Notes under the pieces: generated by a model | Told to the model about the DNA's origin: nothing | Databases searched by the model: none | The model's input: the letters and a program-made list of their open reading frames with translations, nothing else | Shown: positions 1 through 51,970 of the stretch, piece after piece | Layout of the letters: every line of letters starts with the position of its first letter | Position numbering within the stretch: position 1 is the stretch's first letter | Made by a program: the position numbers and the translations under genes | Source of the DNA: Chiloscyllium plagiosum | Lineage: Eukaryota | Direction: 5' to 3' | Length of the DNA: 51,970 bases | Assembly: GCF_004010195.1 (NCBI RefSeq) | Contig: NC_057719.1 | Span: 7,048,230 to 7,100,199 of the forward strand

Positions 1-103
1 CAATGATGTGAAGGGTATTTGGAGGAATATACATAAGTGGAAACATAAAGTTTGGTTTGCCTTCCTTTAAGGGAGTCAGAATATAGATGTAAAGACAACA
101 AAA

Positions 104-796
104 GATGGGGTACTGGGCTAATGGTCGGATACTTGGTAGTGTGGATGAGCAGAGGGATCTTGGTGTCCATGTATACAGATCTTTGAAAGTTGCCACCCAG
201 GTAAATAGTGTGGTGAGGAAGGCATATGGCGTACTGGCTTTTATTGGTAGAGGAATTGAGTTCCGGAGCCCTGGTCATGTTGCAGTTGTATAAGACTCTG
301 GTGCGGCCGCATTTTGTGCAGTTTTGGTCGCCATACTTTAGGAAGGATGTGGAGGCACTGGAATGGGTGCAGAGGAGGTTTACCAGGATGTTGCCTGGTA
401 TGGTAGGAAGTTCGTATGAGGAAAGGCTGAGGCACTTGGGGCTGTTTTCATTGGAGAAAAGAAGGTCTAGGGGTGACTTGATAGAGGTGTACAAGATGAT
501 TAGGGGTTTAGATAGGGTTGACCATGAGAACCTTTTTCCACGTATGGAGTCAGCTACTACGAGGGGGCATAGCTTTAAATTAAGGGGTGGTAGGTATAGG
601 ACAGATGTTAGGGGTAGATTCTGTACTCAGCGAGTCGTGAGTTCATGGAATGCCCTGCCAGTAGCAGTGGTGGACTTTCCCTCTTTATGGGCATTTAAAC
701 GGGCATTGGATAGGCATATGTAGGTTAGGTGGGCTTGGATCGGCGCAACATCGAGGGCCAAAGGGCCTGTACTGCGCTGTATTTTTCTATGTTCTA
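104..796 (+). mobile_element. CR1 LINE, 5'-truncated 3' end (ORF2 C-terminus and 3' UTR)
   Basis: Frameshifted QRDLGVHV...LYKTLVRPH..VQFWSPY.RKDVEALE.VQRRFTRMLPG...TRGHSFKL...FCTQRVVSSWNALP. Ends in a TTCTATGTTCTA tail. Confidence 0.93.
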
Positions 797-1650
797 ACTC
801 TTGATTCCCCTGCTAAAAAGAATCTTGCTATCTCAGCCTCAAAATATACATTAGGTTTCCACCCCTCAGCTCTCTGGCTAGGAGTCCCAAAAACACTCAA
901 CTCACAAAAGAAATTGCTTCTCAGTCTTAAATTGGCACCCTTTAATTCTGAGATTATGCCTGCTGGTCCTTATCTCTCCCATGAGGGGAGGCATCCTCTC
1001 AGCATTTACACAGTCAAACCTCTTCAGAATGCTATGTTTCAATGGGATTACCTCTCATTCATCGAAGTTCCAATAAGTATAGTTCCAATCGGTTTAACCT
1101 TTTGATCACAAAAGTATTCCCAGTGAATGATCTCTGAATTGCCTCCAATGAAACAAAATCTTCCCTGAAATCAGGGTACCAAAACTGCTGACCATACTCC
1201 AACTGTGATCTCATCAGTACCTTGCAGTTGCAGTAAAATTTCCTTCCTCTTATATCCAACAACTTTGAAATAAGGGCCAATGTTCTGTTCGCCTTTCTGA
1301 TTACCTGCTGCACCTGTGTGCTAGCTTTCTGATTTTCGTGCACAAGTGCTCCCAAATCGTTTTTGTATTGTAGTTCTCTGAAGTTTTTCTCTATTTACAT
1401 GACAGTCTGTTCTTTAGTTATCGGGTTCAAAATGAACAGCATAAATTTTCCTACATCGTACTTTATTTGCCGGCTTTTTGCCCGCTTCACTTCTCAATAT
1501 CTCTCTAAGCTGTTTTATCCCACTCACAACCTGTTTTTCCACTTATTTTGTGTCATCTGCAAATATGGCTATGATATATTTGCTTCCTTCCTCCAAGTCA
1601 AAATAATATATATTATTAACAGTTATCCCAGCACTGATCCCGGTGAATGA
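797..1650 (-). mobile_element. Older, degraded CR1 LINE fragment
   Basis: Minus-strand ORF remnant QVQQVIRKAN..LA.ISK...QLEYGQQFW.P..R.D..SLEAIQR.FT. Confidence 0.8.
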
Positions 1651-1714
1651 CCTGAAGAGCAGAGTTGAATTTTCTTTCTTTCTTCTCTTGAAGGTGCTAA
1701 ACATTTTCTTTCTT

Positions 1715-1935
1715 TCGTGAAATATGGCTGTCACTGGCTAAGGCAGCATTTATTGCTCATTCTTAATCACTCTCTTGAACTGAGTGGCTTGCTTGAACAT
1801 TTCAAAGGATAGTTAACAGTCAACACATGGATGTGGATCTGGAGTCACATAGATCAGGCAGGGATGGCACATTTCTTTTCCTGAGGCATAATAGTGAACC
1901 AAATGGGTTTTTATAGCAGTCAGGTGTGGTAACAT
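1715..1935 (-). mobile_element. tRNA-derived SINE, 3' part (5' part displaced to about 4146-4260)
   Basis: Reverse complement of the repeat at 24600-24905 and 37770-38002 (gcatttattgc, ggagtcacat, tagtgaacca motifs). Confidence 0.65.
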
Positions 1936-2529
1936 GCTGGAAATCAAGTTCTGCTATTCCTGGAGTTCTCTCAAAAATTCAAGATTTTAAAATGTACTTT
2001 GAGCTTCCCAATTTACCTGTCTTTTAGGTCCAGGTTGACAGAAGGCACATGCCAACTTCTTAACTTAATAAAAATGACCTTTTATTGCAAGTAACTTGAC
2101 TTTAACTACAGATAAACAATTATAAACTGTCAGCATGTAACTTCTTGAATCCCCTTATAAACTTCTCCTTTACTTACACTCATGTCGCGTGCTTGTGCAG
2201 ACAGGGAAAATCATGGGTGTTATGTCAGAGGGAATGTCACTGTTCTGTGCTTCCTGTTCAGAGGGTTGCTGAGATGATTCTTATGATTTTTGTGCTGAAT
2301 ATTGCTCTGCAGTCTTCCTTCTCCAGATTTTTCATTCTTTTGCTGGAGGCACAGGAAACTGCTGAAACAAAGAATAGTTTTCTGTATCTTAATGTAACAT
2401 TTACTGCAGAGAAAATTTTCCTAAGCTGGTGTACGTTTGTAGGCTTCTCTCTATCTTATGCACAGCCACAAGCTGCTCAGTGAAGTGAATACCAGTCACG
2501 TTGGTAGGCAAAATGCCGCCTTCATCGAT

Positions 2530-2744
2530 AATGTGGAGGCACTGATGTTGGACTGGGGTGGACAAGGTCAGAAGTCACATAACACCAGGTTATAGTCGAA
2601 CAGGTTTATTTGAAATCATAAGTTTTGAGAGCACTGCTCCTTCAACAGATGAAGTCACTTCATCTAACAAAGGAGTAGCACTCTCAAAGCTTGAGATTTC
2701 AAATAAACCTGTTTGACTATAACCTTGTGTCGTGAAACTTCTGA
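2530..2744. mobile_element. Palindromic non-autonomous element, probably Penelope pseudo-LTR-derived
   Basis: Imperfect 88-bp inverted arms (2568-2655 and 2657-2744) around base 2656. A related single arm lies at about 40350-40430. Hammerhead-like core relics are present in the arms. Confidence 0.7.
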
Positions 2745-2756
2745 TTCTGCCATTGA

Positions 2757-3900
2757 TACTTCAGTAAGGCATTTGATAAGGTTCCCCATGGTAGATTGAT
2801 GAAGAAGGTGAAGTTGCATGGGGTCCAGGTAGCCAGATGGATAGAGAACTGGCTGGACAGCAGGCGACAAGAGTAGTGGAAGGGAATTTCTCAAAATGGA
2901 GAACTGTAATCAGTGGTCTTCTACATGGATCCGTGTTGGGACCATTGTTGTTTGTGATATACATGAATGATCTGGACAGAAGTATAGGTGGTCTGATTAG
3001 CAAGTTTGCAGATGACGCTAAGATTAGTGGAATAGCAGATAGTGAAGAGGACCTTCAGAGAATAGAGCAGAATACAGATAGATTGGAGAGTTGACTGGAG
3101 AAATGGCAAATGGAGTTCAATCCAGGCAAATGCGAGGTGATGCATTTTGCAAGATCCAATTCAAGATCAAACTATACGGTAAATGGAAGAGCCTGGGAAA
3201 AATTCATGTACAGAGAGATCCAGATGTTCAGGTCCATTGTACCCTGAAAGTGGCAACACCGGTCAGTAGAGTGGTCAGGAAGGCATACGGCCTACTTTCC
3301 TTCATCGGACAGGGTATTGAGTAGAAGAGTTGGCAGGTCATGTTAGTTATATAGAACTTTGGTTCGGCCACATTTGGAATACTGCATATAGTTCTGGTCA
3401 CCACGTTATTAAAAGGACGTGGATGCTTTGGAGATGGTGCAGAGGAGGCTCACCAGGATGTCGCCTGGTAAGAAGGGTGCCAGATGTGAAGAGAGGTTGA
3501 GTTGATTAGGATTATTTTCATAAGAAAGGCAGAGGTTGAGGGGGGACCTGATTGAGATCTACAAAGTCATGAGGGGTATAGACAGGGTAGATAGCAAGAA
3601 GCATTTTCCCAGAAGTGGGGAACTCAATTATGAGGGGTCACCAGTTCAAGGTGAGAGGGGAAAAGTTTAAGGGAGATATGCGTAGAAAGGTTTTTACACA
3701 GGGGTCGTGGGTGCCTGGAATGTGTTGCCAGCAGAGGTGGTAGAGCTGTGCACAATAGTGCCATTTAAGATGTATCTGGACAGATATATGAATGGGCAGG
3801 GAGCAGAGAGATACAGATCCTTAGAAAATAGGTGACAGGTTTAGATAGAGGATCTGGATTGTGCCAGGCTGTTCCTGTGCTGTAATTTTCTTTGTTCTTT
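2757..3900 (+). mobile_element. CR1 LINE, RT domain to 3' tail
   Basis: GSVLGPLLFVIYMNDLD...ISKFADDAKISG and QRDPDVQVH motifs. Tail tttctttgttctttg. The flanking TTGATA repeat may be a TSD. Confidence 0.93.
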
Positions 3901-4145
3901 GATAGCTGGTTACTTGTCCATAGACCAATCAGCTAGGTGTTGCTAGCCAAAACTTTATTTGTACATCGCTCCTGGGATCCAAGTACACTTCAATTACTGC
4001 AGCAATGATGTTTGCCTTGAGTCAGGTTATTTGCTTCTAAAACATATAGCAATTCTTCAAAATCCTTGATTTTAAAACAGTTCTTTTCACATTTCCCTTC
4101 ATAATGAAAAGTGCAGAAAAATAAAAAATGCAGCCTTTGTGGACA

Positions 4146-4260
4146 TCAGCTTTGAATTCAAATTTTAATAACCAGCTGGTAGGAGATTAACCTGTGTTAC
4201 CAGAGGATTTCCTGTACCTCTGGATTGCTGGTGCAGTGACGTTACCACTATGCTGTCATT
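4146..4260 (-). mobile_element. tRNA-derived SINE, 5' part
   Basis: cctctggattgctggtgcagtgacgttaccactatg resembles 24483-24520 and is the reverse complement of the SINE head near 24615-24650. Confidence 0.6.
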
Positions 4261-6001
4261 TTCTCTAAACATTCATTACATATTCTGTTTGTGCCAGTGA
4301 CTCAGTTCATTTACAAAGCTTAATAGTGAATGTAAGTTATTAAGGCAAAACATTAACAACTACACAGCAAAGCGTTATATCATTTGCGTATGTGCAACTT
4401 CCAGCAAGGGTGATTGAGTCCTAATTTAAGAAGAAAATATTGTCTGGTTTTTCTCCTATCAAGCCAATCACAATGCTGCTCCTACTGAAATTGATTAATG
4501 CAGTTCAAGCCAATGAACTGATCTTCTGATCTTCCTCACATTTGAAAGTCTTGATGCTTTGGCAGCTTTGCAAACTGATCTCCTGATAGTGCAACTGTGT
4601 GATTAAAGATACAGCTGTTGTCCTCCAAGATACTTGGTTTGTTTAGCTCTTTGAGCAAGATAAAGCATTCTGAGGAATAAATTTTAAGGCAAGAGGAACG
4701 TAGTTTGTTATAATTTCATAACTTTTTTTTATACATGAAGAAATTGGGCAGCCATGCCCAGCAATCTGGTACAGGGCTCTGAATTACAGAGAAACAGGTT
4801 TAAATCACAGCCTTGGCTGTCATTTGAACTTGCCTGCCTGGCTTCTGCATTGTCAGACTTATACTAGTGCTACCCTTAGAGGGTAGGAAGCATCACCTTG
4901 CCTTGTAGAAAAAACACCTTTTGCCAAATGATAGTTCTAGCTCTTGCCAATTTGCATGGGTTTGATCTTGTGGCTGTTTGTATCTGAGATTTAGTAAAGA
5001 TCAGCTGCAAGGTCACTTTACAACAGAAGTATTCATCGGCTCTTGAATCTAGATTCATTTTGTTTTTCTAATTGTGTATGAGGAGGACATATTGCTCCGA
5101 GCTTTGATTAGTTATAGAATCTCAACGTTTCAGCACAGAAACAAACAAATAACAATGCTGTGTTGGTTGTTCAGCTATGTTGGGGCCCTATGCACAAGTA
5201 TATTAAGTGCATGGGTTGCATCTTTAAGTTCAGCAGCAATAAGATCATTGGTCCCCTCTCTGTAATTGGAGCCTTTATGTCTGTCAGAAATACTTACACG
5301 AAACACTTTTTTTTGTGCTCCTAATTTACGTAGCTCTTATCATTGTTTTGTGAAAATCAGTGGGTTCTTAAAAGAATGAAAATCATGTTTCATGCAATTT
5401 AATCGCTGCAAAAGGCTATTGTTAGACTGGTTTTGCAGTATGTCATTTTATTACCTTTGCTCCGATTTCTTCTGTTGCTGACAGTAAAGTTCTCTTGCAA
5501 GTTACAAACTCAAACATACAACACGTTTTTTCATGAAAGCAAAGTTGAAGTTTGGATCTAATATTCCCCTGACCCCCCCCCCCCCCCCCAAAAAAAAACC
5601 CACAAAACACTAAGAAACTTTAGAGCTATTTGGAAAGTGTGGCAACAAACTGTATAGTAAAAATGTTCACTCGTTAATGATGCCAGCTATGCTGCCTTTC
5701 AAAAGGTAAACCAGGAATGAGATTGCTGAGACATGCACAAGAAGGCTGTTTTCAGTGGAAATGTGAAAATAATTATTCCAACTTCATTTTATGTATTATT
5801 TTGTATTTGCAAGAGCAGAGGATGTCTGTGTTGCTGTTTTTCTGTCTGCTTCAAATGCAATGAAAAGCCTGACATTCACTGCTTTTCACAAGTAAATAAA
5901 TATTGGCTGTTGAAGCAAATTGACTGGAATAGATATACCAATGTAAGTTTCTTCATCTATAAAGTACAACTACGTTGATTTGATTTCACTAGTCTGCACA
6001 A

Positions 6002-6408
6002 ATAGAGTCATAGAGATGTATAGCACAGAAACAGACCCTTCTGTCCAACTCGTCCATGCTGACCAGATATCCCAACCCAATCTAGTCCCACCTGTCAGCA
6101 CCTGACCCATATCCCTCCAAACCCTTCCTATTTATATACCCATCCAGATGCCTTTCAAATTTGTAATTGTACCAGCCTCCACCACTTCCTGTGGCAACTT
6201 ATTACATACAAGTACTACCCTCTGTGGAAAATGTTGCCCCTTAGGTGTCTCTCATATCTTTCCCCCTCACCCTAAACCTATGCCCTCTAGTTCTGGACTC
6301 CCCCATCCCAGGGAAAAGACTGTGTCTATTTACCCTATACAGCACTTCACCTTTATCTAAATTAAACTCCATCTGCTACTCCTCAGCCCATTGGCCCATC
6401 TGATCAAA
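6002..6408 (-). mobile_element. CR1 3' fragment, internally deleted
   Basis: Reverse complement of 25760-26090 (tagagtcatagagatgta... tail), fused to an upstream RT piece (QMGQWAEE.QMEFNLDK). Confidence 0.9.
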
Positions 6409-6571
6409 CCTGGAGTTAGTTGACATTAAATGCTCCCAGTTTCACAAAACATATTTATCTTTGTTATATGGCACTTGCCAAGATTTAACTTGAAGGAGAG
6501 AGAGGTTTCTCTTAGGTGTATTAAATTATGAAGGTTGCAGGATGTGACCAATATTTTCTTTCTTTCAACAG

Positions 6572-6708
6572 AGTATTGGGAAAGGCTCCTTATGGTGTAT
6601 AGACCCAGAGTACAGACAAAACCTCATTCAGGCTTTGAAAAAGACACCCTACCATCCTTATTCTCATGTTTTTAACACGCCTCCCACTTCCCCACGAGGA
6701 TATCAAAG
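6572..6708 (+). CDS. FOXN3: Internal coding exon of forkhead box N3 (end of the forkhead domain plus downstream region)
   Basis: Acceptor ttttctttctttcaacAG|, donor AAG|gtaagc, 137 nt (phase 0 in, phase 2 out). Translates [45 protein letters not shown]. This matches vertebrate FOXN3 as I recall it ([45 protein letters not shown]) and not FOXN2 ([24 protein letters not shown]). Confidence 0.96.
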
Positions 6709-7042
6709 GTAAGCATCTGTGTGCTGTTGCATTTATTCAGACGTCATTTATCTGCATTAATGACGATGAATTGGGCATGCATTGCTTGAGGAGTGGAACA
6801 GGAGGGCTGGAGACCGAAAATGTTTGTTTAAGCCTACGTCATTGTGTAAGTAAGAAATCAGAGGTTAAAGCTTCCCTGTAGTGATTTTGAGTTTCGGTCA
6901 GCAGCTATGTGGAGCTCTGAGGGGAATTGTACTGTCTTGTTGCAGAGTTAAATCACATTCCAGCACATGCCTAGACCATCAATTGTCAAAAGAGAGATTG
7001 GGAGGAACAGCTGAGCTGAGAAGGAAACTGCCATGCATCTGC

Positions 7043-7199
7043 TTCGCTAGGTGATTAGCATGATGGTAGCCATGGAAGCCGGAACGTTGCCATGGCAGCA
7101 CATAGCTGAGACAGGTGCAGTTGCATCACGAGTTCTATTTTGTTGCCTGGCAAATGGACAGGCTGTTAGCATGTGGAATTACACAGTTGCCTTGACAAC
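7043..7199. promoter_or_regulatory. Cluster of RFX X-box motifs; candidate intronic enhancer or alternative promoter
   Basis: GTAGCCATGGAAGC (7066-7079), GTTGCCATGGCAGC (7086-7099), GTTGCCTGGCAAA (7142-7154) and GTTGCCTTGACAAC (7186-7199), plus a weaker TTCGCTAGGTGAT (7043-7055). Compared with the X-box palindrome GTTGCCATGGCAAC. Lies in non-repeat sequence. Confidence 0.7.
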
Positions 7200-8754
7200 A
7201 CTTTCTCCAAAGTGGCTCCAGTTGGCTTCCAGCCAATTTTTTTTGTTGCAAGTGTGTGTGTTTTATACCTGCTTTTTTACCCCCCCGTCTTAAATATCCA
7301 CAGGAGCGTACTTCATCTGAGATGACAACTCGAGGTCAGCTAGCTCTAGGAGATTAAAACAAAATGGGACTCAGTGAAGCGACAGAGTAATCTCGGGGAG
7401 GAAAAAAAAGCTTGTAAAGCCAGAGTGCCTGTGATGTATGTGTAGTCAAACCCTAACCATCGAATACAAAAGGTCCTTGTGGTATATTGCATTTGACATT
7501 GCAGGTTTTTATGCTTCTCTGAAGCAGTGGAAGCATTAACCTTAACAATTTTTTTCTGCAAGCAAATGTGCCTTTTGCCCCTTTCTCAAAATCTTAAGCC
7601 TTTGGAATTTTGGGAGCTTAAATGCAGTCGAAATAATTTTTTTAGCATTAACCTGTCTTCCATAATTAATGAGCCAAAGTGGGGAGGAGAGAGATATGCC
7701 ATAAAGGACTCTGATCACTTCTTTTGGGTGTCAATTTGCAGCAAATTGGCCTATAAGCACACATTTGAGTATCCTATCTTTTGCATGTATTTGATTGAAA
7801 AAGTGTGAACAGTGAATCTGTGCCTCTGTAGCCTGCTTAAGAGTGATATTACTAAAGCAGCTGGCAACCCTTTTTAACTGTTCTGGCTAGTTTTATTTAT
7901 TTCCATCCTGATTTTAGTCTCTCAAAATGGTGCAGACCACTTGAAGTCAGCTGAAGTTTGATATCTTTAATGACTTGTTTGCAGTATTGTAGACAGGAAC
8001 AAGTAAACATTAGATGTTTAGGGAAATTTTTTCCAAGACTTATTCTGGGAAAGAAGACATGTTTGGAAGCAATGTCAGCCCCTATATTTAACTATTGTAC
8101 TGCTGTAAATTGGTTCAGCCCTATAGAACCACTGTTCTCTGGTCACTGTATGCATTTGCATCAATGCTCATTACTTAAGATGGTTTATTTCGGTGATAGA
8201 ACTCTAAATTGAGCAGCGACTGCTCAGCATTCATAGTTGTTGCGATTATAGAAGCGCACAGCACAGAGACCATTCAATCCATCATGCTTTTGCTGGCTCC
8301 TTTGAAGGTTTTCTGTAACCAGACGACGTTGTTTTCATGCTGCACATGTTCCTTTTATTCCATGGACTCGCACTTTGTGGTCAAGCCACCATCACACTTT
8401 ACTAAACACCTTTCGGAAGTCTGAGTACACATTCTAAACTTGTGGTGTCGTGGTCACTATCTCTGAGTCAGATGCCAAGTTCAAGTCCCACCATGCTTCA
8501 GAGGTGTATAATAACATATCTGGACAATTTAATTAGAAAATATCTACATTAATTTCATGACCCTACTGAGCTTCTTTGATTCCATGTATATCAGCATATT
8601 GATTCGAAGATCACCTTAGCTTTCGGGTGCCTGCACCCCAGTAATGGGGAAGGAAGATTAGAATCCTTCACACAATAAGTAACGTCCTAACATTTTAACT
8701 CTTGAGACCATCTAAAGAGTTTTAACTCTCTGCAGTCAAGTGAGGTTGAAGTGC

Positions 8755-9130
8755 TTAAGATTATATTCACTGGAGATTCAGAAGAATAAAGGAGGATTTA
8801 ATAGAAATCTATAAAATTCCAACCATACAAGATTAGGTAGATATTGGAAGGATGTTCCCCATGCCAGGGGAGCCCAGAACCAGAGATCAGTCTAATGAAA
8901 CTGGATAGACTATTTAAGACTGAGATGAAGAGAAATTTCTTCTCTGCCACAGAAAGGCCAAAACATTTATATTTTCAAGAAGTTGGATATACTTTTAGGA
9001 CTAAAGGTACCAAAAGGTATGGGAGTAGACAGGAACAGATTACTGAGTTAGATGATCAGCCATGATTATACTGAGTGGCAGAGCTGGTTCAAAGAGCCAA
9101 ATGACCTTCTCCTCTTCATTTCTATGTTTC
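8755..9130 (+). mobile_element. Degraded CR1 3' end
   Basis: FKTEMKRNFFS motif; ttctatgtttctta tail. Confidence 0.75.
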
Positions 9131-10059
9131 TTAAACTTCTTTGACTAAGTTTTGACTTCCCAATTATTTTGCAACTTGATGTGTTAATTTGTTATATGAT
9201 TTTTGTTTACATTCTCTTTCCTTAAGAAGAAACAATATAATAAGCTTCCCCCTTTATAAGAATGTCAGTTTAGTATCCATATTGTGACATCCTTAAATAC
9301 TGAGCAGGGAAATGAAGTGTCCCCAGCAGCGAGAACTTGTGGTCATGACTGCATTTGGGGTCATCTATCATCTTGCACTTATTGAACACATGACTACATT
9401 GTTCACTTAGATTGGTTGAGTGCTGCCAACTGTCTTCAAAGGACAGCAAAGCCCCTTGTGGTTGGTAAGTGACGAGGTGCTGACTTTTAAAGTTAAAACT
9501 TTTAAATTTTAGTTTTACAATTACCTGGCTTGCATGAACATTATTGTTGTTTCCAGAATGGCGGGTGTAATTTTTCCATTGGCTTTTTAAGTCTTTGAAT
9601 AGGCTAAATGTGTTGTAGGAATAGAAGTTGGTTTAATTAGGCCCAAAATGAAAAGGTTAAGTTTATATGTAACCAACACGAGGCTTTACTTAACTGTTAC
9701 TTTCGAATTGGGGCTTTCACATGTACATATTACAGATAATTGTTACACCTTCCTGAACTTTCTGTAGTCAAACATTCTACTGCATTGCATTTATTGAATA
9801 ATGAAAATTCTGAAGGGATTTGATGACAAATGTCTAATTTCGTAAAGAGTACAAGTTAATTCAATCTCAACTTCTACCTGCAGCAACTCAGGCAAAGATT
9901 TTCTATTTCTGCTTTTGCCATGCCATGATATTCTCCCATTGCTTTATTGGTAAAAGATGGATTGGCAATTGTTGAAGATAAAATCAACTTCCAGAGTTGG
10001 ATCTCCCTGCTGATTGCATGGCCACTTTGGTACTTCTGGATTATCTCCACAGTAATGAG

Positions 10060-10625
10060 GATGAGGTCTACCACAAAACCCCACCAACATACTTATAACA
10101 ACAGCTAATGAACTTGAAGGACCTTATACAGACAATGAGCAAAACTAGTGTCATTTACAAAATACCTTGCAAGAACAGTGGACAAACACTATATTGGACA
10201 AACAGGCAGAAACCTAGCCACCAGAATACATGAACATCAACTAGCCACAAAAAGACATGACCCACTCTCACTAGTATCTTTACATACAGATGAGAAAGAA
10301 CATCACTTCAACTGGGACAACACACCCATCCTAGGACAAGCCAAACACAGAGACATGAGATTTCCTTGAAGCATGGCATTCCAACCGGAACTCTATCAAC
10401 AAGCACATTGACTGGGATCCCATTTACTACCCTCTGAGCAAAGAAAAACAGGAAATGATGTCACCACAGGAAATACCATCACCAACCCAAGGAAACCTAA
10501 ACACAAATAAAAAGCAGGCCATACCAGCAGTGTTTCACTGGAGGCTCACTGATAATGTTACCTACTACGGTGACAAACATCTGAAAACAAACCTTCCAGC
10601 TCAGTGAGCAAACTTACATCCACAA
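10060..10625 (+). mobile_element. Penelope-like element 3' part (GIY-YIG endonuclease remnant plus terminal region)
   Basis: Across frameshifts: VIYKIPC...HYIGQTGRNLATRIHEH...HHFNWDNT.ILGQ...FLEAWHS..NSINKHI. Followed by a decayed hammerhead core at 10549-10581. Confidence 0.88.
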
Positions 10626-11029
10626 TGTACTTTCTCCAAGATCAAGGAATCATGGAGATAATCCTCCATTCTTGAGAATGGTGCAGACAGTACTCTGGCC
10701 TTTAAAACTTTTAATTTTTCACTATTAACGTGTTTGTCAAAGCTTGTTCTGGTTCTGATTTTTTTTTTTCTGTGGTCCTTGTTTGGGACGAGATGAGGAT
10801 TTGTTGTTCTTGATCTCTGTCAGAATCTTTGCAGGACTAGTCCATTCACAGATGATTTCTTTACCAATTGTTTTAAGTGTCTCAAAAGACATGAAAATTC
10901 AATATTAATTAACATCTTTGTGTGATAGTCAGTCAGATTATTGTAAAATTGTGCTGCCATTAATGACTGAACTGTAGCTTTGCATATCAATGTGAAGTTG
11001 GCTATGATCTTTCAAAACTTAAACGTCGA

Positions 11030-11830
11030 AAATACAAGCGGAAGTAGAGTATTTTGACCTGTTCCTCTATTCACCTTGATTATAGATGATCTTCTACATC
11101 ATTGCCATACTGCTTTGGTCTCGCCATACCTCTTGAGACATTTAGTTTCTCAATCTATTTATTTCTAAATATATTCAAGTGATTTTGCCATAACAGCCGC
11201 CTTTTGTAGAGCATTCCACAGATTCACTCCCCTCAGCGTGACGAAATCCCTCCTTATGGCAAGCCAAAGTATCCTAGGGTTAATTGGGTGGCTATTTATG
11301 TGGAGTTTGCACATTCTCCCCGTGTCAGCATGGGTTTCTTTCGAGTGCTCCGGTTTCCTCCCACAGTCCAAAGATGTGCAGTTAGGGTGGATTGACCATG
11401 TTAAATTGCCCATAGTGTTAGGTGCATTAGTCAGTGGGAAATGAGTCTGGGTGGGTTACTCTACAGAAGGTCAGTGTGGACTGGTGAGGCCAAGTGGCCT
11501 GTTTCCACACTGTAGGTAATCTAATCTAATCCTGAAGCCATAACCCCTTGTTCTGGATTCCTAGCAAAAAGAAACCACAACCACGGCATGCCCAGCCCTG
11601 CCAGACTTTCAACATTTCCATGAGATTCACTCCTCATCTTCTAAACTCCATTGAATCGACCAAACGTCGTCCTAGAACAAACCTACCCTCCCAGGGATCA
11701 ATCTGGCAAACTTTCACTGCACTCGCATAATGAAAACTGTATATTTTCTTAGATGAGGTCAAAACTACATACTGTACTGCAGATGTGGTCTCGCCAAAGC
11801 CCTCGTTAAATGTTTTTGCTCCTGTACTTG
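11030..11830 (-). mobile_element. Degraded CR1 3' fragment interrupted by an HE1 SINE
   Basis: Minus-strand RRDFVTLRGVNLWNAL motif; CR1 sequence resumes after 11530. Confidence 0.7.
11290..11530 (+). mobile_element. HE1-type V-SINE, 5'-truncated
   Basis: V-core tgtggagtttgcacattctccccgtgtc...ggtttcctcccacagtccaaagatgtgcag; (TAATC)n tail. Confidence 0.9.
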
Positions 11831-13765
11831 TATTTATTCCTATTTCCTGTCATTTGTTAGTAAATTCAGTATGCGAATGAAACACGACTGTTATTTGTCC
11901 TATTAAGTTCTAGTCATGTCTCTTAACTGTTTGTTCAAAAGTCTTTAAGTATTTTGATATTTCATGAAGCCATTTTGCTTGAGAGTCACCAAGTAATCTC
12001 ATCAGAAATTTAGCAAAATAATCTTGACCCAAATTGTCGAGAATGTTGAACTCACTACCACAAGAAATGTTGAAACGACTTGTGTATTTAAAGGCAGACT
12101 AGGCAAGTGTATGAGGGAGAAAGTTATTGAGGATGTTAAAGGGGAATTCAGGAAAATAAATTATGGATTTAAGTGAGGAAAGATGGAAGGAGGCTCAAAT
12201 GGAGGACAGATGGTTGCATTGACTGGTTTGGTTGAAAGGTCTGTTTGATTTGGATATCTTAGGCAATGTAGGTGTGCAATCATGTCGTCTGAAACTATCA
12301 CAATAAAGGTGGGTGTGTACAGATATAATTTTGAAAAATATACTCTTGCACACGTGGTCTCTCACCATAAGCATGTTCACACTTGGAAACCTCTTAGCAA
12401 ATTGTACTTTACCATATATAAATTTGTTCACTGCATTCACCATCATTCGTTTCCATCATGTATGGTAACCATAATTCCTTTTTTAATTACTAAAATGAAC
12501 ATTATAACATTTAAATCAGTTTACGTTTTTAGAGTTGTCAATCAACAACAGTGTGGGAATAACTAAGCTCAGGCTTCAACCTGACAGCAGCCTGCAATTG
12601 CAGTAACTTGAAATTGAATGATGGTTCTCACACAACAGTTATCACTGGTTTAGATTTCAGTCATTATAGAGAACTATAAATTAATTTTGAACTATACATT
12701 TTAGAGTAGAATTGTATTGGTTAATTTGCACAGCTGTAATGCTTTTCATTTGAGAACCATAAGTAAATGGATCCATTTAATTGGGGATCATTACAGCAAG
12801 TATTAGAAAATACAGCGCAGGAGCAATGCAGTCAACAACCCTTGTCAAATGAATATGCATATGTTCGGCTCATTAGGGAAGAAGGGAAAAGAAAGTCGGT
12901 GTAACTCTTAAAAACCCTTGGGATCTATGTTTGAACTTTTACAAAGCTCACTTGTTACTGTGGAATTTTCTTGAAATCCCATAAACAAGGGAACTGTCCT
13001 TTTTTTTTGGTTTTTTTCATGATTTATTTTAGCAAGCGTTTGAATTATTAACTTGAACCTGCACTTATTTCATGTTAACTTTGCACTTGAAGGTGTGGGT
13101 GAATTCAATTATCATTACAAAAGCTCTGACTTTGAGGTAGTAGAAAGGAGAATCAAGGGCTTCATCTCGCTTATCTTTTGGCTTTTTTATTTGAGCATGT
13201 GGTTTATTTTCACTGATCTTAATGTCCCATGCTTTTCCTTAATTTGCTTTGCTGTCCTTCACTCCATTCAGTCACGCAGGTCTTCAGATTAATATGTATT
13301 GTGTGTGTGTACATGTAAGGAAGTGTAAAAAAATGACACTGGGACATAATGTTTGGAAAGATTGCAACTTATTCTTTAAATGCCATGCTGCACTATTGGG
13401 AAGGAAGAAGCTAAAAGGTGTTTGGACAAGATGTTAAAACACTGATGAATATCTGGACTTCTAGAAGGTCTTCAGTAAGGTGCTGCAGAGGAGGCTGCTG
13501 AGTAAGATAAGGGCCCGTAATATTAAAGGCAAGGTACGAGCATGGATAGAAGATTGGCTGTCTGGAAGAAGGCAGGGAGTGGGGATATAAGGGTGCTTCT
13601 CAGAATGGAAGCCAATGTTTAGTAGTTCCACAAGGGTCAGTGTTAGAACTATAACTTTTCACTTTATACATGAATGATTTGAATGAGGAACTGAGGTCAT
13701 TGTGGCTAAGTTTGCAGATGGTACAAGGATAGGGAAAGGGGAAGGTAGCATTGAGGAAGCAGGGA

Positions 13766-13885
13766 GGAGAAAGTGAGGTCTGCAGATGCTGGAGATCAAA
13801 GTTGAAACTTTATTGCTGGAACAGCACAGCAGGTCAGGCAGCATCCAGGGAACAGGAGATTCGACGTTTCGGATTCCTGAAGAAG
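13766..13885. mobile_element. Short Penelope pseudo-LTR-derived insertion
   Basis: gagaaagtgaggtctgcagatgctggag... flanked by the perfect 15-bp TSD TTGAGGAAGCAGGGA (13751-13765 and 13886-13900). Confidence 0.88.
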
Positions 13886-14365
13886 TTGAGGAAGCAGGGA
13901 TCCTGGTGAAAGATTTAGGTTAGGAGAGTGGGCAAAGAAGTGGCAGATGAAATACAGTAGGGAAAGTTTGAGGTCATGCACATCAGCAGGAAGAGTAGCG
14001 GCATGGACTATTTTCTAAACAGGGAGAAAATTTAAAGTGTAAAATGTAAAGGGACTTAGGAGTCTTTTCATCTTTCCTGAGGTATTGATCCATGATTCTG
14101 TTAAGGTAAACTTGCAGGTTGAGTCAGTAGTCAGGAAGGCAAATGTAATGTTGTCGTTCATCTTGAGAAATGTGAGGGGAACGGATAGGGTAAATAGACA
14201 AGGTATTTTCTGTGGGTGGGGAAGTCCAGAACTAGAAGGCACAGGTTTAGAGTGAGGGGAGAAGATTTAGAAGGGACCTAAGGAGCAACTTCTTCACACA
14301 GCGTGGAATGTGTCTGGAATTAGCTGCCAGAGGAAGTGGTAGAGGCTGGTACAATTACAACATTT

Positions 14366-14708
14366 CAAAGAGTGTGGAGCTGGAAAAGCACAGCAGGTCA
14401 GGCAGCATACGAGGAGCAGCAGTGTTGACGTTTCGAGCATGAACTCCCCTTCAGGAATAGGGGCGGCCCAAGGGGGATGGGGCTTTGGGGAAAGTAGCTG
14501 GGAATGTGGTAGTTAGATGAAGGTGGGCAGTAATGGTGATAGGTTGGACAGGAAGATGGAATGGATAGGTGGGAAGGGAGATGCCGAGTTAGAGGATTTA
14601 AACTGGGATAAGTTGGAGGCAGTTGGGGATAGTTGTTCCTCTGCTGCCTGATTCCAGCACCACACTTTTCAGCTCTGATCTCCAGCATCTTCAGTGCTCA
14701 CTTTCTCT
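14366..14708. mobile_element. Penelope pseudo-LTR-derived insertion with inverted ends
   Basis: 14-bp TSD CAATTACAACATTT (14352-14365 and 14709-14722). The two ends are partial reverse complements. Confidence 0.88.
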
Positions 14709-16794
14709 CAATTACAACATTTAAAGGGCATCTGGATGGGAAGAGTGTACAGGGATGTGGACCAACTGCTGGCAGATAGGACTAGATTAATTTAGGATAT
14801 CTGGTTAGTCTGGCAAATTGGACTGAAGGGATATTTCTCTGACAAAAATATAAAAGCAGGGATGTACCTCTGATGCTTTATAAGGCTCTGGTCATACTAG
14901 ATTTAGAATATTGTGAGCAAGTTTGGGCCCAATACCTCAGGAAGGATGTATTCGTCCTGGAGTGGATCCAGAGGAGGTTCATGAGAATGATTCCAGGAAT
15001 GAAAGGCTTAACATATGAGGAACTTTGGGACAATACTCAATGGACTTTGGAAGGATGAGGGGGGATCTCACTGAAACCTGCAGAATACTGAACGGCCTGG
15101 ACAAATTGCACATTGGGATGGTCTTTCCATTGGCAGGAGAGACGAGGACCCGAGGGCACAGCCTAAGAGTAAAGGGAAGACCCTTTAGAACAGAGATAAA
15201 GGGAAACGTCTTTAGCCAGAGAGCAGTGAATCTGTGGAATTCATTATCATAGAAGGCTGAGGAGGTCAGGTCGTTGAATATAATTAAAACAGAGTTAAGT
15301 TCTTAATTGCCAAGAGGACCAAAGTTGCAGGGAAAAAGCGGGGAAAAAGGGTTTGAAAAACCTGTCAGCCATCGTTTAATGGTGGAGCAGACTCAATGGG
15401 CCAAATGGTGTAATTTCTGCTTCTGTTGAGCCAATATGTCTGGTAATTTATAGAATGTAAAAAATCCCAGTGCACTATTTGTGGAAAAGCAGACTCGTTT
15501 TTATCAAGTGTTTTTAAAACGCCTTATTGAATCCCTGGTGCTGTTTATTGTTAAGTTCTGTCATAAGGCCGACCACATTGCACCAATTAAAGCACAAATG
15601 TATTCTTTAATGAAAATGAAAGCATGAATCCCAAGAACAATAATTGATAAGTAATTTAATACTGGGTAATTACATAAGCATTGGTATGTTGGGTATTTAG
15701 AGTTAGCAGGTCTCCAGCATGGAGACAGGCCCTTTGGTCCATGCCAACCAAAACCCCATTTCCCTGCACTTGCCCATATCCTTCTCATCCTTTCCTAACC
15801 ATGTATTTATTCAAATGCCTTTTAAATGTTGTTAATGTACCTGCCTCAATCACTTCCACTGGAAGCTCATTTCATTTGCGTACCACCCTCTGTGTAAAAA
15901 AAGTTGCTCCTCAGGTTCCCTTTTATTCTTTCCCCTTTCACCTTAAACTGATGCCCTCTCGTCCTCGATTCCCTAACCCTGGGAAAAAGACTGAGTGCAT
16001 TCACCCTATCCGTGCCTCTCATGATCTAGATTCCCCCCCCTCCTCAGTCTCCTACACTCCAGAAAAAGGTCCTAGCTTGTCCACGTCTCCCTATAACTCA
16101 GGCCATTGAGTCCAGGCAACATCCTTGTAAACCTCTTATGCACTCTTTCCAGTTTAATAACATCCTTCCTATAACAAGGTGACAAAAACTGAACACACTA
16201 ATCCCAAGTGCGGCCTCACCAACATCCTGTACAACTACAACATAACTTCCCAAGTTCTGTACTCAATGCCTTGACTGATGAAGGCCAGTGTGCCAAAAGC
16301 TGCCTTCACTGCCCTGTCTACCTGTGACTCCACTTTTAGAGAATTGTGAATCTCTAATCAAAGATCCCTCTACTCCTTTAATGTTGTACCATTCACCATG
16401 AAACTCCTAGCTTGATTGGACTTTTCAAAATGCAAGACCTCACACTTACCTATATTAAACTCCATCTGCCATTTCTCTGCCCACTTCCCCAGCTGATCAA
16501 GGTCCTACTGCGATTTCTGATAACCTTCCTTGCTGTCCACTGTACAGCCTATTTTAGTGTCATCAGTGAAGTTACTAATCCTGCCTTGTATATTCTTATC
16601 CAAATCATTGATATAGATTAGAAGCAGTAATGGGCCCAATACTGATCGCTGAGGCACGCCACTAGTCACAGGCCTGCAGTCCGACAGGCATCTTTCCACT
16701 GTTACCCTCTGCTTCCTGCCATCAAGCCGATTTTGTATCCAATTTGCCTGCTCCCCCTGGATTTCATGCGATCTAACCTTCCAGAGCAGTCTAC

Positions 16795-17482
16795 TGTTAC
16801 TACATGGGGTAAACCCTCCTGCTTAATTTAAACCAGTAACACAAAAGATTTATCTTGTGCAATAATCTGTGAATGTTTGAGAGACCGAGAACTACTTAAG
16901 GCAAAAATTAGCAACTTTATTTCTTCAAGTATGACAGAGAATAATTAACTAACAACTATTTACAACTCCTTCCTCTAACCTAACTTTTACCTTCCCTTCT
17001 ATAATACTAGTCCGATTAAGATTCACCAAAAATTCATTTTCAAAACCAGCCAGCTGTCGAATCTTCTATTTGGATCTTTGTGTCGTCTTTTCTTCTGAGG
17101 GACCATGCTTCACAGGTCACAGATCGATAAAAGTACCTTGAAGAGAGCTATTCTCCGGACAGTGTGCAGATGTTGTTGGTTTGGTAGTTCTTCTCTCAAC
17201 TGTTCAATTTTCCCCAGTGTTATACTCCTAAAGCATTGGATTGCGTCATTTAAGATTATCAATATACTAAATTCAAACTTGATTAGAGTTTTGTATTTTT
17301 TTGGGGGTATAATTTAAACTGGCCCAATTTGAATTTGTTTTGTCGTCTCCAGGCAACCAGCTAATAGAGTTGTTTGACCAAATGTTACATTATATCTTGT
17401 TCGGAACACTTGGTACTGTGTCAGGTAGTTCTGCTCGTGTTTAACTCTCTTAAAAGTATAGAACACCCACATCTTTATAACA
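16795..17482 (-). mobile_element. Probable solo LTR (688 bp)
   Basis: TGTTA...TAACA termini. Interrupts contiguous CR1 sequence (agtctac|catgtggaacc) with an imperfect short TSD (ctac/cac). Minus-strand AATAAA near 16916. Confidence 0.72.
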
Positions 17483-20043
17483 CACCATGTGGAACCTTAT
17501 CAAAGGTTTTACTGAACTCTAAATAGACTGTCTACTGGCCTGGCCTCGTCAACCTTCCTGGTCACTTCATCAAAGAACGCTAACAAATTTGTGAGGCTTG
17601 ATCTCCCACTCACAAAGCCATGCTGATTACTCCTAATCAAACTCTGTCTTTCCAAATGCATGTATATCTTATCCCTCAGAATCTTCTCAAGTAAGTTACC
17701 TACCACAGATGATAAGTTTACTTGCCTGTAGTTCCCCAGCTTTTCTTTCCAGCCTTTCTTGAATAATGGCACAACATTCGCTACCCTCCAGTCTTCCAGG
17801 ATCTCACCCGTTGCTAATCACGATGCAAAAGTGTCAGCCAGGGCCCCTGCAATTTCTTCTGTAGCCTCCTGCAGTGGGTAGGGCCAGGAGATTTTTCCAC
17901 CTTCATACATTCTAATACATCGAACACCACCTCTCCTGTGATATGATCTGTCGCCAAGATATCATCGCTAACTTCCCTAAGTTCCCAAGTTGTCTTGTCT
18001 TTCTCCGTGGTAAACGCAGAGGAGAAATATTTAATGAGAACCTCGCCCATCTTCTGTGCTTCTAAACATACATGTCCACTTTGGTCTTTGAGAGGCCCTA
18101 TTCTCTTTCTCTAGTTATTCTTTTTCTGCTAATATACTTAAATAGCCTCTTTGGATTCACTCTAATCTTCTCAGCCATGGCTATCTCGTGCTCCCTTTTC
18201 ACCCTCCTAATTTCCTCCTTCAGCAAACTCCTATATTCCCTGTATACCTCCAGGATTCCTTTAATCCCACCTGCCTGTACCTGAAATACGCCATCTCCTT
18301 TTTTCTGGTCAAAGCCTCAATATCTCTTGTCATCCAGGGTTCCCTATTCCTGCCAACCTTGCCCTTCACCCTCACAAGAAGATATAGACCTTGAACTCGA
18401 GCTATCTCACTTTTAAAGACTTCCCACTTGACAGAGGTCCCTTTGCCTACAAACTACTCAAATCAATCCCTGCAAGCTTCTGTCTAATTCCATCAAAATT
18501 CACCTTGCCCCAATTTAGAACTTGAACCTATGGACCATTTTTGTCCCTCTCCATAACTATTTTTAAAATTAACAAAAATGTGGTATCTGGTCCCAAAGTG
18601 CTCCCCTGCTCTCACCTCAGTCACCTGTTCTGTCCTATTTCTCAAGAGTAGGTTGAGTTTTGCCCCTTTCCAAGTAGGACCCTCTATATACTGCTTGAGA
18701 AAACTTTCCTGAATGCACTTAGCAAATTTCACCCCATCTAATCCCTTAACACTCTGGCAGTTCCAGTCTATGTTAGGAAAATTAAAATTCCCTACTCTGA
18801 CAACCCTATTACTCCTGCAAGTCTCCCCAATCTCCCTGCATATTTGTTCCTCTAATTCCCGTTGACTATTTGGGGGCCAATAGTACAACCCCAACGACGC
18901 CACCATCCCCTTCTTATTTCTTAGCTCCATCCACAAAACCTCACTGGATGATCCTTTCCACTTATTTCATCTCTGATTACTGCTGTGATACTCGCCTTAA
19001 TCAAAAATGCAACTTCCCCTCCTCTCCTTCCATCACCTCTGTCCTGTCTAAAGCACCCGTACCCTTTGATCCTCCCTTAGCCATGCTTCTCTAACGGCTA
19101 TAATATCCCAGTCCCATGTACCTATCCACATCGAGTTCGTCGGTCTTACTTGTCAGCCCTCTTGCATGGCAATAAGTGCAATTTAATCCAACAGGCATTC
19201 CTTGCTCCCTGTCATTTCCAGCCTGACCTGTCTCTTCAACTTAGTATTTCTGATTATTGTATCTCATTCGAGCGTCTCACTTATCTCCCTGCTGTTGAGG
19301 GTCCCACACCGTTGCCAATCTAGTTTAAACCCTCCCTTGCAGCAATAGCAAACCTGGCTGCCAAGATATTGGTCCCCCTCCAGTTCAGGTGCAACCCGTC
19401 CCTCTTGAACAGGTCAGCTCTGCCCTAGAAAAGATCCCAATGATCTAAAAATCGGAATCCCTGCCCCCGCAACCATTTTTAGCCACGCATTCATCTGCAA
19501 TATTCTCTGTTTTCATCCTCACCAGCACGTGGCACCGGAGGTAATCTGGAGATCATCACCAACATGGTCCTGCTTTTTAACTTTTCCTTGCTCTCTCTAA
19601 TCACTCTACAGGATCTCAACCCTATATCTATCTATGGCATTTGTGCCAATGTGTGCAATGACTTCTGGCTACTCACCCTCCCCCTTGAGAATGTTCTGCA
19701 GCCACTCTGAGATATCCTGGACCTTGGCACTGGGGAGGCAACACTGGATTCCAGTTTGCGGCCACAGAATCTTCTATCTGTCCCTCTAACTATTGAGTCT
19801 CCTATCTCTAAGGTTCCGTTTACCTTTATCTTTGCGGCTGTGCCCCAGAGTCGGTCATAGTACCACCAACTTGGCTACTGCTGCTTTCCCCTGAATGGTC
19901 ATCTCCTCCCCAACTATCTGAAATGGAATACTTATTTTTGAGGGGAATGGTCACAGGGGACTTCTGCAGTCTCTGCCTATTCCCTTTGCCTCTCCTGGTG
20001 GTCACACAGTTACATTCTGCCTGCACCTTAGGTGTGACCACCT

Positions 20044-20551
20044 TGTTAGGTTCTTTTTCTTGAGATTCTTACTTAATGCAACTGCAATATGTCAACATCT
20101 CTGAACAGCCAAAAGTTATTGCGCATGTACAAGCTTTGGAGGATCAATTAACACACTTTGCAAAGCTTGTGAAGCGTGCCAAGCAAAGCTCTCGGAACAA
20201 GGGAACAGTTTTTCCTTTATATCAAATCTTACATCACGGTCAGTAATGCCCACAAGACAACCCCCAGCCACTCCCCCACAATGCAGTGACTTGACCATTT
20301 CCAGAAACAATGTAATGTAAATCATCCGTTAGTGGAAAGATCTGTTGTAAAAATTTTTTTAACTACAGGATGTGATCAGAATTTTAATTGCATTGTTCTT
20401 ATTGATTCTGAATAGGAGATGATGATGTAATTTTTTTACTCCGAGCAATAGGAGATGGCAATATCTGCAAGATAGAGAAACATACCATCCTACCCTTGGG
20501 ATATTCAATTTCTTGCACGTCAGCAGAGCAAATTAATGCTTTAACATCTCA
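20044..20551. mobile_element. Probable solo LTR (508 bp), same family as 38944-39539
   Basis: TGTTA...CA termini, 4-bp TSD acct/atct, inserted in CR1 ORF1. Collinear similarity to 38944-39539 (agtaatgcccacaag, cagaaacaatgtaat, gtcagcagagcaa). Confidence 0.72.
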
Positions 20552-21089
20552 ATCTCATTAAAACTCTTATCTATAAAGTGTTCAGCATCTCTGATCCTGA
20601 GTGCATCCAGCTGCAGTTCCCTAACGTTCTCCCAGGAGCTAAGCTGACTTCCCACGGGTGTAGTTATCAGAGGTATTGGAGGTCTCTCTGAGCTTCCACG
20701 ATCTGCAGGAGGAACATGTGACTGCCCTAACTGCCATCTTAACTGTTGTAAAACTAAAAAGGAAAGTTAAAAGAACTTTACCTGAGCTTACCTGTTCCTC
20801 TTGCTGAAACACTGCTCTCCAAAGCATTTGTAGCCAAAGCCTTACTACTTTGCTATCAATGATTTTGCAATAGCACATCTCTCTACCCCTCCACTTTTTT
20901 TTGGTTTCATCTTTACTTTCAAAATAACTGAATTTTGTTTCTTTATATTTAGGTATGAGGTATAAAATTGTGCTACTGTACAACTCTTGCAGCAAGTGTA
21001 ACTTCTTGAACAAATGAATATTCTATTGTGACTGAAACATTATTATGACTGCAGTTTTCATATGCAGTGACTGAATAAATAGTCATACA

Positions 21090-21920
21090 TATAAACATAT
21101 GAGTTAGGAGAACAAATGTCAATTCGGCTCTTCAAACATGCTCCACCATTTAATAGAGCATAGGTGATCCTTTTGTGTTCCAGTTCAACTTTCTCATCTA
21201 CCCTATAAAATCTTAGCTTCTGGTTAGGCAAGAGAATTAATCAAATTGTCTCAATAATGTCTAATGACCCCTCCTTTCTGAGGCAGAAAACACAAAAATC
21301 TCTCAAATCTCTGAGAGAAAACCTGTCCCCTCAGCTCTGTCCCAAAAGGGCAATCCCTAATTTTAAATTAGTGTCCCCGAGGTCTGGACTCAAGGGTCAA
21401 CATCTTTGTCATGTTCCCCTTGTCACTACCATTCAAGTTCTTTTAAACCTAGTCAAATCACCCTCAATTCATATAATGTGCAGTGAAAACTACCTGATTC
21501 TGTCTGGTATTTCTTAATAAGACAACCTACTCATTCTGTTTATCACTGTACCACCTCAAATACATTTTCACCTTTCTTTAAATAAGGAGACCAAATTATA
21601 CATAGTATTTGTGATGCGGTCTCAATAATGCTGTACCATGGCCTCCTGAATTTTATGCTCAATTCCTCTTTAAATAAAGGTTAGTATTTCATTAGTTGCC
21701 TTAACCACTTGCTGTATCTGCATGCTAACATTTTGTGACTCATGCACTACAACACTTAGAATTTCAAGACAATGATGTATCTATTGTCTCCTTCCATTTA
21801 AATGATAGTCTTATTTTTGCCAAAATGAACAACTTCGCATTTTCCTATGTATATGCCATCTGTCATATTTTTGCTCATTTACTTAACCAATCTATATCAG
21901 TCTACGTCCTTATTATAACA
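21090..21920 (-). mobile_element. Old degraded CR1 3' fragment
   Basis: Reverse-strand CR1 3' UTR and ORF2 C-terminal motifs (aaataaggagaccaaa..catagtatt...gcggtctc). Confidence 0.65.
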
Positions 21921-22431
21921 GTCGCATAAATGGGTTAACCCCAGGAAGGGTGAGAGAGGTCGGCACCTAGGGCAGGAGTCTTTTGTGGATATACCCATTT
22001 CAAACGGGTATGCTGTTTTGGAAAATGTAGGGGGTGATGGATTCTCAGGGGAACATAGTTTCTGGTAGTGAGACTAATGCAACGAGGGGTACGTCGGCTT
22101 CCAAGAGATCAATTGTGTTAGGTACAGACAGATGTTTCTGTGGCCAGCAGAGAAAAAGTAGAATGGTGTGTTGTTTCCCTGGTACCAGGATCAAGGATGT
22201 CTCAGAGAGGGTGCAGAATGTTCTCAAGGAGGAGACGGACCAACAGGAGGTCATTGTCCACATTGGAACCAACGGCTTTGGAAGGGAAAAGGTCGAGACT
22301 CTGAAGAGAGGATATAGAAAGTTAGGCAGGAATTTTAAAAGGTGGTCCTCGATGGTAGTAATATCTGGATTACTCCCGATGCTTTGAGCTAGTGAGGCTA
22401 GGAATAGGAGGATCGAGCAGATGAACGTCTG

Positions 22432-22700
22432 GGTAAAAGTGAAGACTGCAGATGTTGGAGGTCAGAGTCGAGAATGTGGTGCTGGAAAAATACAACAGAT
22501 CAGGCAGCATTCGAGTAGCAGGAGAATCGACATTTTAGGAAAAAGCCCTTCATCAGGACAGAGGCAGTGAGCCAAGGGGTTGGCGAGATAAATGGGAGGG
22601 GGGTGGGGCTGGGGTAAGGTAGCTGAGAGTGCACTAGGTTGATGGAGTTGGGGGTAAAGGTGAAATGTTGGAGTGGATAGGTGGGAAGGAAGATTGACAG
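22432..22700. mobile_element. Penelope pseudo-LTR-derived insertion running into the gap
   Basis: gtaaaagtgaagactgcagatgttggag...aaaagcccttcatcagg; same family as 13766 and 26649. Confidence 0.8.
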
Positions 22701-23084
22701 NNNNNNNNNNNNNNNNNNNNNNNNNNNNNNNNNNNNNNNNNNNNNNNNNNNNNNNNNNNNNNNNNNNNNNNNNNNNNNNNNNNNNNNNNNNNNNNNNNNN
22801 NNNNNNNNNNNNNNNNNNNNNNNNNNNNNNNNNNNNNNNNNNNNNNNNNNNNNNNNNNNNNNNNNNNNNNNNNNNNNNNNNNNNNNNNNNNNNNNNNNNN
22901 NNNNNNNNNNNNNNNNNNNNNNNNNNNNNNNNNNNNNNNNNNNNNNNNNNNNNNNNNNNNNNNNNNNNNNNNNNNNNNNNNNNNNNNNNNNNNNNNNNNN
23001 NNNNNNNNNNNNNNNNNNNNNNNNNNNNNNNNNNNNNNNNNNNNNNNNNNNNNNNNNNNNNNNNNNNNNNNNNNNNNNNNNNNN
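22701..23084. other. Assembly gap (N run)
   Basis: 384 N. Confidence 0.99.
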
Positions 23085-24227
23085 GGATTCACATTTTTGG
23101 ATAATTGGAATCTCTTTTGGGGTAGAAGTGACCTGTACAAGAAGGACGGATTGCACCTAAATTGGAAGAGGACTAATATACTGGCAGGGAAATTTGCTAG
23201 AACTGCTTGGGGTGATTTAAACTAGTAGAGTGAGGGTGGGGTGGGGGGAGTGGAACCCAGTGAGATAGTGAGGAAAGAGATCGATCTGAGACTGGTACAG
23301 CTGAGAACAGAAGTGAGTCAAACAATCAGGGACAGGGTAGGACTAATAAATTAAACTGCATTTATTTCAATGCCAGGGCCTAACAGGGAACGCAGATGAA
23401 CTCAGGGCATGGTTAGGAACATGGGACTGGGATATCATAGCAGTTACGGAAACATGGCTCAGGGATGGGCAGGACTGGCAGCTTATATTCCAGGATACAA
23501 ATGCTACAGGAAGGATAGAAAGGGAGGCAAGAGAGGAGGGGGAGTGACATTTTTGATCAGGGATAGCATTACAGCTGTGCTGAGGGAGGATATTCCCGGA
23601 AATACATCCAGGGAAGTTATTTGCGTGGAACTGAGAAATAAGAAAGGGATGATCACCTTATTCCGATTGTATTCTCGACCCCCCCAATAGTCAGAGGGAA
23701 ATTGAGAAACAAACTTATAAGGAGATCTCAGCTATCTGTAAGAATTATAGGGTAGTTATGGTAGGGGATTTTAACTTGCCAAACCTCGACTGGGATTGCC
23801 ATAGTGTTAAAGGTTTAGATGGAGAGGAATTTCTTAAGTGCGTACAAGACACTTTTCTGATTCAGTATGTGGATGTACCTACTAGAGAAGGTGCAAAACT
23901 TGCCCGACTCTTGGGAAATAAGGCAGGGCAGGTGACTGAGGTGTCAGTGGGGGAGCACTTTGGGGCCAGCGACCATAATTCTACTCGTTTTAAAATAGTG
24001 ATGGAAAAGGATAGACCAGATCTAAATTGGAGAAAGGCCAATTTTGAGGGTATTAGGCATGAACTTTCAAAAGCTGATTGGAGGCAGATGTTCGCAGGTA
24101 AAGGGATGGCTGGAAAATGGGAAGCCTTCAGAACTAAGATAACAAGAATCCAGAGAAAGTATATTCCTGTCAGGGTGAAAGGGAAGGCTGGTAGGTATAG
24201 GGAATGCTGGATGACTAAAGAAATTGA

Positions 24228-24368
24228 GGAGAAAGTGAGGTCTGCAGATGCTGGAGATCAGAGCTGGAAATGTGTTGCTGGAAAAGCGCAGCAGGTCAGG
24301 CAGCATCCAGGGAACAGGAGAATCGACGTTTCGGGCATAAGCCCTTCTTCAGGGCTTATGCCCGAAAC
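24228..24368. mobile_element. Penelope pseudo-LTR-derived insertion ending in a fold-back
   Basis: Same family start. Perfect 18-bp inverted repeat at 24328-24345 and 24351-24368. Confidence 0.85.
24325..24352 (-). ncRNA. Minimal hammerhead ribozyme core motif
   Basis: Minus strand reads CUGAAGA-A-GGGC-UUAU-GCCC-GAAA-CGUC. Confidence 0.6.
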
Positions 24369-24369
24369 C

Positions 24370-25045
24370 CTGACAATCAGCAATAGTTTCATGGTCATCA
24401 TTAAACTCTTATTTCCAGATTATTGAATTCATATTGCACCATCTGCCATAGCGGAATGACAGGTTCCAGAACATTGCATGGGTCTCTGGATTAATAATCC
24501 AGTGATAATACCATTAGGCCATTGCCACTCCATTAGACCTGCATTTATTGTCCATCCCAGTTAACAGTCAGCCGCATCACTGTGGGTGTAGAGTCACATG
24601 AGGGAGGTGATGATCCAGTGGTATTATTGCCAAACTTGATAATCCAGAGGCTGTGGTAATGTTCTGGGGATGTGGCTTCAGAGCATGCCATGGCAGGTGA
24701 TGGAATTAAAAGTTTAATGATGACCATTAAACCTCTATCAATTTTTTTGGGAAAAATCTATATCATTTACGAATGTATGTTAAGGAAGCAAATTGCTGTT
24801 CTTACCCAGTCAGGCCTACATGTCATTCCAGACCCACAGTTATGTGATTGACTCTGAACTGGCCTTTGGGATTCGGGATGGGTAATACATGTTGGCCTAG
24901 CCAGCAGGTTGACAGGTTTCACATTAGTGAGCCAGATGAGTTTTACAACAGTTGGCAGTGGTTACCTGGTTGCCATTAAGCTAGTTTTTAATTCCAAACT
25001 TTTTTATTGAATTCAAATTTTGTTATCTTCCATGGTGAGATTCGG
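24370..25045. mobile_element. Cluster of tRNA-derived SINE pieces in both orientations (most complete: + strand, about 24600-24905)
   Basis: agtggtattattgcc...taatccagagg head, cctacatgtcattccagacccacag body, gggatgggtaatacatgttggcctagccagc tail. Confidence 0.65.
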
Positions 25046-26090
25046 GTGGTGGTGGAGGGTTGTTTTTCAGACTGGAGGCCTGTGACCAATGGAGTGCCAC
25101 AAGGATCGGTGCTGGGTCATTTGTCATTTACATAAATGATTTGGATGCAAGTATAAGAGGTACAGTTAGTAAGTTTGCAGATGACACCAAAATTGGAGGT
25201 GTCGTGGACAGCGAAGGAGGTTACCCCAGATTACAACAGGATCTGGACCAGATGGGCCAATGGGCTGAGAAGTGGCAGATGGAGTTTAATTCCGATAGAG
25301 GCAAGGTGGCGCATTTTGGGAAAGCAAATCTTAGCAGCACTTATACACTTAATGGTAAGGTCCAAGGGAGTGTTGCGGAACAAAGAGACCTTGGAGTGCA
25401 GGTTCATAGCTCCTTGAAAGTGGAGTTGCAGGTAGATAGGATAGTGAAGAAGGCGTTTGGTATGCTTTCCTTTATTGGTCAGAGTACTGAGTACAGGAGT
25501 TGGGAGATCATGTTGCGGCTGTACAGGACATTGGTTAGGCCACTGTTGGAATATTGCGTACAGTTCTGGTCTGCTTCCTATCGGAAAGATGTTGTGAAAC
25601 TTGAAAGGGTTCAGAAAAGATTTACAAGGATGTTGCCAGGGTTGGAGGATCGGAGCTATAGGGAGAGGCTGAACAGGCTGGGGCTGTTTTCTCTGGAGCG
25701 TCGGAGGCTGAGGGGTGACCTTTATAGAGGTTTATAAAATTGAGTGTCATGGATAGGATAAATAGACAAAGTCTTTTCCCTGGGGTTGGGGAGTCGAGAA
25801 CTAAAGGGCATAGGTTTATGGTGAGAGGGGAAAGATATGAAAGAGACCTCAGGGGCAACCTTTTCACTCAGAGGCTGGTACGTGTATGAAATGAGCTGCC
25901 AGAGGATGTGGTGGAGGCTGGTACAATTGCAACATTTAAGAGGCATTTGGATGGGCATATGAATAGGAAGGGTTTGAAGGGATATCGGCCGGGTGCTGGC
26001 AGGTGGGACTAAATTGGGTGGATATCTGGTCGGCATAGACGGGTTGGACCGAAGGGTCTGTGTCCTATGCTGTACATCTTTATGACTCTA
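25046..26090 (+). mobile_element. Relatively young CR1, RT to 3' tail
   Basis: About 200 aa open: FVIYINDLD...VSKFADDTKIGG...LYRTLVRPLLEYCVQFWS..YRKDVVKLERVQKRFTRMLPG. Tail tatgactcta. Confidence 0.95.
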
Positions 26091-27270
26091 CATCATCTTT
26101 GTGACATACTTTTCTCTCCCTTTGTCATCTGAAAATTTAGCTACCACGTCTTTGTTTCCCTCACCTAAATCATTCGTAGACATTGCAAGAAATTGAGAGA
26201 GCACTGAACCCTTTGGATTCCCACTCATCATATCCTACCTCTCCGAAAAACCTATTTATGCATACTGTCTTTTACGTTGACGCTTTGAATGTTTTGCAAT
26301 AATTTATCTCATGATTGTATTTATTGTAATGCCACTGCATTAAAAATGCTTTTATGACCATTGCATACAGAAAAGATGCATTGTTATTGTCTTCTGGCTG
26401 AGGAGAAAAGATTCACACAGATGGTGACGGTCAAGAAAGCACATCAACGTCTCCTGTCCCTCAAGTGGCTAAGGAAATTTGGCATGTCCATAAGGGTTAT
26501 CACCAACTTTTGTAGATGCACCACAGAAAGCATCCGACCTGGGTACATTACAGCGTGGTACGGCAGCAACACTGCCTTGGGCAATAAGAAACCACAGAGT
26601 TGTGAACACAGCCCAGACCATTATGCAAATGAACCTTCCATCCATGTAGCTGAAAATGTGTTGCTGGAAAAGTGCAGCAGGTCAGGCAGCATCCAAGGAA
26701 CAGGAGAATCGACGTTTTGGGCATGAGCCCTTCTTCAGGAATGAGGAAAGTGTGTCCAGCAGGCTAAGATAAAAGGTAGGGAGGAGGGACTTGGGGGAGG
26801 GGCGTTGGAAATGCGATAGGTGGAAGGAGGTCAAGGTGAGGGTGATAGGCCGGAGAGGTCAGGAAGAAGATTGCAGGTTAGGAAGGCGGTGCTGAGTTCG
26901 AGGGATTTGACAGAGACAAGGTGGGGGGTTCCGAAAAGACCACTCCCTCCGTGACTCCCTCGTCAGGTCCACAACCCCCACCAACCCAACCTCCACTCCC
27001 GGCACCTTCCCCTGCAACCGCAAGAAATGCAAAACTTGCGCCCACACCTTCCCCCTTACCTCCCTCCAAGGCCCCATGGGATGCTTCCATATCCGCCACA
27101 AATTCACCTGCACCTCCACACACATCATCTATTGCATCCGCTGCACCCGATGTGGCCTCCTCTATATTGGGGAGACAGGCCGCCTACTTGCGGAACGTTT
27201 CAGAGAACACCTCTGGGACACCCAGACCAACCAACCCAACCACCCCGTAGCCCAACACTTTAACCCCCCC

Positions 27271-27349
27271 NNNNNNNNNNNNNNNNNNNNNNNNNNNNNN
27301 NNNNNNNNNNNNNNNNNNNNNNNNNNNNNNNNNNNNNNNNNNNNNNNNN
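27271..27349. other. Assembly gap (N run)
   Basis: 79 N inside the Penelope element. Confidence 0.99.
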
Positions 27350-27526
27350 GAACTCAGCACCGCCTTCCTAACCTGCAATCTTCTTCCTGACCTCTCCGCC
27401 CCCACCCCACTCCGGCCTATCACCCTCACCTTGACCTCCCTCCACCTATCGCATTTCCAACGCCCCTCCCCCAAGTCCCTCCTCCCTACCTTTTATCTTA
27501 GCTTGCTGGACATTCTTACCTCATTC

Positions 27527-27554
27527 CTGAAGAAGGGCTTATGCCCGAAACGTC
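27527..27554 (+). ncRNA. Minimal hammerhead ribozyme core motif
   Basis: CUGAAGA (CUGANGA box), stem II GGGC/GCCC with a UUAU loop, GAAA, then CGUC (palindromic ACGU; GUC cleavage triplet). Confidence 0.65.
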
Positions 27555-28645
27555 GATTCTCCTGTTCCTTGGATGCTGCCTGACCTGCTGCGCTTTTCCA
27601 GCAACACATTTTCAGCTCTGATCTCCAGCATCTACAGACCTCACTTTTTCCTTCCATCCATGTACTCCATCAACACCTCTCATTGCCACAGAAGGGCAGC
27701 CAACATCTCAAAGACCCCTCCCACCCTGGTTTTACTCTCTTCCAACCTCTTCCATCAGGCAGAAGATACAGAAACTTAAGCACACATACCAACAGGTTCG
27801 AGAACCTCATCTTCCCTACTGTTATAGGCAACAGCATGGACCTCTCAAGTTTCAAATCTAATGATGTTACTTTTGTACATTACTTGTGTCGCCATAACTT
27901 TGTCTGTCTCACTGTGACTGCACACCCTATAATCTATTTGTCCTTGTTTGCTATGATCTGCCTGTACTGCATACAAAACAAAACTTTTGTCTGTACTTCG
28001 GTACATGTGACAACAATAGCTCAAACAAACTGAAGAACTAGCACTCGTTATTGAAGCTGGGCAACCGCCTTTCCCCAAGAACACTCAAGCTTGATTTTAA
28101 GTTGTGAATGATGACTTGTATGAATAAAGTGTGAAATTTTAGCTGAGACATATCTCTAAATACAAAAACAAAATTGGTGCAAAAAATGTAAAGTAAAAAT
28201 ATAACATACTGTAAACATGCAGGTCAGAGGAATAGAGTTGACCTTTCATCAGTGCCCTATAAATGCTTTTTTCAGCACGTAATTAAGCATCTGTCTATAC
28301 TTGTTTTATAAGCTGGTTGTTCTGCAGTTGGTGGTCAGCCTTTTGAATTCTACTGCAGTGTTCTGTCATTTTGATGTTTATACAAATTCAGTAAAGGTTC
28401 ACTAACCTGAAATCGAATATAGTAGTTTACTGAAGTGAGTTGTTAATAATGACAGCATTAACCCGAATATTTTTAAATTTTGAAAAACAATAACCAGAGT
28501 AATTGACACAGATGACATTATTCCTTCATTTATGGGAACAACCTTCATGACTCACTGATATATGTTGGGTTTGAGTTGTGAAAGAAAAATTGCATTTAAA
28601 ATTTCGGAACTTAAGGAATTAACGCACCTTTGCTTTTACAGATAT

Positions 28646-29535
28646 TTAGAGTCATAGAGATGTACAGCATGGAAATACACCCTCAGTCAAACTTGTCCAT
28701 GTTAGGATATCCTAACCTAATCAAGCTCAATTTGCTAGTACTTGACCCATATCCCTCTAAACGCTTCCTATTCATAGACCCATGCCTTTTAAAAGTTGTA
28801 CTTATACCAGCCTCGACCATTTCCTCTGACAGCTCATTCCATACACGCACCACCCTCTCCATGCAATGGTTGCTCCTAAGGTTCCTTTTAAATTTTTTCC
28901 CCCCCCACCTTTTCAAGTTTCACAACATTCTTCCAATAGAAAGGAGAACAGAATTGCACACAGTATTTCAAAGGTGGCCTAATCGATGTTACATACAGAT
29001 GTAACATGACCTTGGAAAGCATACCAAACGCCTCCTTCACTATCCTATCTACCTGCGACTCCACTTTCAAGGAGCTATGAACCTGCACTCCAAGGTCCCT
29101 TTATACAACACCACCACCCAGGACCTGAGCATTTGTGGGCGGCACAGTGGCACAGTGGTTAGCACTGCTGCCTCACAGCGCCAGAGACCCGGGTTCAATT
29201 CCCGCCTCAGACGACTGACTGTGTGGAGTTTGCACATTCTCCCCGTGTCTGCGTGGGTTTCCTCCGGGTGCTCCGGTTTCCTCCCACAGTCCAAAGATGT
29301 GCAGGTAAGGTCATTCATCTCAGTTCACGAGTTCTCCGCAGGCGTTTCTAGGCCAATCTTAAACTACTTTATGGGCGGCACAGTGGTTAGCGCTGATGCT
29401 TCACAGCACCAGAGACCCAGGTTCAATTCCCGCCTCAGGCGACTGACTGTCCACACTAAGTAATCTAATCTAATCTAATCTAAGTGTATAAGTCCTGCTC
29501 TAACTTTCTTTTGCAAAATGCAGTACCTCATATTT
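28646..29535 (-). mobile_element. CR1 3' fragment with internal deletions, hosting a SINE dimer
   Basis: QVHSSLKVESQVDRIVK.AFGMLS; ERVVRVWNELSEE.VEAG. Confidence 0.85.
29137..29483 (+). mobile_element. Rearranged HE1 V-SINE with two tRNA-derived heads
   Basis: Head 1 at 29137 (A box tggcacagtgg, B box ggttcaattcc) plus V-core. Head 2 at 29373 is joined directly to the (TAATC)n tail. Confidence 0.88.
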
Positions 29536-29579
29536 AGTTGCTAGAAATTAGAAGGAATGTGATTAGTATTAGAGAAGTT

Positions 29580-30225
29580 CATTGAAAGTGAAGGTGGCGT
29601 TTGGTGCGCTTTCCTTTATTGGTCAGAGTATCAAGTACAGGAGTTGGGAGGTCATGTTACAGCTGTACAGGACATTGGTTAGGCTGCTTTTGACATTGTA
29701 TACAATTTTGTTCTCCTTCCTATTGGAAAGATGTTGTGAAACTTGAAAGGGTTCAGAAAAGATTTACAAGGATGTTGCCAGGGTTGGAGGATTTCAGCGA
29801 CAGGAAGAGGCAGAATAGACTGGGGCTGTTTTCCTTAGAGCGTCGGGGTGACCTTTTATAGAGGTTTATAAAATCATGAGGGGCATGGATAGGATAAATA
29901 GACAAGGTCTTTTCCCTGGGGTGGGAGTGTTCAGAACTAGAGACCATAGGTTTACGGTGAGAGAGGATGAATTTAAAAGGAACCCACGGGGTAACGTTTA
30001 ACACAGGGTGGTGTGTTTGGAATAACCCACCAGAGGAAGTGGTGGAGGCGGGTACAATTACAACATGTAAAAGGCATCTGGATGAACATATGAACCGGAA
30101 TAATTTTAGAGGGATATGGACCAAGTGCTGGCGAATGGGATGAGATTAATTTTGGGATACCTGGTTGGCGTGGATAAGTTGGACCGAAGGATCTCTTTCT
30201 GTGCTTTACATATCTAATTGCTCTA
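29580..30225 (+). mobile_element. CR1 3' end
   Basis: Collinear with 25415-26090. Confidence 0.9.
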
Positions 30226-31320
30226 AGTGATAGTGAAAGGAAAAGTTGGAATAATACAGTGACATTGGGAGAAACAGTGCGGTAGTGGCTGGGGAGCCGA
30301 TTACAGTTAGGTCATGGTGGGAGAGAAGTTTAGGATTGAACAATATTTTGCTTACTCATGATGTGAGAGGGAGTGCATGTATGTTTGTCAAAATTATATT
30401 TAGGCTGCAGATTGCACAAATGGGAGATGTATTTCCTGAGTGTTGAAGACAAGATTTCAATTCTAAGGTACTAAAATTAACAGAGTACTCAGAAACCATT
30501 TTGTAACGAGGCAGGACAATGTGGACATCGGTTGCTCGGCATGCATTTATTGCACATCCCTGGATGCCTTGGAGAAGTTTACACTGCTGCAGTCTTTGTG
30601 GTGTAGGAACACCTAAAGTAGTGTCATAGAGATGTACAGCATGGAAACAGATCTTTCGGTCCAAATCGTCCATACCGACCAGATATCCCAACCTAGTCTA
30701 GTCCCACTTGCCAGCACCCAGCCCATATCCCTCCCAACCCTTCCTATTCATGTTCCCATCCAGATGCCTTTTAAAAGTTGCAATTGTATTAGCCTCCACC
30801 ACTTCCTTTGGCAGCTCATTCCATACACATACCACCCTCTGCGTGAAAACGTTGCCCCTTGAGTGTCTTTTGTGTCTTTCCCCTCTCACCCTAAACCGAA
30901 GCCCTCTAGTTCTGGACGACTCCACCCCAGGGAAAAGACTTTGTTTATTTATCCTATCCATGCCCCTCATGATTTTATAAATCTCTAAAAGGTCATCCCT
31001 CCGCCTCTGACACTCCAGGGAAAACAGTCCCAGCCTATTCAACCTTTCCATACAGCTCAAATCCTCCAACCCTGGCAACATCCTTGTAAGTCTTTTTTGA
31101 ACTCTTTCAAGTTTCGCAATATCCTTCCGCAGCCTGACCTCCCAACTCCAGTACTCAGTACTCCGACCAATAAAGGAAAGCTCCTCCTCCACTACCCTAT
31201 CTACCTTCAACTCCACTTTCAAAGAGCTATGAACCTGCACTCCAAGAACTCTGATCAGCAGCACTCCCTAGGACCTTACCGTTAAGTGTATCAGTCCTGC
31301 TAAGATATGCTTTCCCAAAA

Positions 31321-32162
31321 GACACCCTCCAACGCATCTTGTCTACATCCCGCACCTCCGCCCTCAGACCCCACCCCTCCAACCGTAACAAATCTTATAT
31401 CCTGAAATAGCTCCAAATGAATTGATATATTGTATCAAATGGGGTATGGAGGTCCTCGGGTTTGATAAAAACAGAAGGACATCACTCGCATACAATGTAA
31501 TCTTGTGTGCCCTCGATCCCACTTCCGGAGCGGTTATGTGGACGTTCTGACGAATGGCGTCTGCCAGCGGCTCGATCACCAACGTAAACAACAATGGTGA
31601 GAGGGGGCAGACTTGCCGACTACCCCTACCAATCCTAAAATTCCCAGACTTCACCCCGTTGGTGATGACCACGGCCCGAGGGTAGCAATATAAAATCTCC
31701 TGGTGTGAATCTGAGAGGTGTTCTGAGGCGGAAGATGAGGCGTTCTTCCTCCAGGCGTCTGGTGGTGAGGGAGCATCAATGTGGACTTCAACAGTTTCCT
31801 CATTTCCCCTTCCCCCACCTCACCCTAGTTCTAAACTTCCAGCTCAGCACCGTCCCCATGACTTGTCCGGACTTGTCCTCAAAATGGCTGCCTATCTCCT
31901 TTTCCACCTATCCACTCCACCCTCTCCTCCCTGACCTATCCCCTCCCCCACTCACCTATTGTACTCTATGCTACTTTCTCCCCACCCCCACCCTCCTCAA
32001 GCTTATTTCTCCACACTTCAGGCTCTCTGCCTTTATTCCTGATGAAGGGCTTTTGCTGAAACATCGATTTTCCTGCTCCTCGGATGTTGCCTGAACTGCT
32101 GTGCTCTTCCAGCACCACTAATCCAGAATCTGGTTTCCAGCATCTGCAGTCATTGTTTTTAC
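31321..32162 (+). mobile_element. Composite Penelope-derived insertion
   Basis: 11-bp TSD CTTTCCCAAAA (31310-31320 and 32163-32173). Penelope-like pieces and a pseudo-LTR with CTGATGA...GAAA (32039-32065) surround an L1 fragment. Confidence 0.85.
31392..31700 (-). mobile_element. Internal fragment of an L1-clade reverse transcriptase
   Basis: TNGVKSGNFRIGRGSRQVCPLSPLLFTLVIEPLADAIRQ...HKITLYASDVLLFLSNP...FGAISGYKI, matching the L1 RQGCPLSP / LYADD / SGYKIN motifs. Confidence 0.88.
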
Positions 32163-32429
32163 CTTTCCCAAAATGCAGTACTTCTCATTTATCTAAATTA
32201 AACTCCATCTGCCACTCCTCAGCCCATTGGCCCATCTGATCAAGATCCTGTTGTAATCTGAGGTAACCTCCTTCACTCTCCACTACACCTCCAATTTTGG
32301 TGTCATCTACAAGTTTACTAACTATATCTCTTATGCTCGCATCCAAATCATTTCTATAAATGACAAAGTAGTGGACCCAGCACCAATTCTTATGGCACTC
32401 CACTGGTCACAGACCTCCAGTCTGTTCAG

Positions 32430-32810
32430 TGAATTCAGGATTTTGAGGTGACATCACTGAAGGAATGATGAAGATATTGAGTAGCATGAGTATCTTGCAA
32501 GTGATGTTTCCTTACTTCTGCTTCTCTTCTCTCCCCCCTCCCCCCCGGCAAATGGTCGAGGTTTCTGGTTTGGAAAGTGATGTTGAAGTAGCTTTGGTGA
32601 GTTGTTGCAATGCATTTTTAGATGATGCATGCTGCTGCCACTGTGTGTCGGTGATGAAGAAGTGAATATTGAAGGTGGGGATGACGTACTAATCAATTTG
32701 CTGCTTTGTCCTGGGCGTTGTCAAATTTTGGGTCCCATTGGAGCTGTACATATCTAGGTAAGTGGAGAGTGTTCTATCAGACTCCTAATTGTGCCTTATA
32801 AATGGTAGTT
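32430..32810 (-). mobile_element. Old CR1/L2-group LINE 3' fragment
   Basis: Approximate reverse complement of 37190-37500. Confidence 0.6.
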
Positions 32811-32939
32811 AACTTTGACTCCCCAAACCTGAGGTGCCATGACAAAATGTGCCTTTGAGGGAATCATTCTATCCTGTTTTCACTTGAAATGAGATGATGT
32901 AAATGTGGTGGCGAGGTGTCTGTTTCAAGGAAAGCAGAG

Positions 32940-33154
32940 TACAGCACACTACGGTATAATGCGACAGTTGTGTTCCTCTCTAACCTTACGTTATGGAAAA
33001 CAGCTATAGAAAATCGCGCTGTAGAAGATTGCGAGAGAGAATCACTATCTGTTCAGTAGAAAGCTTGTGTTATCCAAGCAGCGTCCTTTATTTGTCAATC
33101 ACACTATAGCTAATCTGCATTGATGAAATGTGCTTTATACCAGAATGACCTATA
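32940..33154. mobile_element. Tc1/mariner-superfamily (Tigger/pogo-like) MITE
   Basis: TA-flanked imperfect TIRs tacagcacactacggtataa / ttataccagaatgacctata, with internal repeated gctatagaa motifs. Confidence 0.55.
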
Positions 33155-33394
33155 AATAGCTTTTTGTTTTTTTAAAAACATTAGACAAAAGCATGAATGG
33201 GTATAGCCAGGCTGGCTCAGATCCAGGCTTTCAGTTTTTGCAATGGTTTGTTGAATGGGGTTTTGGAGTTAAAGCTGCCAGGTACATCTTGCTTTTGTGC
33301 TGTCTCTCATACCCACATGTTGGAAATGGTCACTGCATGGCACTTGTCTGGCGTGAACCTGGGTGGCCACTAATCAGCTCAAGATTAGTAGTTC

Positions 33395-33732
33395 TACAAG
33401 ATGATTAGGGGGTTAGATAGGGTTGACAGTGTGAACCTTTTCCCGCGTATGGAGTCGGGTATTACAAGGGGGCATAGCTTTAAATTAAGGGGGGGTAGAT
33501 ATAGGACTGAAGTTAGGGGTAGGTTCTTCACTCAGCGAGTCGTAAGTTCATGGAATGCCCTGCCAGTAGCAGTGGTGGACTCTCCCTCTTTATGGGCATT
33601 TAAGCGGGCATTGGATAGGTATATGGAGGATAGTGGGTTAGTATAGGTTAGGTGGGCTTGGATCGGCGCAACATCGAGGGCCAAAGGGCCTGTACTGCGC
33701 TGTATTCTTCTATGTTCTATGTTCTATGTTCT
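33395..33732 (+). mobile_element. Young CR1 3' end, same subfamily as 104-796
   Basis: Very close to 490-796, with CpGs retained; (TTCTATG)3 tail. Confidence 0.93.
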
Positions 33733-33935
33733 GTTTTTCTGCAGACTCAAGTTACTATATGATCTGTTCCTGTTCCTATGTTCTTGCAGTATGGGTAGTA
33801 TCTCTAATTGTTCTTTAACATAGTGGTGAGCTCCCTTCTTCAATCATTGCATTCCATGTGGTGTAGGTGCACCCACAGTCACATTACTTCTATATTTTTG
33901 ACCCAGTTACAGTAAATTAACACATTTCCTTTGAT

Positions 33936-34845
33936 TGCCGTATATACTCTTGTAAAAGTTGAATTTTTTAGACTATTTTTAAAGATTCAATTTATAAGGT
34001 TGACTATTACATAGGCACTAGTTTTGAGGGGCTGAAATTCATGCTGCATTTGAAATACCATATTATTAGCAAAAGTCAATTTGATCGCTCAGCTATTCCC
34101 AGGTAAAGAGGAAAAACACACTGAATTATGTTAAAGGTAATTACCAGATAAAAGCAAGGGAAACAAAAATGAATAACTGATAGTAAATTTTATTTATACG
34201 TACAGTTACAAAAATTTAACATGTCAAACATTCATTGAAATCCTGCAAAATCGCACTATTCAACATAGTTGTGGCCTGGTATAATGGCACATTTAAAATG
34301 AAGCATTTATTAAATTCTGAATGTGTAAGTGTCTTCTGTTTCCTCCCATTTACTCTTATATGTAATGACAAATTTGTCAAAAAAATAAAAGATATATGTT
34401 GCTAGTATATCTCACTTTTATTCAGATATAATGGCACAATTAAAATGATTAACGTTTTAACGATATTAACCTTTGGATGTATAATGAATAAAGTACAATA
34501 AGTGCCGATAGACTTATCACCGGTCTGAATGAATGAATGAATCAAAACATGCTGTAGTAAACCAAGTGGGGTAAGTGTAGTTATGAATGAATGAATGAAT
34601 GAATGAATGAATGAAGAGAGACAATATAGTAAACAAAGAGCAATGAGTAGAGTTACCAGTATGAATGAATGAATGCAATTTTGTTTGTGGGTTAATGGGA
34701 ACATGCAGTTTCCTTTGTAAAAGGTTTATAACACGATATAGTAGGGTTGACTTTTACGTGAGATATATGAAAAAATATAAGGTTTTTTAGCCCAAAATAA
34801 GGTGTCGACTTTTATGAGATCAACTTTTAACATTAATATATGATA
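33936..34845. mobile_element. Non-autonomous Tc1/mariner-superfamily (Tc2/pogo-like) DNA transposon
   Basis: Degenerate TIRs of the TACCGTATATACTCGAGTA type. Shares ttttgaggggctgaaa and tagggt(c/t)gactttta..tgagatatatg with 45812-46208. Confidence 0.7.
34583..34614. repeat. (ATGA)n microsatellite
   Basis: About 8 tandem ATGA units; shorter runs near 34527 and 34661. Confidence 0.95.
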
Positions 34846-35809
34846 CTTCCACATTTGATTGTCTCCACCAATGGATATGGACACTGACTCCAATCGGTTA
34901 CAGGATTGAAGCAGTGCATAATAGTCGGTACTTTTGGAAAGGCTGATATGGCTGTGACATCTAAAGTGTTGGTGCAGTCATTCATGTAGAAATGATTCTT
35001 AGAAAGAAAGAAGGAAAAATGATTTTAAATATATTTCAAATCTTTGGATATCCCAAAGCATTTCACAGCCATTGAGATACTTGTGCATTATAATCACTCA
35101 TAATACAATGAATGTATTAACAGGTTTGTTAATGAAGCAGTAACAAACACATCATCAGTATAAACTGTGCTGTGATATTTGTAAAGGTATATGTTGGCAC
35201 TTGTCATTTAGAAAGCTGTCTTGGAGTGACTATAATGGCTGCATCCTTCCATTGGTTGTAGCAGAGATATGTAACAGTTACCCAATTGTTTGATGAATAA
35301 TGTATGACAAAGCATTATTTTGAGAATTAAATAAGGTTGCCTTTAATTTGGAGCAGGATAAATTTGAACAATAGATTGCTGTCGATTTAGAACTTCGTTA
35401 TCTTTGAGAATCTATGCACTTAATGCAGATTATCTGTATTTGTGCTCCTGAAGGATACATAGAGTACTTCAATGAAGTGTGGACTCTTGTGAAGTGTACT
35501 GAAGAGCTCTTTTTCTACTCGAAGGTAAAGATGTTTACTAGCCACTTAGCACCATTAAAGAAAGATACTTCACATTAATCCAGCCATTGTGGGTGCTTAA
35601 TTGACGTAGTGTAATCAAAATATCTTGTATCACCATTAAAAATTAATGCCTTTGTGTAAATGGTTTAGATGTCCTGTGTTCCTGTGATTGTTAATTTCAC
35701 CTTTCCACCCATTTCAATAACACCAATTTTAATAAAACCCATAAAAATATGCTTAAAGTAAACATTGTTCTCAGCTAAAACTAATTTAACAATTACTTAC
35801 ATTTATACG

Positions 35810-36180
35810 AAACACAGAATATAAAAGTAGGAGTAGGCTATTTAGCTGTTTGAGCCTGCTCCGCCTGATCATCCAACTCAGTTCTGATTTATCCCATATT
35901 CTTCACCCTTTAGCCCCAAGTGCTACATCCAACTTCTAGAAATCATACAATAGTTTGGCCTTGACTGTTTTCTATGGCAGTGAATTCCACAGGTTAACCA
36001 ATCTCTGCATGAATAAATTTCTCCTTACTAATGTTCTGAACAGTTTACCTTGTATTTTTACCCCTCGTTCTAGGCTCTCCCACCCATCAGGAACTGCCAT
36101 CCTGTCTAGTTGGAATTTTATAGGCTTCCAAGAGATCCACCCTCATTCTTCTGATGACACACGAATATAATTCTAACCAA
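35810..36180 (-). mobile_element. Degraded CR1 3' end
   Basis: gaattccacaggttaaccaatctctgcatgaataaattt, the reverse of the FF.QRVV.LWNSL motif. Confidence 0.7.
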
Positions 36181-36474
36181 GGTGAGGCAATATCCTAGTG
36201 ATATTATTGCTAGATTGTTAACTGGAGACTTGCCCCCACTTCTGATATGATGGAGGGAATGTGCAATCATGGGCAAAATGTTCAACACCATTCAAAACAC
36301 CTCAGCTATTGCATCAGGCCATGTCCAAATGCAGCAAAATTTGGACAATATCCATGCTTGGGCTGTTAGGTGGCAAATTACATTCAAACCACACAAATGT
36401 CAAGTTAATACCATCTTGAGTTTCAATGGTGTTACCATTTGGCCAGAAACTCAACTGGACTTGTCACATACGCT

Positions 36475-36588
36475 AGGCGAAAGTGAGTACTGCAGATGCT
36501 GGAGATTAGAGTGAAGAGTGTGGTGCTGGAAGTGCACAGCAGGTCAGGCAGCATCCAGGGAGCAGGAAAATCTATGTTTCAGGTAAAA
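36475..36588. mobile_element. Short Penelope pseudo-LTR-derived insertion
   Basis: 12-bp TSD GTCACATA(C/T)GCT (36463-36474 and 36589-36600). Confidence 0.85.
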
Positions 36589-36636
36589 GTCACATATGCT
36601 GGCTGTTAGTGGCAGGTCAGAAGCTAAGAGTACTGA

Positions 36637-37149
36637 GGAGAAAGTGAGGACTGCAGTTCCTGGAGAGTCAGAGTTGAAAAGGGTGGTACTGGAAAAGCAC
36701 AGCAGGTCAGGCATAGACTGGTAGATAGAGATCAGCTTTTTTCCAGGGTAAAGGATTCAATAACAAGAGATCACACTTTCAAGGTGAGAGGTGAAAAGTT
36801 TAAGGGGGATACACACAGCAAGTACTTTACACAGAGGGTGGTAGGTGCCTGGAACGCGTTGCCAGCCGAGGAACTAGAGGCAGGCACAGTAGATTCATTC
36901 AAGATGTGTCTAGACAGATGCATGAGTAGGTGGGGAGCAGAGGGACTCAGAGGCCTAGGAATTGGATGACCGGTTTAGACAGTGGCTTTGGATCAGCTCA
37001 GGTTGGAGGGCCGAATGGCCTGTTCCTGGGCTGTAAATTTTCTTTGCTCTTTGTTTGGGCAGCATCTGAAAGACCTTATGCCCGAAATGATGACTCTGCT
37101 GCTTCTCGGATGCTGCCTGACCTGTGTTTTTCCAGTGCCACCCGTTTTG
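36637..37149. mobile_element. Penelope pseudo-LTR-derived insertion containing a CR1 3' end (about 36714-37057)
   Basis: 14-bp TSD GCT(AA/GG)GAGTACTGA (36623-36636 and 37150-37163). Inner CR1 motif FTQRVVGAWNALP is flanked by ggca. Confidence 0.82.
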
Positions 37150-37769
37150 GCTGGGAGTACTGAAGTGAGTAACTCAACTCACTCCCCAAAGCCTGTCCAT
37201 TATCTACAAAGCACAAGTCAGGAGTATGATGGTTTATTCCCCACTTGCATAGATAGGTGCAGTTCCAACACTCAAGATGCTTGACACCATCTGGAGCAAA
37301 GCAGCCTGCTTGACTGGTACCATATCCACAAGCATTCACTCCTTCCACCAAAACTGTTCAGTAGCAGCAATATGCACCATCTAAAAGATGTGTTGCAGAA
37401 AATCACCATAGATTCTTAGTACTTTCCAAACCCACAACCACTTCCACCTAGAAGGAAAAGGATAACAGGTACATGAGAACACAGTCACTTGCAAGTTCCT
37501 CTCCAAACCACACTATCCAAAGTTGGAAATATATTGCCATTCCTTCACTGTTGCTGGGTCAAAGTCCTGGATTTCCCTCCCTAAGAGCATTGTGGTGCAA
37601 CCTACAGTATGTGAACTGCAGCGGTTTAAGGAGGTAGTTCACCACTACGTTCTCCAGAGCGAAGGACGGGCAGTAAATGCTGTCCAGCCAGTGATGCCCA
37701 TGACCTGTGAATGGATATTTCCAAAGAAAAACGGAGGTTATGTTCTGGAGACTTGGAACCAGTGATAGA

Positions 37770-38002
37770 TTGTAGAGTTAAAAGTCTAATGATGGCCAAG
37801 ACCACTGTTTATTGTCAGAAAAACCTATTGAGTTCACGACTGCCTTTTAGGGAAGGAAACTATCATCCTTACCTGGTCTGGCCTACATATGACTTCCAGC
37901 CCACAGCAAATATTGTCAACTCTTAACTGCCCTCTGGGCAATTCGGGATGAGCAATAAATTCTGGTCTCGCCAGAGATGTCCATGTCCCCTGAATGAATA
38001 TT
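37770..38002 (+). mobile_element. tRNA-derived SINE, 3' part
   Basis: Collinear with 24705-24905. Confidence 0.7.
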
Positions 38003-38009
38003 TTTTAAA

Positions 38010-38705
38010 AAATCATTAACATTCGTCATACATCAGTCCCCTTATCCCAAGAATTAGTCTGGTCTATGTTTGCAGCATTCCCTCTACAGTATAGCAAGAA
38101 CTTCCTTTCTCTGATATGGAGACGTAAACTGCATGTAGTATTCCAGGTGTGGTCTCATGAAGGCCCTATATAATTGCAGCAAGATATCCTTGTTTCTGTA
38201 TTTGAAGCTGCTCACTATGAAGGCTGACATACCATTTTCCTTCTTTACAACCTGCACCTTGAGCAACTGGTCTACAAGGGCACCCAGGTTTCATTGAATA
38301 TCCTTGCTCCTCAATGTATAGAGCCATTCAGATGGTAGTCCGCCTTCCTGGTTTTGCTACTAGAGTAACCTTACATTTATCCACATTATACTGCATCTGC
38401 CATGCATTTGCCACTAATCCTGCTTCAGTGTGATTTGGATAAGTTTATCTGCAACCTCTTCACAGCTTGCTCCCTCCTACACCCAGCTTTGTGTCATCTG
38501 CAAATTTGGAGATATTCAGTTCTCTCATCCAAATTGTTCATACATATTGTGAATAGCTGGAGTTCGAGCACTGATCCCCATAAATGCCAGCAGTCACTGC
38601 CTGCTATTCAAGAAAAAACCTGTTTATTCTGACTGTTTTCTGCCTGCCAACCAATTTTCTATCCACCTCAATATACTACCCCCAATCCCATGTGCTTTAG
38701 TTTTG
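38010..38705 (-). mobile_element. CR1 RT fragment
   Basis: YRNKDILLQLYRAFMRPHLEYYMQF.SPY.RKEVLAI. Confidence 0.82.
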
Positions 38706-38943
38706 CGAAACTTTATAAATCTTTTAACAAAAAACTTAGCTGCTTCATAAGAGCATTACAAACCATAATTTAACACCAGGCTGCATAAAGCAATTAGGTC
38801 AGATGGCAAAAATTTTGGTTGACAAAGTAGGTTTTAATCAGAATATTAGAATTAGGCTTATTGTCACATATACGCAAATACAGGAATACACATTTACAGT
38901 GAAATGTGTACAAAGTCGTTATTTCCTCACCATCTTAGGTACG

Positions 38944-39539
38944 TGTTATGTTCATTTTTTTTCTGAGGTTCTTTCACACTTGATGCAACTGCAACACACC
39001 AACCTCAGTGAACAGCAACAAAATTTTATTAAGCACAGTACAGTACAAACTTTCTCCAAGAATCTTCAACACACACCTGCAGGGCTTACGGAGTTGTGGC
39101 AAAAGCTCTCCCCGAACAAAGGAAACAGTCCTTTATGCGAGATCTTTACGTCATAGTTAGTAATGCCCACAAGGCGACCCCCAGTTGTTCCCCCACAGTC
39201 ATATGCCATTCAAGACACAATACAGTGACCAATTCATCCTCAGAAACAATGTAATATGAATCATCCTTTAATGGCCAAATCTGGTGTGAATTGTATTTTT
39301 TTTAAACTACAGGGAGTAGTCAGAATTCCAACTATAATGTTCTTATTGATTTCTGAATAGGGGATGAAAATGTAAATAGCTCTGAATGGCAAGGAAATGG
39401 ACATATAAATAGCTCTGTAAATAGGAGATGATAAGGTAATTTTTTACAATTTATCTCTAAATCAAAGGCATCCCACCCTAGATTTGGGGCATCCAATTTC
39501 CTGCGGGTCAGCAGAGCAAGTTAACTCTTTAATATCACA
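38944..39539. mobile_element. Probable solo LTR (596 bp), same family as 20044-20551
   Basis: TGTTA...CA termini, degenerate flanking repeat gtac(g)/gcac(a), collinear similarity to 20044-20551. Confidence 0.7.
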
Positions 39540-39689
39540 GCACAAAGATGCCTAGGTATAAAATGTTAGGTATAAATTAGAAAAATAAAGGAAAAGGTTC
39601 AACATTGAAGTCCTTCTAAAGTGGAGTGTCCGCACTGGGCTTCCTCGAGTGTAAGGGAGGGTTAGAGTGTACAAATCTAAAAGTAAATC

Positions 39690-40975
39690 AACCGAGAGGC
39701 CTATAGGTTGTAGAATAAAAGGATGCAACCAAACATTCAAAGCAAAACAGATGAACTAAGAGCACAGAAACCTAAATCTATGCAGAATCCAATTTGATGG
39801 CCATTACAGAGAAATGGCTACAGTTGATGTGAATTTGCACCTGAATATTGAAAGGAACAGAGGATATTTAGGGAGGAGTGGAAGCGAGGAACAGGTGGAG
39901 GAGTGGTTTTGTTAGTTAACTATGGTATTAGCACTCTGGACAGGGATGACCTCAGTTCACGAAATCAGGATGTGGATACAACTTAGGTAGAGATGAGAAA
40001 TAATGAAGATAAAAGTCACTTCTGTACACTCTGAGAAGTAACCACATGATGGGTTGAAGCATAAAGGAAGAAATAACGGGAGCTTGTCAGAAACACAGCA
40101 ATAATAAAGTGTGTTTTTCAATCTGCACATAGAACAGAAAAGTTAGTTGGACCAAAATAGCCCAGATGATGATTTCAGAGAATGTTTTTGGGATAATTTC
40201 TCAGAACAGCATGTTCTGGAATCATCCAGACAGCAGGTAATACTAGACCTGGATTTGGACATTGAGATAGGATTAATTAATCTCGTAGCAAAGCTGTCTC
40301 TAGATAGCAATGTTTATAATAGGATTGAGTGTTGCACTTAGTTTAAGGATAAACAGTGCACAACACCAGGATGTAGTCCGACAGGTTTATTTGGAAGCAC
40401 TAGCTTTCAGAGCGCTTCATCAGGTGGATGTGGAACACCAGCATCTCCAAATCAGTTTAAGAATGGGAAGAGTGGGTCTGAAACATTTTATTTTAATTAG
40501 TAAAGGTAATTATGAAGACATATATGCAGACTTAGCTAAAGTAAAGTAGCAAATTAGTTTAAAGGATATATTGATCAATAGAGTTACAGTGACAGCTGCT
40601 TAAGTAGATACAAAATAACTTGACAAAATATGCTTTGCTCCTGTTGGAAGTGAGTCTGGAGAATTGATGTGAAATAGAGGTGGCAGATGAACTGAGCAGA
40701 TATTTTGCGTCAGTTTTTATTATAGGCAATGCAAGTAACATCCCAAAAACAGCTCTATATCAGGAAATAGAAAAGGGGAGCTCAGGAAAATTACAGAATA
40801 GTGAGGATTTTGCTTTAATTTTGCAAAGCTGCCCTGATTTGGGAAAGATCCCATGCAATTTAGGTAGTGAAAGTAATTCATTAATTGAAAATAATGGTAA
40901 ATAGAAAGCAGAAATACAAGACAGATCTTTTAGCTTAATATCTATTATAGGCAAAATTGGCACCTCTAGCTGAGG
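39690..40975 (+). mobile_element. Old CR1 endonuclease/linker remnants, with a Penelope-derived arm at about 40345-40450
   Basis: FRECFWDNFSEQHVLESSRQQVILDL; MADELSRYFASVF. Confidence 0.7.
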
Positions 40976-41859
40976 ATTGCTCCAAGTGTTTCAGCCTTCT
41001 TTTCGCCTTGATGTGCTGGGCTCCCTTATAACTGGAAATTTAGTTACATAGAACATTGAACATTACAGAGCAGTACAGGTCCTTTGGCCCCTGATGCTGC
41101 GCTGACCTGTGGAGCCCTATCTATCCTACACTCTTCCATTTTCATAGTTGTTGGAAGGCAGCCACCTCATCCAGTGGGTCTGTTTCATTGTCCACCAAAA
41201 GTTCCAACTGAATGTGGCACAAATAGATCTGATCCATTGATTGTGGGATTGGTTAGCACTGTCTATCACGTGCTACTTCTGTTTGGCATGCAAGTTGTCC
41301 TATTTTGTACTGAAGACAGCAAGAGAGTCTCCAGGTTATCGCCTCATCTAGGTATGGCTGGTGCTACTCCTGGCATGTCCTTCTGCACTGTTGAACCAGG
41401 TGGATCGCAGGCTTGATGGTTACTGTAGAATGGGTGATATGCCAGGCTGTGATATTGTAGATTGTCTAAGTTACGTAGAGTATAATTCTGCTGCTGTTGA
41501 TGGCCCACTGCGCTTCATGGCTGCCTCTTCATCAGTTGCTAGATTTGTTTGAAGTCTGTCCTTCTGGCCCTGATGCTCTGGTCAGCAGTGGTGCTGTGGA
41601 GCCTCTAAGTGATGAATATTGAAGCTACACATGCAGAATTCATTCTCTGGCCTTCCCACCCTCTATGCTCTGTTCAAATGAAGTACTTATTCAAGTGATA
41701 TGGTACATGGTAATCAGTGGTAGGTTTCCAGGCATGTTCTTAACCTGAGGCCTTGAGACAGCATAGGATCCCACATCAATGTTGAGCACTATATTAACTG
41801 TTAGCAACCATCTGCCTGACTCTGCCCTGTCAATGGGACAAGACCTACCAAAGATCTTT

Positions 41860-43262
41860 TTGTATCATTGACAGCAAAGGTTGAAGTGCCTGAAGATTGG
41901 AGGGTGGCTAATACTGTGCCATTATTTGAGAGGCTGTAGGGAAATGTCTGGGAACTGCAGACTGGTGAGCCTAACATTTGTGGTGGGTAAGTTGTCAGCG
42001 GAGATTCTGAGAGATAGAATGTACAGGCATTTGGAGAGGCAAGGACTCATTTGGGATAGTCATCATGGCTTTGTGTCTCGAGAATTTGGTTGAGAATTTC
42101 GAAGGAGTGACCCAGAAAGTAGACGAAGATAGTGCAGTAGACGTTGCCTACATAAACTTTCGGAAGGCCTTTGACACGATACTGATTGGTAGGTTGTTGA
42201 ATAAGGTTATATCTCACAGGATCCAGGGAGAGCTGGCCAATTGGATACAAAATTGGCTTGTTGGTAGAAGACAGTGTGTGTTGTTTTACAGACTGTGACC
42301 AGTGGTGTGCCGTAGGTTCAATACTAGGTCTGCGGTTGTTTGTCATTTATATAAATGATGTGGATGAGCGTTTCGGAGGTATGATTAGTAAGTTTGCAGA
42401 TGGCACCAAGTTTAGTGGTACAGTGGACAGTGAAGGTGGTTATCTGGGAATACTGAGAGATCTTGGCCTGTGGGCTGAGGAATAGCAGATAGAAATTAAT
42501 TTAGATAAATGCAAGGTGTTGCATTTTGTTCGGTTAAACTAGAGCAGGACATGCACAGTAAATGGCAGGGCCTTGTGGAGTGTTATAGAACAAAGAGACC
42601 TAGGGGTGTGCAGTACATTGTTCCTTGAAAGTGGAGTCACAGGTAGACTGGGTGGTGAAGGAGGATTTTGGCATGCTAGCTTTCATTGGTCAGAGTATTG
42701 AGTATATGAGTTGCAGCTGTACAAGACATTGGTGAAGCCACATTTGGAGTACTGGGCAGTTCTGGTTGCCCTGCTATAGAAAGGATATTATTAAACTAGA
42801 ACACGTGCAGGCAAGGTTTACTTGGACTGGAAGGTTTATGTTACAAGAAGAGGTTGGATAGGCTGGGCCTTTTTTTCCTGGAGCTTAAGAGACTGAGGGA
42901 TGACCTTAGAGGTCTACAAAATCATGAGAGGCATGGATAAGGTAGATAGCCAACAGCTTTTCCTCAAGGTAGGGGAATCTAAAACGAGAGGGCATAGGTT
43001 AAAGGTGAGAAGGTTCAGACAGGCAATTATTTCACACAGAGGGTAGTGTATGTCTGGAACAGGTTGCCAAAGATAGTGATGGAAGGGGTGAGTACAATTT
43101 TGCCATTTAAGAAACATTTAAACAGGTCCATGAGTGAGATAGGTAAGGAGAGATATGGACCAAACACAGGCAAATGGAACGAGTTTAATTGTGAAAACTG
43201 GGCGGCATGGGCAAGTTGGACTGAAAGGCCTGTTTACATGCTGTACACCTCTGTGACTCTAT
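41860..43262 (+). mobile_element. CR1, RT to 3' tail
   Basis: GNCRLVSLTFVVGKL...HHGFV; VDVAYINFRKAFD; FVIYINDVD...SKFADGTK; tail gtgactcta. Confidence 0.9.
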
Positions 43263-43264
43263 AA

Positions 43265-44755
43265 GCTGTTATGGAAGAGATTAAATAGCTGACATTTAGA
43301 TAAATTGTAGTAATCAGGCAAATGGTTTTGTGAAAGGGCAATCATGTTTAATCAGTCTATTGGAGTTATTTGAGGAAGTAACATAAATAAAGGGGGACTA
43401 TATTGTACAGCAGTTTCCAGAAGGTATTCGATAATATATCACTTGAAAGGTTATTGCAGAAAATAAATGCTCATGTGTATGGATACCATTTAGAGTCACA
43501 CAGCATGGAAACAGACTCTTCAATCCAACTCGTTTGTGCCGACCAGAATCCCAATCTGACCATGTCCTGTTTGTCAGCATTTGGCTCATATCCCTCTAAA
43601 TGCTTCCTATTCATGTACGCATCCCAATTTCTTTTAAATGTTATAATTATACCCACCACCACCTCTTCCTCTGGCAGCTTGTTCCATGCATACACCATTC
43701 TCTGTGAGAAAAAGCTACCCCTCAGGTTCTAGTTAATCTTTCCCCTCTCACCTTAAACCTGTACTCTCTGGTTTTGGGTACTCCAAGTCACACCACTGGT
43801 TCTATCTGGTTGAAGCAGGACTTCATTATTTCTGTACTCAAGTCCTTTTTGTAGAGGATTACTTAGTTAACAGAAAGCATAAATGGGTAGTTTTCTAGTT
43901 GGGATAACATAACAAATGGTATGTCACAAGGATTGGTGCTGGGCCCTCAACTGTTTACAAATTATGTCAATCATTTGGAATAAAGGCTTGAACATATAGT
44001 TGACAACTTTGCTGAAGGCACAAAGATACAGGAAAATATGTGGTAAAGAGTATGTAAGGAGACTACAAAAAGATAGGTTGTATGATTGGGCAAAGAGCTA
44101 GCAAATGGAGTAAAATGTGAAATTGTTTATTTGGCAGGAAGAATAGATTCTATGATAACATAAAGATTGCGGAGCTCTGCGATGCAGAGACATTTTAGTG
44201 TCCTAGTGCATACATTGTAAATGTATCTGCATACATTGCAGATACAGAAAGTTATTAGGAAAACTCATTGAATGTTATAATTCATTTCAAACAGAATTTA
44301 ATACAGAAATGGTGAGATTATGCTTCAATTATACAGGACATTAATGAAACAACATTGAAACATTGTCCAGTGTTGATTACATTATTTTACTCCTTTTGCA
44401 GTTCTCCAACAGATGAAGGTATGCACAGACAGAGTAGACTAAAAATCTCCTCCCCATTGCAGATGCATCTTAGGCTAGAAGGCATAAGTTTAAAGGTGAA
44501 GAGCAAATTGTTTCGGGGAGATCTGCGATTTGTTTTTCACACAGAGGGTGCTAGATATATGGGAATATGCTGCCTGAGAAGGTGTTGGAGCCTAGTACTC
44601 TTGTAACATTTAAGAAATATCTGGATGAGTACTTGAAATGCCAGGGCATAATAGGCTATGGACTGAGTATAGGTCAATGGGACTAGAGTAGTTTGGTGTC
44701 TGTTGGCATGGGTGTGGTGAGCTGAAAGGTCTGTTTCTATGCTATATGACTCTAC
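43265..44755. mobile_element. Mosaic of CR1 fragments: old + strand RT, a minus-strand 3' end at about 43490-43790, and a + strand 3' end at about 44465-44755
   Basis: FQKVFD; VYAWNKLPEE.V; FRGDLR..FHTEG motifs and CR1 tails. Confidence 0.75.
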
Positions 44756-44819
44756 AGAATCCCTCATTTGAGGTTACTTCAGGTAGATAATGCACTTCGG
44801 ATGGGGACTAATATATTGA

Positions 44820-46250
44820 AATGAATCGTTAGTTGGTTGATAAACAGGAAACAGAGATTGGGAATAAGTGGATCATTTCTCAAGTGGTAGGTGACTGCAA
44901 GGGTCAGTGCTTGGGCTCCAGCTATTCACATGATATATAAAAATTATCTGGATAAGGACACCAAATGCAACATTCCCAAAACTAGGTAGGTGAGATTGAA
45001 AGTTGTGAGGAGGTTGCAAGGTGGCTTCAAGGTGATTTAGACAAGTTAAGTGAGTGGGCAAACACATGGCAGATGCTGTACGACATGGCTAAATGTGAAG
45101 ATACGGTGTTTTCCAAAATAAAACAGAAAGGAAGAGTATAATTGAAATAATATATTTGGAGGTATGGACATACAAAAAGATCTAATTTGTACACCAATTG
45201 ATAGAAGTAGATAGGCAGATACAGCAAACAATTCAGAAGGTAAATGGTATGTTGTTTTACAATACAACTTGATCTGAGTTCAGAAATGGCATTGTCTTTC
45301 TGCAAGTTTTACAGGATCTTGTGGAGACAATATTTGGAGTATTGCGGGCAGTTTTGATCTCCCTACCAAAGAAAGGATATCTTTATCTTTACCAGAGAGG
45401 AAGTATAGTGGAGGTTCACTAGGCTGACACTGGGACTGGCAGGACTGTCCTATGAGGAGAGATTAGTTCAACTGGCCAATATTCATGTGGGTTTTGAACG
45501 ATGAGAGGAAATCTGATGGAAACATGTAAAATCTTAACAGGATTAGGCAGACTGTATGCAGAAAGGATGTTTTTGCTGGTTGGGGAATGTAGAACTTGGG
45601 AATACAGTCTCAGGATATGGGGTAGATCATTTAGGACTGAGATGAGGAAAAACTTCTTCACTTGAAGGGTGGTGAACCTGTGAAATTCTGTCCAACAGAA
45701 GGCTGTAGAGGTCAAGTCACTGAATGTATTCAAGCAAAGATAGATAAAATTTCAGAATTTAAAGACATCAAGAGGTAAAGGGAGAAAGTGGGAATGTAAC
45801 ATTGGTCATATTACCATATATATTGGAGTAACAGTCGACTTTCTGACTACTTTTTAAATTTATGGGGTTGGCTATCACATGGAATACCACCTTTTGAGGG
45901 GCTGAAAGTCATGTCCATCAAAATTCATATCGTATCATTAGCAGACGTCCAATTAATCTCTAAACAAATAATGAACAAAAATACAACAGATTACGATAAT
46001 TCTGAAAACCTGAAGCAGAGCGTGACAGCTGGAGGACCTGGAGCGCAGTGGGATGACTGGCAGACTGATTTATAAATGTTGATCTGTTATGTGGAAAAAC
46101 TAGGGTCGACTTTTAAGTGAGATATATGGAAAATTCCAGATTTTTTGGACAAAGATAGAGGGCCAACTTTTGCATGAAATCGATTATTACTCGAGTGTCT
46201 ATATAGTAGATGGTAGAGCACACTCAAAGGGCTGAATGGCCTGCTCTTTC
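44820..46250 (+). mobile_element. Old CR1 (RT to 3' UTR) with a DNA transposon in its tail
   Basis: gggtcagtgcttgggctccagctattcac; FRTEMRKNFFT..VVNL.NS motif. Confidence 0.8.
45812..46208. mobile_element. Non-autonomous Tc2/pogo-like DNA transposon, shorter relative of 33936-34845
   Basis: TIRs taccatatatattggagtaacagtcga / tcgattattactcgagtgtctatatagta; TA ends. Confidence 0.72.
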
Positions 46251-49200
46251 TAGTTAGAATTAGAGTTTATTGTCACATTCCAGGTTTTCATGAGAGTTTT
46301 CTTCTCTATAAAATTTTGTAGAGCTTATTTTTATGTGGTTTCAATTCCTGTCCAAAGAGTACGATAGTCTTTTTCTTGAGTCCTCGTACAATCGAGCTTA
46401 AGACATTCGTAGCTTTAAATAACCCCTTCAGTGTTTAAATTCAACACTGGTCTGGAACTTACTTTTAAAACTTTAAGGAGTTTAGTTTTAAAGTTTTAAA
46501 ACTTTAAAAATAAACTACCTATATTGAGATAGGTCGATAGCTTAAGAAATAGACTTTCTTAGGGACAACCATTCTACACATTCAGCTTCAGCAAAGACTG
46601 GTTTAAACGTCAAATCCACAAAGGCTTTCTCTAAATGAAAAGAAAATAGTTAATCTCTGACCTAAATTGAAAGTTAATGCACAATACTTCGTTCACTCAT
46701 GAAAACTTTCTGAATGTAAACAGATTCTTATTAGCCCCCAAGAATGGTTTCTCTCAGACTGCTTTTTAAAATAAGACCCCATTGGTTACGTAAATATGTT
46801 CAAGTTAACCTTTAAACCCCTTCAGAGATGCAGACCCAAACCTAACTGCCACAAGCTCAAATTCAAATAAATGATATTAAAATATTGAAATTTGTGCACC
46901 TAATTCTCTCACTCCAGTATAGAAGATATATTTCTGGACAATATATTTGGGTTGGTGGATAACTGTTACTTTCTTTGGCACATGTGATCTCTGCTGCTGG
47001 TTTTAAAATGAGAAACAAAATCAACATTATTCTTGTCCTTCGTTACCATCGAGTAACTTTTGAAATTGATGATAGGTGAGGTTAGGTTTGAAATTGGTTG
47101 CAGTGGCCCTGTAAATGAAAATAAGCATAAATGTCTGCATAAAACTGTGCAATTGTACCTGAATACCTGAATTAGTATCATCAAAAGAGAATGGACAGAA
47201 TATTAAAAATAACTACTTTGTAATCAAAAGGTTGTTAAAAATGGTCTGTAGGGAAAAATGTGACATTTGATGTCTCTGGAGAATTTCTCTCCAAATTGGC
47301 ATGCAGCACGATGCCATTGAACTGCTGGTTGCAATGTTCACTCTTAGCCATCCTTTACTGTAAACAGTAGTATCTAGACTGTCCATTTTAGGAATAGGTG
47401 GAGCAAATAAAATTATATTCACTCCTTCTGCAAACAGTATAATTGTGTAAATTGCTTCATGTTTCAAGATGTTGAATGCATAATTTCAGTGCTCCATGAA
47501 TTTACCTGCATTGACCCATGGTTGATGTCAAGGGCAGTATGAATCTTTCTCAAACAAATCAAACCTTACCATTGAGAGTTGTTAAAGAAAAGTAAAAAGG
47601 AATTGCAAGTTTTTTTAGGTTTAGTTCCAGCTACGATGCTATCTACTAACAGTCTGTCTAAATGTGAGACTTGTTTTGCTGTTGTAATGTATCATCACCT
47701 GTTTTCTTAACCTCTGATCCTTCCAGAATAATTAAACTTCAAGCAGTTTTTCTCGCTTCAAAAGCTGGTTTATGCTAAAAGCTTTGTCAAAATTTCTTAT
47801 CCGTAGACACCAAATATAGTCCCAGATAAAGATATTATGCACATAGTGCAGACTTGGGCTTTCAGATGGGCGGTAGATTTATGACTAAAAGGAGCAAGCT
47901 GAATTAGCAAGCTTATTACGCTGCTCTTATTTTTGGGTTGCTTTTTAATTGGCTCAGATTAAACTTTAAACCAGAATAGTTGAGTGTTATTCAAAACATT
48001 TTAAGTTCTTGAAGGGTAATGTAGCACTAAATGCAAATATGTCTAAGAACAATTTGCATTCAACCTTTACTACGTATGAGTTCAGGTAAAAGGAAAACTT
48101 CCCAGCACATTATAAATGGAAATGAATGAGGAAAGCTTATGAGCCAGGGTGAAAATGTTTAGGGCGGTGACAAAGGCTTGACCATAAAGATGGGTTTGAG
48201 TGTTTTTTAATCCATTCATGATATTACATATCACTGGCTGCGAAAGCATTTATTGCCCATAACAAGGTTTAACAACTGAGCACGACTGAAGTCTCTTAGG
48301 GCAATTGGGATGGGGGGGGGGGTGGAGTTTTCAGAAGGATGCAAGGCTGTGGAAGAAAGTAGATGCCTGGAGGATTTATCAGTGAAAACATGAATCAGAC
48401 CATTGGCAGGACTTTTAAAATTAAGGAACCACAGAAGTCAGTAAAGATGGATTAAGGATTAATGCAGTACTCGATGCAGACTGGAGGGCAGTTATACTGT
48501 TTAATTCAAAAGTTAGACTTGACTCAGTGACACCTTTTTGTGGTCTAGTTGAATTGTTCAGGCTTACGTAACTCACATAAATACAAATCTTTGTTTTCTT
48601 TATCTTTTATGTTCTTAAAACATACCACAACACTTAAGTGGGGGGAGGGGGTACTTTTTTGAATGCTTTCAATGGCAGTCTTGGCACTTTAAAGATCATT
48701 GAGATGAACAGAATACCAAGATTGTTCATGGTATGATATGGTGGGAAGGGAAATGGATGGAGTCACAGGCACAAGGCTACTTGTTTGACTTTAATATTTT
48801 GTTTTCAGTTTGAAGATCTGCACGTGCTTGAGCATCAAGAAACATTTGAGTTTAACCGCTGGATGTCAGGAGAGTGATGATGAGTGCAACTTCTTATGAG
48901 AACTTTGTATCCTCTGTGCATTTATGCAATCTCTCTCTTCCAGCTGTGAGCATTTGTCCAAAAATACTTCTGCTAATTGTTAGTCATGTCCCTTGCACTT
49001 TGCAGTGAGAATAAGCTTATTGTAAGGATCCAAGTTTCTGGCAGGTTTCCCACTCTGCGTATGAGTGATGCAAATGAAAATAGCACTAGGAATTGAACTC
49101 TGGCAGCAATTAGTCTTGCGATTAGTAAAAGAGGATTGTAATTTCAAGGATGAAAAGAGGAGGAGTGGGCAAAAGGATTTGAAATGAGATCATGAAAGAT

Positions 49201-49884
49201 GAAGGAGCCTCTCCTTTGTTTGTGAAGAATGCTACAGTTACACTTCAGCTGCAGAAATAATCCTGTTGGGCTGGTGTTGGCCTGGTATCCCATGAATTTA
49301 GGACTGGCAAAGACTGAAAAGGACCCTTTCCTAGAAGTTTTTTTATGCACGTGTATAGCTTAAAAATAAATGAAAATATTTGTGTTTCTCACCCTTCATT
49401 TTACTGATGTGCATTGAGAGTGAAACAAACTTTTTGATAGGATCTAAGCTTGAAGTTGTACTACAAGCAGGGGTTACCACTTTGATTTCACTCCCTAGGA
49501 CTTGTAATTGTGAAATTTGTTTTCCAGTCATTTTGACACTGACACAAACAATGTGTGCTATGATTCAATAAATAATAATGTTTAATGTGAACAAAACAAA
49601 ATCATAGTCATATATGATTATATGGAATCTGCTAATGTATAATATTTGCTGTTTTCCACATAAAATATTTTGCAAGTTAGACTTCAACATAGAAGATGTA
49701 TGTTTGCACAAGCATTAAAACACATCAAGCTGCTCCCTGAAACCTCATGGCAGAAATGTAGTTTTGAGACCATGATTCGAGGTGAGCACAAGTGTTCCAT
49801 TTGAACGTATCTTCCCTGCAGAAAGGAAAGGAAAACTGATTGTGTGAAGTAACTGAAGCTGGTCTTGCAGGCAACTTTAGTGTT

Positions 49885-50097
49885 GGTTGTAGCTTAGTGG
49901 TGGCAGTCTTGTCTATAAACTAGAGTTGTGTCCATTCAAGTCCCACTCCAGAGGCTGGAGTACATAAGGCAGTCTGACTCATCTGTTGTAATGCTGAGGA
50001 AGACACATTGCACCAAAGGCCTAGCTTCCATCTCCAGTGAACATGATGGTCCCTATTGTGTTACTTAAATGAAAAGGAGGAGAGTTTTCACTGGTGT
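49885..50097 (+). mobile_element. Degraded SacSINE1-like (DeuSINE) element
   Basis: tRNA-like head tagcttagtgg...ttcaagtcccactccagag, followed by a Deu-like body. Family assignment is from memory of the consensus. Confidence 0.5.
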
Positions 50098-50099
50098 TA

Positions 50100-50520
50100 T
50101 ATCATACTGCAGGGAAACAGACACTTTGATCCAACTGATCCACGTCGACTATGTTCCCAAACTAAACTAGTCATGCTTGCATGCATTTGGCTCCTATCCC
50201 TCCAAACCCCTCCTATTCATGTACTTATCCAAATATCTTTTAAATATTGTCACTGTACCTGTATCCACTAGTTCCTCTGGCAGTTCATTCCACACATTTT
50301 AAAAAAAAAAGTTGCCCTTCATGCTTTCTAAAACTTCCTTAAATATGCCCCTCAGTTTTGAACTCCCCCACTCAAGGGAAAAGACCCTTGTCACTCGCTC
50401 ATTATTTGTCTTTCATGATTTTATAAACCTCTATAAGGTTACCCCTCAACCTCCTAAGCTCCAGTGCAAAAGGTCCCAACCTGTCCAACCTAATTTTATA
50501 ATTGAAATTCTCCATTCCAA
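50100..50520 (-). mobile_element. CR1 3' end
   Basis: Similar to 6002-6340 and 30620-31080. Confidence 0.8.
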
Positions 50521-50523
50521 GCA

Positions 50524-51681
50524 ATGTCCTGGATGGTGTGTTGCCTTCCTGGTGCCAGGGTTAAAGACATCACAGACAGAGTGCAGGAAATCCTCAAGGA
50601 CGAAGGTGAAAAGCCAGAGATGGTGGTACCTGTCGACTCAAATGATGTCGGGAAGAAGAGGAACAAACTACAGCGGGACTTCGGAGAACTAGGAAGAAGG
50701 CTGAAAAGCAGGACGTCCAGGGTGGTTATCTTTGGTTTGCTTCCAGTTCCTCAGGCTGGTGAGGCCAGAAACAGGGAGATAATGGACTTGAACGTGTGGC
50801 TGGGGAACTGGTGCAGGAAGCAAATTTAAATTCTTGGATCACTGGGGTATGTTTTGTGGTAAGCATAAATTATACGGTTTGCACCTTAATAGGTTAGGGA
50901 CCAGCACTCTGGCAGGCAGGTTTGCTACTGCAACACAGCTACGTTTAAAATAAGTAGCAGGGGGGAGGAAATTGCAGGGAAAGTTAGAACAAAGGAAGTC
51001 AAGAAAGAAAACGGTATCAATGAAGCAGAAAACTCAAAGAGATCATGCTGTAAGGTTGAGTGAAATAGGAGTTGATGGAAGGGTGAGGGCAGTAACAAAT
51101 TAAGAATACTATATATGAATGCACGAAGCATTAGAAATAAGATGGATGAGCTTGAGGCTCTTTTGGAAATTGGCAGATACAATATTGTGGGGATAACTGA
51201 GACGTGGCTTCAAGTGGGCAGGGTCTGAGAAATGAATATTCAAGGCTACACGTGCTATCGTAAGGACAGATTGACGGGCAGAGGGGTGGCCATGTTGGTA
51301 AGGGATGACATTCAGTCCCTTGCGCGGGGGGACTTAGAAGCAGGGGATGTAGAGTCAGTATGGATAGAGCTGAGAAGTTCTAAGGGTAAAAAGACCCTCT
51401 TAGGAGTTATCTACAGGCCCCCAAACAGTAGTCTGGATGTCGGATGCAAGTTGAATCAGGAGCTGAAATTGGCCTGTTGCAAAGATGTTACTACAGTTGT
51501 TATGGGGGATTTCAACATGCAGGTAGACTGGGAGAATCAGGATGGTATTGGACCTCAAGAAAGAGACTTTGTGGAGTGCCTCCGAGGTGGATTCTTAGAA
51601 CAGCTGGTTCTGGAGCCTACCAGGGAGAAGGCAATTCTGGATTTGGTATTGTGCAATGAACCAGAATTGATCAGGGACCTT
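50524..51681 (+). mobile_element. CR1 5' portion (ORF1 esterase C-terminal half, ORF2 APE endonuclease)
   Basis: MVCCLPGARVKDITDRVQEILK; YMNARSIRNKMDEL...VGITETWL; VIYRPP...MGDFN...PTREKAILDLVLCN. Confidence 0.92.
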
Positions 51682-51970
51682 GAACATAGAACATAGAACA
51701 ATACAGCACAGAACAGTCCTTCAGCCCATGATGTTGTGCCGAACATTTGTCCAAGCTTAAGCAGCCATCCATGTACCTATCCAATTGCCACTTAAAGTTC
51801 GCCAATGATTCTGACTCTGCCACTCCCACAGGCAGCGCATTCCATGCCCCCACCACTCTCTGGGTAAAGAACCTACCCCTGACATCTCCCCTATACCTTC
51901 CACCCTTCACCTTAAATTTATGTCCCCTTGTAACACTCTGTTGTACCCGGGGAAAAAGTCTCCTATTGTC
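51682..51970 (-). mobile_element. Young CR1 3' end inserted in the previous CR1; runs off the window
   Basis: YRGDVRGRFFTQRVVGAWNALP; gaacatagaacatagaac is the reverse of the (TTCTATG)n tail. Confidence 0.92.

Follow-up and report, generated by a model that had tools for sequence, protein, structure and literature searches.

The FOXN3 exon and the intron downstream of it

The stretch of DNA analyzed here (the window, 51,970 bases) is LINE-rich cartilaginous-fish DNA, as judged from the best matches of the FOXN3 exon that it contains. This exon is the second FOXN3 coding exon and equals exon 3 of the mouse gene. It spans positions 6572–6708 on the plus strand (137 nt), has a normal acceptor and a normal GT donor and carries what we take to be the end of the forkhead domain. 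The encoded peptide, corresponding to residues 185–229, is 100% identical over 45–46 amino acids to the FOXN3 proteins of Pristiophorus and Chiloscyllium. Protein identity and tblastn thus confirm the original prediction that a FOXN3 exon lies just upstream of a cluster of X-boxes, the presumed RFX binding sites. No further FOXN3 exon was found with tblastn in the window, and a metagenome scan with the exon passed only one of 183 stretches (58% over 26 amino acids), which is not FOXN3, and gave no vertebrate locus. Omission of the exon causes a frameshift; skipping of exon 3 of mouse Foxn3 has likewise been reported as frame-shifting.

Reading through the FOXN3 donor (6709–6712) adds an R and then leads at once to a stop codon. 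Three database proteins of other vertebrates (P0005, P0010, and P0049) stop at the same donor position, and the 227-aa FOXN3 form ending there has 12 member sequences. These may represent FOXN3 forms which keep the forkhead domain and lose the C-terminus through intron retention or intronic polyadenylation, or alternatively assembly artefacts. In the shark intron an ATTAAA is found at 7353, and AATAAA is absent before 8300. The intron also has a donor-like word GTAAGT at 6846–6851, 137 nt beyond the true donor, and an acceptor-like pyrimidine-AG word ending at 6881 (6871–6881); both may be cryptic splice sites, with no reads supporting them.

X-boxes and other motifs downstream of the exon

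X-boxes were searched with the pattern GTTRCY-N0-3-RGYAAC allowing at most one mismatch, a general consensus and not one taken from a matrix library. The 52-kb window holds five such sites, and three of these, at 7086, 7142, and 7186, lie 378–491 bp past the FOXN3 exon, each with inverted half-sites GTTRCY and RGYAAC and a short spacer. The site at 7086–7099 agrees with the palindrome in 13 of 14 positions and is the best-scoring one of the window. The site at 7142–7154 is 13 bp long with a 1-nt spacer and has one mismatch, and the site at 7186–7199 has one mismatch to the degenerate consensus (12 of 14 to the palindrome). A fourth X-box-like site on the plus strand at 7066–7079 is weak, having three mismatches. 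With an ad hoc matrix made from this consensus the three strong sites rank first to third in the window and the site at 7066 ranks 17th. All four motifs quoted in the original prediction are present where it had placed them. Its count of four to five X-boxes is reduced to three strong sites and one weak site; the fifth candidate at 7043 was rejected, having at least four mismatches. The sites at 7086 and 7186 do start 100 bp apart as had been pointed out, and there is no evidence that this exact spacing has a meaning.

The total number of X-boxes in the window is at the level expected by chance (5 observed versus 4.4–5.0 expected) and it is the clustering alone which is unusual. Three X-boxes within 120 bp did not occur in any of 1000 simulated windows for each background (Markov orders 1, 3, and 5). 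The cluster also did not recur in 5000 local shuffles of 7043–7199 or in 5000 of 6928–7235, and only two of 1500 shuffles of 6709–8240 had at least three X-boxes anywhere. The scan against shuffled backgrounds that had been proposed therefore places the cluster beyond chance, with probabilities that are somewhat optimistic because the sites were already known when the search pattern was chosen. It could be argued that the motifs accumulated by chance or in a restricted lineage and have no function, or that they stem from a decayed short duplication of a single motif. The genome offers tens of thousands of such windows, and a 20-bp tandem likeness (70%) between 7057–7076 and 7077–7096 could explain the pair at 7066 and 7086. 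The sites at 7142 and 7186, however, share no flanking repeat with 7086, the simulations never produced the cluster, and mouse Foxn3 is a known partner and target of RFX. We therefore regard this explanation as unlikely, also in view of the divergence data presented below.

The two E-boxes predicted to accompany the X-boxes are present in a word scan, CAGCTG at 7008–7013 and CAGGTG at 7112–7117 (plus strand), although these words are common, with 19 places each in the window. An RYAAAYA forkhead match on the minus strand at 6821–6827, upstream of the block, is weak, as this word is found 106 times in the window. Inside the X-box block the FKH motif is absent, and the FHL-type forkhead motif (GACGC) is absent from 6709–8400. 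TGACG words are located at 6742–6746, 6761, and 6837–6841. The CRE half-site-like word ACGTCATT occurs twice, at 6740–6748 and 6835–6843, 95 bp apart; in the second copy the CpG is changed in both related species described below, so that this word is not conserved.

We also looked for signs of transcription and promoter activity. The region 7001–7250 contains 4 CpG at 49% GC and is thus not a CpG island (which not all promoters require), and a GC box was not found in it. Among the listed sequencing runs that contain the element there is no RNA run. A poly-A single-cell run (X22, about 2% of it read) gave zero reads in 6715–8244, which is uninformative on expression or start sites. In run X20, whose identification as RNA is a guess, a 243-nt contig at 7038–7280 has a depth of 9.2, compared to 4.0–5.8 in four other listed unique contigs.

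As stated in the original prediction, a transcript starting at the element would lack the forkhead domain, since the exon upstream presumably carries the domain end. An RFX-driven internal promoter, active for example specifically in testis, would yield such a FOXN3 transcript, also without the RFX-binding motif. The promoters of ciliary genes typically carry X-boxes, and the deeper X20 contig could be read in the same direction, a point to which we give little weight. The X20 coverage, however, is patchy along the intron, as would result from pre-mRNA or DNA, and neither a CpG island nor a GC box is present. In addition none of the 22 homologues viewed starts after the exon, a count in which the exon query could not reveal such forms. 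Altogether an internal promoter appears very improbable to us.

Copy number and divergence in related species

The element was found in 20 of the 24 listed runs, which come from the shark species itself (A) and from two relatives (B and C). Both relatives are only about 3% diverged, and the comparison thus covers a shallow divergence. The word share of the element is 0.60 for B in six of nine rows and 0.43 for C in all four rows. The comparison of contigs drew on four of the 24 listed runs, with X13 representing B and X16 representing C.

The region had been described as free of transposable elements. In line with this, a self-BLAST within the window gave no match between 6408 and 8777, and the contig depth over 6715–8244 is 13.5–15.7 in B and 13.2–17.1 in C, i.e., that of single-copy DNA, compared to thousands up to 4x10^5 for nearby repeats in the relatives. 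One of these, a very high-copy repeat at 10081–10692 (depth up to 4x10^5 in the relatives), was missed by the self-BLAST within the window and also occurs in poly-A reads. The longest plus-strand reading frame over the element (80 aa, 7051–7290) had no candidate in a word-indexed protein search. Its sole full HMMER match, to a bacterial-type repeat protein, is spurious, being the sum of ten weak repeats (best 27.7 bits). The X-box element is single-copy, non-coding, and not a transposon, as one would expect of an enhancer.

In relative B one contig extends across 6715–8940 with 68 substitutions, of which at least 39 are listed in 6715–8307, the listing covering 40 of the 385 rows of the substitution table. 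A block of 308 bp (6928–7235) is without any listed substitution and holds all X-boxes as well as both E-boxes named above. Based on the listed substitutions, the chance of a gap of this length anywhere in B is 0.0065, and within 7043–7199 none of 157 positions is changed, compared to 38 of the 1373 positions beyond it (Fisher p=0.027). Two checks suggest that few further substitutions are hidden beyond those listed. The word share predicted from the listed changes is 0.63 (0.58 with one more change) against the observed 0.60, and the unlisted remainder implies 4.6% divergence in 8308–8940, where C shows 4.8%. The word share of B alone is not significant (P=0.10).

In relative C 12 of the 39 substitutions could be placed. 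Of 65 words sampled, 28 are present in C, with a mean of 24–27 expected at a uniform rate. This result would be improbable (P about 0.01) if all of 6928–7235 were intact and is neutral as to whether 7043–7199 is intact. The 308-bp block is therefore probably not fully intact in C. Also in C divergence is lower over the first 1.5 kb of the intron than over the 0.8 kb that follow (39/1467 versus 37/766, p=0.009). To sum up, local constraint on the X-box block is seen in B, and there is no clear excess conservation in C. With regard to an accumulation of motifs by chance, the result in C would be in favor and the lack of any listed change in B against.

The constraint itself could have a different cause. 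The element might act via other factors (bHLH or CREB-like proteins) or control the splicing of the exon, the X-boxes being incidental or secondary. The unchanged block in B begins 138 bp ahead of the first X-box-like site, and the whole of 6715–7235 is less diverged in B than 7236–8244 (5/521 versus 33/1009, p=0.005, listed substitutions). Constraint close to splice donors is common, and the TGACG words mentioned above are located in this part. Other factors, however, leave three top-ranked X-boxes within 114 bp unexplained. A role in splicing or as RNA would have to do without an unusual fold, as the predicted folding of 6928–7235 is not unusual (z=+0.43, 68 of 100 shuffles folding equally well), and without an Rfam match, none having been obtained in 5500–9500 at E values up to 1. 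We therefore consider a constrained element of this other kind rather unlikely, though slightly less so than an accumulation of motifs by chance.

A second block of low divergence is found further downstream at 7710–8014. With boundaries drawn post hoc and based on the listed substitutions, 3 of its 305 positions are changed in B compared to 30 among the remaining 704 positions of 7236–8244. CAGCTG occurs in it at 7858 and again at 7948, together with an RFX half-site (7863–7868, +1155 from the exon) and a perfect FKH word GTAAACA at 8003. The motifs of this second block are thus located at about +1.15 kb, approximately 720 bp from the X-box block at +0.4 kb.

RFX binding at mouse Foxn3 and the proposed function of the element

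We take the TSS of mouse Foxn3 to lie 4.84–4.88 kb before exon 2, a distance obtained from two assumed coordinates of neighboring TSSs; their spacing agrees within 38 bp with the derived 962,830 bp. Mouse exon 2 spans 99,388,360–99,388,917 (PMC8355340, circRNA table; mm9 equivalent in PMC5153657) and the cuts of the exon-3 knockout are at mm10 chr12:99,341,099 and 99,341,851 (PMC11443006). An ependymal ChIP-seq study (PMC7498320 Table S8; Lemeille et al. 2020) lists at least seven RFX places for Foxn3, from +1.6 to +173 kb relative to the TSS. They include RFX1_544/RFX3_402 (+52.8 kb) and RFX1_1992/RFX2_939/RFX3_1877 (+53.7 kb). The two peaks are 889 bp apart, and the one at +52.8 kb bears the lowest number among the seven places listed; the numbers may be ranks by strength.

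With the assumed TSS anchor these peaks compute to 114–760 and 1008–1671 bp past the donor of the same mouse exon. The shark distance of 378–491 bp is compatible with the first range if the TSS and exon 2 are 4.0–5.0 kb apart, which includes the distance we assume. With an assumed gene end, the chance that one of these seven is located downstream of the exon at a distance of no more than 1 kb is about 3%. An 83-nt portion of the mouse flank, which stops short of the peak center, contains no strong X-box and, as judged by eye, does not match the shark sequence clearly in a colinear manner. The cut of the IMPC exon-3 deletion at chr12:99,341,099 (PMC11443006) lies about 100–160 bp from the center of the first RFX peak as computed with the assumed anchor, and the deletion allele may clip the element under this peak.

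A preprint (bioRxiv 10.1101/2024.10.28.620684; Zhang, Nair, Meng, Turner) describes two intronic enhancers of mouse Foxn3 which are bound by Foxn3, Rfx3, and Foxn4. Foxn4, Ascl1, and Rfx3 activate them and Foxn3 represses, and a negative feedback of Foxn3 is proposed. In enhancer 2 one Rfx motif is accompanied by two E-boxes as well as by FKH and FHL-N, and mutation of its Rfx site abolishes repression by Foxn3. At certain co-bound sites an RFX motif is present and a Foxn3 motif is not. Autoregulation of Foxn3 is also reported in PMC12304973, and in both sources Foxn3 RNA is increased in knockouts. The LXXLXWL motif is needed for binding to Rfx3. This motif is present as LTNLNWL in the FOXN3 proteins of other sharks (P0002 and P0003).

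We consider it likely that the shark element is an RFX-bound intronic enhancer serving self-repression of FOXN3. The clustering of the motifs, the single-copy status, the constraint in one of two relatives, and the mouse precedents suggest an enhancer. Of the two roles originally put forward, the intronic enhancer is thereby favored, and the alternative promoter is without positive support, a CpG island being absent and the RNA run uninformative. By analogy with mouse, RFX dimers of the RFX1/2/3 type would occupy up to three X-boxes 378–491 bp past the exon. They would recruit the activating forkhead proteins FOXN4 or FOXJ1, assisted by bHLH proteins on the E-boxes, and thus raise transcription of FOXN3. 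RFX would also recruit FOXN3 itself via LXXLXWL, which would dampen transcription of FOXN3 in a negative feedback. As the X-box block is without a forkhead motif, FOXN3 would be recruited mainly by tethering. That the element is bound, that it acts as an enhancer, on which gene and in which tissue, and that it corresponds to the mouse elements are all deductions.

Much more tentatively, and with some doubt, we propose that a pair of RFX modules has been kept just downstream of the second FOXN3 coding exon since the jawed-vertebrate ancestor, the blocks at +0.4 and +1.15 kb being orthologues of the two mouse peaks. The second block may correspond to the mouse RFX peak at +53.7 kb, a lead given by words which are common. 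Perhaps the two blocks are also orthologues of the two published mouse enhancers. An old RFX–FOXN feedback had been suggested as a possibility; the circuit is supported but not new, because it has already been published for mouse, and its antiquity is suggested by position and not by alignment. In the literature searched we found no description of the shark element; most subscription papers and the supplements of the preprint were outside this search.

FOXN3 is a repressor of hundreds of ciliary genes and acts via RFX. If the shark element indeed sits where the mouse has its RFX peaks, the feedback would date back to early jawed vertebrates. If the paired modules are orthologous, an RFX-tethered self-repression loop which caps ciliary gene expression would be more than 400 million years old. 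A triple X-box free of forkhead motifs would be a natural case of FOXN3 being recruited by RFX alone, and a compact substrate for the question whether RFX can tether FOXN3 without FOXN3's own DNA site. If the TSS anchor holds, the cut of the exon-3 knockout near the first peak could affect how the rise in Foxn3 RNA is read. The finding extends the published circuit and overturns nothing.

Like the mouse RFX peaks listed in the table, the shark blocks form a pair a short way downstream of this exon, and their distances from the donor are compatible, the two members being 889 bp apart in mouse and about 720 bp in the shark. Since the mouse peaks are known by their position relative to the TSS only, with an assumed anchor, the likeness is one of position. 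Like mouse enhancers 1 and 2, the shark element is intronic in FOXN3, combines an RFX motif with E-boxes, and would be suited to activation by FOXN4, Ascl1, and Rfx3 and to self-repression by FOXN3. The X-box block, with three X-boxes and neither forkhead motif, differs in make-up from enhancer 2, where FKH and FHL-N motifs and two E-boxes go with a single Rfx site. Despite this mismatch the shark element probably works like the mouse enhancers. The second shark block (7840–8010) is nearer to enhancer 2, having a single RFX half-site, CAGCTG twice, one FKH word, and no FHL motif. With the X-box regulon of RFX1-3 and DAF-19 the shark sites share the palindromic consensus of 13–14 bp. A typical site of this regulon, however, is single and promoter-proximal, whereas in the shark three sites lie deep in an intron of a repressor of ciliary genes.
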